NCBI RefSeq assembly: GCF_030013595.1
Contig: NZ_CP122768.1
Origin: Escherichia coli
Lineage (GTDB): Bacteria > Pseudomonadota > Gammaproteobacteria > Enterobacterales > Enterobacteriaceae
Direction: 5' to 3' (one strand)
DNA length: 64,000 bases
Shown: positions 1 through 64,000 of the stretch, piece after piece
Layout of the letters: every line of letters begins with the position of its first letter
How positions within the stretch are numbered: position 1 is the stretch's first letter
Notes under the pieces: model-generated
Seen by the model: the letters and a program-made list of their open reading frames with translations, nothing else
The model's database searches: none
Told to the model about the DNA's origin: nothing
Position numbers and translations under genes: made by a program

Positions 1-5435
<5,435 letters not shown>

Positions 5436-5598
5436 TTAAACGGCTTAACAAAAATCCAGTAATATGGATTAAAAAGCAGACTAAACCCCAAATATTTCTT
5501 ATGTTTTACTTTAGACCTATTCACAGCGGTTATTGTGTGCAAATACGCCTCTTGTTACAACCTTAACCCCAATGACCGATTTTCGGGAGAGCGACACC

Positions 5599-6237
5599 AT
5601 GAGTTTATTTGATAAAAAGCATCTGGTTTCCCCCGCCGATGCCCTGCCTGGACGTAACACCCCGATGCCCGTAGCCACGCTGCATGCGGTCAACGGTCAC
5701 TCAATGACCAATGTACCTGACGGAATGGAGATTGCCATTTTTGCGATGGGTTGTTTCTGGGGTGTGGAGCGACTGTTCTGGCAGTTACCCGGCGTTTACA
5801 GCACCGCCGCAGGCTATACCGGCGGCTATACGCCAAATCCGACTTATCGGGAAGTGTGCTCCGGTGATACGGGTCATGCCGAAGCGGTACGCATTGTTTA
5901 CGATCCTTCCGTCATCAGCTATGAGCAGTTGCTACAGGTATTTTGGGAGAATCACGATCCCGCCCAGGGAATGCGTCAGGGCAATGACCACGGCACGCAG
6001 TATCGTTCAGCGATTTATCCGCTGACCCCAGAACAGGATGCCGCAGCTCGCGCCAGTCTGGAACGTTTTCAGGCGGCGATGCTTGCCGCCGATGACGATC
6101 GTCGCATCACCACGGAAATCGCGAACGCCACACCGTTTTATTATGCCGAAGATGACCACCAGCAATATCTGCATAAAAACCCGTATGGTTACTGTGGAAT
6201 TGGCGGAATTGGCGTCTGTCTGCCGCCGGAAGCATAG
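5599..6237 (+). CDS. msrA: Peptide methionine sulfoxide reductase MsrA (212 aa from internal start MSLFDKK)
   Basis: ORF 5533-6237 contains [24 protein letters not shown]...GCFWG active-site motif; divergent from tamA. Confidence 0.92.
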
Positions 6238-6284
6238 CGTTACGGGTACAAATGTAGATTGTTGATAAAGTGCTATTTGTCTAT

Positions 6285-6382
6285 GCCGGATGCGGCGTAA
6301 ACGCCTTGCCAGGCCTACAAAATCGTCCAAAATCAATATATTGTGGGGACTGCGTAGGCCTGATCGGCATAGCGCATCAGCC
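6285..6382. repeat. REP/BIME-type palindromic repeats (two inverted REP units)
   Basis: gccggatgcggcgtaaacgccttgccaggcctacaa at ~6285-6320 and inverted tgcgtaggcctgatcggcatagcgcatcagcc at ~6351-6382, in the msrA-ytfL intergenic region. Confidence 0.75.
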
Positions 6383-6559
6383 AGTTTTTCATTTATCAGC
6401 AGTCTGAATTTTAACCCTCTGGCGGCTTTACAGTACCTTACGCTATACTAGCCACTGAAAATGCCGGTTCACTTTCTTCGAATCGGCTTTCAATGTGTAT
6501 TTCACACAAATTAATCAACTTCCCCTTCCGAGGATCTGGCCTGAAAGGTCGGATAAGAT

Positions 6560-7903
6560 ATGTTAAACAGTATTTTAGTCATACTCTGCTTGATCGCTGT
6601 AAGTGCGTTCTTCTCGATGTCCGAGATCTCGCTTGCCGCCTCACGCAAAATCAAACTTAAACTGCTGGCTGATGAAGGCAATATAAATGCCCAACGCGTT
6701 CTGAATATGCAGGAAAATCCCGGCATGTTCTTTACCGTGGTCCAAATCGGTCTGAACGCAGTGGCGATTCTCGGCGGTATCGTCGGTGATGCGGCATTTT
6801 CTCCAGCTTTTCACAGCCTGTTCTCCCGCTATATGTCGGCAGAGCTCTCTGAGCAACTGAGCTTTATTCTCTCTTTCTCGTTAGTGACTGGCATGTTTAT
6901 CCTGTTTGCGGATTTAACCCCGAAACGCATCGGTATGATTGCGCCAGAAGCGGTGGCTTTGCGTATCATCAACCCGATGCGCTTCTGCCTGTACGTTTGC
7001 ACCCCGCTGGTGTGGTTCTTCAACGGCCTGGCGAACATGATCTTCCGTATTTTCAAACTGCCAATGGTACGTAAAGATGACATCACTTCTGATGACATCT
7101 ACGCGGTAGTGGAAGCCGGTGCGCTGGCGGGCGTGTTACGTAAACAGGAACACGAGCTGATTGAAAACGTCTTTGAGCTGGAATCCCGTACCGTTCCGTC
7201 GTCAATGACACCGCGTGAAAACGTGATTTGGTTTGATCTCCACGAAGATGAGCAAAGTCTGAAGAATAAGGTGGCGGAACATCCGCACTCTAAGTTCCTC
7301 GTCTGTAATGAAGATATTGACCACATCATCGGCTATGTCGATTCTAAAGACCTGCTGAACCGCGTGCTGGCTAACCAAAGCCTGGCACTGAACAGCGGCG
7401 TACAAATTCGCAACACGCTGATTGTGCCGGATACGTTAACCCTTTCAGAGGCGTTGGAAAGTTTTAAAACCGCAGGTGAAGACTTCGCGGTGATCATGAA
7501 CGAGTACGCACTGGTAGTGGGGATCATCACCCTCAACGACGTGATGACCACGTTGATGGGCGATCTGGTCGGTCAGGGGCTGGAAGAGCAGATTGTCGCC
7601 CGTGATGAGAACTCATGGCTGATTGACGGCGGCACCCCGATTGACGACGTCATGCGCGTGCTGGATATTGACGAGTTCCCGCAGTCGGGCAACTACGAAA
7701 CCATCGGCGGCTTTATGATGTTTATGCTGCGTAAGATCCCGAAACGCACCGATTCGGTGAAATTCGCCGGCTACAAATTTGAAGTGGTGGATATCGATAA
7801 CTACCGCATCGACCAGCTGCTGGTGACCCGAATCGACAGCAAGGCCACCGCCCTTTCGCCAAAACTGCCTGACGCTAAAGATAAAGAAGAAAGCGTCGCG
7901 TAA
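6560..7903 (+). CDS. ytfL: Inner-membrane protein of the CNNM/CorC-HlyC family (DUF21 + CBS + CorC_HlyC), 447 aa
   Basis: ORF track 447 aa MLNSILVILCLIAVSAFFSMSEISLAASRK...; length and position match ytfL (paeA). Confidence 0.9.
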   Translation: MLNSILVILCLIAVSAFFSMSEISLAASRKIKLKLLADEGNINAQRVLNMQENPGMFFTVVQIGLNAVAILGGIVGDAAFSPAFHSLFSRYMSAELSEQLSFILSFSLVTGMFILFADLTPKRIGMIAPEAVALRIINPMRFCLYVCTPLVWFFNGLANMIFRIFKLPMVRKDDITSDDIYAVVEAGALAGVLRKQEHELIENVFELESRTVPSSMTPRENVIWFDLHEDEQSLKNKVAEHPHSKFLVCNEDIDHIIGYVDSKDLLNRVLANQSLALNSGVQIRNTLIVPDTLTLSEALESFKTAGEDFAVIMNEYALVVGIITLNDVMTTLMGDLVGQGLEEQIVARDENSWLIDGGTPIDDVMRVLDIDEFPQSGNYETIGGFMMFMLRKIPKRTDSVKFAGYKFEVVDIDNYRIDQLLVTRIDSKATALSPKLPDAKDKEESVA

Positions 7904-7919
7904 CCCCCAGAAACATCAA

Positions 7920-7947
7920 CGGCTCCTGAATCAGGAGCCGTCTTATT
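7920..7947. terminator. Hairpin between convergent ytfL and ytfK (possible bidirectional terminator)
   Basis: cggctcctgaatcaggagccg perfect stem-loop followed by a T-containing tract on both strands. Confidence 0.5.
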
Positions 7948-7964
7948 ACTGCATAGCACTTTGG

Positions 7965-8171
7965 TTAAGCCATCTCTGTTTGCAGACGCATAACCTGACG
8001 GTTAACTTCGGACATCACTGACAAATGCAGCTTATCCTTCACTTTTGGGATAAGAATCTTACCCTTATCAAATTCAAAAGCGCCAACGTCCTTGATGTAT
8101 AACCGTCCACGGAACAGGATCTTTACGTACTTCGCCACCTGAAGTGGGTTGTACCGTTGGAAAATTTTCAT
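7965..8171 (-). CDS. ytfK: Small protein YtfK (68 aa from MKIFQRYN)
   Basis: ORF 7965-8237 contains [68 protein letters not shown]. Confidence 0.85.
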
Positions 8172-8495
8172 TGTTATCTCCTGCTGAGTATTACGCCTGT
8201 GCGGTGCCACAATCGGCCCAACTATTATGAGGCGCAAATTTTAATGCTTAGTGACTATAGACTATCCGGGCAATGTTTCCACCGCGTATAACTTTTTTTA
8301 CCTAAAGGTTACAATTATTCAGAATTATCTTTTTACCGAAGCGCGGTCTTCAGTATAAGCATTCATTTTTCATATGATTTGTGCGCTTGACCGCAAACTG
8401 GCATCACACTTGCGGGAAATTCGATAAATAGCACATATGATTAAAACTCAGACCCAAGTGGTCGGATCACCTGCATATCATAAGAAGGAAACACC

Positions 8496-8867
8496 ATGAC
8501 CCTACGCAAGATTCTGGCACTCACCTGCCTGCTGTTGCCGATGATGGCTTCCGCACATCAGTTCGAAACCGGTCAGCGAGTGCCGCCGATTGGCATTACC
8601 GATCGGGGCGAGTTGGTGCTTGATAAAGATCAGTTTAGCTACAAAACCTGGAACAGCGCGCAGTTAGTGGGAAAAGTGCGGGTACTGCAACATATTGCTG
8701 GTCGCACCTCTGCAAAAGAGAAAAACGCGACGCTGATTGAAGCGATTAAATCAGCGAAGTTACCGCACGATCGTTACCAGACCACCACCATTGTTAACAC
8801 CGACGACGCGATTCCGGGTTCAGGGATGTTTGTGCGCAGCAGTCTGGAGAGTAATAAAAAGCGGTAA
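8496..8867 (+). pseudogene. ytfJ: ytfJ, truncated: reading frame runs into the IS1 terminal repeat and stops (123 codons versus an expected ~184)
   Basis: MTLRKILALTCLLLPMMASAHQFETGQRVPPIG...SSLESNKK then R-stop, where the final codons (cgg taa) come from the IS1 end ggtaatgactcc; expected C-terminal third absent. Confidence 0.8.
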
Positions 8868-8877
8868 TGACTCCAAC

Positions 8878-9381
8878 TTACTGATAGTGTTTTATGTTCA
8901 GATAATGCCCGATGACCTTGTCATGCAGCTCCACCGATTTTGAGAACGACAGTGACTTCCGTCCCAGCCTTGCCAGATGTTGTCTCAGATTCAGGTTATG
9001 CCGCTCAATGCGCTGAGTATAACGCTTGCTGATAACGTGCAGCTTTCCCTTCAGGCGTGATTCATACAGCGGCCAGCCATCCGTCATCCATACCACGACC
9101 TCAAAGGCCGACAGCAGGCTCAGAAGACGCTCCAGTGTGGCCAGAGTGCGTTCACCGAAGACGTGCGCCACAACCGTCCTCCGCATCCTGTCATACGCGT
9201 AAAACAGCCAGCGCTGACGTGATTTAGCACCGACGTAGCCCCACTGTTCGTCCATTTCAGCGCAGACAATCACATCACTGCCCGGTTGTATGCGCGAGGT
9301 TACCGACTGCGGCCTGAGTTTTTTAAGTGGCGGAAAATCGTGTTGAGGCCAACGCCAATAATGCGTGCACTGGCGCGACAT
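8878..9381 (-). CDS. insB: IS1 transposase InsB (167 aa reading frame; expressed as InsAB' by frameshifting)
   Basis: [64 protein letters not shown]... overlapping insA in -1 frame. Confidence 0.93.
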
Positions 9382-9575
9382 CCGACGCCATTCATGGCCA
9401 TATCAATGATTTTCTGGTGCGTACCGGGCTGAGAGGCGGCGTAAGTGAACTGTAGTTGCCATGTTTTACGGCAGTGAGAGCAGAGATAGCGCTGATGTCC
9501 GGCGGTGCTTTTGCCGTTACGCACCACCCCGTCAGTAGCTGAACAGGAGGGACAGCTGATAGAAACAGAAGCCAC
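9300..9575 (-). CDS. insA: IS1 protein InsA (91 aa)
   Basis: [43 protein letters not shown]... zinc-finger/HTH InsA. Confidence 0.93.
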
Positions 9576-9789
9576 TGGAGCACCTCAAAAACACCATCAT
9601 ACACTAAATCAGTAAGTTGGCAGCATCACCATAGAAGTAAACTATCAAAAAACGCTCATTATTAAAATATAACTTATTAGCAATTGAATTTTTGCACTTT
9701 AAATACAATCTCTTTTTATTTATAACTTTTTAGGTTGGGAGAAATCAGGATGGCAGAATCAGGAAATACACTGTTTCTGCCATCTGAAT

Positions 9790-10530
9790 TTAGTAAATAG
9801 ACACTCTGAACCCCGGATTCAGGAACGACTCGCGCGGAGTGTAATCCAGCGGTTTACCCTGCCAGTCGTGAACGTGCGCTCCGGCAGCTGCGGCCACAGC
9901 ATGTCCAGCGGCGGTGTCCCAAATATTCGTTGGTCCGAAGCGCGGGTACAGCTGCGCCTGTCCTTCCGCCACCAGGCAGAATTTCAGCGAAGAGCCGATG
10001 GACGTGGTCTGATGTTCGCCAAGCTGTTGCAGATACTCTTTCAGCTCCGCATCTGCATGGGAACGGCTGATAACCACCAGCGGCGGGCGCGCATCACGGA
10101 CCTGAATCTGCTTGCGCACGCCGCACTCTTCTTTCCACGCTTTGCCTTCTGCCGCGCTGTACATTACGTTCATTACCGGCGCATACACCACACCTAAAAT
10201 CGGTTTGCCGTGGTCGATGAGCGCAATGTTAACGGTAAATTCGCCATTACGTTTAATAAACTCTTTAGTACCATCCAGCGGATCTACCAGCCAGTAACGC
10301 TGCCAGTGCTGACGGACTTCCCAACCGGGAGGATCTTCTTCAGAAAGGACCGGAATATCCGGTGTCAGCGTACGTAAACCGTCCATGATAACGGTGTGTG
10401 CGGCAATATCCGCTGCCGTTACCGGAGAATTGTCCGCTTTGCTGACGACGTCCATCGGTTTCGTCCCGTCGTAGACCTGCATAATGGCATCGCCTGCATT
10501 CCGTGCAAGCTGGCATACTTGATCTAACAT
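9790..10530 (-). CDS. cysQ: 3'(2'),5'-bisphosphate nucleotidase CysQ, 246 aa
   Basis: ORF track 246 aa [22 protein letters not shown]...; inositol-monophosphatase family motifs (DPLDGT, WDTAAG). Confidence 0.93.
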
Positions 10531-10719
10531 TTCTCCACCTCGTCTCTGTGAGCGGTGTTAACTTATTGTTTTACTTATACCCTATCGTTAATGAATGCGC
10601 CAACTGTGATAGTGTCATCATTTTCAAAGCGTAAAATTGTGGCATTCTTCACTGTTCTATAAGTAAGACGTTTATTCTCCCTTTTCTTTCGTATTCCCGA
10701 TGATAAAAGGATGTCCCTG

Positions 10720-12663
10720 ATGATTAAGTTTAGCGCAACGCTCCTGGCCACGCTGATTGCCGCCAGTGTGAATGCAGCGACGGTCGATCTGCGTATCATG
10801 GAAACCACTGATCTGCATAGCAACATGATGGATTTCGATTATTACAAAGACACCGCCACGGAAAAATTCGGACTGGTACGTACCGCAAGCCTGATTAACG
10901 ATGCCCGCAATGAAGTGAAAAACAGCGTACTGGTGGATAACGGCGATTTGATTCAGGGGAGTCCGCTTGCAGATTACATGTCGGCGAAAGGTTTAAAAGC
11001 AGGTGATATTCACCCGGTCTATAAGGCATTAAATACGCTGGACTATACCGTCGGCACGCTTGGCAACCACGAGTTTAACTACGGTCTGGATTACCTGAAA
11101 AATGCGCTGGCGGGAGCGAAATTCCCTTATGTAAATGCCAACGTCATTGACGCCAGAACCAAACAGCCAATGTTTACACCGTATTTAATTAAAAACACCG
11201 AAGTGGTCGATAAAGACGGAAAAAAACAGACGCTGAAGATTGGCTATATTGGCGTCGTGCCGCCGCAAATCATGGGCTGGGATAAAGCTAATTTATCCGG
11301 GAAAGTGACGGTGAATGATATTACCGAAACCGTGCGCAAATACGTGCCTGAAATGCGCGAGAAAGGTGCCGATGTCGTTGTCGTTCTGGCGCATTCCGGG
11401 CTGTCTGCCGATCCGTATAAAGTGATGGCGGAAAACTCAGTTTATTACCTCAGTGAAATTCCGGGCGTTAACGCCATTATGTTTGGCCATGCTCACGCCG
11501 TTTTCCCAGGTAAAGATTTTGCTGATATCGAAGGGGCTGATATCGCGAAAGGCACGCTGAATGGTGTTCCGGCGGTAATGCCAGGCATGTGGGGCGATCA
11601 TCTTGGTGTGGTCGACTTACAACTCAGTAATGACAGCGGTAAATGGCAGGTGACGCAGGCGAAAGCGGAAGCACGGCCGATTTACGACATCGCGAATAAA
11701 AAATCCCTCGCGGCGGAAGACAGCAAGCTGGTAGAAACACTCAAAGCCGATCACGATGCCACACGCCAGTTCGTCAGCAAGCCAATCGGTAAATCCGCCG
11801 ACAATATGTATAGCTATCTGGCGCTAGTGCAAGACGATCCGACCGTGCAGGTGGTGAACAACGCGCAAAAAGCGTATGTCGAGCATTACATTCAGGGCGA
11901 TCCGGATCTGGCAAAACTGCCGGTGCTTTCAGCTGCCGCACCGTTTAAAGTTGGTGGTCGCAAAAATGACCCGGCAAGCTATGTGGAGGTGGAAAAAGGC
12001 CAGTTGACCTTCCGTAATGCCGCCGATCTTTATCTCTATCCCAATACGCTGATTGTGGTGAAAGCCAGCGGTAAAGAGGTGAAAGAGTGGCTGGAGTGCT
12101 CCGCCGGACAGTTTAACCAGATTGATCCTAACAGCACGAAACCACAGTCACTCATCAACTGGGATGGTTTCCGCACCTATAACTTTGATGTGATTGATGG
12201 TGTGAATTATCAGATTGATGTTACCCAGCCTGCCCGTTATGACGGCGAGTGCCAGATGGTTAATGCCAATGCGGAAAGGATTAAGAACCTGACCTTTAAT
12301 GGCAAGCCGATTGATCCGAACGCCATGTTCCTCGTTGCCACCAATAACTATCGCGCTTACGGCGGCAAATTTGCCGGTACGGGCGACAGCCATATCGCTT
12401 TTGCTTCACCGGATGAGAACCGCTCGGTGCTGGCAGCGTGGATTGCTGATGAGTCGAAACGTGCGGGGGAAATTCACCCGGCGGCAGATAACAACTGGCG
12501 TTTAGCACCAATAGCTGGCGATAAGAAACTGGATATCCGTTTCGAAACCTCTCCATCAGATAAAGCCGCGGCGTTTATTAAAGAGAAAGGGCAATATCCG
12601 ATGAATAAAGTCGCGACCGATGATATCGGGTTTGCGATTTATCAGGTGGATTTGAGTAAGTAA
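10720..12663 (+). CDS. cpdB: 2',3'-cyclic-nucleotide 2'-phosphodiesterase / 3'-nucleotidase CpdB (647 aa from MIKFSATLL)
   Basis: ORF 10711-12663; signal peptide, metallophosphoesterase motifs (GNHEFN) and 5'-nucleotidase C-terminal domain. Confidence 0.92.
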
Positions 12664-12689
12664 TACACTTCTTTTTCGGCCTGCAAATC

Positions 12690-12780
12690 ATCAACCGCAT
12701 CCGACACTTTTGTCGGATGCGATGCTGGCGCATCTTATCCGTCCTACAAGTCATACACCGTAGGCCGCGCATCCTGCAGT
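12690..12780. repeat. REP-type palindromic repeat cluster
   Basis: gcatccgacacttttgtcggatgc and gtaggccgcgcatcctgcagttacgccgcacg palindromes between convergent cpdB and ytfH. Confidence 0.6.
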
Positions 12781-13160
12781 TACGCCGCACGTTCATCCCG
12801 CACCGCCAACACCTCGGGCAAATTCAACTCAATCCAGTCCGCCAGTGCAGCAACCTTTTCGCTCACCTGCTCGCCCAGCGGCGTGAGGCTATATTCCACA
12901 TGCGGCGGCACCACCGGATACGCGATACGGTTAAGAAAACCATCCTGCTCTAGCGCCTGTAACGACTGCGCAAGCATCTTTTCACTCACCCCGCCGATTT
13001 TGCGCCGCAGGTCGCTAAAGCGATGAGTACCTTCGCGTAGCGCCACCAGAATCAACACCCCCCAACGGCTGGTGACGTGTTTCAAAACCTCGCGCGACGG
13101 ACACTGTTCAGCGAAGAGATTTCCCTCTTTCAGTTGTTGCGACAGGCTAACCTGACTCAT
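12780..13160 (-). CDS. ytfH: HxlR-family transcriptional regulator YtfH (126 aa from MSQVSLSQQ)
   Basis: ORF 12780-13226 contains MSQVSLSQQLKEGNLFAEQCPSREVLKHVTSRWGVLILVALREGTHRFSDLRRKIGGVSEKMLAQSLQALEQDGF... winged-helix HxlR pattern; divergent from qorB. Confidence 0.88.
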   Translation of the reverse strand: MSQVSLSQQLKEGNLFAEQCPSREVLKHVTSRWGVLILVALREGTHRFSDLRRKIGGVSEKMLAQSLQALEQDGFLNRIAYPVVPPHVEYSLTPLGEQVSEKVAALADWIELNLPEVLAVRDERAA

Positions 13161-13248
13161 CTCATACTTACCTTTTTGTACGTACTTACTAAAAGTAAGT
13201 TTGGGTGTTAGCGTATTTAAACACAAGACAAAACGATGGAGACTTCCT

Positions 13249-14109
13249 ATGATCGCAATTACTGGTGCCTCTGGCCAACTTGGTCACTATGTTATTGAAT
13301 CCTTGATGAAAACGGTTCCTGCCAGCCAAATAGTGGCTATCGTTCGTAATCCGGCAAAAGCCCAGGCACTGACAGCACAATGCATTACCGTGCGTCAGGC
13401 TGACTACGGCGATGAAGCCGCACTGACATCTGCACTTCAGGGAGTGGAAAAACTACTGCTGATCTCTTCCAGCGAAGTGGGTCAACGTGCCCCGCAGCAT
13501 CGTAATGTTATTAATGCCGCAAAGGCGGCTGGCGTGAAATTTATCGCTTATACCAGCCTGCTACATGCAGATACCTCCCCGCTCGGCCTCGCCGATGAGC
13601 ACATCGAGACGGAGAAAATGCTGGCTGATTCTGGCATCGTTTACACCCTGCTGCGCAACGGCTGGTACACCGAAAACTACCTCGCCAGCGCCCCGGAAGC
13701 ACTGGAACACGGCGTATTTATCGGTGCGGCGGGCGATGGCAAAATCGCCTCAGCAACGCGGGCAGATTATGCGGCAGCTGCGGCACGCGTGATTAGCGAA
13801 GCCGGTCACGAAGGCAAGGTTTACGAACTGGCGGGCGATAGTGCCTGGACGTTGACACAGTTAGCGGCAGAGCTGACCAAACAGAGCGGAAAATCCGTTA
13901 CCTATCAAAATCTGAGCGAAGCCGATTTCGCCGCGGCACTGAAAAGCGTCGGACTGCCCGACGGACTGGCGGATATGCTGGCGGATTCTGACGTTGGCGC
14001 ATCGAAAGGTGGTCTGTTTGATAACAGCAAAACGCTTAGCAAATTGATTGGCCGCCCAACGACAACGTTAGCCGAAAGCGTAAGCCATCTTTTTAATGTT
14101 AATAACTAG
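13249..14109 (+). CDS. qorB: NAD(P)H:quinone oxidoreductase QorB/YtfG (286 aa from MIAITGASGQLG)
   Basis: ORF 13201-14109; Rossmann GxxGxxG motif ITGASGQLG, NmrA-like. Confidence 0.9.
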   Translation: MIAITGASGQLGHYVIESLMKTVPASQIVAIVRNPAKAQALTAQCITVRQADYGDEAALTSALQGVEKLLLISSSEVGQRAPQHRNVINAAKAAGVKFIAYTSLLHADTSPLGLADEHIETEKMLADSGIVYTLLRNGWYTENYLASAPEALEHGVFIGAAGDGKIASATRADYAAAAARVISEAGHEGKVYELAGDSAWTLTQLAAELTKQSGKSVTYQNLSEADFAAALKSVGLPDGLADMLADSDVGASKGGLFDNSKTLSKLIGRPTTTLAESVSHLFNVNN

Positions 14110-14217
14110 TTAATTAAAGTGGCATCCTCCCGCATCCTCTCTGATAATGACGGGATGCCGGGAGCAATCATATCTGCTTCCTGAACGTTTCTTCTGACAG
14201 ACCAATGGATGCCAGTA

Positions 14218-15183
14218 ATGATTAGCGGCGTGCTGTACGCCCTGTTAGCAGGGTTGATGTGGGGGCTTATTTTTGTCGGGCCGTTGATCGTGCCGGAATA
14301 CCCGGCGATGTTGCAGTCTATGGGGCGTTATCTGGCGTTAGGGTTAATTGCGCTGCCCATTGCCTGGCTGGGGCGCGTGCGTCTGCGTCAGTTGGCGCGT
14401 CGCGACTGGCTTACCGCCTTGATGCTCACTATGATGGGCAACCTCATTTATTACTTCTGCCTTGCCAGTGCCATTCAACGTACTGGCGCGCCTGTTTCCA
14501 CGATGATTATTGGCACCCTGCCGGTGGTGATTCCCGTTTTTGCCAATCTGCTTTATAGCCAGCGCGACGGCAAACTCGCGTGGGGAAAACTCGCCCCGGC
14601 ACTGATTTGTATTGGCATCGGCCTGGCGAGTGTGAATATTGCTGAGTTAAACCACGGACTCCCCGATTTTGACTGGGCACGTTATACCTCTGGCATCGTG
14701 CTGGCGTTAGTTTCCGTGGTCTGCTGGGCGTGGTATGCCCTGCGCAACGCCCGCTGGCTGCGGGAAAATCCCGACAAACATCCGATGATGTGGGCGACGG
14801 CGCAGGCGCTGGTCACGCTGCCGGTTTCGCTTATCGGCTATCTCGTCGCTTGTTACTGGCTGAATACGCAAACGCCGGACTTCTCCCTACCTTTTGGCCC
14901 CCGTCCGCTTGTATTTGTTAGCCTGATGATTGCGATAGCTGTGCTTTGCTCATGGGTCGGCGCACTTTGCTGGAACGTCGCCAGCCAGCGATTACCAACG
15001 GTGATTCTCGGGCCACTGATTGTCTTCGAAACGCTGGCAGGTTTGCTGTACACCTTTTTGTTACGCCAGCAAATGCCGCCACTAATGACGCTGAGCGGTA
15101 TCGCGCTGTTAGTGGTTGGCGTGGTCATTGCGGTCAGAGCAAAACCGGAAAAACCCTTAATTGAACCTGTCTCTGAAAGTTGA
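14218..15183 (+). CDS. ytfF: Inner-membrane EamA/DMT-family transporter YtfF (321 aa from MISGVLYALLAG)
   Basis: ORF 14209-15183; ten hydrophobic segments, position after qorB. Confidence 0.88.
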   Translation: MISGVLYALLAGLMWGLIFVGPLIVPEYPAMLQSMGRYLALGLIALPIAWLGRVRLRQLARRDWLTALMLTMMGNLIYYFCLASAIQRTGAPVSTMIIGTLPVVIPVFANLLYSQRDGKLAWGKLAPALICIGIGLASVNIAELNHGLPDFDWARYTSGIVLALVSVVCWAWYALRNARWLRENPDKHPMMWATAQALVTLPVSLIGYLVACYWLNTQTPDFSLPFGPRPLVFVSLMIAIAVLCSWVGALCWNVASQRLPTVILGPLIVFETLAGLLYTFLLRQQMPPLMTLSGIALLVVGVVIAVRAKPEKPLIEPVSES

Positions 15184-15290
15184 CACGCTGGCAGTGAGTT
15201 AAATAAGCCTCTGCTACGTAAGGGTTATAGCTTTTGCCTTAAAGGTGCATTTAAAATGCATCTTATCTTATTAAGAATGAGGTATCAGCT

Positions 15291-15953
15291 ATGGCTTATC
15301 GCGACCAACCTTTAGGTGAACTGGCGCTCTCTATTCCTCGCGCTTCGGCTCTGTTTCGTAAATATGATATGGATTACTGCTGCGGCGGTAAGCAAACGCT
15401 GGCGCGTGCGGCGGCACGTAAAGAACTGGATGTTGAGGTCATTGAAGCTGAGCTGGCAAAGCTTGCTGAACAACCGATTGAGAAAGACTGGCGTAGCGCC
15501 CCGCTGGCAGAAATCATCGACCATATCATCGTGCGCTACCACGATCGTCACCGCGAGCAACTGCCGGAGCTGATCCTGCAAGCGACTAAAGTCGAACGCG
15601 TTCACGCCGACAAACCGAGCGTTCCAAAAGGGCTGACAAAATACCTGACTATGCTGCATGAAGAGCTTTCCAGCCACATGATGAAAGAAGAGCAGATCCT
15701 CTTCCCGATGATCAAACAAGGCATGGGCAGCCAGGCAATGGGGCCAATCAGCGTAATGGAAAGCGAGCACGATGAAGCGGGTGAACTGCTGGAAGTAATC
15801 AAACACACTACCAATAACGTCACACCGCCGCCGGAAGCCTGCACCACCTGGAAAGCGATGTATAACGGCATTAATGAACTGATTGATGACCTGATGGAGC
15901 ACATCAGCCTAGAAAATAATGTGCTGTTCCCGCGCGCACTGGCGGGTGAGTGA
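15291..15953 (+). CDS. ytfE: Iron-sulfur cluster repair di-iron protein YtfE (RIC), 220 aa
   Basis: ORF track 220 aa [37 protein letters not shown]...; ScdA_N and hemerythrin-like motifs. Confidence 0.92.
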
Positions 15954-15954
15954 T

Positions 15955-15985
15955 CTAAAAGCTGGATGGCATTGCGCCATCCAGC
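15955..15985 (-). terminator. Rho-independent terminator downstream of cycA
   Basis: gctggatggcattgcgccatccagc stem-loop; on the minus strand it is followed by a TTTT run (plus-strand aaaa at 15957-15960). Confidence 0.6.
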
Positions 15986-15997
15986 ATGATAATGCGG

Positions 15998-17410
15998 TTA
16001 TTTCCGCAGTTCAGCAGCCCGCTTCTTACCAATAAACAACCAGCCCAGCCCCAGAGCGATAAACCACAGCGGGGTAACCAGCAGCGCCTGGCGGGTATCA
16101 TCTTCCAGTGTCAGCAGCACGACCACGAACACAAAGAATGCCATACATACCCAGCACATCAGCTTGCCGAGCGGCATCTTGTAGATTGATTTCTCATGCA
16201 AGTGCGGACGCTGTTTGCGATACACCAGGTACGAGCAAAGGATAATCGTCCAGACGAACATAAACAGAATCGCGGAAACGGTCGTGATCATCGTGAACGC
16301 ACCAATCACGCTGGGATTCACATACAGCATCACCACGCCGCCGAGCAGGCAGATGCAGGAGAAGGTCAGCCCTTTCGCGGGTACGGCGCGCTTAGAGAGT
16401 TTAGCGAACGCTTTCGGTGCCACACCTTCCTGCGCCAGACCAAACAGCATACGACTGGTAGAGAAGACGCCGCTGTTAGCGGAAGAAGCGGCAGAGGTCA
16501 GCACCACAAAGTTAATCACGCTGGCGGCAGCAGGCAGACCCACCAACACGAACAGTTCAACAAACGGGCTTTTCTCCGGGACTACCGAACTCCACGGCGT
16601 CACGGACATAATCACAATCAGCGCGAAGACGTAGAACATAATGATACGGATCGGAATGGAGTTAATCGCGCGCGGCAGTGATTTCTCAGGGTCTTTGGTT
16701 TCCGCAGCTGTTGTACCTACCAGCTCAATCCCTACGAAAGCGAAAACCGCTATCTGGAATCCGGCAAAGAAGCCACTTAAACCTTTCGGGAACCAGCCGC
16801 CATCATTCCACAAATGCGCGAATGACGCTTCCACACCGGTCGGTGACTGAAAGTGCATCGCCACCATGACCAGGCCGACGACAATCAGCGACACAATGGC
16901 GACGATTTTGATCATCGCAAACCAAAACTCCATCTCACCGAACATTTTCACGGTGGCGAGGTTGAGCGTCAGCAGCAGCACTATCACCGCCAGCGAGGCG
17001 ACCCAGTCGGAGAGATCGGGGAACCAGAACTGAGCATAAGCCGTGATCGCCACCACGTCTGCCATACCGGTTACAACCCAGCAGAACCAGTAAGTCCAGC
17101 CAGTGAAATATCCTGCCCACGGCCCGAGTAAATCGGAAGCGAAGTCACTAAAAGATTTGTATTCCAGATTCGAAAGCAGCAATTCCCCCATTGCCCGCAT
17201 CACGAAAAAGAGCATAAAACCAATGATCATATAAACGAAAATGATCGACGGCCCGGCAAGGCTAATCGTTTTGCCGGACCCCATAAACAACCCTGTACCA
17301 ATGGCACCGCCAATGGCAATAAGCTGAATATGTCGGTTTGTGAGATTGCGCCGTAGCGACTGTTCAGCCGGAGCCTGATCATCGGCAACGACTTTTACCT
17401 GATCTACCAT
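15998..17410 (-). CDS. cycA: D-serine/D-alanine/glycine:H+ symporter CycA (APC family), 470 aa
   Basis: ORF track 470 aa MVDQVKVVADDQAPAEQSLRRNLTNRHIQLIAIGGAIGTGLFMGSG... Confidence 0.93.
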   Translation of the reverse strand: MVDQVKVVADDQAPAEQSLRRNLTNRHIQLIAIGGAIGTGLFMGSGKTISLAGPSIIFVYMIIGFMLFFVMRAMGELLLSNLEYKSFSDFASDLLGPWAGYFTGWTYWFCWVVTGMADVVAITAYAQFWFPDLSDWVASLAVIVLLLTLNLATVKMFGEMEFWFAMIKIVAIVSLIVVGLVMVAMHFQSPTGVEASFAHLWNDGGWFPKGLSGFFAGFQIAVFAFVGIELVGTTAAETKDPEKSLPRAINSIPIRIIMFYVFALIVIMSVTPWSSVVPEKSPFVELFVLVGLPAAASVINFVVLTSAASSANSGVFSTSRMLFGLAQEGVAPKAFAKLSKRAVPAKGLTFSCICLLGGVVMLYVNPSVIGAFTMITTVSAILFMFVWTIILCSYLVYRKQRPHLHEKSIYKMPLGKLMCWVCMAFFVFVVVLLTLEDDTRQALLVTPLWFIALGLGWLFIGKKRAAELRK

Positions 17411-17718
17411 GTTTTTTTCTTCCTGTACCTGTCTGTGTTGTTCAGGCTCTACGGCCTTTAGTCAGTCTATGATACGACGAATCTGTATCGGGACTCATCG
17501 ATATTAGGTAACAATACGCGGGATGAATACTAAGATTTAGATCTAATGTTAATTTTATGTTTAAAGTGAGTGTCATATCACGGTGATAACGCGAAACAGC
17601 TCACAAAAATACACGCTTACGGGGTCTTTGCAACACAAAATAGCGCCGTTTGGCAAACTGAAGGGTTTATTGCTGAATGTCTGCTCCCCTCTGGTTCGAG
17701 GGGAACAGAATGCGCTGC

Positions 17719-18339
17719 TTAGAGGATTTCCAGCAGTTCGACTTCAAACACCAGGGTGCTGAACGGAGGGATGGACGCGCCTGCGCCACGCTCGCCATAT
17801 GCCAGTTCCTGCGGGATAGTCAGTTCCCATTTAGAACCTACCGGCATCAGAGTCAGTGCTTCAATCCAGCCAGGGATCACGCCGTTAACCGGGAATTCAG
17901 CTGGCTCGCCGCGAGCAACGGAGCTGTCAAACACGGTGCCGTCGATCAGTTTTCCGGTGTAATGAACACGAACGCGGTCGGTACGTGCCGGAATTGCGCC
18001 TTCGCCCTGGTTGATCACGCGGAATTGCAGGCCAGATTCGGTGCTATTTACACCTTCTTTTTTGGCGTTTTCTTCCAGGTATTTCACACCTTCAGCAGCC
18101 ATCGCCTGGAAACGCTGACGACGAACGGCATCGGCGCGTTCGTGGATTTCACGCAGCGCGCGGTGCACCACATCAACCGGAACAACCGGATGTTTGCCTT
18201 CCAGCGCATCAGCAATGCCTGCAACCAGTGCTTCTGGCAGCAGCCCTTCCAGGCCAGATTCACTCAGTTGTTGCCCTACCTGCAAACCAATGCCGTAGCT
18301 TGCTTGCGCTTCGATGGTGTCAAAAGTTGGGGTGGTCAT
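17719..18339 (-). CDS. fklB: FKBP-type peptidyl-prolyl cis-trans isomerase FklB (206 aa from MTTPTFDT)
   Basis: ORF 17719-18498 contains [22 protein letters not shown]...[25 protein letters not shown] domain. Confidence 0.92.
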
Positions 18340-18556
18340 CGTATTTCCTTTCTTAGGGTATAAAGTAGCGGGCAGCATATCAGCCACACTTCTTTGGGTA
18401 AAACTTTGTCGCGGGAATGATGACAAATCCCGGGGAAAAAGAAACAATAGCAATATCCCGTATGAATATAATAAAGGCGGGTTTACCACGGACATCATAG
18501 CGTTAGCTTATTCATAGGCTATGATTGAGGAACAAGACGCGGAGCAGGAGGAAACC

Positions 18557-19195
18557 ATGCCCGGGCGCTTTGAACTAAAACCAACCCTGGAGAAAGTCTG
18601 GCACGCGCCGGACAATTTTCGCTTCATGGACCCGCTGCCGCCGATGCATCGTCGGGGGATCATTATTGCCGCCATTGTATTGGTAGTCGGATTTCTGCTT
18701 CCATCTGATGATACGCCCAACGCGCCGGTGGTGACGCGTGAAGCGCAGTTAGATATTCAGTCGCAATCACAACCACCGACAGAAGAACAGCTGCGGGCGC
18801 AATTAGTCACGCCACAAAATGATCCTGATCAGGTGGCTCCGGTCGCTCCAGAACCAATACAGGAAGGCCAGCCAGAAGAGCAGCCGCAACCCCCCCAAAC
18901 GCAACCATTCCAGCCAGATAGCGGAATTGATAATCAATGGCGCTCTTACCGTGTCGAACCCGGTAAAACGATGGCACAGCTGTTCCGCGACCACGGGCTG
19001 CCCGCTACCGATGTCTATGCAATGGCGCAGGTAGAAGGCGCGGGTAAGCCGCTGAGTAATTTGCAAAACGGGCAGATGGTGAAAATCCGCCAGAACGCCA
19101 GCGGCGTGGTGACGGGCTTAACCATTGATACGGGGAATAATCAACAGGTCCTGTTTACCCGCCAGCCGGATGGCAGTTTTATTCGTGCGCGGTAG
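18557..19195 (+). CDS. ytfB: OapA/LysM-domain cell-division-associated protein YtfB (212 aa from MPGRFELKP; alternative start at 18521)
   Basis: ORF 18521-19195; single TM segment, Pro/Gln-rich linker, C-terminal OapA-like domain. Confidence 0.85.
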
Positions 19196-19329
19196 ATGAA
19201 GGGTCAACCAGAAGCCAGCTAAGGAGCGTCTCTTTGATGACCTTACGTCTGGCTTCCAGTGCCTGGGGGGAAACCATACTGATGTGTTGACATCCTCCAC
19301 GCCCTGAAGGACGTGGATCCCTGCTACGT

Positions 19330-20538
19330 TCAGGCTGTCGCCTGAATCATTTCGGTGGGTTCCTGCTTCAACGAGCGGCCTGACTGCACCATCTCTCCAC
19401 AGGCAAGAACGGCGTGCCCCGCCGCTAAAATGTTACGAGCGCCATTTACATCGGCGTTCGCTGTATATCCACATACCTGGCATCTGAATTTAATTTGTGA
19501 CAGGCGATTTTCTTTCGCTGTATGACCACAGCACGCGCAACGCTGGCTTGTGTACGCTGGCGGAACAGCAAGCACCTGACCGCCACGCCAGAGCTGCTTG
19601 TACTCAAGCTGGCGGCGCATTTCATACCAGCCCTGATCCAGTATCGAACGGTTTAAACCTGATTTTGCCCGGACATTGCGCCGCGGCTGGCTGACCGTAC
19701 CCGCTGCTGACTTTGACATGTTGCTGACCTTCAAATCCTCAATGACTATCATTGCGTGGTTTTTGCTGACGGTCGTTGTGACTTTGTGAAGGTAGTCCCT
19801 GCGGATATTTGCGATACGGGAATGCAGTCGCTGTATTTTGCGTTTCTGCTTCTGCCAGTTATTGCTGAATTTGACCTTGCGGCTTAACTGTCGCTGAAGT
19901 CTCGCCAGCTTCTTCTGTTTTTTCTGAAAACTGTTTACAGGCTCAAAGACTGTGCCATCTGACAGCGTGGCGAGTTTAACCACGCCAGCATCCAGCCCGA
20001 CCATTGATGCTGAAGGATGAACCGGAGTTGATACTTCACTTTCTGTCTGAATACTGATGTACCACTTACCGCAGGACTGGCTGACCGTGACATTTTTCAC
20101 AACACCCGTGACCTGACGGCTATTCCGGTAGCGCATCCAGCCCAGTTTCGGCAGAAAAATACGGCTGTTTTCCTGATAGAGCTTAACGCCCTACGGGTAG
20201 CGGAATGCATCATTCTGTCCCCGCTTTTTGAATCGGGGAAAAGCAGCCCGCTTCTGGAAGAAGTTTTTGTAAGCCCGCTCAAGGTCTTTCAGTGACTGTT
20301 GCAATGGCTGTGACGGGGCATCTTTAAGCCATTGCGTTTCAGTGGCATTTTTCCACTCAACCAGCCAGGAAGCCATTTTCCCGTAAGGGATGTATTTATT
20401 ACCGGCCTCATGATTCTCATTCTGAAGCGCCAGAGCACGATTGAAAACGAAACGACATGCGCCTGCGAAGCGCCTCATTTCACGCTCCTGTTGACCACCG
20501 GGTCTTAACTGGAATTTAAATGCCTGTCGTCGTTTCAC
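19330..20538 (-). pseudogene. tnpB: tnpB (IS605 OrfB / TnpB RNA-guided nuclease family), ~402 codons interrupted by one in-frame TAG at 20191-20193
   Basis: N-terminal ORF (GTG start) VKRRQAFKFQLRPGGQQE...AFRYP, then TAG, then in the same frame GVKLYQENSRIFLPKLGW-MRYRNSRQVTGVV...; C-terminal part has RuvC-like region and CxxC...CxxC zinc finger ([39 protein letters not shown]). Confidence 0.8.
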
Positions 20539-20545
20539 AGGTCAA

Positions 20546-21000
20546 ATGATACTTTGGTCTGTGAAAAAAGAAACCTATATCCGGCGTGGAAGGTATTGTG
20601 TTTTCCTGATGCATGTTCACCTGGTCTTTGTCCCAAATACCGACGCCAGATTTTTGACCATGACGCGACAGAAAAACTACGCACTTACTTTTCAAATGTA
20701 TGTGCTGATTTTGAAGCTGAACTGGTTGAAATGGATGGCGAACCAGATCACGTCCATTTGTTAATTAAATATCCTCCCAAACTGGCGATATCCAGTCTGG
20801 TAAACAGCCTCAAAGGCGTATCGGGTAGGTTACTGCGACGAGATCGACCAGATATTGCAGTCAGGTATTACTACAAAGGCGTTTTGTGGAGTCCTGGCTA
20901 TTTTGCCAGTAGCTGTGGAGGTGCGCCAATATCCGCCATCCGTCAATCCATTGAACAACAGCAAACACCTGGTCAGGTGGAAAACCGCGCCGTATATCCC
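20546..21000 (+). pseudogene. tnpA: tnpA (IS200/IS605 Y1 HuH transposase), frameshifted; 3' limit uncertain
   Basis: Frame 1 MILWSVKKETYIRRGRYCVFLMHVHLVF, then a 1-nt frame change in a T-run (~20620-20630) into CPKYRRQIFDHDATEK...DHVHLLIKYPP (HuH motif)...[16 protein letters not shown]; a Ser occupies the position where family members have the catalytic Tyr. Confidence 0.7.
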
Positions 21001-21357
21001 CGCCCTGAAGGACGGGGTTTTACGGCACACCGGATAAACCAGGCCAAGCGTATGCTGGTTGATCAAATAATATCCCCCAAGCGCAGCAATATTAATATAC
21101 ACCTGCAATGGGTCGATATCTGGCTTAAAAATATTGTGTTTCTTCCCTTCATCCAATAAGGATTCCATTAACTGCAAGTGCGCATGATTAATTTCTAAGA
21201 GACGCTGTGATTTTACATAATGCACACCTTTACTTTGGTTTTCACTATGCACAATTTTTAAAAACCAAGGATTAGCAATATAATATATCCTAGGTAAAAT
21301 CGATGATTTTTTCAATGGCTTTTTGTGGCTGGTTAACCTGCTGATTAACAAACGCAC
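20830..21357 (-). CDS. Hypothetical ORF (175 codons) starting in the low-GC islet and reading into the IS element end; possibly a ytfA-like gene remnant
   Basis: ORF track 175 aa [17 protein letters not shown]...; roughly the first 108 codons lie outside the IS hairpin at ~21017, the rest is antisense to tnpA. No recognisable domain by eye. Confidence 0.3.
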
Positions 21358-21603
21358 CGATACCGACAGCGTAGAATAATTACATACCGCACAACAAGAA
21401 TGTATGGTGTAAGGCGTTGTCAGTCATCTCCCTCCCTGGGTGCATCTTTATATCCGTGATGAGCGATTTTTGATATTAATATCTTTTACTATCCGCTATT
21501 TTCACCACTTCAGAAAACAAACTTATTTTTATTAATATCGATTATTTATTCTGTGCACATTCAGCTGCGATATTTATAAAAAAATTAAACAGGCAAAAAT
21601 ACA

Positions 21604-22398
21604 ATGACATTACCAACCACTATTTATTCATTTCCTGCATATTCACCCCGTTTTTCGTCCACCGACAAACCAGTAAAATTAAAATTTCATCAATACGCAC
21701 GCGCTACATTACTTTCAAATCGAGGAAGAGATCATAATTGCGATGGCAGACATACTGTTGAGATCCACAAACTAGATCTCTCAGGCTGGCAAGCATTCAA
21801 TAAGTTAGCGACGAGGTGTAATGCTTACGATGGAATAACAATGAATGGTGATAATTCTTTTGGATGGAACCATGAAGCTACATTAGATAATATTCACGCC
21901 CAGAAATACAATAAAGCTTACGCGGGTGCGAGGTTAACCGCAGAACTGAAATATTTATTGCAAGATGTTGAATCCTTCGAACCCAACAGTAAATACACAA
22001 TACACGAGGTTGTTTTGGGACCTGGTTATAGTACTCCAGACTATACCGGCCAAACGATAGGATACGTTGTAACCCTTCCTGCCCAAATGCCTAATTGCTG
22101 GTCATCTGAACTACCAACAATCGATCTTTATATCGACCAACTTCGCACTGTTACAGGCGTTTCTAATGCCCTCGGATTCATCATTGCTGCATTGCTAAAC
22201 GCGTATTCTGATTTACCCCATGATTTGAAAATTGGTCTGCGTTCCTTATCAAGTTCAGCAGCAATCTACTCGGGTTTGGGTTTCGAGCGAGTGCCGCAGG
22301 GCCGAGACATAAGGTGCGATCGTATGCATCTAACGCCAGCAAACCATCCTGAATTATGGACACAAGAGAATGGTGAATGGATCTACTTGCGAAACTAA
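21604..22398 (+). CDS. yjfZ: Uncharacterized protein YjfZ, 264 aa, low-GC gene
   Basis: ORF track 264 aa MTLPTTIYSFPAYSPRFSSTDKPVKLKFHQYARATLLSNRG...; AT-rich codon usage and AT-rich upstream region. Confidence 0.8.
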   Translation: MTLPTTIYSFPAYSPRFSSTDKPVKLKFHQYARATLLSNRGRDHNCDGRHTVEIHKLDLSGWQAFNKLATRCNAYDGITMNGDNSFGWNHEATLDNIHAQKYNKAYAGARLTAELKYLLQDVESFEPNSKYTIHEVVLGPGYSTPDYTGQTIGYVVTLPAQMPNCWSSELPTIDLYIDQLRTVTGVSNALGFIIAALLNAYSDLPHDLKIGLRSLSSSAAIYSGLGFERVPQGRDIRCDRMHLTPANHPELWTQENGEWIYLRN

Positions 22399-22420
22399 TA
22401 CCTAACGAAAAATAGAAAGC

Positions 22421-22448
22421 AAAACGCCGACCAGTGGTCGGCGTTTTT
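22421..22448. terminator. Bidirectional rho-independent terminator between convergent yjfZ and rplI
   Basis: aaaa-cgccgaccagtggtcggcg-ttttt: GC-rich stem flanked by an A-run and a T-run. Confidence 0.75.
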
Positions 22449-22468
22449 ACGTCTCGTTGAATAACGAA

Positions 22469-22930
<462 letters not shown>

Positions 22931-22959
22931 TCAAAGTCGTATTAATGGACCGTGACCGA

Positions 22960-23506
<547 letters not shown>

Positions 23507-23512
23507 CAGAAA

Positions 23513-23926
<414 letters not shown>

Positions 23927-24234
23927 TTATTCAGCCTCCTGTCTGGGTCAGCCGAATCCCGGGGAGGCAAGGAACGTGTTAAAGGTCGGCTGAAAAATGA
24001 CGCATTATAGTACTGACATACCCTGCTAAACTCAAGGCCAGCCGACAAATAAATCTCATCTTTCACCAAATCGTACTAACACGCTGATTTGAAGTTCATC
24101 ACACTTCATCATGGTGTTTTTTTGAACAACTGCATCAGAAATGGTCACCATCAACTTCTTTATCATTGATTAAAATTAAATCAGAAGATCATCACAGAGG
24201 AGAGCACACAAAGTCAGCCGTCGAGGAGGTATCT

Positions 24235-24510
24235 ATGTTCAGTCGTGTTTTAGCCCTTCTGGCTGTGCTTTTGCTAAGTGCAAATACATGGGCAGCCATT
24301 GAAATTAATAACCACCAGGCCAGAAATATGGATGATGTGCAAAGCTTAGGCGTGATTTATATCAATCATAATTTCGCAACTGAAAGTGAAGCACGTCAGG
24401 CATTAAATGAAGAGACAGATGCGCAAGGTGCAACGTACTACCACGTAATTCTGATGCGGGAACCGGGGAGTAACGGCAATATGCACGCCAGCGCGGATAT
24501 TTATCGCTAG
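24235..24510 (+). CDS. yjfY: Small secreted DUF1471-family protein YjfY (91 aa from MFSRVLALLAVLLLSANTWA)
   Basis: ORF 24166-24510; signal peptide followed by YdgH/BhsA-like domain. Confidence 0.85.
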   Translation: MFSRVLALLAVLLLSANTWAAIEINNHQARNMDDVQSLGVIYINHNFATESEARQALNEETDAQGATYYHVILMREPGSNGNMHASADIYR

Positions 24511-24550
24511 CACCAGGTATAACCAACGAAACATTGCCATAGTTTGCTTT

Positions 24551-24575
24551 GCCCCCTTCGCAGGGGGCTTTTTTT
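24551..24575 (+). terminator. Rho-independent terminator of yjfY
   Basis: gcccccttcgcagggggc stem-loop followed by ttttttt. Confidence 0.75.
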
Positions 24576-24638
24576 GAAAAACGGCTGCGGAATTAGACCA
24601 GTTATCTCCCGAAGAAGGAAATTTCCGCAGCGCGTGTT

Positions 24639-25325
24639 TTACTTCTGCCCGTAATAAGCGTTAGGACCGTGCTTACGCATGAAGTGTTTATTCATCAGGA
24701 AGCTGTCGATATGATTCAGTTGTGGGTTAATGCCGCGCGCAATCCACGCCATTTTCGCCACTTCTTCCATCACTACCGCGTTATGCACCGCATCGTGGGC
24801 ATCTTTCCCCCAGGCGAACGGCCCGTGCTGATACACCACAATCCCCGGTGTATGCAGCGGTTCAGCGTTGCCCAGCGTTTCAATAATAACTTTGCCAGTG
24901 TTCAGTTCGTACTCGCCCTGCACCTCTTCTTCGCTTAATCCGCGCGTGCACGGGATATCGCCAAAGAAGTAGTCGGCGTGCGTGGTGCCTAACGCCGGGA
25001 TCGCCAGCCCCGCCTGCGCCCATGCGGTAGCATGAGTGGAGTGGGTATGGACAATACCACCAAGCGACGGATAACGACGGTAGAGTTCAAGATGCGTCGC
25101 GGTGTCGGAAGACGGACGATATTCCCCTTCCACCACCTTGCCGCTCATATCGACCACTACCATATCGTCTGCTTTCATGGTTTCGTAGGCGACGCCGCTG
25201 GGCTTGATCACCACCAGCCCGCGTTCGCGGTCAATGGCGCTGACGTTGCCCCAGGTAAAGGTCACCAGCCCGTAGCGCGGCAGATCCATGTTGGCTTCAA
25301 ATACCTGCTGTTTTAGCTTTTGCAT
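24639..25325 (-). CDS. ulaF: L-ribulose-5-phosphate 4-epimerase UlaF (228 aa from MQKLKQQVF)
   Basis: ORF 24639-25373; class II aldolase/epimerase fold sequence. Confidence 0.93.
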
Positions 25326-26179
25326 TATGCCGCCTCCACCATGCCCGCTTTCGCCATGCGCGCTTTCACCCAATCACGCGCTTTCGCCACTTCTGCTGCC
25401 GGGTCTTCCGCCGTTTCGCTCCACATCTCAATCAGGTACGGCCCGCAATAGCCACTCTGTTTGAGCGTTTCGAAGCAACGTTCGAAATCCACTACGCCTT
25501 CGCCAAACGGCACGTTTTTGAAGACGCCTGGTTTGGTGTCTTTCACATGCACCGCGACGATATGCCCCATTCCGGCCTGCAACTCCATCTGCACGTCGTT
25601 GTCCCACGCCGACAGGTTGCCGATATCCGGGTAGAGCTGGAACCATGGGTTGTTGAGATAGTGCGCGTAACCCAACGCCTTACTGATGGAGTTCATCAAC
25701 GGGTAATCCATGATCTCCATCGCCAGCGTCACCTGCGCGCGGCTTGCCATCTCAACGCTCTCTTTCAGGCCGTCACGGAAACGACGACGCGTTTCGTTAT
25801 TGGCTTCCTGATAGTAAACGTCATAGCCCGCCAGTTGGATCACGCGAATACCGACGTCCTGGGCGAACTGGATAGCTTTGCGCATAATCTCCAGCCCCTG
25901 CGCCCGTACCGCGTCATCTTCGCTGCCCAGCGGGAAACGACGATGAGCAGAAAGGCACATGGACGGCACGCGCACGCCAGTTTCAACAATCGCATTCACC
26001 AGCGCCAGACGCTGCTCGCGGCTCCAGTCGAGGCGCGACAGGCGATCGTCAGTTTCATCTACCGACATCTCGACAAAATCGAAGCCTAACGTTTTTGCCA
26101 GTTGCAGCCGTTCCAGCCAGCACTCCCCGGCGGGGAGCGCTTTTTCATAGATGCCAAGCGGGATTTGTTTGGACAACAT
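25325..26179 (-). CDS. ulaE: L-ribulose-5-phosphate 3-epimerase UlaE, 284 aa
   Basis: [42 protein letters not shown]... xylose-isomerase-like TIM barrel. Confidence 0.93.
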
Positions 26180-26188
26180 ATCCGCTCC

Positions 26189-26839
26189 TTAGCCCCACAG
26201 TTCGGCGATGGAACGTTTGAACTGACGCGCGGCTTCAACCGGAGAAGCGGCATCACGGATACTACGGCCCGCGATAAAGACGTGAATCGGAATGCCTTTG
26301 AACAGCGGCAGATCTTCCAGCGCCAAGCCACCGGTGACGGTGACTTTGAAGCCCATATCGGAAAGACGTTTGATCGCGGTGATATCTGCTTCGCCCCATG
26401 CCACGCCTGCGGCCTGCGCGTCACGGCTGCGGTGATAAACCACCTGCTGAATGCCTGCGTCACGCCACTGTTGCGCCTGTTCCCAGGTCCAGTAACCGGT
26501 CAGTTCGATCTGCACGTCGCCGTTAAACTCTTTTGCTACGTCCAGCGCACCTTTGGCGGTGTTGATATCCGCACAGCAAATCACGGTCACCCAGTCAGCG
26601 TTGGCTTCGAAGCACATACGAGAAAGAATTTTGCCCGCATCGGCAATTTTGGCGTCTGCCAGCACGATTTTGTGCGGGTAGAGTGCTTTGAGGTCACGAA
26701 CCGCACGCACGCCTTCGCCCACACACAGAATGGTGCCCACTTCGATAATGTCGACTTCTTCGGCAATCAGGCGAGTGGTTTCGTAAGCGCTATCCATAGT
26801 CTGGTTGTCCAGCGCGACTTGCAACATCGGTAATGACAT
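26189..26839 (-). CDS. ulaD: 3-keto-L-gulonate-6-phosphate decarboxylase UlaD (216 aa from [11 protein letters not shown])
   Basis: ORF 26189-26878; OMP-decarboxylase-like sequence. Confidence 0.93.
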
Positions 26840-26852
26840 GTTCAATTCCTTC

Positions 26853-27317
26853 TTAAGCTGCCGCGTTGGTGCGGTCAATTAAATCCAGTACTTCCTGCTC
26901 GGTACGGCAGGCACGTAAACGGTCGAAATTCTCTTCATCTTCAAACAGGTTGACGATCTGCATGATGCCCACTTCCTGGTGGGTGTTGGCATCAACCGCC
27001 GCCATGGTGATGAGGATATCCACCGGATCGTTATCTTCGTGGTTGAACTCCAGCGGCTTTTTCAGCGTCACCAGCGCAAAACCGGTTTTCTTAACGCCCT
27101 CTTCCGGGCGACCGTGCGGCATTGCCAGGCCTGGTGCGAGCACAAAGTACGGACCGTGCTGTTCAACCGCATCCAGAATCGCCTGGTAGTAACGCGGCTC
27201 GACAACATCCGCCGCCACCAGCAGGTCAACGCCGATTTTTACTGCGTCCTGCCATGTCTCAGCTTCAGCCTGCAGGCGGATGGATTTATTCTCCGCCAGC
27301 GAATCACGTAATTTCAT
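26853..27317 (-). CDS. ulaC: Ascorbate-specific PTS EIIA component UlaC, 154 aa
   Basis: [75 protein letters not shown]... Confidence 0.93.
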
Positions 27318-27326
27318 GGCGCGTCC

Positions 27327-27632
27327 TTACTTCACATCCTGCGGGAAATGCGCTTTGATCACTTCCAACAGTTTCGGGCCAAAGTCGGCAGGAGAGAGCA
27401 TGTTGCGCACACCAACCACGTATTTGTTGCCGGTCACGGTGATTTCGCCCGCAATGTGCGTAGAAGCGATGATGATATCCGCGCCGCTCAACTCGCTTTT
27501 GTATTCGCCAACCGCGCAGCTGTTTACCGTGTGGTCAATGTTTGATTGGGTTAAAAACTGGTCCACTTTCATCTTCATGATCATGGAACTGCCTTGTCCG
27601 TTGCCACACACAGCCAGAATACGTACGGTCAT
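27327..27632 (-). CDS. ulaB: Ascorbate-specific PTS EIIB component UlaB (101 aa from [16 protein letters not shown])
   Basis: ORF 27327-27638; CxNGxGSS phosphocysteine motif. Confidence 0.93.
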
Positions 27633-27647
27633 AATCAAAACTCCTTA

Positions 27648-29102
<1,455 letters not shown>

Positions 29103-29399
29103 TCACTCTAATTTTCAAAAGTAATCACAACAAGATTATTTATGATTAAATGTGACGCGACCCGCAAATAATTCCACATGGATAGAGTGGGATTCACACA
29201 ACGAAATAATTATTCATTTAAATTCATTTAGTTAATTGAATTACACATTCCATTAAATCTTTCCACACTCAAAATCAACAACAACTTCCCTGGCAAAAAG
29301 TCAAAAAATGGTCATTGCCTTCCTGAAAAAATAGTGTCAGGATTAATCAAAACCAATCACATATTGATTCGAATTGAACTATCATGAAGGTAAATGGCG
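29103..29399. promoter_or_regulatory. Divergent ulaG / ulaABCDEF control region (AT-rich, ~300 bp)
   Basis: Long AT-rich intergenic segment between divergent ulaA and ulaG with repeated ttaat/attaa-type motifs; by established knowledge this region carries UlaR operators and CRP/IHF sites, but individual sites were not mapped here. Confidence 0.55.
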
Positions 29400-30464
29400 A
29401 TGAGTAAAGTGAAAAGTATCACCCGAGAATCCTGGATCCTGAGCACTTTCCCGGAGTGGGGTAGCTGGCTGAATGAAGAAATTGAACAAGAGCAGGTCGC
29501 CCCTGGCACATTTGCGATGTGGTGGCTAGGCTGCACCGGGATCTGGCTGAAATCAGAAGGTGGCACCAACGTTTGCGTTGATTTCTGGTGCGGCACTGGC
29601 AAACAAAGTCACGGTAACCCGTTAATGAAACAGGGTCACCAGATGCAGCGCATGGCTGGCGTGAAAAAACTGCAGCCAAACCTGCGCACCACCCCGTTTG
29701 TTCTTGATCCGTTTGCGATTCGCCAGATCGACGCGGTACTGGCGACTCACGATCACAACGATCATATCGACGTTAACGTCGCTGCTGCCGTGATGCAGAA
29801 CTGTGCTGATGACGTACCGTTCATTGGACCGAAAACCTGCGTTGATTTGTGGATTGGCTGGGGCGTACCGAAAGAGCGTTGCATCGTGGTCAAACCGGGC
29901 GATGTTGTAAAAGTGAAAGACATTGAAATTCATGCGCTTGACGCTTTCGACCGTACTGCACTGATCACCCTGCCTGCCGATCAAAAAGCGGCTGGCGTAC
30001 TGCCAGATGGCATGGACGATCGCGCAGTAAACTACCTGTTCAAAACCCCTGGCGGTTCCCTGTATCACAGTGGCGATTCCCACTACTCTAACTATTATGC
30101 GAAGCACGGTAACGAACATCAGATCGACGTGGCTTTAGGTTCATACGGCGAAAACCCGCGCGGTATTACCGACAAAATGACCAGCGCCGATATGCTGCGT
30201 ATGGGTGAAGCCCTGAATGCGAAAGTGGTTATCCCGTTCCACCACGACATCTGGTCAAACTTCCAGGCCGATCCGCAAGAAATCCGCGTGCTGTGGGAGA
30301 TGAAAAAAGATCGTCTGAAGTATGGCTTCAAGCCGTTTATCTGGCAGGTGGGCGGCAAATTTACCTGGCCGTTGGATAAAGACAACTTCGAGTACCACTA
30401 TCCGCGTGGTTTCGATGATTGCTTCACTATTGAACCGGATCTGCCGTTCAAGTCATTCCTGTAA
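29400..30464 (+). CDS. ulaG: L-ascorbate-6-phosphate lactonase UlaG (metallo-beta-lactamase fold), 354 aa
   Basis: [30 protein letters not shown]... HDHNDH metal-binding motif. Confidence 0.93.
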
Positions 30465-30571
30465 TCTGTCGTTTATACCGGATAGCGTGGAGTAGTTCGC
30501 GCTATCCGGCGTAGTATTTCCTGGCTATTTCAAATATCATCTAAAAAAATCAAATTTTATCGGAATAGCTC

Positions 30572-31327
30572 ATGACTGAAGCACAAAGACATCAAATCCT
30601 CCTGGAAATGCTCGCACAATTGGGCTTTGTGACCGTTGAGAAAGTCGTTGAGCGTCTGGGAATTTCGCCTGCCACTGCGCGACGCGATATCAATAAACTT
30701 GACGAAAGCGGCAAACTGAAAAAAGTGCGCAATGGCGCAGAAGCTATTACCCAACAGCGCCCGCGCTGGACGCCGATGAATCTGCATCAGGCGCAGAATC
30801 ACGATGAAAAAGTACGTATTGCTAAAGCGGCCTCGCAACTGGTTAATCCGGGCGAAAGCGTAGTCATCAACTGCGGCTCCACCGCGTTTCTGCTTGGGCG
30901 GGAAATGTGTGGCAAGCCAGTGCAAATCATCACTAATTATCTACCGCTGGCAAATTACCTGATCGATCAGGAGCATGACAGCGTGATCATTATGGGCGGA
31001 CAGTACAACAAAAGTCAGTCCATCACTTTAAGCCCGCAAGGCAGCGAAAACAGTCTCTATGCCGGGCACTGGATGTTTACCAGCGGCAAAGGGCTGACAG
31101 CAGAAGGGTTGTATAAAACCGATATGTTGACGGCAATGGCAGAGCAGAAGATGCTGAGCGTGGTAGGGAAACTGGTGGTACTGGTTGATAGCAGTAAGAT
31201 TGGCGAACGCGCGGGAATGCTTTTTAGCCGTGCCGATCAAATCGATATGCTGATCACCGGCAAAAATGCTAACCCGGAAATCCTGCAACAACTGGAAGCG
31301 CAAGGGGTCAGCATTCTGCGTGTTTAA
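30572..31327 (+). CDS. ulaR: DeoR-family repressor of the ula regulon UlaR, 251 aa
   Basis: [58 protein letters not shown]... N-terminal HTH. Confidence 0.93.
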
Positions 31328-32073
31328 AGATGCTGGCGGAAAAATGTCACGGCAGCATCTAACGCCTCAGGCGTAATGCGGTGACGCACGCCTGGCTGCC
31401 ATGAACAGGTTAGCAGTTTATCCCGTCCCGTCTCGCTTAAGGCCTGCTGCAAACGTAGTGATTCGTCGGCAGGCACGACGTCATCGTCAAGGCCATGCCA
31501 CAGCAGTAGAGGTCTGTCACCAAGTTGTTCCAGGTGGTTTGTCGCTTCCCACTCTGCCAGCGGCGCGACAATGTTATTGAATTCATTCTGCTGTGCTGCC
31601 GTTTCAGGTATCAGCGGTGGAAACAGTGAACGGGCGAGCGATGTAAAATAGCCCGATCCCATCATGCTGGCGGTACATTTCACCGTGGGGTGGCGAGCGG
31701 TAATTCCCAGTGCCGTCATCGCGCCCATCGACGCGCCACCGACTGCCAGACGGTCAGCAAGCAGCCAGTTTTCTTCGGCTATTGCCGCACGTAACGTAGT
31801 GAATTCCTGCATACTTTGTAGCAAAATTTGCCAAAATTGATTTAACCGCCGCGCTGCGTCGCCCCTAAAACGGCTACCGTGATCGGGCGCATCCGGCATG
31901 ATCACCCGCAAACCAGCCTGCGCCAGCGCAACGGCAAAATAGCTATACACCAGACTGGACGAAGTAAAGCCGTGATAAAAAATCGCGCACGGTAACGGGG
32001 TATCTTTTTGCCCGACAGGATAAGCATGAAGAACGGGAATATCTGCCAGCTCGCGTGATTCTATTTCAATCAT
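31324..32073 (-). CDS. yjfP: Esterase YjfP (alpha/beta hydrolase), 249 aa
   Basis: [39 protein letters not shown]... GxSxG-type motif GGASMGAM. Confidence 0.9.
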
Positions 32074-32254
32074 CTGTCTCTCCTTTTTGTCTGGTATGAC
32101 ATGAAGAAATCCTTAGCACAAGTTTCTGCTGGCGGTATTAGTTCATAATGTTGAGATGTGGGTTACGCTTTCGTCACGTTTTCATTCGAAAATCGCGTAC
32201 CAGGTAACAATTCGGGAACATTCCCCCAAAGTTAAATTAATAAGGCACTACACT

Positions 32255-32584
32255 ATGGTTAGCAGGAAACGTAATAGCGTTATTTACCGGTTTGCCAGTT
32301 TATTATTGGTGTTAATGTTAAGTGCCTGTAGCGCACTGCAAGGTACGCCACAGCCAGCACCGCCAGTAACGGACCATCCGCAAGAGATTCGCCGCGACCA
32401 GACGCAAGGGTTACAGCGAATAGGTAGCGTAAGCACGATGGTTCGGGGTTCTCCGGATGACGCATTAGCAGAAATCAGAGCGAAAGCTGTCGCTGCAAAA
32501 GCTGATTATTACGTTGTCGTCATGGTGGACGAAACCATCGTGACAGGACAGTGGTATTCACAAGCCATTTTGTACCGTAAATAA
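32255..32584 (+). CDS. bsmA: Lipoprotein BsmA/YjfO (biofilm stress and motility), 109 aa from MVSRKRN
   Basis: ORF 32156-32584; lipobox LSACS, DUF1471-like C-terminal domain. Confidence 0.85.
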   Translation: MVSRKRNSVIYRFASLLLVLMLSACSALQGTPQPAPPVTDHPQEIRRDQTQGLQRIGSVSTMVRGSPDDALAEIRAKAVAAKADYYVVVMVDETIVTGQWYSQAILYRK

Positions 32585-32732
32585 ATCAGACAACTTACAT
32601 AGTCAGCTTTACATTGCTTTGCGTCCCTATGCGTTTACCTGTGCACAATAAATTACCGGCTGGAAGCTCGGGCGTTTATTACCGCGATGGAATGCCCTGC
32701 AACATGTGGGGAAACGAAAAATGGAGCTGACG

Positions 32733-33008
32733 ATGAAACAATTACTTGCCTCACCCTCGCTGCAATTAGTGACTTATCCTGCGAGCGCCACGGCACAGTC
32801 TGCAGAATTCGCCAGTGCTGACTGCGTGACGGGCCTGAATGAAATAGGTCAGATCTCAGTTAGCAATATTTCAGGGGATCCGCAGGACGTGGAACGTATC
32901 GTGGCGTTAAAGGCCGATGAACAAGGTGCGTCATGGTACCGCATTATTACCATGTACGAAGACCAGCAGCCTGATAACTGGCGCGTACAGGCGATACTGT
33001 ATGCATGA
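32733..33008 (+). CDS. yjfN: Small DUF1471 protein YjfN (91 aa from MKQLLASP)
   Basis: ORF 32706-33008. Confidence 0.82.
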   Translation: MKQLLASPSLQLVTYPASATAQSAEFASADCVTGLNEIGQISVSNISGDPQDVERIVALKADEQGASWYRIITMYEDQQPDNWRVQAILYA

Positions 33009-33032
33009 GTATCATCTACAGCAAATGAACAA

Positions 33033-33070
33033 TGCCGGATGCGGCGCGAGCGCCTTGTCCGGCCTACAAT
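33033..33070. repeat. REP palindromic unit
   Basis: gccggatgcggcgcgagcgccttgtccggcctacaa between convergent yjfN and aidB. Confidence 0.7.
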
Positions 33071-33124
33071 TTTCACATATTTCATTGAGTTAATTGAAAC
33101 CAGCGTTGCATCAGTCGTATACGC

Positions 33125-34750
33125 TTACACACACACTCCCCCCGTCGCCCGCAGCAATAAATCATTCTGGATCTGCTCTGACAACCGTACGCCGCCGCGC
33201 GTATCTAACATCACCTGACACCACGCCTGCGCCATTGGCGGAGAGGCATATTTCAACATTTGCGCACCGCAGCCCAGCAGGAATAGCTGATGAGTAATCT
33301 CTCGCCCCAGTTCTTCAGCTGGCTTACGCAGCTGCTGTTGTAAACGACGTACCGCGCGATCAAAATAGCGATCCTGCCCTTTCACTTCCACAAATGCTTC
33401 CGATAATAAGTCGTATACACCCGCTTGCTTATTGAGCACGCGCAGTACATCCAGGCACATAATATTACCGGAACCTTCCCAAATACTGTTTACCGGCATC
33501 TCCCGGTAAAGCCGCGGCAGCTCGCTCTCCTCGCTATAACCAATGCCGCCCAGCACCTCCATCGCTTCGGCCACAAACGGCATACCTCGTTTGCAGATCA
33601 CAAATTTCGCCGCAGGCGTAAATAAACGCGCCCACAGGGCTTCTTTGGCATCGGCACGCCGGTCCCACGCTCGCGCAAGACGAAACAGCAACGCCGTTTG
33701 CCCTTCAAGCTGAAGTGCCATGCGACTTAAGACATGACGCATAAGGGGCTGTTGGATCAATGGATTACCAAAAACATGGCGTTGATGGGCATGATAAATC
33801 GCCAGCGAAAATGCACGGCGCATCATGGCATGGCTACCCAGGGCGCAATCAAAACGCGTCATCCCACCCATTTTCAGGATCAGACGAATTCCTTCCCCTT
33901 CCTGCCCCAACAACCAGCCAATGGCATCCTGAAACTCCACTTCGCAGCTGGCGTTAGAGCGATTACCCAGCTTATCTTTCAGCCGCTCGAGGCGAATCGC
34001 GTTGCGTTGCCCGTCAGGCAAAAAGCGCGGCACAAAAAAGCAGGACAAACCGCCCGTAGTCTGCGCCAGCACCAGATGCGCATCGCTTTGCGGCACCGAG
34101 AAAAACCATTTATGCCCCACCAGCCGATAAGAGCCATCTTCCAGGCGCTCTGCGCGGGTGGTGTTGCTCATGACATCGGAACCGCCCTGCTTTTCCGTCA
34201 TTCCCATGCCAATCAACAAACCGCGTTTTTGCCCACCTGGCAATAAGTGAGAATCGTAGCGATCGCTCAACAGCGGCGTGCTCCAGTCCTGAAACGGCGC
34301 GGGTAACATCTGTAACAGCAATGGCGTGGCGGCAAAGGTCATCGTTATCGGACATAACGACCCTGCCTCAACCTGTGCGTGCAACATCAAACGCGCCGCG
34401 CGCGCCACAAATGCGCCGGAGCGAGCGTCTTCTTCCCAGGCAAGATTGTGCACCCGATTGGTACATAGCGCCTGCATCAATAGGTGCCAGGCGGGGTGAA
34501 AACGCACATCGTCCAGACGCCGCCCCTGGGCATCGTAGCGCAATAATTCAGGCGGATTCACATTCGCCAGCCGCCCCAGTTCAAGGGATTCAGCCGTTCC
34601 TAACTGCTGACCAATACTGGCTAGAAAATCGCTATCCCAGCCAGCACCTTCACGCGTTACCGCTTCGCAGAGCGCGCCATCAGACAGGTATAAGTTGCTG
34701 TTATTTAATGGTATAGGTTGATTAAAAACGGTGTGAGTTTGCCAGTGCAC
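33125..34750 (-). CDS. aidB: Adaptive-response acyl-CoA-dehydrogenase-like protein AidB (541 aa from GTG start at VHWQTH)
   Basis: ORF 33125-34768; acyl-CoA dehydrogenase family with FAD-binding region and C-terminal DNA-binding tail. Confidence 0.9.
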   Translation of the reverse strand: MHWQTHTVFNQPIPLNNSNLYLSDGALCEAVTREGAGWDSDFLASIGQQLGTAESLELGRLANVNPPELLRYDAQGRRLDDVRFHPAWHLLMQALCTNRVHNLAWEEDARSGAFVARAARLMLHAQVEAGSLCPITMTFAATPLLLQMLPAPFQDWSTPLLSDRYDSHLLPGGQKRGLLIGMGMTEKQGGSDVMSNTTRAERLEDGSYRLVGHKWFFSVPQSDAHLVLAQTTGGLSCFFVPRFLPDGQRNAIRLERLKDKLGNRSNASCEVEFQDAIGWLLGQEGEGIRLILKMGGMTRFDCALGSHAMMRRAFSLAIYHAHQRHVFGNPLIQQPLMRHVLSRMALQLEGQTALLFRLARAWDRRADAKEALWARLFTPAAKFVICKRGMPFVAEAMEVLGGIGYSEESELPRLYREMPVNSIWEGSGNIMCLDVLRVLNKQAGVYDLLSEAFVEVKGQDRYFDRAVRRLQQQLRKPAEELGREITHQLFLLGCGAQMLKYASPPMAQAWCQVMLDTRGGVRLSEQIQNDLLLRATGGVCV

Positions 34751-34833
34751 TGTGTCTCCCTCCATCAATGGCAGTCACCCTTAGTATGGTCACTGCCATG
34801 GATTCCTGACAGAAAGAGATTGCTAAAACATTC

Positions 34834-35997
34834 TTATCCAGCAATGTAATGCGGAACGAAACGTGAGGTGTCTTTGGTGATCAGCGTGTTATCTTCACGG
34901 ATCCCCATTCCGCACGCTTCATCATCGACAATCCAGCTACCGATGAGTGTGTAGCTATCGCCAAATCGCGGCAGAGGTTGAAGCGCCTGGTAGATCATCG
35001 GTTCATCGGCGTAATCACCATCAGCGTGGTCAACGACGTTATTCTGACCGTCGAAAATGGTGACGTTTCCGCCTTCGCGTGAGTAGATCGGTTTACGCAC
35101 ATAGCTTTCGCCAGCGGCAATCTGCGGTTTTTCGCCCTCAAACCAGGATGCAAGAAGGTTAGGATGACCAGGAAAGAAACGCCAAAGCAGCGGCATTAAC
35201 CCTTTGTTGCTCAAGATACTTTTCCATAACGGCTCCACCCATTGCTCGCGGCGCTTGCGCAGCAGCGGACCGTTATCGTCACGCATCATCCACTCCAGCG
35301 GATACAGCTTAAATGCACGCTGGATGACATTATCATCAAGATCGGTCAGCACACCGCCGACGCCCAAACCGAGATCTTCAATGTAGATAAACCGCGACTC
35401 CTGCCCTGCCTGCTGGGCGCAGTCCTGCAAGTACAGCACGGTACTCCTGTCTTCATCGGTGTCCTGACAGCAGCAAAAATAAAACGGTTCCCGACTGTAA
35501 AGCTCACTAAAGCGCGAAATCAGGCGTTCCTGAATAGCATTGTACTGATCGGCATCACGCGGAATAATGCCGCTGCGCCGGGCATCCTCCAGCCACAGCC
35601 ACTGGAAATAAGCCGATTCATACAACGAGGTTGGCGTATCGGCGTTGTACTCCAGCAGCTTCACCGGCGCATTGCCACACCAGGCAAAATCCATCCGGCC
35701 ATAGAGCGAAGGATCGCGTGCGCGCCAGCTTTCGGCGATCACATCCCAGTACAACGGCGGGATCGCCAGTTGCGTCAGGATCTCTTCGTCTTTAACCGCG
35801 CGATCCACCACCTCAAGGCACATCTGATGCAGTTCCGCAGTTGGTTTTTCGATCTGCTCTTCAATCTGACGCAGGGTAAAGCGGTAAGCCCGACTCTCAT
35901 CCCAATAGATTTCATTGTCGATGATATGAAAGTCGAAACCGTTGTCAGCGGCGATCTGGTCCAGATCCCACCGTACAGGAACGTTGTGTCTCAGCAT
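34834..35997 (-). CDS. yjfC: Glutathionylspermidine-synthetase-like (ATP-grasp type) protein YjfC, 387 aa from MLRHNVPVRW
   Basis: ORF 34834-36012. Confidence 0.85.
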   Translation of the reverse strand: MLRHNVPVRWDLDQIAADNGFDFHIIDNEIYWDESRAYRFTLRQIEEQIEKPTAELHQMCLEVVDRAVKDEEILTQLAIPPLYWDVIAESWRARDPSLYGRMDFAWCGNAPVKLLEYNADTPTSLYESAYFQWLWLEDARRSGIIPRDADQYNAIQERLISRFSELYSREPFYFCCCQDTDEDRSTVLYLQDCAQQAGQESRFIYIEDLGLGVGGVLTDLDDNVIQRAFKLYPLEWMMRDDNGPLLRKRREQWVEPLWKSILSNKGLMPLLWRFFPGHPNLLASWFEGEKPQIAAGESYVRKPIYSREGGNVTIFDGQNNVVDHADGDYADEPMIYQALQPLPRFGDSYTLIGSWIVDDEACGMGIREDNTLITKDTSRFVPHYIAG

Positions 35998-35999
35998 GA

Positions 36000-36638
36000 T
36001 TAGCCTCCCCAATGCCCACGGGCGCTGGAAGAACGACCATAGCCGCCGCGAGAAACGGTTGACGCTTTTTTGGTGGTAAAGCCGCCCGAAGAATAGGACT
36101 CTTTTTTGCCAGAACCGGAGCGCCAGGAGTAATCACCGGAAGTGTTGCGCCAGACGGGGCGCGAAGCAAAAGAGGAACCGCCGCTGTTATACACAAACTG
36201 CTCGTCGCGATCTTTACGAATAACCCGGCTTAACAAAAATCCAGAAACAACCGGGATCCAACTCTGTTCAACGTTGTCGTAGTAACAATTTTCATACTTA
36301 GACTGACAATTCTGCTGAGTCATATTCTTCGGAACATCGGCATAAAACGCCGCTTTGGCGTTGTTCCAGCCATGAGCACAGATATCTGAATTATTACCGT
36401 CATCAATACAATCCTGCACAGTCGAGTAAAACGTTCCGTCGCCGTCGTTATCGACATCGCCACTATCGCCACAACCTTTCAATACGAAAAAAGCGGCACC
36501 GCCCATTAGCGCCAACGTTAAGTATTTTTGTGCGTAACGATTGCGACGCGGTTCAAAAGGATTATTCGGTCTACCAATGCGACTGATCGCTCCGTGACCA
36601 ATTTTACTGTTATTTCTTGATTTGCGTTTTCTGGCCAT
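36000..36638 (-). CDS. yjfM: DUF1190 protein YjfM, 212 aa
   Basis: MARKRKSRNNSKIGHGAISRIGRPNNPFEPRRNRYAQKYLTLALMGGAAFFVLKGC...; Gly/Ser-rich C-terminus. Confidence 0.85.
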   Translation of the reverse strand: MARKRKSRNNSKIGHGAISRIGRPNNPFEPRRNRYAQKYLTLALMGGAAFFVLKGCGDSGDVDNDGDGTFYSTVQDCIDDGNNSDICAHGWNNAKAAFYADVPKNMTQQNCQSKYENCYYDNVEQSWIPVVSGFLLSRVIRKDRDEQFVYNSGGSSFASRPVWRNTSGDYSWRSGSGKKESYSSGGFTTKKASTVSRGGYGRSSSARGHWGG

Positions 36639-36647
36639 GATCGTCCA

Positions 36648-37046
36648 TTACCATGTCATACAAGCTGCGTTAAAAATACCGCCAGCCAGTGCGGCGGTTC
36701 CCATAAACATTCCTGCTGCGGTATTGTGATTAATAATTTTTTCGCTTAATGCGGGCATATAAAGTCTGACGCCAGCAAAAACGAGTAACTGAATCACCAG
36801 TGCGATCCCGCCCCAGGCGAAATAGTCTGGAATACTCACCGCATTGATTGCCGCACTGGATAAGGGGATCACGTAACCCAACAATGTACCGCTGAACGCC
36901 AGTGACGCCGCGGTATTATTGTTTTTGATTAACTGCCATTCGTTGTGCGGTGTAATTTTAGAATAGATAAACAGAAAAATAATCACCATAGCCACGCCAA
37001 TAAAAAAATAGGCACTAAAGGCAAGAAGAGAATCCAGTATATGCAT
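36648..37046 (-). CDS. yjfL: DUF350 inner-membrane protein YjfL (132 aa from MHILDSLL)
   Basis: ORF 36648-37127; four hydrophobic helices. Confidence 0.85.
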   Translation of the reverse strand: MHILDSLLAFSAYFFIGVAMVIIFLFIYSKITPHNEWQLIKNNNTAASLAFSGTLLGYVIPLSSAAINAVSIPDYFAWGGIALVIQLLVFAGVRLYMPALSEKIINHNTAAGMFMGTAALAGGIFNAACMTW

Positions 37047-37063
37047 TGTAAACGTCCTTGTAA

Positions 37064-37723
37064 TTAACCAATAATATGAAGTGATGTCAGCGGGATATCG
37101 ACACCCAACGCGCGCGAAAATAACCACTCTGGCTCGCCGAGATCGTTAAAAGATTCCTCACCATTTAGCAGCAAATATTCGTAAGTATCTTCGGTTACTT
37201 GCCGTTGGTAGCCCATGGTAAAATTATGTACTTCCCATTTGGCATGGTTTTGATTTTCTACTTTTTCCAGCATGTAGACGGGTTCGATATTTCCCGGTTC
37301 TTCGCTGTTAAAAAATCGCTGCCAGCGTTTTTCCTGCCAGTTTAAGGTCATTGCCCCCATCGCTTTGGCATTGATCGTCTCGCGCCAGTGACTCTCTTTA
37401 CTGATACCGTAGCTCTCTTCATAGACAAAGAGCTTGATATCATCAATGTCATCAATATTTTCGCCGCCGGTGGTATTGATTTGCAGAAACTCATCGCCTG
37501 AAGTGTAGTAGCGGAAAATCTGGCTACCGCCGCCCAGATCGATGTGACTGACAGCGGCTACCGTAAATTCCTCACCCGGCAGCGCAATCAGCAATTCATC
37601 TTCCAGCAAACGAAATGCTAACGTGTCGAGCGTAAAGCCACTATTGAGATGCAGACCCAGCGGACCGCGAGCGATAGCAGGCTTATTATCCTTGCCAAAG
37701 AGACGCTGGAAAAAACCAGACAT
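37064..37723 (-). CDS. yjfK: DUF2491 protein YjfK, 219 aa
   Basis: MSGFFQRLFGKDNKPAIARGPLGLHLNSGFTLDTLAFRLLEDELLIALPGEEFTVAAVSHIDLGGG... Confidence 0.85.
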   Translation of the reverse strand: MSGFFQRLFGKDNKPAIARGPLGLHLNSGFTLDTLAFRLLEDELLIALPGEEFTVAAVSHIDLGGGSQIFRYYTSGDEFLQINTTGGENIDDIDDIKLFVYEESYGISKESHWRETINAKAMGAMTLNWQEKRWQRFFNSEEPGNIEPVYMLEKVENQNHAKWEVHNFTMGYQRQVTEDTYEYLLLNGEESFNDLGEPEWLFSRALGVDIPLTSLHIIG

Positions 37724-37772
37724 ATTTTATCCTTAAAATAGTTGCCAGCCTTGCAGTGAGGCTGGCAAAAAA

Positions 37773-38471
37773 TTACTCGCCCTGTTGGCGTTGCAGTCTT
37801 GCTAATACATCCTGGGCGCTACTTTTATTGCTACCGCCTATTCCGGCTTCCGCCAGCTTTTCATCAAGATCGCGACCGTCTGCGACTTTTTCCAACTGTG
37901 CAGCAGCATCCAGGCGAGCCTGACGTTCGGCCTGACGCGTTTGCAGGCGTTTTAAGGATTCTGCCGCTGTCGAAACGCTGGAAGATGCGCCAACGGTAGA
38001 GGTCGTTACAGCCTGTTGTGCACGCTGCATGGCTTCAGTAGCTTTAACGACTTCCATTTGCTGCTCAAACTGAGCGATACGCTGCGCTGTCGCTGTAACT
38101 GCTTTTTCCACGCCATCACGAGAGACTTCCAGATTCGACAACACTTGCTCTTCAGCGGTAATGAGATTCTCAAGGCGCGCGATTTCTTCAGCAACTTCGT
38201 TAATCAACGACGGATTAACGTTCTTGCTTAACGCTTCCAGCGCACGGGCTTCCAGACTGGCTTTGCGCTCACGTAAATCTTTCAGCTTATCGTGACTTAA
38301 TTTCACCCGCGCCAGCAGATCAACGCGAGATTTTCCGGCTTTATCGAGTTCAGCTTTAGCGTCACGAATATGCTGTTCCAGCATGCGCACGCCCTGGGTT
38401 TCTTCAATGGATTCTTCCGCCTGAGAGATAAACGATTTCCCCAGCGTAAATAAACTTTTTAAAATTCCCAT
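37773..38471 (-). CDS. yjfJ: PspA/IM30 (ESCRT-III-like) family protein YjfJ, 232 aa
   Basis: MGILKSLFTLGKSFISQAEESIEETQGVRMLEQHIRDAKAELDKAGKSRVDLLARVKLSHDKL... long coiled-coil with PspA-like N-terminus. Confidence 0.88.
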   Translation of the reverse strand: MGILKSLFTLGKSFISQAEESIEETQGVRMLEQHIRDAKAELDKAGKSRVDLLARVKLSHDKLKDLRERKASLEARALEALSKNVNPSLINEVAEEIARLENLITAEEQVLSNLEVSRDGVEKAVTATAQRIAQFEQQMEVVKATEAMQRAQQAVTTSTVGASSSVSTAAESLKRLQTRQAERQARLDAAAQLEKVADGRDLDEKLAEAGIGGSNKSSAQDVLARLQRQQGE

Positions 38472-38489
38472 AAATACCCGTCCTTGTAA

Positions 38490-38891
38490 TTAGAGTGAAT
38501 ATTCTTCTGTAATTTCAGCCAGATCCAATGCGTTATCTACCAGCGAGGTTATCTCAAGCAGGATATCTTCAAGAGAAGATTTAAGCGATAACGCCCCGAA
38601 AACAATGTAATACTCTTCATGTTGCACGCTGGAGATCCCTACCGATGACAACGGCATCATCTTCTGATTTCTTAATAAGAAGGTATTAAATTCATCTGGA
38701 TTGCTGATACTACTTACCGGACAAATAAAGGTTTCGATAATCATTTGGCGGGAAGTAAATAGAATATTGATTTGCAAATCGCCATAATCATTCATTTTAA
38801 TAATTAATGCGTTCTCGCCATTTGTTACATCAATATTTTGTTCAGGTACAGTTTGCAGCGCCGTCGCCAGCGCCAACGGATTCCATGTCAT
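38490..38891 (-). CDS. yjfI: DUF2170 protein YjfI, 133 aa
   Basis: MTWNPLALATALQTVPEQNIDVTNGENALIIKMNDYGDLQINILFTSRQMIIETFICPVSSI... Confidence 0.85.
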   Translation of the reverse strand: MTWNPLALATALQTVPEQNIDVTNGENALIIKMNDYGDLQINILFTSRQMIIETFICPVSSISNPDEFNTFLLRNQKMMPLSSVGISSVQHEEYYIVFGALSLKSSLEDILLEITSLVDNALDLAEITEEYSL

Positions 38892-38959
38892 ATATTATTC
38901 CATATAAATTAAGTTTAAATATTAATAAAATGAATATTTGCAGTACGTAATTATCTTAC

Positions 38960-39680
38960 CAGCTATAGACAAATAAATATCCTCCGGCATAGCCGGAGGT
39001 TTTTCAAATGCGCCTGTAAGGCTCTGTTACCAGCCGCGCCCTAACAGGCGCATACGATCTGACATTTGCATTCAACTTCGTTACTTACGGCCCGTAAACG
39101 GGCTGCCCGGATATGGAATCGATAACTGCTCCCCCATTTTATCCTCTTCAAGCTGGTGCTTTATGTAGTCCTGTATCTTCGCCGTGTTCTTACCCACCGT
39201 ATCGACATAGTACCCTCGGCACCAGAACTCCCTGTTTCTGTATTTGAATTTCAAATCCCCAAACTGCTCGTAAAGCATCAGACTGCTTTTCCCTTTCAGA
39301 TATCCCATAAAGCCGGATACGCTCATTTTGGGTGGGATTTCCACAAGCATATGGATATGATCTGCGCAGCACTCTGCTTCCAGAATCCGTACGCTTTTCC
39401 ACTCACACAGCTTTCTCAAAATACTGCCTATCGCCCTACGCTTCTCTCCGTAAAACGCCAGTCTTCGGTATTTCGGCGCAAAAACTATGTGATATTTACA
39501 GTTCCAGCGGGTGTGCGCTAAGCTCTTTTCGTCCCCCATTGGGACCCCCTTTTGATTTCTTGTTTGACACTTGCAGTTGCCAGACCGCAAGGTGTTTTAA
39601 CAAATCAAAAGGGGTTTTAATAACTGGCTCAAAGCTGAAAGCTTTCCGGAACCCCCAGCCTAGCTGGGGGTTTTCTGTGC
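38960..39680 (-). mobile_element. IS200: IS200-type insertion sequence (single tnpA, ~0.7 kb); boundaries approximate
   Basis: tnpA reading frame with IS200-type protein sequence; hairpins near both ends (cccccagcctagctggggg at 39651-39669; cctccggcatagccggagg at ~38969-38991); lies between the rlmB terminator and the yjfI start. Confidence 0.7.
39081..39539 (-). CDS. tnpA: IS200 Y1 (HuH) transposase TnpA, 152 aa from MGDEKSLAHTRWNCKYHIVFAPKYRR
   Basis: ORF 39081-39590; HuH motif HIHMLVEIPP, conserved PKYRR and C-terminal Tyr region (KIQDYIKHQ). Confidence 0.88.
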   Translation of the reverse strand: MGDEKSLAHTRWNCKYHIVFAPKYRRLAFYGEKRRAIGSILRKLCEWKSVRILEAECCADHIHMLVEIPPKMSVSGFMGYLKGKSSLMLYEQFGDLKFKYRNREFWCRGYYVDTVGKNTAKIQDYIKHQLEEDKMGEQLSIPYPGSPFTGRK

Positions 39681-39712
39681 ACAAAAAAAAACCATCCAAA
39701 TCTGGATGGCTT
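39681..39712 (-). terminator. Rho-independent terminator downstream of rlmB
   Basis: Minus strand: gccatccagatttggatgg stem-loop followed by ttttttttt (plus-strand aaaaaaaaa-ccatccaaatctggatggc). Confidence 0.75.
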
Positions 39713-39729
39713 TTCATAATTCAGAGGAA

Positions 39730-40461
39730 CTAGCTGCGCTGTCGCACCGCTTCAAATAAGCAAATCCCTGTCGCCACAGAAACGTTCAGGGAAGAAACGC
39801 TTCCTGCCATTGGGATGCTGATCAACTCGTCGCAATGTTCACGAGTCAGGCGACGCATACCTTCACCTTCCGCGCCCATCACCAGTGCCAGCCGTCCGGT
39901 CATTTTGCTCTGATAAAGTGTATGATCCGCCTCACCTGCCGTACCGACGATCCAGATATTCTCTTCCTGCAACATACGCATGGTGCGCGCAAGGTTAGTC
40001 ACCCGAATCAGCGGAACACTTTCTGCCGCGCCGCAGGCTACTTTTTTCGCCGTGGCGTTGAGCTGTGCGGAGCGATCTTTCGGCACAATCACCGCATGAA
40101 CACCAGCGGCGTCCGCGCTACGCAGGCACGCGCCGAGGTTGTGCGGATCGGTTACGCCGTCGAGGATCAGCAGGAACGGTTGATCGAGCGAAGCGATCAG
40201 ATCCGGCAGATCGTTTTCCTGATACTGCCGTCCTGGCTTCACACGGGCGATAATGCCCTGATGCACGGCACCGTCGCTTTTCTCGTCGAGATACTGACGG
40301 TTCGCCAACTGGATAACCACGCCCTGGGACTCAAGGGCGTGAATCAGCGGTAACAGACGTTTATCTTCACGGCCTTTTAAAATAAAGACTTCCTGAAAAC
40401 GTTCAGGGGCGCGCTCCAGCAGGGCCTGCACTGCGTGGATGCCGTAAATCATTTCGCTCAT
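39730..40461 (-). CDS. rlmB: 23S rRNA (guanosine2251-2'-O)-methyltransferase RlmB, 243 aa
   Basis: [47 protein letters not shown]... SpoU/TrmH family. Confidence 0.93.
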
Positions 40462-40551
40462 TAATGTACTCGTTGTTTACGTTTTGCCGGGAGCGCCACG
40501 CTTGCCCGGCCTACGGATAATTCACCCTCTTCTGTTTGAAGAGGGTTATGA

Positions 40552-42993
40552 TCACTCTGCCACTTTTTTCTTCGCCGCACGCTTCGCTTTGGTCGCTGCA
40601 GCTATTTTCTGCGTTTTCGCCGATGGCTTTTTCGCTTTTCTCGCGTCTTTCTTCGCCGCTTTCGGCTTCGTTTTTTTCTCGCCGCGGAAGGCGCTGTCTG
40701 GCTCAAAGTTTACCTTTTTACCGACCTGACGACGCTTGCCGCCTTTTTTGCCTGCATCGCCTTTTTTCGCTTTCTCGCGCGCCGTTTTACCGACGTTGCG
40801 CGGTGCGCGTTCGCTGGAGATCAGGCTAAAGTCGATTTTACGCTCGTCCATATTAACCGCTTCGACGCGAACTTCCACGCGATCGCCCAGGCGATAAGTC
40901 TGGCCGCTGGATTCACCCATCAGGCGTTGCCCTACCTGGTCAAAGCGATAGTAGTCATTGTCCAGCGAAGAGACATGGACCAGACCATCAATGAACAAGT
41001 CGTCCAGACGGACGAAGAAGCCAAAGCCAGTGACGCTGGAAATTACGCCTTTAAAGACGTTACCTACCTGGTCGAGCATGAAGTCACACTTCAGCCAGTC
41101 AGCTACATCGCGTGTTGCTTCGTCGGCACGACGTTCCGCCATCGAACAGTGCTGACCCAGTTGCAGCATCTCTTCCATCGAATAATGGTAACCGCCGGTT
41201 TCAGTAGTGTTGCCCTGATGCCCCTGCTCTTTCGCCAGCAGATACTTAATGGCGCGGTGCAGCGTCAGGTCAGGATAACGACGAATCGGCGAAGTAAAGT
41301 GCGCATAGGACTGCAATGCCAGACCGAAGTGACCACGGTTTTCCGGATCGTAAATCGCCTGTTTCATCGAGCGCAGCAGCATGGTTTGCAGCATTTCTGC
41401 GTCAGGACGATCGGCAACCGACTCCAGCAGCTCCGCGTAGTCACGCGGTTCCGGCTTGTTACCGCCCGGCAATTCCAGCCCCAGCTCCGCCAGCACTGAA
41501 CGGAAAGAGGTAATTGCTTCGGTGCTCGGCTTGTCGTGAATACGGAACAGTGCTGGTTCCTTGGCTTTCTCAACGAAACGCGCCGCCGAGATATTCGCCA
41601 GAATCATACACTCTTCAATTAATTTGTGTGCGTCGTTACGCTGGGTCTGTTCGATACGTTCAATACGGCGTTCAGCGTTGAAAATGAACTTCGCTTCTTC
41701 GCTCTCAAATGAGATCCCACCGCGTTCTTCACGGGCTTTATCCAGCACTTTATAGAGGTTATGCAACTCTTCGAGATGCTTAACCAGCGGGGCGTACTGC
41801 TCGCGCAGATCCTGATCGCCCTGCAGAATATGCCAGACTTTGGTGTAGGTCAGACGTGCGTGAGAGCTCATTACCGCTTCATAGAATTTGTAGCCAGTCA
41901 GGCGGCCTTTCGACGAAACCGTCATCTCGCACACCATACACAGGCGGTCTACCTGCGGGTTGAGCGAACACAGACCGTTAGAGAGCACTTCCGGCAGCAT
42001 CGGGATAACCTGCGAAGGGAAGTACACCGACGTACCACGGTTACGCGCTTCTCTGTCCAGCGGTGTTGGCGGACGCACATAGTAGCTGACGTCGGCAATC
42101 GCGACCCATAAACGCCAGCCGCCGCCGCGTTTTTTCTCGCAGTAAACTGCATCGTCAAAGTCACGGGCGTCTTCGCCATCAATGGTGACCAGCGGTAAAT
42201 CGCGCAGATCGACACGGCCCGCTTTTGCTTCTTCCGGCACTTCTTCTTTCAGCCCGGCAACCTGTTGCTCAACGGCCTGCGGCCAGATATACGGAATTTC
42301 ATGGGTACGCAGAGCGATATCAACCGCCATGCCGGTGCCCATATTGTCGCCAAGTACTTCGACGATTTTACCCACCGCTTTGGTACGGCGAGTCGGGCGT
42401 TGGGTCAGTTCAACTACGACCACAAAGCCCATCCGCGCGCCCATGATCTGATCGGGCGGGATTAAGATATCGAAGCTCAGACGGCTATCGTCAGGAACCA
42501 CAAAGCCGACGCCCGCTTCGGTAAAGTAGCGACCAACAATCTGGCTGGTTTTTGGCACCAGTACGCGGACAATACGCGCTTCACGACGACCTTTACGGTC
42601 AGCACCCAGCGGCTGCGCCAGCACCTGATCGCCATGAATGCAGGTTTTCATCTGCTCGCTGGAGAGATACAAATCATCTTTACGCCCTTCAACCCGCAGA
42701 AAGCCGTAGCCATCACGGTGGCCAATAACGGTACCTTTCACCAGGTCGAGGCGTTCCGGCAGCGCATAGCACTGACGACGAGTGAAGACCAGTTGACCAT
42801 CGCGCTCCATCGCGCGCAGGCGGCGACGCAGGCCTTCAAGCTGCTCTTCGCCTTCAATGTGCAGTTCTACCGCCAGCTCATCACGGCTGGCCGGTTTTTC
42901 ACGTTTGGTTAAATGTTCGAGGATAAATTCCCGACTAGGGATGGGATTCGCGTATTTTTCAGCTTCGCGTTCCTGGAATGGATCTTGTGACAT
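40552..42993 (-). CDS. rnr: Ribonuclease R (813 aa from [14 protein letters not shown]) with Lys-rich C-terminal tail
   Basis: ORF 40552-43035; cold-shock, RNB and S1 domain sequence, basic K/A-rich C-terminus. Confidence 0.93.
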
Positions 42994-43031
42994 CTCGGTT
43001 CCTCCGTTGTCATCTCTGATGAAGATTTTCG

Positions 43032-43457
43032 TCACTCCACCAGCAATAATTTATAAAGCGGTTGATTCTCTTCAACCAAATCGGCAAGCGTGTAGTTATC
43101 CAGTTCCGTAAGAAAACTTTGCACGGCCTTAGAAAGCGCCTGTTTCAACCGACAGGCAGGTGTAATGTGGCAAAACTCACTGCTGCAATTCACCAGCGAT
43201 AAGGGCTCCAGCTCGCGCACCACATCACCAATACGTATCGCACTCGCCGGTTTACCCAGACGAATGCCGCCATTTTTTCCACGAACAGCAGTCACGTAGC
43301 CGGCACGACTAAGTTGATTGATTATTTTGACCATATGATTACGGGAGACGCCGTAGACGTCAGTCACTTCAGAAATACTGGTCATCCGCCCTTCTGGCAA
43401 TGACGCCATGTAGATCAGCGCACGTAATCCGTAATCAGTGAAACTCGTTAACTGCAC
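43032..43457 (-). CDS. nsrR: NO-sensing Rrf2-family repressor NsrR, 141 aa
   Basis: [70 protein letters not shown]...; 4-nt overlap with rnr start. Confidence 0.93.
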
Positions 43458-43661
43458 ATCAACCTCAAAAGGGAAATCGGGAAAAAATACATTTATATTG
43501 ATGATAAACCAGCCACAAGCTGTGTCGCTAATTTATTTCAGTTCGGGGAAGGAAAAAAGCGAGGATTTAACACTGTGTCGGATAGCGTAATGGCTTACCC
43601 GACACAGCAATGTATCACACTGTTAGCCCGGCAGGCAAAATATCTGCCAGGCGTACCAGAA

Positions 43662-44963
<1,302 letters not shown>

Positions 44964-45063
44964 TCAAAATCACCGTTTGCTTAAAAATGGATTCTACCAT
45001 CGCTTTTTCAGAGTTACAGCACTTTTTGCACTCAAAAATGACCTCGATCAGTCTGTTTTTTGT

Positions 45064-45261
45064 TCAGCCAATCGTTTTCCTCAACATGTAGTAGACCACA
45101 ACGCCCGCAACCACAAGTCCACCGCCAAAACGACGTAAAATATTATCAGGCAAATTGGTCATCGCAGAGATCATCTTCTTCCATGCCTTCGGGTAAAGCA
45201 TCGGCACTAAACCTTCGAGCACCAAAACCAGGGCAAGCGCCAGCCAGATTGTCGAATTCAT
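45064..45261 (-). CDS. yjeT: Small membrane protein YjeT (DUF2065), 65 aa
   Basis: MNSTIWLALALVLVLEGLVPMLYPKAWKKMISAMTNLPDNILRRFGGGLVVAGVVVYYMLRKTIG. Confidence 0.85.
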   Translation of the reverse strand: MNSTIWLALALVLVLEGLVPMLYPKAWKKMISAMTNLPDNILRRFGGGLVVAGVVVYYMLRKTIG

Positions 45262-45270
45262 TGATTATCC

Positions 45271-45313
45271 TTATAGAAAAAGAAAACCACCGACATCCCT
45301 GAGGATGCGGTGG
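45271..45313 (-). terminator. Rho-independent terminator downstream of hflC
   Basis: Stem ccaccg...cggtgg (45287-45313) followed on the minus strand by a T-rich run (ttttctttttc). Confidence 0.6.
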
Positions 45314-45342
45314 CTTTATTGACCTGTACCGCAGTCGTTATA

Positions 45343-46347
45343 TTAACGCGTTGCGGAAGTCGGCGTCTTCATGTAGCGGAAGAAATCGCTATCCGGGCTC
45401 ATGACCATCACGTCCTGATTGCCAGAGAAGCTGTTCTCATAAGCACGCAGGCTACGGATGAATGCGTAGAAGTCCGGATCTTTACTGAATGCATCAGCAA
45501 ACAGTTTGGCTGCTTCGGCATCGCCTTCACCACGCATGATGCGGCCCTGACGCTCAGCTTCTGCCAGCGTTCTGGTCACTTCATAGTCGGCAGTCGCGCG
45601 CAGTTTTTCCGCTTCTTCCTGACCTTGTGAACGGTGACGACGCGCTACCGCTTCACGCTCGGCGCGCATACGGTTGTAGATCGCTTCAGACACTTCGGTC
45701 GGCAGGTTGATCTGCTTGATACGCACATCGACAACTTCAATACCCAGCGCCGCCATACTGTTCGGGTTGATGACCGGAACTTTGCCCTTCGTCTCAGCCG
45801 TTACGCGCTCTGCCGCTTCGGCAATGGCGTTATCTGCTGCCGGGGTAGTAACTTCATCTTCTGTACCCGCAGAACCGGAGTTCAGCGCGTCACGTACTTC
45901 GAGGGTCAGACGACCACGGGAATCGGTGACGATGTCTTTCACGTCCAGGCGACCAATTTCAGAACGCAGACGGTCAGAGAACTTACGTTTCAACAGCACT
46001 TCCGCTTGCGAAATGTCGCCACCACCCGTTGCCAGGTAGTAACGGCTGAAATCGCTGATGCGCCATTTGATGTAAGAGTCGACGATCAGGTCTTTCTTCT
46101 CTTTGGTCACAAAGCGGTCGGCCTGGTTGTCCATGGTCTGAATACGTGCGTCGAGCATTTTCACCGTTTCAATGAACGGTATCTTGAAATGCAGACCCGG
46201 CTCATAAACCAGAGGTTTGTTGTCATCGTCACGCAGTACCTTACCAAAACGCAGCGTAATACCGCGCTCACCTTCTTTGACGACAAAGACAGACATGTAA
46301 AGCACTACCAGCACGATGATGATAATCGCGATAACTGACTTACGCAT
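45343..46347 (-). CDS. hflC: FtsH modulator HflC (SPFH/band-7), 334 aa
   Basis: MRKSVIAIIIIVLVVLYMSVFVVKEGERGITLRFGKVLRDDDNKPLVYEPGLHFKIPFIE... Confidence 0.95.
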   Translation of the reverse strand: MRKSVIAIIIIVLVVLYMSVFVVKEGERGITLRFGKVLRDDDNKPLVYEPGLHFKIPFIETVKMLDARIQTMDNQADRFVTKEKKDLIVDSYIKWRISDFSRYYLATGGGDISQAEVLLKRKFSDRLRSEIGRLDVKDIVTDSRGRLTLEVRDALNSGSAGTEDEVTTPAADNAIAEAAERVTAETKGKVPVINPNSMAALGIEVVDVRIKQINLPTEVSEAIYNRMRAEREAVARRHRSQGQEEAEKLRATADYEVTRTLAEAERQGRIMRGEGDAEAAKLFADAFSKDPDFYAFIRSLRAYENSFSGNQDVMVMSPDSDFFRYMKTPTSATR

Positions 46348-46349
46348 CG

Positions 46350-47609
46350 TTATTCCCCCTGACGCTGGTAGTCGTTACGCTGCGCGTTGGCGCGGCGTTG
46401 GTCCATAATATCGCCCTGACTGGTGGACGACGTGTTGCTTGCTCCACTGGTTGTGGAGGAAGAGGCTGGCGGCAGACGCAGCAGATTGCTGGCACCGTTA
46501 TCGCTCTTCGCCGCAGGGGCGTTACCACCTTTCAGCATCTGGTCTAACGGCAGAACCATCAGGTTGCCACCTTTATCGTTAACCAGCACTTTGCGGGTGT
46601 TGCCCAACACTTTTTCCATCGTCTCGATATACAGACGCTCGCGAGTAATTTCCGGCGCGGCTTTATATTCCGGCAGAAGTTTAGCAAAGCGCGCCACTTC
46701 ACCCTGAGCTTCCAGGATGGTCTGGGCCTTGTACGCACGCGCCTCTTCGAGGATACGTTGCGCCTGACCGTTCGCACGCGGCTGAACTTCGTTGGTATAC
46801 GCTTCTGCTTCACGAATGTATTGCTGTTCGTTTTCACGCGCGGCAATCGCATCGTCAAACGCCGCTTTTACTTCTTCCGGCGGACGAGCTGCCTGGAAGT
46901 TGACGTCCAGCAGAGTGATACCCATGTCATACGGACGAATCGTCTCTTCCAGTTCGCGCTGAGTATCGCTACGAATCACGGTACGACCTTCCGTCAGAAT
47001 GCGGTCCATGGTGTATTTACCGATAACCCCACGCAGGGCACTGTCGGTAGCCTGACGCAGGCTGTCATCCGGGCTGGTCACGCTATACAGATATTTTTCC
47101 GGATTGGTGACGCGGTACTGCACGTTCATCTCAACGCGCACTACGTTCTCGTCCGACGTCAGCATCACACCAGAAGCGGCCAGTTCACGCACGGCTTCCA
47201 CGTTCACCGGTTTGACTTCGTCGATAAACGTCGGTTTCCAGTTCAGACCCGGCTCAACCAGATGGCTGAATTTACCAAAGCGTGTTACCACGCCACGTTC
47301 GGCTTCTTTAATGGTATAGAAACCACTGGCCGCCCAGATAATGACAATCGCTGCCGCTGCGATGGTAACGACACGACCGCCAAGCTGCGGGCGCGGGCCT
47401 TGCGATGAACTGCCACCGCCAGATCCAGTGCCTTTACCGCCGCCCAGACCACCAAGCTTTTTGCTCAGCTTGCGGAAGATATCATCTAAATCAGGTGGCC
47501 CTTGATCGCGACCGCCTTTGTTTCCATTTCCCTCAGAGTTGCCGCCAGGTTTGCTGCTTCCCCACGGGTCGCGGTCTTGTCCGTTATTACCGGGCTGATT
47601 CCACGCCAT
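46350..47609 (-). CDS. hflK: FtsH modulator HflK (SPFH/band-7), 419 aa
   Basis: MAWNQPGNNGQDRDPWGSSKPGGNSEGNGNKGGRDQGPPDLDDIFRKL... Gly-rich N-terminus then band-7 domain. Confidence 0.95.
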   Translation of the reverse strand: MAWNQPGNNGQDRDPWGSSKPGGNSEGNGNKGGRDQGPPDLDDIFRKLSKKLGGLGGGKGTGSGGGSSSQGPRPQLGGRVVTIAAAAIVIIWAASGFYTIKEAERGVVTRFGKFSHLVEPGLNWKPTFIDEVKPVNVEAVRELAASGVMLTSDENVVRVEMNVQYRVTNPEKYLYSVTSPDDSLRQATDSALRGVIGKYTMDRILTEGRTVIRSDTQRELEETIRPYDMGITLLDVNFQAARPPEEVKAAFDDAIAARENEQQYIREAEAYTNEVQPRANGQAQRILEEARAYKAQTILEAQGEVARFAKLLPEYKAAPEITRERLYIETMEKVLGNTRKVLVNDKGGNLMVLPLDQMLKGGNAPAAKSDNGASNLLRLPPASSSTTSGASNTSSTSQGDIMDQRRANAQRNDYQRQGE

Positions 47610-47694
47610 GTTTGTGCTCCATATTTGTTATGCGGTGATCCCTGTTGTCTTTCGACGCCAGAGGATATGACTCCACGCTTCAGACGCTACGCCG

Positions 47695-48975
47695 TTAGAT
47701 CAGGTAATCGATCAACGCCGGTTCTTGTTTACAGAGGCGACGCCAGTCAACGATCGGCATACGAACTTGCAGACTTACGCTGCCGTCCTCCTCCATCCAC
47801 TCTTTTTCTATTGCCTGAAGCTGATAAAAACGACTTCTCAGACGCCCTTCCTGCGGTGGCAGACGCAATGTATGCTGCGCCACCTCGCCGGAAAGCCGCT
47901 CCGTCAAAGCCTGAAAAAGCTGTGGTATCCCCGCTCCGGTCTGTGCGGAAAGCCAGACACGGATCGGTTTGTTCTCTTCGTCCCGATCAATACGCGGTTC
48001 GAAATCTTCCAGCATATCGATCTTGTTCATCACCAGCAGGGTTGGGATCTCGTGAGCGTCGATCTCTTCAAGAACCGTATTCACCGCTTCGATGTTTTCT
48101 TGTACACGTACATCCGCCGCATCAATGACGTGCAGCAGCAATGTGGCTTGCCGCGTCTCTTGTAACGTGGCTTTAAATGCCGCCACCAGATCGTGCGGCA
48201 GGTGGCGAATAAACCCTACGGTATCTGCCAACACGGTTTCACCGACATCCGCGACGTCAATACGCCGCAACGTCGGGTCGAGGGTGGCAAACAACTGGTC
48301 TGCCGCGTAGACCCGCGCTTCGGTGATGCGATTGAAAAGGGTAGATTTACCGGCGTTGGTATATCCCACCAGCGAAACAGTAGGAACGTCGGCTTTGATA
48401 CGCGATTGCCGCCCCTGCTCACGCTGCTTTTCAACTCTTTCCAGGCGCGACTGTATCTGCACGATGCGATTACGCAACAAACGACGGTCGGTTTCGAGCT
48501 GGGTTTCACCCGGACCACGCAAACCTATCCCGCCTTTCTGTCTTTCAAGGTGGGTCCAGCCACGCACCAGACGCGTAGCCAGATGGCGCAGCTGCGCCAG
48601 CTCAACCTGCAACTTACCCTCATGGGTACGGGCACGTTGGGCGAAAATATCTAAAATAAGGCCGGTGCGGTCGATGACACGACACTCGCACAAACGCTCC
48701 AGGTTACGCTCTTGCGCCGGGCTCAGGGCATGGTCAAAAAGAACGACCGAAGCACCCGTCGCTTTGACAGCTTCCGCAATTTCAACTGCTTTACCTTCAC
48801 CTACAAAATACTTTGGGTGCGGCGCTTTACGGCTACCGGTAATCACCTGCAATGCTTCGACACCGGCGGAAGAGACCAGAGATTCAAACTCCTGGAGGTC
48901 TTCCATATCTTTGTCTTGCGTAAAATAGATGTGTACCAGTACCGCCTGCTCACCAGCATCATAACGGTCAAACAA
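47695..48975 (-). CDS. hflX: Ribosome-associated GTPase HflX, 426 aa
   Basis: [62 protein letters not shown]... G1 motif GYTNAGKST. Confidence 0.95.
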
Positions 48976-49028
48976 GCGTATAACCCTCTAAATAGATCAG
49001 CGGGGAACGCAGGATCGCTGGCTCCCCG

Positions 49029-49371
<343 letters not shown>

Positions 49372-49444
49372 TTATATGCTTATTTGTACTTTGAACCTTT
49401 CGATTCTGAAAAAATTGCGCACGATACGTCTCAATTGTACACAT

Positions 49445-50395
49445 TCAGCCTGCGATAGCACCAACAACCTGTAATACTTCGTCACGCGCTTGTTCTGGTT
49501 TTTCACTGCCAAGCCAGTGAACCCCTTCCCAACCACGCAGCCAGGTTATCTGCCGCTTCGCCAACTGTCTCGTGGCGCAAACACCTCGATAAACCATTTC
49601 ATCGTATGAGATTTCGCCTTCAAGGTAAGACCACATCTGGCGATAACCCACGCAACGAATGGAAGGCAAGTCCGTATGCAAATCTCCTCGGGCAAAAAGC
49701 GCCCGGACTTCTGCTTCAAAACCTGAAGCCAACATCTGATGAAAACGCTGCTCAATTCGTTGATGGAGCAGTTCACGGCTCGCCGGGGCGATGGCGAACT
49801 GATGCACCTGATACGGTAGAGCGTCTCCTGACGTTTGCGTCAGTTCCGTTAAAGTTTTACCCGAAATGAAAAAAACTTCCAGTGCCCGGGAAAGCCTTTG
49901 TGGATCATTTGGATGAATCCTTGCTGCCGCAACCGGATCGATCTCCTGAAGTTGACGATGCAATGACTCCCAACCTTGCTCTGCCGCCTGTTGCTCAATT
50001 CTGGCCCGCACTTCCGGGTCTGCCGACGGTAGCGGCGACAACCCTTCCAGCAATGCCTTGAAATACAACATCGTACCGCCCACTAACAGTGGGATCCGCC
50101 CCGCCGCGGTGATATCGGCCATTTCCGCCAGCGCATCGCGGCGAAAATCAGCAGCCGAGTAAGCCTGCGACGGATCGCGAATATCCAGCAATCGGTGCGG
50201 CGCGGCGAGTAACTCTTCAGCGTTCGGCTTCGCCGTCCCGATATCCATCCCTTTGTAAATAAGGGCAGAATCAACGCTTATCAACTCTACTGGTAAAATT
50301 TTACGCAGCTCAATGGCTAACGCCGTTTTACCGGAGGCCGTCGGCCCCATCAAAAAAATCGCCTTAGGCAGGCTCGCCTTACTGATATCACTCAT
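49445..50395 (-). CDS. miaA: tRNA dimethylallyltransferase MiaA, 316 aa
   Basis: [57 protein letters not shown]... Confidence 0.96.
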
Positions 50396-52235
50396 CTTTC
50401 AGGGCTTTTATCGCCGGATGTAAATCAACAGATTGTAACAGACCACCCGGCGGCGTTTTCACAAGTTGCGGACATAACCGTTCCACGTCCGCCAGCAGGG
50501 TTATGGCCTGTGCCATTGACCACTGCACATGTTCGCTCATCAGATTTCGTGCAATCCACTGCGCAATATTGCCAGGTTCGAATACGGACTGCTTCGCCAG
50601 GTAGCCTATCAGTTCAGGAATCAAGATTTGTAAATTTTGTTGGCGTAAGGGTAAAGGCACGGCCCTGATGGTCACATGCTGCGCATCGGACTGGAAATCA
50701 ATACCCAATTCCGCCAGGGCAGACTGCGCTTTTTCTAATGCCGATTTTTCTTCGCCAGAAACTTTTAGCCGCAGCGGAATCAGCAACGGCTGGGCGCAAA
50801 CTGGCGCTTCACCCGGCGTCAGTTGCGCCTGACGCAGCCAGCGTTCTGCCACTGGCAAGGCTAAAAGTGAAATGTTGCCGTCGCGCTCCAGCAACGCACA
50901 GTCGGAATGGACGATAGTCAGTACCCGACCAAAGCTTTGACTGTTTGCCGCAAGTGCAGGTTCCTGCGGTTCTGGCGCTTTTGGTTTTTGCATCGGCGCG
51001 GGCGTTTGCAAAAGCTGGCGATACACTTCACCTTGCTGTTTCTGGTAACCTGGCTGCGCATTCGGCCAAGGGGCAGCCGGACGACTGCCTGAGGCGGGCG
51101 CAGGAGTGTAACGCGGAGCTACTGGCTCACGAACTGCCGGTTCAGCAAAATGATTGCGCCCCGCCGCCACGCGGTTTTCCGGGATGGCGCGCGGTGCAGG
51201 TTGTGGTTCATCGTCCAGCGGTAGCGGCGTTTCCAGTTGCTGTTGTAGCACGCTCAGCACGCCCTGATAGATAAAATCATGCACCAGACGCGACTGATGG
51301 AAACGCACTTCGTGTTTGGCAGGGTGCACGTTGACGTCCACCTGATGTGGGTCGATCTCCAGATACAGCACAAATGCCGGTTGCTGATCGGCCCCCAGTT
51401 TGTCTTCACAGGCCTGGCGGATCGCGTGATTGATCAGGCGATCGCGCATCATGCGACCATTCACATAGCAATACTGAATTTCCGCCAGTGCGGGCGTGGT
51501 GTGATTCGGATCTGCCACCCAGCCGCGCAGCGTAAGATCGCCGTGTTGCCATTCAATCGCCAGCGCTTGTTCGAGAAAAGCGGTGCCGCAAATCGCGCCT
51601 AAGCGCCGTTCTTTTTGCCCGCCTTCCGGCACTGCGCGGTACTGACGCACAATTTTACCGTTATGCGACAGGTTGATCGTGACGTCGAAACGCGCCAGCG
51701 CAATGCGGCGAATAATTTCATCGATATGGTTAAATTCGGTTTTCTCGGTGCGCAGGAATTTGCGCCGCGCCGGGGTGTTGTAGAACAGATCCAGCACCTC
51801 CAGCGTCGTTCCCACCGGATGCGCCGCCGGTTTAACCGTTACGTCCATATCGCGCCCTTCGGCATAGGCCTGCCAGGCTTCCTGCTGTTCTGCGATGCGT
51901 GAAGTGAGCGTCAGGCGCGAAACCGAACTGATACTCGCCAGCGCCTCACCGCGAAAGCCAAGGCTGATAATGGCTTCGAGATCGTCCAGAGAGGCGATTT
52001 TACTGGTGGCATGACGAGCCAGCGCCAGCGCCAGCTCATCTTTTTTGATACCGCAGCCGTTATCACGAATGCGGATAAGTTTCGCCCCACCGCGTTCGAT
52101 ATCAATATCGATACGCGTCGCACCTGCATCGAGGCTGTTTTCCACCAGTTCTTTGACTACCGACGCAGGTCGCTCGACCACCTCACCTGCGGCAATCTGG
52201 TTCGCCAGTTGTGGCGGTAAGACCTGAATTGGCAT
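50388..52235 (-). CDS. mutL: DNA mismatch repair protein MutL (615 aa from [13 protein letters not shown])
   Basis: ORF 50388-52238; GHKL ATPase motifs; 8-nt overlap with miaA start. Confidence 0.96.
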
Positions 52236-52244
52236 CAATCGTCC

Positions 52245-53582
52245 TTAGTTTGGCAGCGTGCGATCTGGCGTCGTCACCGTACTGGCAGTTTGTGCCGTTG
52301 CACCCTGCGGCGCAGATTGCATCGGATGCGCAAGGAAATAATTACGCAGGCCTTTGTAAATGGCTTCTGCCAGCTGTTGTTGGTAATCGTCGCTCGCCAG
52401 CAAACGTTCTTCGCTGTTGTTGCTGATAAAACCGGTTTCGACCAGTACTGATGGGATATCCGGCGAACGCAGAACGCCAAGGCTGGCGTGTTCTGGTCGA
52501 CGTTTATGTATTTCGCCAATGCGTTGCAACTGGCTGATCATACTGGTCGCTACATCATACCCTACACGCTGGGAATGACCGAACTGTAAATCCAGCACCG
52601 CCTGGCTTAAATAGGGGTCAGACTGGCTGTTCGCCAGCACATCGCCCGCTCCGCCCAATAGCTCCGACTGTTTCTCATGCTGTTCCAGCCAGCTTGCCAT
52701 CTCGCTGTTTGCACGACGGTTAGAGAGCACCCATACGGAAGCGCCAGTCGCACTGCGGTTCGGTGCGGCATCAGCGTGAATCGACACGAGGAAATTGGCG
52801 TTTTGCTTACGTGCCACATCGCTGCGCCCCATCACCGAAATAAAGTAATCCCCATCACGAGTTAAAACGCCTTTAAACATCGGATCGTCATTGAGCAAGG
52901 TACGTAATTTACGCGCAATGGCGATGGTGACATTTTTCTCCCGCGTACCGCCGGGGCCGATAGCGCCAGGATCCTGACCGCCGTGTCCGGCATCAATAGC
53001 GATGATAATTTTATCGCCAGTGTTAGCCGTCGCGCGCGCTGCCGGACGCGTTACCGTATTACTGCTGATAACCCCCGTAGTGCGGTTACTTTCGGTTTTA
53101 AACGGATTGCGCGCCGGTTCGCTGACGCGCGGTGCGACAACCGCAGGTGTTTCAACGCGTTTCGCAACCACGGGCGGCGGAGGAGGCGGTGGCGGCGCAT
53201 CGGCGTTAATCGTAAAGACGACAGTGTAATTGCTGCCATTCTGCCGCTTCACCGCTTCGGTTTTACCATTTTCGGTAAGCTCGACCACCAGCCGTAGCGT
53301 TTGTGCATCTTTAGGCGTTCCAGAGCGAATCGCCTTCACCAGATTATTGCCGCTGAACAACAATGGCAGTCCCTGAATCACGCCCGTTTGTTTGATATCG
53401 AGCGCCACGGTGCGTTTGCTTTGATGGCTAAACGCATAATCAGGATCGCCAATAAAACTCAACGTTATCCGCGCCTGTTGGTTGCCGTTAGAAACCTGAA
53501 TATCAGAGAGCGTCGCGGCGCCCACCTGCGCGCACAGCAGCAGCAACGTCGCTACCAACCAATTTCTGATGCGATACATCAT
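52245..53582 (-). CDS. amiB: N-acetylmuramoyl-L-alanine amidase AmiB (445 aa from [10 protein letters not shown])
   Basis: ORF 52245-53597; signal peptide, poly-Pro linker, Amidase_3 domain. Confidence 0.94.
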
Positions 53583-53600
53583 CCCGCCACCTTTCAAAGG

Positions 53601-55579
<1,979 letters not shown>

Positions 55580-55581
<2 letters not shown>

Positions 55582-56719
55582 GTCAGAGCCCCTCGATCTC
55601 AATCAGTTAGCGCAAAATATTAAACAGTGGGGGCTGGAACTGGGCTTTCAGCAGGTAGGTATTACCGATACCGATCTCAGCGAGTCCGAGCCCAAACTGC
55701 AAGCATGGCTGGACAAACAATACCACGGCGAAATGGACTGGATGGCGCGTCACGGTATGCTGCGCGCTCGCCCCCATGAGTTATTGCCCGGTACGCTGCG
55801 CGTGATCAGCGTGCGGATGAATTACCTTCCTGCTAACGCCGCATTTGCCAGCACGCTGAAAAACCCTAAGCTCGGCTATGTGAGCCGTTATGCGCTGGGC
55901 CGTGACTACCACAAACTTCTGCGCAACCGACTCAAAAAGCTGGGCGAGATGATTCAGCAACATTGTGTTTCGCTGAATTTTAGACCGTTTGTCGATTCTG
56001 CGCCTATTCTCGAGCGCCCGTTAGCTGAAAAAGCAGGACTTGGCTGGACAGGTAAGCACTCACTTATCCTCAATCGCGAGGCCGGTTCGTTCTTCTTTTT
56101 AGGCGAATTGCTGGTCGATATTCCTCTGCCCGTGGATCAACCAGTCGAGGAAGGATGCGGTAAATGCGTGGCCTGTATGACGATTTGCCCGACCGGAGCC
56201 ATCGTCGAGCCATATACCGTCGATGCTCGCCGCTGTATCTCTTATCTCACCATCGAACTGGAGGGGGCGATCCCGGAAGAGTTGCGACCGTTAATGGGAA
56301 ATCGTATTTATGGTTGCGATGACTGCCAGCTTATCTGCCCGTGGAATCGCTATTCGCAACTCACTACAGAAGACGATTTCAGCCCGCGTAAGCCGCTACA
56401 CGCACCGGAACTCATTGAGTTATTCGCCTGGAGTGAAGAGAAGTTTTTAAAAGTCACGGAAGGTTCGGCGATTCGCCGTATAGGTCACCTGCGTTGGCTG
56501 CGTAATATTGCCGTAGCCTTAGGCAATGCGCCCTGGGATGAAACGATTCTGGCGGCGCTGGAAAGTCGTAAAGGTGAGCACCCACTTCTTGATGAGCACA
56601 TAGCGTGGGCGATTGCGCAGCAAATCGAGAGACGAAATGCGTGCATAGTCGAAGTGCAATTGCCGAAAAAACAGCGTCTGGTTCGGGTAATTGAAAAAGG
56701 GTTACCGCGTGATGCCTGA
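55580..56719 (+). CDS. queG: Epoxyqueuosine reductase QueG (YjeS), 379 aa from MSEPLDLNQL
   Basis: ORF 55472-56719; 4Fe-4S ferredoxin-type Cys clusters (CGKCVACMTICP, CDDCQLICPWN). Confidence 0.9.
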
Positions 56720-56988
56720 TTCATCCACAGCTTGTGAATAAAAATAAAAACGCATTGCAATTCAAGACGAATAAAATCGTCAAGTGATCGACTCGACAAA
56801 ACGAAATCTTAATTTTTAACTTATCTATCAATAGATTAAAAAAATACTATTCACCGTGCGAAGTTTCTTTGAAATTAAGATTACGGCCTGAGGCTGTGGA
56901 TAACTCTGTTTACAAGAGTTTGTCAGAGACAACAAAAACCAGCAATAACGCATCGTGTCGCTGTGGATATTTTATTGAGAGAAGAATT

Positions 56989-57064
<76 letters not shown>

Positions 57065-57099
57065 TTGGGTGGTCTGTGCTTTACAGCACTTTCAAATTT

Positions 57100-57175
<76 letters not shown>

Positions 57176-57332
57176 TTAATCTTCGTCTTTCGAACCGCTA
57201 CTGCCTTGGCTGCCTTCACTCACCTTAGTCACTTACTTTTGTAAGCTCCCAAGGATTCGTTCAGTTGCCGCCTTGTCGCAATTCGAAATACTGCGATTGG
57301 GTGGTCTGTGCTTTGCAGCACTTTTCAAATTT

Positions 57333-57408
<76 letters not shown>

Positions 57409-57618
57409 GTACTACTTAATTTTGCTTTCGTAATTTTCGCATTTCTGCGTCGTTACGGGAGGCGCATTATACGAGAAATCTTTCCCTCTGCAACCCCCCT
57501 AAAAAATTTTTTTTGAGTTTTTATCTCAAGTGCTGAAATTATCAGCAAGGCGTTCAATTTAGCGTCAAAATCACGCCGCCGCAAGTGGATTCCGACGCTT
57601 ACGTGACCAGGAAAAATT

Positions 57619-58164
57619 TTACAGCTTGATAAAATGCTCGCGGTAGTAAGCCAGCTCCGCCACCGATTCACGGATATCATCCATCGCCTGATGCGTCCCC
57701 TGCTTGGTAAAACCATCCAGAATTTCCGGCTTCCAGCGGCGCGCCAGCTCTTTCAGGGTGCTGACATCGAGATAACGGTAGTGGAAGTAGGCTTCCAGCT
57801 CCGGCATATATTTAAACAGGAAGCGACGATCCTGGCCGATGCTGTTACCGCAAATCGGCGATTTTCCCGCAGGCACCCACTGTTTTAAAAATTCGAGCGT
57901 TGCCAGTTCAGCTTCACGATCGCCCATCGTGCTCGCTTTCACGCGCTCTACCAGCCCGCTGGCGGTATGGGTGCGCACGTTCCAGTCATCCATCAGCGCC
58001 AGTTGCTCATCAGACTGATGTACTGCAATGGTTGGCCCTTCTGCCAGAATATTCAGGTTGGCATCGGTCACCAGCGTGGCAATCTCAATAATGCGATCGC
58101 GCTCGGGATCCAGACCGGTCATCTCAAGATCGATCCAAATCAGGTTGTTTTCATTGGCACTCAT
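57619..58164 (-). CDS. orn: Oligoribonuclease Orn (181 aa from [19 protein letters not shown])
   Basis: ORF 57619-58308; DEDDh exonuclease motifs. Confidence 0.94.
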
Positions 58165-58258
58165 GCTATTTTCCACCCATTCACAGTGACTATATTGATC
58201 CACAATTGCGTGTATCATAGATGTTTTGCCCATCAGGGGCGACCAGGAGTCTGTACGA

Positions 58259-59311
58259 TTGAGTAAAAATAAACTCTCCAAAGGCCAGCAGCGCCGCGTG
58301 AACGCCAATCACCAGCGTCGTCTTAAAACGTCTAAGGAGAAGCCCGACTACGATGACAATCTGTTTGGCGAGCCTGATGAAGGTATCGTCATCAGCCGCT
58401 TTGGTATGCACGCTGATGTGGAATCCGCCGATGGCGACGTTCACCGCTGCAATATTCGCCGTACCATCCGTTCGCTGGTGACCGGCGACCGCGTAGTCTG
58501 GCGTCCGGGTAAACCGGCGGCGGAAGGCGTAAATGTCAAAGGGATCGTCGAAGCGGTGCATGAGCGCACCTCGGTGTTAACGCGCCCGGACTTCTACGAT
58601 GGCGTGAAACCTATTGCCGCCAACATCGACCAGATTGTCATTGTCTCCGCCATTTTGCCGGAGCTGTCGCTCAATATTATCGACCGTTACCTGGTGGCCT
58701 GCGAAACCTTGCAGATTGAGCCGATTATTGTGCTCAACAAGATAGACCTGCTGGACGACGAAGGCATGGCATTCGTCAACGAGCAGATGGATATCTACCG
58801 CAATATCGGTTATCGCGTATTGATGGTTTCCAGCCATACTCAGGATGGGCTGAAACCGCTGGAAGAGGCGCTGACCGGGCGCATCAGCATTTTTGCCGGG
58901 CAGTCTGGCGTCGGTAAATCCAGCCTGCTGAACGCGTTGCTGGGGCTGCAAAAAGAGATCCTGACCAACGATGTCTCTGACAACTCGGGGCTTGGTCAGC
59001 ACACCACGACCGCCGCTCGGCTGTATCACTTCCCGCACGGCGGTGATGTGATTGACTCCCCAGGTGTGCGTGAGTTCGGCCTCTGGCACCTGGAGCCGGA
59101 ACAAATCACTCAGGGCTTTGTCGAATTCCATGACTACTTAGGTCTGTGTAAATATCGCGATTGCAAACACGATACCGATCCGGGCTGCGCTATCCGGGAA
59201 GCGGTTGAGGAAGGGAAAATCGCGGAAACCCGTTTCGAAAACTATCACCGTATTCTGGAAAGCATGGCGCAGGTAAAAACGCGTAAAAACTTTTCTGATA
59301 CGGATGACTGA
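58259..59311 (+). CDS. rsgA: Small ribosomal subunit biogenesis GTPase RsgA (350 aa, TTG start giving [13 protein letters not shown])
   Basis: ORF 58226-59311; circularly permuted GTPase motifs and C-terminal zinc-binding Cys/His cluster. Confidence 0.9.
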
Positions 59312-59407
59312 CAATTAAGCTAACCGTCGTTAGAATCGTCCCCTTTTTTTCAGGATCCGGCATGTAGGCCGGATCAGGAACGACAAAACAATGGCCTGGA
59401 GGCTACC

Positions 59408-60376
59408 TTGTTAAATTCATTTAAACTTTCGCTACAGTACATTCTGCCGAAACTATGGCTTACTCGCCTGGCGGGTTGGGGCGCAAGCAAGCGGGCAGGA
59501 TGGCTGACAAAACTGGTTATCGATCTGTTCGTTAAATACTACAAGGTCGACATGAAAGAGGCGCAAAAGCCGGATACCGCCAGCTACCGCACCTTTAACG
59601 AATTCTTTGTCCGTCCGCTGCGTGACGAAGTACGCCCAATCGATACCGATCCGAATGTACTGGTTATGCCTGCCGATGGCGTTATCAGCCAGTTGGGTAA
59701 AATCGAAGAAGATAAAATCCTGCAAGCCAAAGGCCACAACTACAGCCTCGAAGCCCTGCTGGCAGGCAACTATCTGATGGCGGACCTGTTCCGCAACGGT
59801 ACGTTTGTGACCACTTACCTCTCCCCGCGTGACTACCACCGCGTACACATGCCGTGCAACGGTATTCTGCGTGAGATGATCTACGTGCCAGGCGATCTCT
59901 TTTCCGTTAACCATCTCACCGCTCAGAACGTGCCGAATCTGTTTGCCCGTAACGAACGCGTGATCTGCCTGTTCGATACCGAATTTGGCCCAATGGCGCA
60001 GATTCTGGTCGGGGCGACGATTGTAGGCAGCATTGAGACGGTCTGGGCGGGCACCATTACGCCGCCGCGCGAAGGTATCATCAAGCGCTGGACCTGGCCT
60101 GCCGGGGAAAACGACGGTTCTGTGGCACTGCTGAAAGGCCAGGAAATGGGCCGCTTTAAACTCGGTTCCACCGTTATCAACCTGTTTGCACCGGGTAAAG
60201 TGAATCTGGTTGAGCAACTGGAAAGCCTGTCTGTCACGAAAATTGGCCAGCCGCTGGCAGTATCTACCGAAACCTTTGTTATGCCAGACGCTGAACCCGC
60301 CCCGCTTCCTGCTGAAGAGATCGAAGCAGAACACGACGCCAGCCCATTGGTTGACGACAAAAAAGACCAGGTCTAA
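59408..60376 (+). CDS. psd: Phosphatidylserine decarboxylase proenzyme Psd, 322 aa
   Basis: [53 protein letters not shown]... LGST self-cleavage motif. Confidence 0.96.
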
Positions 60377-60397
60377 TCCATCAAAGGAAACGCTGAC

Positions 60398-63300
60398 GTG
60401 CGCCTGATTATCACTTTTCTGATGGCCTGGTGCCTCAGTTGGGGGGCGTACGCCGCGACGGCCCCCGATAGCAAACAAATCTCACAAGAACTGGAGCAGG
60501 CAAAAGCGGCGAAACCCGCGCAACCGGAAGTCGTAGAGGCGCTCCAGTCTGCCTTAAATGCGCTTGAGGAACGGAAAGGTTCCCTTGAGCGCATCAAGCA
60601 ATATCAAGAAGTTATTGATAATTATCCGAAACTCTCCGCTACTCTGCGCGCGCAATTAAACAACATGCGTGACGAGCCGCGCAGCGTGTCACCGGGAATG
60701 TCTACCGACGCGCTGAATCAGGAAATTCTCCAGGTCAGCAGCCAGTTGCTGGATAAAAGCCGTCAGGCCCAGCAAGAGCAGGAACGCGCCCGCGAGATTG
60801 CCGATTCGCTGAATCAACTGCCGCAACAGCAAACCGATGCCCGCCGTCAGTTAAATGAAATCGAGCGCCGCCTGGGGACGCTTACCGGCAATTCCCCGCT
60901 CAATCAGGCACAAAATTTCGCGTTGCAGTCTGACTCCGCACGCCTGAAAGCGCTCGTCGATGAACTGGAACTGGCGCAGCTGTCCGCCAATAACCGCCAG
61001 GAATTAGCGCGCTTACGCTCAGAGCTGGCGGAAAAAGAGAGCCAGCAGCTGGATGCGTATTTGCAGGCCTTACGTAATCAGTTGAACAGCCAACGTCAGC
61101 TTGAGGCGGAGCGGGCGCTGGAAAGTACCGAATTGCTGGCAGAAAACAGCGCCGATTTGCCGAAAGACATCGTCGCGCAATTCAAAATTAACCGCGAACT
61201 ATCGGCGGCTTTGAATCAACAGGCGCAGCGGATGGATCTCGTTGCCTCGCAACAGCGTCAGGCTGCCAGCCAGACGTTACAGGTCCGGCAGGCGTTGAAT
61301 ACGCTGCGTGAACAGTCGCAATGGCTGGGCTCGTCCAACCTGCTCGGCGAAGCGTTGCGGGCGCAGGTGGCACGGCTGCCGGAAATGCCAAAACCACAAC
61401 AGCTTGATACCGAAATGGCGCAGTTACGTGTGCAACGGTTACGTTATGAGGATCTGCTTAATAAACAGCCGCTGCTACGGCAAATCCATCAGGCCGACGG
61501 TCAGCCGCTGACCGCTGAGCAAAACCGTATTCTGGAAGCACAGCTACGCACTCAGCGTGAGTTGCTGAACTCATTGTTGCAGGGTGGCGACACGCTACTG
61601 CTGGAGCTGACCAAGCTGAAAGTCTCCAACGGGCAACTGGAGGATGCGCTGAAAGAGGTGAATGAAGCGACGCACCGCTATCTGTTCTGGACCTCTGACG
61701 TGCGCCCGATGACCATCGCCTGGCCGCTGGAAATCGCCCAGGATCTGCGTCGTCTCATTTCGCTGGACACCTTCAGTCAGTTGGGCAAAGCCAGTGTGAT
61801 GATGCTGACCAGTAAAGAGACAATTTTACCGCTGTTTGGCGCGTTGATTCTGGTCGGTTGCAGTATTTACTCACGCCGCTATTTCACCCGTTTTCTTGAA
61901 CGTTCGGCGGCGAAAGTCGGCAAAGTGACTCAGGATCACTTCTGGCTGACGTTACGCACTCTTTTCTGGTCGATTCTCGTCGCGTCACCGCTACCGGTGC
62001 TGTGGATGACGCTGGGTTACGGCTTGCGCGAGGCGTGGCCTTATCCGCTGGCGGTAGCGATTGGTGATGGCGTAACAGCCACCGTACCGCTGCTATGGGT
62101 AGTGATGATTTGCGCTACCTTTGCCCGCCCGAACGGCTTATTTATCGCTCATTTTGGCTGGCCGCGCGAACGGGTTTCCCGTGGGATGCGCTACTACCTG
62201 ATGAGCATTGGGCTTATCGTGCCGCTGATTATGGCGCTGATGATGTTCGATAATCTCGACGACCGCGAGTTTTCCGGTTCGCTGGGACGGCTTTGCTTTA
62301 TCCTCATTTGCGGTGCGCTGGCGGTGGTCACTCTCAGTCTGAAAAAGGCCGGGATCCCGCTGTATCTCAACAAAGAAGGCAGCGGCGACAACATTACCAA
62401 CCATATGCTGTGGAACATGATGATTGGCGCACCGCTGGTTGCCATTCTGGCGTCGGCGGTGGGTTATCTGGCAACGGCGCAGGCACTGTTAGCGAGGCTT
62501 GAAACCTCGGTTGCCATCTGGTTCCTGCTACTAGTGGTTTATCACGTTATCCGCCGCTGGATGCTGATCCAGCGCCGCAGGCTGGCGTTTGACCGGGCGA
62601 AGCATCGCCGGGCAGAGATGTTAGCGCAACGTGCGCGTGGCGAAGAGGAAGCTCATCATCACAGTAGCCCGGAAGGGGCAATTGAAGTCGATGAAAGCGA
62701 AGTCGATCTCGATGCCATCAGTGCGCAATCCTTGCGGCTGGTGCGCTCAATTTTGATGTTGATCGCCCTGCTTTCGGTCATTGTGCTGTGGTCAGAAATC
62801 CATTCCGCTTTCGGCTTCCTCGAAAATATTTCGCTGTGGGATGTCACCTCCACGGTACAGGGCGTAGAAAGTCTGGAGCCGATTACCCTCGGTGCGGTGC
62901 TGATTGCCATTCTGGTGTTTATCATCACCACGCAGCTGGTGCGCAACCTGCCCGCGCTGCTGGAACTGGCGATTTTGCAGCACCTGGATTTAACGCCGGG
63001 TACAGGTTACGCCATCACCACCATCACCAAATATCTGCTGATGCTGATTGGCGGGCTGGTCGGCTTCTCAATGATTGGTATTGAGTGGTCGAAATTGCAG
63101 TGGCTGGTCGCCGCGCTCGGTGTTGGTCTCGGTTTTGGTTTGCAGGAAATTTTCGCCAACTTTATCTCTGGCCTGATCATCCTGTTCGAAAAACCGATTC
63201 GCATTGGCGATACGGTAACGATCCGCGATCTTACTGGTAGCGTGACGAAAATTAACACCCGCGCCACCACCATCAGCGACTGGGACCGTAAAGAGATAAT

Positions 63301-63721
63301 CGTGCCGAACAAGGCGTTTATTACCGAGCAGTTTATCAACTGGTCGCTCTCTGACTCGGTCACGCGCGTGGTGTTGACGATTCCGGCCCCTGCCGATGCC
63401 AACAGTGAAGAAGTGACGGAAATCCTGCTCACCGCAGCGCGTCGCTGCTCGCTGGTGATCGACAACCCGGCACCGGAAGTCTTCCTGGTGGATCTGCAAC
63501 AGGGGATTCAGATTTTCGAGCTGCGTATTTACGCCGCTGAGATGGGTCACCGTATGCCGCTACGCCATGAGATCCACCAGCTAATTCTGGCAGGCTTCCA
63601 TGCCCACGGTATCGATATGCCATTCCCGCCCTTCCAGATGCGTCTGGAAAGCCTCAACGGTAAACAAACGGGGAGAACATTAACTTCTGCGGGCAAAGGT
63701 CGTCAGGCGGGAAGTTTGTAA
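60398..63721 (+). CDS. mscM: Miniconductance mechanosensitive channel MscM (YjeP), 1107 aa
   Basis: ORF track 1107 aa; signal peptide, long coiled-coil periplasmic region, multiple TM helices, C-terminal MscS-like domain. Confidence 0.94.
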   Translation: MRLIITFLMAWCLSWGAYAATAPDSKQISQELEQAKAAKPAQPEVVEALQSALNALEERKGSLERIKQYQEVIDNYPKLSATLRAQLNNMRDEPRSVSPGMSTDALNQEILQVSSQLLDKSRQAQQEQERAREIADSLNQLPQQQTDARRQLNEIERRLGTLTGNSPLNQAQNFALQSDSARLKALVDELELAQLSANNRQELARLRSELAEKESQQLDAYLQALRNQLNSQRQLEAERALESTELLAENSADLPKDIVAQFKINRELSAALNQQAQRMDLVASQQRQAASQTLQVRQALNTLREQSQWLGSSNLLGEALRAQVARLPEMPKPQQLDTEMAQLRVQRLRYEDLLNKQPLLRQIHQADGQPLTAEQNRILEAQLRTQRELLNSLLQGGDTLLLELTKLKVSNGQLEDALKEVNEATHRYLFWTSDVRPMTIAWPLEIAQDLRRLISLDTFSQLGKASVMMLTSKETILPLFGALILVGCSIYSRRYFTRFLERSAAKVGKVTQDHFWLTLRTLFWSILVASPLPVLWMTLGYGLREAWPYPLAVAIGDGVTATVPLLWVVMICATFARPNGLFIAHFGWPRERVSRGMRYYLMSIGLIVPLIMALMMFDNLDDREFSGSLGRLCFILICGALAVVTLSLKKAGIPLYLNKEGSGDNITNHMLWNMMIGAPLVAILASAVGYLATAQALLARLETSVAIWFLLLVVYHVIRRWMLIQRRRLAFDRAKHRRAEMLAQRARGEEEAHHHSSPEGAIEVDESEVDLDAISAQSLRLVRSILMLIALLSVIVLWSEIHSAFGFLENISLWDVTSTVQGVESLEPITLGAVLIAILVFIITTQLVRNLPALLELAILQHLDLTPGTGYAITTITKYLLMLIGGLVGFSMIGIEWSKLQWLVAALGVGLGFGLQEIFANFISGLIILFEKPIRIGDTVTIRDLTGSVTKINTRATTISDWDRKEIIVPNKAFITEQFINWSLSDSVTRVVLTIPAPADANSEEVTEILLTAARRCSLVIDNPAPEVFLVDLQQGIQIFELRIYAAEMGHRMPLRHEIHQLILAGFHAHGIDMPFPPFQMRLESLNGKQTGRTLTSAGKGRQAGSL

Positions 63722-63749
63722 GGTTTTGTGCCGGATGAACCCATCCGGC

Positions 63750-64000
63750 TCACAAACAAAACTGATAGCGCAGAAAAAACTGCCACAGCCAGTAGCCGAA
63801 AATAGCCAGCGCGGTGGCGTACATAAACCAGCCGCGTTTTTTTCGCCACAAAGCGAACCAGAGAAAAGGGAAAAAGAGCGGTAACGTCATTATCACACCG
63901 ACATCGCGAGTATCGTCATCTTCGAGATACATCAAAACATCACAGACGTTGTTAATCCCGCGTCCATCAATCATCCACTCTTTGTCCAGCGCGGAGGTAA
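63750..64000 (-). CDS. yjeO: Inner-membrane protein, 5'-truncated by window end (yjeO-like by position)
   Basis: Minus-strand ORF ending at 63750 (…LPLFFPFLWFALWRKKRGWFMYATALAIFGYWLWQFFLRYQFCL); reading frame stays open to the window edge. Symbol assigned from expected gene order only. Confidence 0.5.
   Translation of the reverse strand, partial: TSALDKEWMIDGRGINNVCDVLMYLEDDDTRDVGVIMTLPLFFPFLWFALWRKKRGWFMYATALAIFGYWLWQFFLRYQFCL

Follow-up and report, generated by a model that had tools for sequence, protein, structure and literature searches.

An operon class in which CesT/Tir-like and PspA genes are joined by a polyamine ATP-grasp ligase gene has been described as the 'third group' of CesT/Tir-PspA operons, for which E. 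coli YjfI and the yjfJ family serve as examples (Ravi 2024, mSystems, PMC11237479). The yjfIJKLMC cluster analyzed here, in a 64,000-nucleotide stretch of the E. coli contig NZ_CP122768.1 (the window), is not new and is already known from the literature. The cluster and the described class have in common DUF2170 (CesT-like), PspA, DUF2491, DUF350 (4TM), DUF1190, and a GSP-like ATP-grasp ligase. The class includes a K+ channel, whereas the window and most E. coli have a 49-nt hairpin spacer instead. The effector of the classical Psp system (pspF/pspABCDE, pspG) is PspA/IM30, which YjfJ resembles over its full length, including the N-terminal amphipathic helix. However, the cluster has other partners, with no PspB, PspC, or PspF gene nearby, and YjfJ has diverged too far to be detected pairwise against PspA structures and reportedly does not assemble into the large rings that are typical of PspA (PMC5333519). 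In P. aeruginosa, the bac operon shares the dyad of DUF2170 and PspA-like proteins (BacA, PA3732; BacB, PA3731), but its remaining genes are not the K-L-M-C set (PMC10948618). The tolC-ygiB-ygiC locus has DUF1190 and ATP-grasp genes in the same order, and YgiC (7uk8) matches YjfC with an E value of 1e-128; ygiBC and yjfMC are functionally redundant in tolC mutants, as relayed in bioRxiv 10.1101/2021.12.13.472529. In contrast to yjfMC, ygiBC adjoins tolC without PspA, DUF2491, or DUF350 genes, and ygiB is Cpx-regulated. In B. subtilis LiaI-LiaH, a small membrane protein recruits the PspA-family protein of the same operon, according to the summary in PMC13051332. This may be a working analogy for a putative YjfL-YjfJ contact, although YjfL (DUF350) is unrelated to LiaI and the cluster has no LiaFSR-type two-component system.

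It was found that six ORFs lie on the minus strand at 34834-38891, each matching exactly the Pfam family that the sequence-only reading had named for it and scoring far over the gathering score. The outer bounds given there are exact: yjfC stops at 34834 and yjfI starts at 38891. The tight spacing claimed for the genes was also confirmed (gaps of 2-49 nt). Counted from the annotated starts, the gaps are 18 nt (I-J), 49 nt (J-K), 17 nt (K-L), 9 nt (L-M), and 2 nt (M-C). The genes had been called long annotated; RefSeq indeed names them yjfI, yjfJ, yjfK, yjfL, yjfM, and yjfC in a 98.6%-identical E. coli strain. Two mechanical ORF starts were rejected: GTG at 37127 for yjfL, whose start is the ATG at 37046 (132 aa), and TTG at 36012 for yjfC, whose start is the ATG at 35997 (387 aa).

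The yjfI gene (38490..38891) encodes a DUF2170 protein (E 5e-44), a CesT/Tir-like chaperone that may partner YjfJ, in which the hydropathy profile revealed no hydrophobic segment. Its solved homologue is BacA (8q8o, E 6e-17), although YjfI scores 94 bits against the NCBIfam BacA model, under the equivalog cut-off of 300. BacA has a CesT-like fold (PMC10948618, PMC13092808), and the BacA-BacB interaction probability was 0.981 by AlphaFold2 (PMC13092808). The yjfJ gene (37773..38471) encodes a PspA/IM30 (bacterial ESCRT-III) family protein. This assignment holds on profile search: YjfJ matches Pfam PspA_IM30 at profile positions 1-220 of 220 with 196.7 bits against a cut-off of 33.9 (E 5e-58), and a profile of YjfJ orthologues matches Vipp1/PspA structures (6zvr and others) over the full length, residues 1-228 (E 1e-9). 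A phmmer search of PDB with the single YjfJ sequence gave no match. Over the first 18 residues, the hydrophobic moment is 0.45, near that of the PspA helix.

Is the gene set conserved as a unit? I scanned 100,044 species genomes with YjfK as the seed and obtained 27 loci, 23 of which have enough DNA. The informative loci span Enterobacterales and Oceanospirillales, and 22/23 have the I-J-K-L-M-C order on one strand, from Escherichia to Endozoicomonas, where the identity drops to 31-50%. Thus, the co-conservation was borne out. The sole exception is a remnant in S. diarizonae, where the whole cluster decayed together. Distant DUF1190 proteins led to further loci: a metagenome contig with all six genes, Agarivorans (Alteromonadales) with a seven-gene version, and an unassigned metagenome contig (L033) with channel-K-L-M-C beside a divergently transcribed I-J pair. 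L033 and Endozoicomonas have the cluster split between J and K. The I-J dyad and the M-C dyad are also found separately elsewhere (P. aeruginosa bac operon; tolC-ygiBC; phages). The cluster is core in E. coli (5309/5426 complete genomes) and occupies a fixed site between rlmB and aidB rather than a variable island.

The yjfK gene (37064..37723; DUF2491, E 2e-71) is the signature gene of the full cluster and encodes an all-beta, predicted cytoplasmic protein for which no fold relative was recognizable. The yjfL gene (36648..37046; DUF350, E 2e-33) encodes a small inner-membrane protein with four hydrophobic segments, two over the hydropathy threshold and two weaker ones read from the sequence; the family was described as 4TM (PMC11237479). 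Between yjfJ and yjfK there is a 10-bp, GC-rich, terminator-like hairpin followed by CTATTTT (37742..37768, minus strand), which stands where relatives have the K+ channel gene. This gene (Ion_trans_2, plus Castor_Poll_mid in L033 and L035) is kept between yjfJ and yjfK in 19/5426 E. coli genomes and many relatives. Agarivorans, L033, and the 19 E. coli genomes carry it within the operon, and loci of Citrobacter, Buttiauxella, Atlantibacter, Serratia microhaemolytica, and Enterobacter have a channel-sized gap of ~1.07 kb at J-K. The seven-gene E. coli allele has start/stop overlaps on both sides of the channel gene, with yjfJ and with yjfK; in L004 and L040, too, the channel gene overlaps the yjfJ stop and the yjfK start. 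The E. coli cluster is a reduced form of a conserved gammaproteobacterial seven-gene operon with the channel gene missing, a new finding of this study. Since the channel was lost repeatedly while the other six genes were kept, it cannot be essential to the mechanism.

Another new observation is that this strain has an IS200C insertion 79 bp ahead of yjfI (38971..39680, ~710 bp, minus strand; not part of the operon). The element is annotated as IS200C and contains tnpA (39081-39539; Y1_Tnp Pfam match) and the STnc490 RNA (39549-39672; Rfam, 146 bits). Mapping against an IS-free strain placed it between the T-run of the rlmB terminator and the yjfI promoter region, and the exact junction occurs in 4/5426 E. 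coli genomes, i.e. it is strain-specific. The AT-rich 79 bp that separate the yjfI ATG from IS200C (38892..38970, minus strand) are kept; genomic SELEX located a sigma-70 promoter there, TTAATA-17-TGGAAT, in a study that lists nsrR-rnr-rlmB-yjfIJ as a transcription unit (PMC3946193). IS200C lies where it could insulate the operon against read-through from rnr-rlmB. Co-transcription of the genes is backed for yjfIJKL only, which form the 'YjfJ iModulon' without yjfMC and are activated in heat-evolved strains through a deletion in the promoter region (PMC12492005). Activation from a plasmid made growth at 42 °C >1.21-fold faster (PMC11472167).

The yjfC gene (34834..35997) encodes an ATP-grasp acid-amine ligase of the glutathionylspermidine-synthetase family without the amidase domain (GSP_synth, E 1e-148), matching the 'Putative acid--amine ligase YjfC' structures 7uk6/7uk7 with 906 bits. 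GspS and trypanothione synthetase, of the same enzyme family, activate the Gly carboxylate of glutathione, and YjfC shares their ATP-grasp synthetase domain (PDB 2io7, 2vob; E 1e-33 to 1e-38). Unlike GspS, it lacks the amidase domain, has 387 rather than 619 aa, and scores far under the cut-off of the NCBIfam bifunctional GspS model (166 bits vs 882). YgiC, and by the study title YjfC, reportedly do not produce glutathionylspermidine (Sui 2012, as cited in PMC12506659), whereas for both an in-vitro ligation of spermidine to peptides is reported (Pederick 2023, as cited in PMC11762307 and PMC12568646). With this activity and the structures, the earlier statement that the YjfC substrate is unknown is partly outdated and stands for the physiological substrate only. 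Growth of tolC mutants is further impaired when YgiBC and YjfMC are lost (Dhamdhere 2010, as cited in bioRxiv 10.1101/2021.12.13.472529).

The DUF1190 envelope protein YjfM (36000..36638; E 7e-18) begins with a basic extension, followed by a signal-anchor or degenerate lipobox (VLKGC) and an acidic domain with four Cys; after a hydrophobic motif that is short and conserved comes a basic, Gly/Ser-rich tail with the end SRGGYG...HWGG-COOH. A C-terminal GG occurs in 92/114 DUF1190 representatives, whereas shuffling of the last 30 residues gave an expectation of 6.0 +/- 2.3. Gly is the penultimate residue in 110 of the 114, and 94 have RGG[FYW]G upstream; no conserved C-terminus was found in the other cluster proteins. 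This almost invariant end, a new point here, suggests that the YjfM tail may be the substrate of the adjacent ligase. YjfC, or YgiC in the case of the paralogue YgiB, would activate the terminal carboxylate and amidate it with spermidine or another amine, and the modified basic tail would act in the envelope; the logic would be akin to that of RimK and ribosomal protein S6, LysX and LysW, or tubulin tyrosine ligase. The activities described for YjfC and its family agree with this, as does the location of DUF1190, likewise a new point, which adjoins the GSP_synth ligase gene or lies two genes away in 10/10 contexts examined, often at 0-4 nt (the window, Endozoicomonas, three metagenome operons, L030, two phage-like contigs, and phages RSL1, Phosso, and avDM4, the last with two other genes in between). 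The acidic middle domain and basic tail, present in 104/107 sequences, would suit a hairpin topology with a cytoplasmic tail. However, the ligase is cytoplasmic, while a canonical lipobox (93/114), twin-arginine-like signals in a few proteins, and two CxnC pairs (108/114) point to export. Moreover, the central hydrophobic motif (~15 residues, median Kyte-Doolittle hydropathy 1.19) falls short of the length of a standard TM helix, and AF2 predicted no docking when YjfC was fused through a 30-residue linker to the last 30 YjfM residues (tail pLDDT 23-34). I consider this explanation possible but unlikely.

No greater probability can be given to the idea that yjfIJ (a PspA-type stress pair), yjfKL (a membrane function), and yjfMC (a polyamine-conjugate pair) are independent neighbours linked by shared regulation or history only. 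The solitary dyads (also PMC10948618, PMC11762307), the iModulon, the older tables grouping yjfIJ with nsrR-rnr-rlmB, the J-K hairpin, and the divergent or interrupted layouts in L033 and Endozoicomonas would all fit it, but the constant order in 22/23 loci, the same set at three loci reached through DUF1190 (Agarivorans and two unassigned metagenome contigs), the J-channel-K overlaps, and the joint decay in S. diarizonae do not. It is more doubtful still that the operon serves ion and polyamine homeostasis rather than membrane repair, with a ligand-gated K+ channel coupled to polyamine conjugation to tune cytoplasmic cation balance or turgor, YjfJ as an accessory, and a remnant kept in E. coli. 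The channel gene or its gap in relatives, a TrkH gene adjoining the Endozoicomonas cluster, and polyamine genes recurring with PspA-CesT dyads (PMC11237479) speak for such a role; against it, the channel was lost repeatedly from an otherwise intact set, no polyamine transporter is present, and the sole reported phenotypes are heat growth and the worsened tolC defect. A role in anti-phage defence or abortive infection, centred on a 'phage shock' protein, is very improbable. One metagenomic copy adjoins nSTAND and SIR2-TIR genes, another Csf3 and a restriction-modification-like methylase, and phages carry the DUF1190-ligase dyad; however, PADLOC models match none of the six proteins beyond coiled-coil noise, and the E. 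coli cluster is core at its fixed site.

The sequence-only reading had proposed an envelope/membrane stress module with an enzymatic partner, which is supported in that the families, the co-conservation, and the PspA-like nature of YjfJ hold. My preferred explanation, to which I give about an even chance, is that the conserved operon is an inner-membrane stress-protection system of three modules; it is based on the protein families, the 22/23 collinear loci, the DUF1190-reached loci, the J-channel-K overlaps, and the literature. Counted against it were the iModulon without yjfMC, the dyads alone elsewhere, the J-K splits, YjfJ without large rings, YjfK without a fold relative, and the repeated channel loss. 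In the three-module system, YjfI, as a CesT-like dimeric chaperone, would bind YjfJ and govern its solubility or assembly. YjfJ, of the PspA/Vipp1 ESCRT-III-like type, would attach by its N-terminal amphipathic helix to the inner membrane, on the cytoplasmic side, and stabilize or remodel damaged membrane. The second module would be YjfK-YjfL, plus the K+ channel in the ancestral form. The beta-rich soluble YjfK, with a short amphipathic N-terminus, and the small four-helix YjfL may be a membrane-proximal anchor or sensor tying YjfI-YjfJ to YjfM-YjfC. YjfC, coupling spermidine to a peptide carboxylate in the cytoplasm, and the envelope protein YjfM would be an obligate pair.

The six genes lie on the minus strand in the order yjfI (38490-38891; DUF2170, PF09938, Pfam E 5e-44), yjfJ (37773-38471; PspA_IM30, PF04012), yjfK (37064-37723; DUF2491), yjfL (36648-37046; DUF350), yjfM (36000-36638; DUF1190), and yjfC (34834-35997; GSP_synth, PF03738, Pfam E 1e-148). 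Each ORF matches solely the Pfam family assigned to it by the sequence-only reading, far over the curated thresholds. Going by the annotated starts, adjacent genes are separated by 18 nt (I-J), 49 nt (J-K), 17 nt (K-L), 9 nt (L-M), and 2 nt (M-C); longer starts of yjfL (GTG) and yjfC (TTG) appear in a mechanical ORF list and are unused by the annotation. RefSeq carries the names yjfI to yjfC, with rnr-rlmB upstream and aidB downstream. A 5.1-kb stretch of the locus is matched in 5425 of 5426 complete E. coli genomes and is at least 80% covered in 5309 of them. The cluster as such is already known. It belongs to an operon class described by Ravi 2024 (PMC11237479), which is co-linear for DUF2170, PspA, DUF2491, DUF350, DUF1190, and a GSP-like ligase.

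Do the six genes stay together outside E. coli? With aligned YjfK orthologues as the query, a scan of 100,044 species, one genome apiece, gave 27 loci, which were then searched with the six E. coli proteins by tblastn. In this YjfK-seeded scan, 22 of the 23 loci having enough DNA show the order I-J-K-L-M-C on one strand, and four loci end at contig edges with an order still compatible with it. The collinear loci belong to Escherichia, Citrobacter, Kosakonia, Phytobacter, Buttiauxella, Atlantibacter, Enterobacter, Serratia microhaemolytica, and Endozoicomonas, whose proteins are 31-50% identical to the E. coli set; an additional one is in an Endozoicomonas-like record titled Salinisphaera sp. 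G21_0. The same neighbours surround distant DUF1190 proteins (23-35% identity). These proteins led to a metagenome contig with all six genes, to a seven-gene form in Agarivorans, and to another metagenome contig (L033) in which DUF2170-PspA is divergent from channel-DUF2491-DUF350-DUF1190-ligase. Thus, the expected co-conservation holds both in the seeded loci and in the contexts of the distant DUF1190 proteins, and the six genes co-travel across gammaproteobacterial orders. In Salmonella enterica subsp. diarizonae CCUG 30040T, the exception among the 23 loci, what is left between an intact rlmB and an intact aidB is yjfI with pieces of yjfK, yjfM, and yjfC (locus L023, 6399-7538), so that the cluster apparently decayed as a unit in this lineage. 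Two environmental copies of the cluster adjoin defence-type genes (the six-gene contig of P0262; L033, 1-1649 and 7916-9289), one with nSTAND and SIR2/TIR and the other with Csf3 and an N6-methylase/Eco57I-like gene.

In many relatives, about 1.07 kb separates yjfJ from yjfK. At one such locus (L004, 3070-4140), there is a gene for a 356-residue protein with an Ion_trans_2 K+ channel domain, whose start overlaps the yjfJ stop, and at another (L040, 3500-4570), a K+ channel gene (Ion_trans_2) likewise lies between yjfJ and yjfK. Castor_Poll_mid is also present in the channel genes of L033 and Agarivorans (L035). The channel gene is a presence/absence polymorphism inside the E. coli species: it is kept in 19 of the 5426 genomes, where it is annotated as 'potassium channel family protein' and has start/stop overlaps with both yjfJ and yjfK. 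Whereas the class of Ravi 2024 has the K+ channel in the operon, the window lacks it and has, as in most E. coli, a spacer of 49 nt in its place (37724-37772), with a terminator-like 10-bp hairpin followed by CTATTTT. In Endozoicomonas elysicola (L028, 567-2012 and 3487-4116), an opposite-strand gene for a LysE-type exporter fills the same gap, and a TrkH K+ transporter gene lies upstream of the cluster. Since a channel gene, a spacer, or a LysE gene can occupy this position, the natural breakpoint of the cluster is between yjfJ and yjfK, and the form with six genes in E. coli is reduced, having lost a seventh. The ancestral form of the operon included a K+ channel.

The assignment of yjfJ to the PspA family, proposed from the sequence, was borne out by profile searches. 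YjfJ scores 196.7 bits against PF04012 (cut-off 33.9), with residues 2-232 covering positions 1-220 of the 220-position profile. A single-sequence phmmer search of YjfJ against the PDB gave no match, while a profile of 11 YjfJ orthologues matches the Vipp1/PspA chains 8qbr, 8qbw, and 6zvr with an E-value of 1e-9 over residues 1-228. Thus, YjfJ is, by sequence comparison, a genuine yet distant member of the family. At the sequence level, residues 2-19 are predicted to form an amphipathic, membrane-binding N-terminal helix; their hydrophobic moment is 0.45, and the same residues of E. coli PspA give 0.42. On whether YjfJ assembles into rings or rods, published accounts are divided: it reportedly does not form large oligomers (PMC5333519), yet an ESCRT-III-like polymer has been suggested from a homology model (PMC12492005). 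YjfI matches the crystal structure of P. aeruginosa BacA (8q8o) with an E-value of 6e-17 over residues 3-128. The BacA structure is described as CesT-like (PMC10948618), and the AlphaFold2 interaction probability of the P. aeruginosa BacA-BacB pair, a DUF2170/PspA-like pair, is 0.981 (PMC13092808). For YjfK, no solved relative was found by sequence; AF2 gives a single confident all-beta model (pLDDT 85). The polar residues R71, Q81, D95, R136, R174, E182, and E189 are invariant across distant YjfK orthologues, a pattern consistent with a binding or catalytic site. Published proposals make YjfK a porin of the outer membrane and YjfI a lipoprotein of the periplasm (PMC12492005). Both proposals were rejected because neither protein has a signal peptide or a hydrophobic segment; moreover, YjfI is a homologue of the cytoplasmic CesT-like BacA. 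YjfL has four hydrophobic segments.

According to genomic SELEX, the stretch between rlmB and yjfI holds TTAATA-17-TGGAAT, a constitutive sigma-70 promoter, with the transcription unit given as nsrR-rnr-rlmB-yjfIJ (PMC3946193). The promoter sequence is intact in the window. A scan for the sigma-70 consensus gave no convincing promoter ahead of yjfI or yjfK, and its site count was lower than that of shuffled controls. The genes yjfIJKL form one independently modulated gene set (iModulon). A 1-nt deletion '80 bp upstream' strongly induces this set in strains evolved under heat (PMC12492005), and plasmid-based induction of yjfIJKL makes cells grow faster at 42 C (PMC11472167). Counted from the yjfI ATG of an IS-free strain, positions -80 to -88 are taken up by the T9 tract of the rlmB terminator; thus, the deletion most likely sits in this tract. 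The window has an IS200C element of about 710 bp (38971-39680, minus strand) right after the T9 tract, reaching to -79, 79 bp upstream of the yjfI ATG. It comprises tnpA (39081-39539), the IS200-derived STnc490 RNA (39549-39672; Rfam 146 bits), and terminal hairpins. Its insertion spot coincides with the deletion site within a base or two, and the junction is common to only 4 of the 5426 complete genomes. As judged from its position, the element probably blocks read-through from rnr-rlmB and leaves the proximal promoter in place. In an Rfam scan of the locus, STnc490 was the only hit, and a leader or sRNA for the operon was absent. A terminator-like hairpin with a 7-bp stem followed by ATTTTT (36678-36698, minus strand) lies inside the 3' end of yjfL, 30-50 nt before the stop codon. 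It falls at the yjfIJKL/yjfMC boundary, coincides with conserved coding sequence, and could be incidental.

The least expected result is the pairing of DUF1190 proteins with the ligase. I took one DUF1190 representative per 50%-identity cluster; 114 of these representatives have 150 residues or more and entered the analysis. A lipobox is present in 93 of the 114, two CxnC pairs in 108, and RGG[FYW]G in 94. The C-terminus is Gly-Gly in 92 of them, where 6.0 +/- 2.3 are expected when the last 30 residues are shuffled, and the penultimate residue is Gly in 110. Among the 107 proteins ending in GG or GS, an acidic middle domain (median net charge -6) was found in 105, a conserved hydrophobic motif of about 15 residues (consensus SWFMPAMAGFMLGRAL) in 102, and a basic Gly/Ser/Tyr-rich tail (median +7) in 106. 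The hydrophobic motif, assessed as a possible second TM helix, has a median KD of 1.19. Unlike YjfM, most DUF1190 proteins start with a short signal peptide and carry a lipobox of the canonical type. The enterobacterial YjfM starts with a strongly basic extension of 38 residues with a conserved NPFE motif (36472-36638 in the window), its lipobox is degenerate (VLKGC, with Lys at -2), and a few orthologues lack any Cys. Thus, YjfM may be an uncleaved, N-in membrane-anchored variant. In each context examined, the DUF1190 gene adjoins a GSP_synth ligase gene or lies two genes off; among these contexts are the phages RSL1, Phosso, and avDM4 as well as two metagenome contigs of phage-like character. 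The loci of these large phages and phage-like contigs encode DUF1190-type lipoproteins ending in Gly-Gly together with a GSP_synth-family ligase (L031 6001-7802 and L032 6001-7759 on the two contigs; L037 1095-2622 in RSL1; L039 910-2670 in Phosso; L038 344-2697 in avDM4), and a ligase homologue occurs in 140 phage records. The DUF1190 partner, with its near-invariant Gly-Gly end, accompanies the ligase even into phage genomes.

What might this ligase act on? YjfC is the protein solved as PDB 7uk6/7uk7, and its paralogue YgiC is 7uk8. It shares the ATP-grasp synthetase domain with GspS but, at 387 residues, has no N-terminal amidase domain. Since it also scores only 165.6 bits against NCBIfam PRK10507 (cut-off 882), over profile positions 487-613 only, YjfC is a member of the family and not a GspS orthologue. 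According to Sui 2012, as cited in PMC12506659 and with a title that also covers YjfC, YgiC reportedly makes no glutathionylspermidine. Peptide-spermidine ligase activity in vitro was reported for YjfC (Pederick 2023, as cited in PMC11762307 and PMC12568646), which is a new chemistry for the operon's ligase. The DUF1190 tail is a candidate physiological substrate, although at a low probability. Enzymes of the GspS type activate glutathione at its glycine carboxylate, and the C-termini of the other cluster proteins are not conserved; it is these two points together that suggest the tail. A still slightly less probable reading is that the ligase and its partner are a protein-tagging pair, in which YjfC, YgiC, and the phage homologues would amidate the Gly-Gly of YjfM or YgiB with spermidine or a related amine. 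Tagging would leave a basic envelope tail with a polyamine at its end, and it could take place either ahead of export or while the tail faces the cytoplasm. Against the tail as a substrate, DUF1190 proteins are predicted to be exported, the hydrophobic motif is short, and an AF2 fusion showed no docking. In this fusion (YjfC-(GGGGS)x6-last 30 residues of YjfM, 18 paired orthologue rows), YjfC was mostly at pLDDT 80-98, while the linker and the tail were at 23-34, so that no docking was predicted. As a model, it lends the substrate idea no support, yet does not refute it. No statement of the idea turned up in the searchable literature, a scope outside which Pederick 2023 lies.

As the best-supported reading of the whole cluster, which I put at about an even chance, the six genes would encode a three-module system protecting the inner membrane. 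YjfI and YjfJ would be a chaperoned PspA-type scaffold, YjfK and YjfL a membrane-proximal pair, ancestrally with the K+ channel, and YjfM and YjfC a polyamine-conjugating pair. The homologies and the synteny, co-regulation of part of the genes, the heat phenotype, and the enzymology in vitro are shown, and from there I infer all the protein contacts and the physiological chemistry of the system. The classical Psp system has only the effector family in common with it, and no pspB, pspC, or pspF gene adjoins the cluster, where yjfI, K, L, M, and C and the flanking rlmB and aidB are the neighbours. The main rival, rather unlikely, has the modules as neighbours that function independently. Both dyads do exist separately: the P. 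aeruginosa bac operon shares only its first two counterparts (I-J) with the cluster, and ygiBC is paralogous to the last two genes (M-C). The iModulon boundary also speaks for independence, while the strict linkage to DUF2491 speaks against it. Membership in a defence system was rejected, since the six proteins matched none of the PADLOC models, apart from YjfJ, whose coiled coil gave weak hits to JetC and LmuB (E-values of 5e-4 to 2e-3).

Among the core E. coli gene blocks that still have no mechanism, the yjf operon is one of the larger. It encodes the second PspA-type (ESCRT-III-like) protein of E. coli, and its induction helps growth at high temperature. The interest left lies in this unsolved mechanism and in the testable substrate hypothesis. 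If true, the latter would give the 'peptide-spermidine ligases' the physiological substrate that they still lack, and the pair would be a bacterial and phage-borne counterpart of the C-terminal protein ligation by RimK, LysX, and tubulin tyrosine ligase.

Follow-up and report, generated by a model that had tools for sequence, protein, structure and literature searches.

The extra DNA between rlmB and yjfI in this Escherichia coli window (the whole stretch of DNA that was analyzed, 64 kb in length) is a complete copy of an E. coli isoform of IS200, a member of the IS200 group of the IS200/IS605 family. Positions 38892 to 39729 (838 bp) represent exactly the spacer from the yjfI start to the rlmB stop, but comparison of filled and empty sites reveals a 712-bp insertion, so that the mobile element is confined to positions 38972 to 39683 and does not occupy the whole spacer (Table 1). 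The element is full length and apparently functional, its activity being deduced from its intactness and from the polymorphism of the site. In our opinion, these data are very probably explained by a combination of an intact and recently inserted IS200 copy, a terminator T-tract as its target, mobility of the peel-and-paste type, and a small effect on the host. This is a known element, not a new gene or regulatory element. Copies identical to it over 710 to 712 nt are present in other E. coli genomes, which, together with a 146-bit match to an Rfam family, puts the feature far beyond chance. It is found in a single copy within the window.

Table 1. Features of the rlmB-yjfI region in the window
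Feature	Positions	Strand	Evidence or remarks
yjfI CDS	38490-38891	minus	DUF2170, Pfam PF09938, E=5e-44; annotated as yjfI in relatives
Native yjfI upstream region, kept between the IS and the yjfI ATG	38892-38971	minus	Identical in empty-site genomes
Predicted RpoD hexamers upstream of yjfI	TTAATA 38920-38925; TGGAAT 38897-38902	minus	Genomic-SELEX table, PMC3946193
Right end: hairpin CCTCCGGCTATGCCGGAGG (38981-38999) and 9-nt tail ATATTTATT	38972-38999	minus	Terminator scan, fold
Complete IS200 element, 712 bp, 5'-TGTGCACAGAAAACCCCC...GGAGGATATTTATT-3'	38972-39683	minus	Filled versus empty site comparison
tnpA, 152-aa Y1/HUH transposase	39081-39539	minus	Pfam PF01797
TnpA catalytic codons	H61 39357-39359; H63 39351-39353; Tyr125 39165-39167	minus	Alignment to 2EC2, 2F4F, 2A6M
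Inferred art200 antisense sRNA region, ~90 nt, start at IS nt 153/154	39530-39620	plus	Homology only
tnpA 5'UTR stem-loop, IS nt 69-138	39546-39615	minus	Rfam STnc490; function per PMC4513863
Left-end subterminal hairpin AACCCCCAGCTAGGCTGGGGGTT, IS nt 12-34	39650-39672	minus	Fold -18.7 kcal/mol; Rfam RF01405 positions 1-23
Native rlmB intrinsic terminator: core stem CCATCCAGATTTGGATGG (39692-39709), flanking A/U pairs, T-tract	39684-39715	minus	MFE -16.3 kcal/mol
rlmB CDS	39730-40461	minus	243-aa ORF; Pfam SpoU_methylase and SpoU_sub_bind; annotated as rlmB in syntenic E. coli genomes

The upstream gene is rlmB, whose terminator served as the insertion target, and the downstream gene, yjfI, is the first gene of the yjfI-yjfC cluster; tnpA is co-oriented with both. 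The first-pass annotation had placed the element downstream of the rlmB terminator and directly in front of yjfI, oriented like the yjfI-yjfC cluster, and the coordinates and strands bear this out. It had also noted a second, different member of the IS200/IS605 family in the window. Such a member is indeed present in the form of an IS609-like tnpA/tnpB remnant at positions 19330 to 21159, whose TnpA shows 26% identity to the IS200 TnpA.

The only ORF in the 712-bp element with a family match is tnpA, and there is no tnpB. A database search that could have assigned the product of this ORF outside the IS200 family instead returned the family match: TnpA aligns with positions 2 to 121 of the 121-position Pfam profile PF01797 (Y1_Tnp) at E=7.9e-37 (126.5 bits). 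Its homologs in PDB include 2EC2 (2.4e-23), 2F4F, 2A6M (3e-19), and 2XM3 (5e-16). The HUH motif H61-I-H63 (in DHIHM) aligns with DHIHL of 2EC2, and the catalytic Tyr125 (in YIKHQ) aligns with the YIEEQ motif of solved IS200-family transposases, in agreement with the earlier description of an intact 152-aa IS200-family TnpA with an HUH motif and a conserved tyrosine. The protein is identical to RefSeq entry WP_000502112.1, which is named only “IS200/IS605 family transposase,” while its 96%-identical variant is named IS200C.

The ends of the element were set by comparing filled and empty sites at three positions, rlmB, cspE, and sseA. The residual ambiguity is -2 to +1 nt (right end at 38970 to 38973), the left end being confined to positions 39681 to 39684 by the three filled/empty pairs. 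The chosen ends agree with the published IS200 numbering, in which the hairpin occupies nt 12 to 34 and the ATG is at nt 145 (PMC4513863). The first boundary model, based on the analogy with IS608, had the element starting with GCACAG (39680) next to an external TTTGT target and its right end terminating with TTTGT; it was ruled out by the cspE and sseA pairs, which permit only a start at 39681 to 39684. The element has no terminal inverted repeats (TGTGCACAG... at one end versus ...ATATTTATT at the other), and there is no target-site duplication at the rlmB-yjfI site. Although TGT follows the right end and also represents the first nucleotides of the IS, the nucleotides 3' of the right end vary at sseA, cspE, and osmE and at 46 reconstructed sites (45 of Y. 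pestis IS1541 and one from Edwardsiella). We therefore treat TGT as a junction ambiguity rather than a duplication and, given the variable 3' flanks of the 46 reconstructed sites, assign it to the element. A general requirement for TG in the 3' flank would fit all 4 E. coli sites but was rejected, as only 5 of the 46 reconstructed sites conform to it.

The hairpins that had been noticed near both ends of the element were recovered by folding and by a terminator scan. They lie 11 nt from the left end and 9 nt from the right end, and both have 8-bp cores and 3-nt loops of similar sequence. The left-end hairpin, presumably the one recognized by TnpA, is found as an exact 24-mer in at least 120 loci of other species; in IS200, it serves as a bidirectional terminator that shields tnpA (PMC4513863, PMC5435999). 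The right-end hairpin with its tail (fold of -17.4 kcal/mol) is scored as terminator-like on both strands. This end resembles the host terminators used as targets, and other copies of IS200 and IS1541 are found inserted immediately behind right ends of this kind. The left-end hairpin forms part of an IS200-specific regulatory region, together with the Shine-Dalgarno stem-loop of the tnpA 5'UTR and the art200/STnc490 region. The Rfam family STnc490 (RF01405), modeled on the corresponding region of Salmonella IS200, matches the E. coli element over its full length with 146.4 bits and E=2e-31 (gathering score, 56). In the RNA fold of positions 39516 to 39644 (-47.3 kcal/mol), the Shine-Dalgarno sequence AAGGGGG pairs with CCCCTTTT and is thereby sequestered. 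The coordinates of the art200 antisense RNA were carried over from PMC4513863 with the ATG at nt 145. Several weak Rfam matches (rnk_pseudo, glutamine riboswitch, and reverse-strand STnc490; E=0.2 to 0.9) fell far below the respective gathering scores and were treated as chance.

Immediately upstream of the IS lies the rlmB terminator, a hairpin followed by T9, with the same sequence in the empty-site genomes. The element landed in the distal part of the T-tract, and the TGT with which the IS begins now provides the ninth T and the GT that comes after it. In this way, the terminator (hairpin, T9, and GT) has been regenerated exactly, and its sequence through T9GT is the same in the filled and empty alleles. 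The minus-strand terminator scan lists the rlmB terminator in the empty locus but not in the filled window; our reading of this omission is that an extended stem swallows part of the T-run, leaving too few T residues in the tail window.

The first-pass annotation had raised the possibility of altered transcription entering yjfI. One form of such a change would be an IS that acts as a mobile promoter or otherwise raises transcription into yjfI. The element does share its orientation with yjfI-yjfC, just 80 bp separate it from the yjfI ATG, and other IS families are generally known to create hybrid or outward promoters (mentioned in 10.1101/2025.07.22.666184). Nevertheless, we consider such activation unlikely. 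A consensus scan, which in its simple form would miss weak or nonconsensus outward promoters, found no σ70-like site on either strand of positions 38400 to 39900, with 2.9 expected by chance. In the sense direction, the right end consists of a GC-rich hairpin and a T-rich tail, and the published tnpA promoter is intrinsically weak (PMC4513863), while the left-end hairpin stops ~85% of incoming transcripts in Salmonella (PMC5435999). Moreover, no new -35 context has been created, as the 12 nt that precede the junction are rich in T with or without the insertion. The same consensus scan of positions 38892 to 38971 yielded nothing, whether the IS was present or absent, and did not locate the native yjfI promoter, for which the SELEX-based hexamers (Table 1) are the sole pointer.

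Since the element contributes a pair of terminator-like hairpins, shows no outward promoter in the scan, and leaves the 80 bp adjoining yjfI as they were, it is likelier to be insulating or neutral than activating, and it probably insulates yjfI. The bidirectional left-end terminator and the terminator-like right end would further block read-through from rnr-rlmB into yjfI. How much of such read-through occurs is viewed differently by different sources: in E. coli K-12, transcriptome sequencing places the end of a 14-gene operon at rlmB (PMC4161252), whereas some databases annotate an nsrR-rnr-rlmB-yjfIJ operon (PMC3946193, PMC3534368). Should yjfI truly be fed by read-through, its expression could be measurably lowered by the insertion, which would then not be neutral. 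The insertion leaves intact both the rlmB terminator and the 80 bp nearest to yjfI, and with no promoter supplied the consequence for the host would be expected to be small.

The age of the insertion can be judged from the distribution of filled and empty sites. Of 5,426 complete E. coli genomes searched, 5,425 match the locus, and only 4 of these have a filled rlmB-yjfI site; all 4 carry a different isoform, IS200C. The comparison with the uninterrupted region of relatives that had been proposed earlier thus shows a true insertion of 712 bp at a site that is empty in nearly all relatives, and a search for fixed presence of the same DNA without IS ends gave the opposite picture. In a near-isogenic strain, the junction at the empty site is seamless. 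Two pig isolates whose flanks are essentially identical to those in the window have an empty site and carry IS200 in 12 places. In HCP5S3_I2, which has an empty site, the flanks are identical at 2400/2400 and 2394/2395 positions, and identity is 100.0% over a stretch of 23.3 kb; one of its 12 IS200 places holds a copy identical to that in the window over 711/712 nt. The existence of such near-identical pig isolates with an empty site and 12 IS200 places argues that the insertion is recent. We favor a gain in the lineage of the window over a loss in its sisters; precise excision in the sister isolates, a known property of the family, is a formally possible alternative to gain. A metagenome scan for the junction between the right end and yjfI found no second instance of this exact insertion; the one contig that matched carries IS200C.

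The copy could also have arrived by homologous recombination, on an imported segment in which an IS was already in place at this position, such as one derived from a strain filled with IS200C. E. coli recombines frequently, the window is mosaic relative to VCSW5 (98.6 to 99.2% identity), and IS200 is found at exactly the same position in other E. coli lineages. However, the flanks match the empty near-isogenic strain for at least 2.4 kb on each side, and for 23 kb on one of them, and contain no imported polymorphisms. In addition, the window copy differs from every IS200C copy at this site at 27 to 31 of 707 positions, whereas resident copies from the same lineage match it. Import of this kind is thus very improbable. 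It is hardly credible that the locus holds a decayed relic, or DNA that is old, fixed, or domesticated, instead of a recent mobile copy. IS200 has a reputation for very rare transposition (PMC4513863), and its 5'UTR can yield regulatory sRNAs in Salmonella (PMC5435999). However, all but 4 of the 5,425 locus-matching genomes, near-isogenic strains included, have an empty site; the copy retains an intact ORF, two intact hairpins, and an intact 5'UTR structure; and other copies, one of them in the closest relative, match it at 100% over 710 to 712 nt.

The choice of a terminator as the target is not peculiar to this copy. Among unique left-end flanks of IS200-type elements from many species, 87 of 116 (75%) are terminator-like, i.e., contain a hairpin and a T-run, compared with 10 of 2000 random positions (0.5%) and 405 of 6714 positions ending in TTGT. 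The mean MFE of the flanks is -19.0 kcal/mol at left ends versus -8.0 kcal/mol in controls, and a T precedes the insertion point in 45 of the 46 reconstructed sites. These figures are consistent with a site rule under which IS200-type elements would insert a few nucleotides past terminator-like hairpins, in the T-run or at its end, with the target hairpin and T-run resembling the right end of the element itself (hairpin and 9-nt T-rich tail). The association of IS200 with terminators has been reported before. Odaert et al. (1998, J Bacteriol 180:178) reportedly proposed stem-loops resembling rho-independent terminators as hot spots for IS1541. Part of this association could stem not from target choice but from the removal of insertions at other sites by purifying selection.

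The rlmB site is a hot spot, hit at the same nucleotide and in the same orientation by different isoforms. IS200C occupies this position in four E. coli genomes and one metagenome contig; the flanks of the four genomes differ by 2 to 3%, and their IS copies differ by 0 to 10 nt. Tentatively, and with the chances leaning somewhat against it, we suggest that transposases of the IS200 group select intrinsic terminators on the lagging-strand template (a GC-rich hairpin followed by a T-rich tail of ~5 to 11 nt) as mimics of their right end. As far as our search reached, neither this mechanism nor the nucleotide-level rule was found to be established in the literature. If true, such a rule would entail nucleotide-precise insertion into T-tracts, conserved from Enterobacteria to Desulfovibrionaceae and Firmicutes, and would turn certain terminators, that of rlmB among them, into hot spots where different isoforms insert repeatedly and independently of one another. 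How general and how precise terminator targeting is may merit a dedicated population-scale or biochemical study.

The orientation of the element fits what is known about the family. The GC skew of the window plus strand is -0.047, which makes the minus strand, carrying tnpA, the G-rich one. IS200 elements show an orientation bias, with the top strand on the lagging-strand template (PMC3971601), and the placement seen here agrees with that bias, as one consistent copy rather than as proof. By analogy with the peel-and-paste mechanism of IS608 and ISDra2 (PMC2806898), the top strand would leave the donor site as a single-stranded circle, to be pasted into single-stranded target DNA at a replication fork.

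The closest well-studied counterpart is IS200 of Salmonella enterica (Lam and Roth 1983; PMC4513863, PMC5435999), which has the same architecture and likewise lacks terminal inverted repeats; its published size is 707 bp versus 712 bp for the E. coli element. IS200C of E. coli (the RefSeq/PGAP name; WP_000526135.1) has the same length and structure and the same rlmB-yjfI position, but its TnpA has 4 amino acid differences (D3N, L27Q, A28V, and G31R) and, along with the nucleotide differences listed above, these indicate that a different isoform inserted here in an event of its own. IS1541 of Yersinia pestis (711 bp) shows 86.8% identity over the whole element and has an identical left-end hairpin, whereas its first 11 nt are TGTGCCCAGAA versus TGTGCACAGAA in the window IS200. 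It likewise sits just past terminator-like hairpins and a T-run, and Yersinia carries tens of its copies.

For the window itself, the extra 712 bp between rlmB and yjfI represent a strain-specific copy of a well-known IS, and annotation of its ends, strand, and internal features is now possible. As IS200 has the reputation of hardly moving at all, the copy is of modest value as a marker of its recent activity in an E. coli lineage associated with pigs, and it provides one more clean example of terminator-directed insertion; the element itself opens no new question.

More distant relatives and analogs show which of these properties are shared. IS608 and ISDra2, which encode homologous Y1/HUH transposases (the 2A6M and 2XM3 matches, respectively), have in common with the window IS200 the subterminal hairpins, the absence of target duplication, and the lagging-strand-template orientation bias. 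In contrast, they carry tnpB and insert 3' of TTAC and TTGAT, respectively, whereas the window IS200 is without tnpB and its target is a hairpin and T-run. Group IIC introns also target the stem-loops of intrinsic terminators and insert after a short T-rich motif (TTGT/T; PMC7923331). However, they are retroelements with an RNA-based mechanism that are unrelated to IS200 in sequence, and the likeness is one of analogy only.

The 152-aa open reading frame between rlmB and yjfI (see the table below) matches the IS200-like transposase domain (“Transposase IS200 like,” Pfam ID PF01797) with an E value of 7.9e-37 over the whole profile. Its H61-I-H63 motif and Tyr125, located in YIKHQ, correspond to the catalytic motifs in alignments with IS200-family transposases of solved structure, and its homologues in PDB include those from Sulfolobus (2EC2, 2.4e-23), IS608 (2A6M, 3e-19), and ISDra2 (2XM3, 5e-16). 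The Rfam model of the IS200 left end, STnc490 (RF01405), is matched at 39549-39672 with a score of 146 bits (gathering score, 56). These matches bear out the first-pass annotation of an IS200-type copy at 38892-39729, which is exactly the rlmB-yjfI spacer, and the Pfam match goes against the possibility named there that tnpA might belong to another family. The element combines a Y1/HUH transposase retaining its catalytic residues, dissimilar ends that each carry a subterminal hairpin, absence of a target duplication, tnpA as the sole gene in ~0.7 kb, an IS200-specific left-end RNA region, and the orientation expected of the IS200 group. It is a known insertion sequence at a new, strain-specific position, a correct but ordinary finding, because its TnpA is already in RefSeq, identical copies of the element are found in many genomes, and the terminator association of such elements has been described before.

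Features of the IS200 copy and its surroundings
Feature	Coordinates	Strand	Remarks
rnr	40552-43035	minus	
rlmB	39730-40461	minus	Pfam SpoU methylase
Left-end (LE) hairpin AACCCCCAGCTAGGCTGGGGGTT	39650-39672	minus	-18.7 kcal/mol
Long 5'UTR stem-loop, Shine-Dalgarno AAGGGGG paired with CCCCTTTT	39546-39615	minus	Fold of 39516-39644
art200 region, predicted	39530-39620	plus	Position transferred by homology
tnpA (152-aa ORF)	39081-39539	minus	Pfam, PDB
Right-end (RE) hairpin CCTCCGGCTATGCCGGAGG and tail ATATTTATT	38972-38999	minus	-17.4 kcal/mol
yjfI	38490-38891	minus	Pfam DUF2170
yjfJ	37773-38471	minus	

The spacer with 500 bp on each side was the query for a search of 5,426 complete E. coli genomes other than the window's own. 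Matches were found in 5,425 of them, the whole query being covered in only 4; the remaining matching genomes align in two pieces, with ~712 bp absent. Comparison with such uninterrupted relatives, proposed in the first-pass annotation, accordingly yields a clean 712-bp insertion rather than DNA fixed in all relatives. The site is also empty in two pig isolates, HCP5S3_I2 and LCP30S3_I5, which are 100.0% identical to the window across 23.3 kb on the rnr side and match it at 2400/2400 and 2394/2395 positions in the 2.4-kb flanks. The genomes of these isolates have 12 IS200 places, one of which, downstream of osmE, holds a copy identical to that of the window in 711 of 712 nt and encoding the identical TnpA (WP_000502112.1). 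A junction scan of metagenomes returned a single contig, which carries the other isoform, IS200C, and not that of the window. These observations are most simply read as a recent transposition in the window's lineage. Precise excision from the sister isolates is formally possible, but a gain on the window's lineage would be required even then, since this site is empty in the population at large. Import of the copy by homologous recombination is unlikely, since no flanking polymorphisms came along with the element.

The empty site reads ...GGATGG-T9-GT-CTATAG... on the minus strand. As the rlmB-yjfI junction alone leaves a 5-nt ambiguity, two further filled/empty pairs with near-identical copies, downstream of cspE and of sseA, were added, and the overlap of the ambiguity ranges at the three sites places the left end at 39681-39684. 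With 39683 as the left end, the element is 5'-TGTGCACAG...GGAGGATATTTATT-3' (38972-39683, 712 bp), which matches the published IS200 numbering (PMC4513863), with the terminator hairpin at nt 12 to 34, the ATG at nt 145, and art200 over the first three codons. IS608-like boundaries, with TTTGT as a target outside the element and again as the last nucleotides of the right end, are excluded by the cspE and sseA pairs. In 46 reconstructed sites (45 of Y. pestis IS1541 and one Edwardsiella copy), the nucleotides 3' of the right end are variable and the left end comes after a T in 45; therefore, TGT is part of the element, which has duplicated no target sequence. At all four E. coli sites compared (window 38969-38971; L002 and the WP_000502112.1-encoding loci L004 and L133), the host DNA directly after RE starts with TG or (T)GG, the trinucleotides being TGT, TGC, TGG, and GGT. 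Among the 46 reconstructed sites, a TG start is seen in just 5; with so few E. coli sites, their pattern could be due to chance, or else this isoform could have a preference of its own.

The intrinsic terminator of rlmB consists of a hairpin at 39692-39709 and a T9 run (-16.3 kcal/mol), and the element is inserted in the distal portion of this T-tract; as first proposed, the copy is downstream of the strong rlmB terminator. Three other E. coli copies examined likewise follow the sseA, cspE, and osmE terminators. A scan of species-representative genomes for the exact 24-nt LE hairpin AACCCCCAGCTAGGCTGGGGGTTC retrieved at least 120 loci (L007 to L126). The hosts among the matches listed include Yersinia, Vibrio, Brenneria, Edwardsiella, and Pluralibacter, and extend across distant phyla to Mailhella/Desulfovibrio (Desulfovibrionaceae), Oxalobacter, Peptococcaceae, a Bacillota MAG, and Saccharibacteria and Elusimicrobia MAGs, although the MAG matches may be contamination. 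Among these matches, the 8 nt separating TGT from the LE hairpin are lineage specific, and a terminator-like hairpin with a T-run precedes nearly all copies. In 87 (75%) of the 116 unique, non-tandem left flanks among the matches listed, a T-rich tail extends to the junction from a perfect GC-containing stem-loop; among control positions, this pattern occurs at 10 of 2000 chosen at random and at 405 of 6714 that end in TTGT. The mean MFE of the 45-nt flanks is -19.0 versus -8.0 kcal/mol. The distance from the stem to the junction, counted to the canonical end, is mostly 7 to 10 nt and thus similar to the length of the element's own RE tail, 9 nt. In tandem IS1541 copies of Yersinia pestis NCTC5923 (L071, L072, L074, and L118), the LE of one copy directly follows the RE hairpin and tail of another, an arrangement that fits the idea that RE resembles a preferred target. 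The terminator association of IS200-type elements is already known, terminator-like stem-loops reportedly having been proposed as IS1541 hot spots by Odaert et al. in 1998. According to a 2025-26 preprint (10.1101/2025.07.22.666184), terminator-like sequences immediately upstream of insertion sequences are most overrepresented for IS200/IS605.

Four E. coli genomes carry IS200C, a different isoform, at the same nucleotide of the rlmB-yjfI spacer and in the same orientation as the window copy. IS200C at this site is represented by L001, L128, L129, L130, and L134, which are from other E. coli and from a single metagenome contig. The IS200C copies are 0 to 10 nt apart over 707 nt and differ from the window copy by 27 to 31 nt, whereas the flanks of the four genomes differ from each other by 2 to 3% and have different variants of the immediate T-run and terminator. 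Divergent flanks around near-identical IS200C copies, together with the distinct isoform in the window, mean that the rlmB site has received at least two independent insertions and that the number is probably higher. For the IS200C set, gene conversion between IS copies together with precise excision is formally another explanation. The presence of near-identical copies at one nucleotide in backgrounds that differ by 2 to 3% makes the rlmB terminator look like a recurrent IS200 hot spot.

The minus strand carries tnpA and the terminator T-run, as well as every gene surrounding the copy. The GC skew of the plus strand is negative (-0.047), and therefore the minus strand is the G-rich strand and the lagging-strand template; tnpA points along the replication fork, the orientation reported for IS200 in Proteobacteria (PMC3971601).

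Both end hairpins have an 8-bp GC-rich core and a 3-nt loop, as would be expected of subterminal hairpins bound by transposases of this family. In Salmonella IS200 (PMC4513863, PMC5435999), the LE hairpin terminates in both directions and blocks ~85% of incoming transcription, tnpA has a weak promoter, translation is repressed ~20-fold by the stem-loop, and the antisense small RNA art200 starts at nt 153/154. The RF01405 match is on the tnpA-sense strand and includes the LE terminator hairpin, while the published STnc490/art200 RNA is antisense to the tnpA 5'UTR (PMC4513863); the match shows conservation of the region and says nothing about the transcribed strand.

Because the element starts with TGT, the hairpin-T9-GT after rlmB is exactly regenerated. 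The 80 bp from the right end to the yjfI ATG are unchanged and contain TTAATA-17-TGGAAT, hexamers put forward on the basis of genomic SELEX (PMC3946193). A promoter scan of 38400-39900 found no sigma-70-like sites, with 2.9 expected by chance, and a terminator scan rated the right end as terminator-like on both strands. K-12 RNA-seq data end the 14-gene yjeF...nsrR-rnr-rlmB operon at rlmB (PMC4161252); other sources, including PMC3946193, group nsrR-rnr-rlmB-yjfI(J) as one unit. On these grounds, we infer that the IS200 copy is best regarded as either neutral or an extra insulator against residual read-through into yjfI, and not as a promoter donor.

As the first-pass annotation had noticed, the window holds a second IS200/IS605 member, an IS609-like remnant at 19330-21159. 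It lies inside a TetR-family gene and comprises a tnpB split into 115-aa and 268-aa pieces (HTH_OrfB_IS605, OrfB_IS605, and Cas12f1-like TNB) and a Y1_Tnp tnpA-like ORF that shares 26% identity with TnpA of the IS200 copy. Since it is also present as annotated pseudogenes in the syntenic strain VCSW5, where RefSeq marks the tnpA-like ORF as frameshifted, the remnant is old and shared. An IS1 copy at 8863-9632 (InsA, 9300-9575; InsB, 8878-9381; minus strand) cuts ytfJ to 123 aa and stands in place of ~1.24 kb of VCSW5 comprising the ytfJ 3' end and part of a hypothetical gene; it is an insertion with an adjacent deletion. Finally, the three tRNA-Gly genes arranged in tandem at 56987-57408, whose spacers are repeated and which give multiple self-similar BLAST matches against the syntenic region, are the normal E. 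coli glyV-glyX-glyY cluster.
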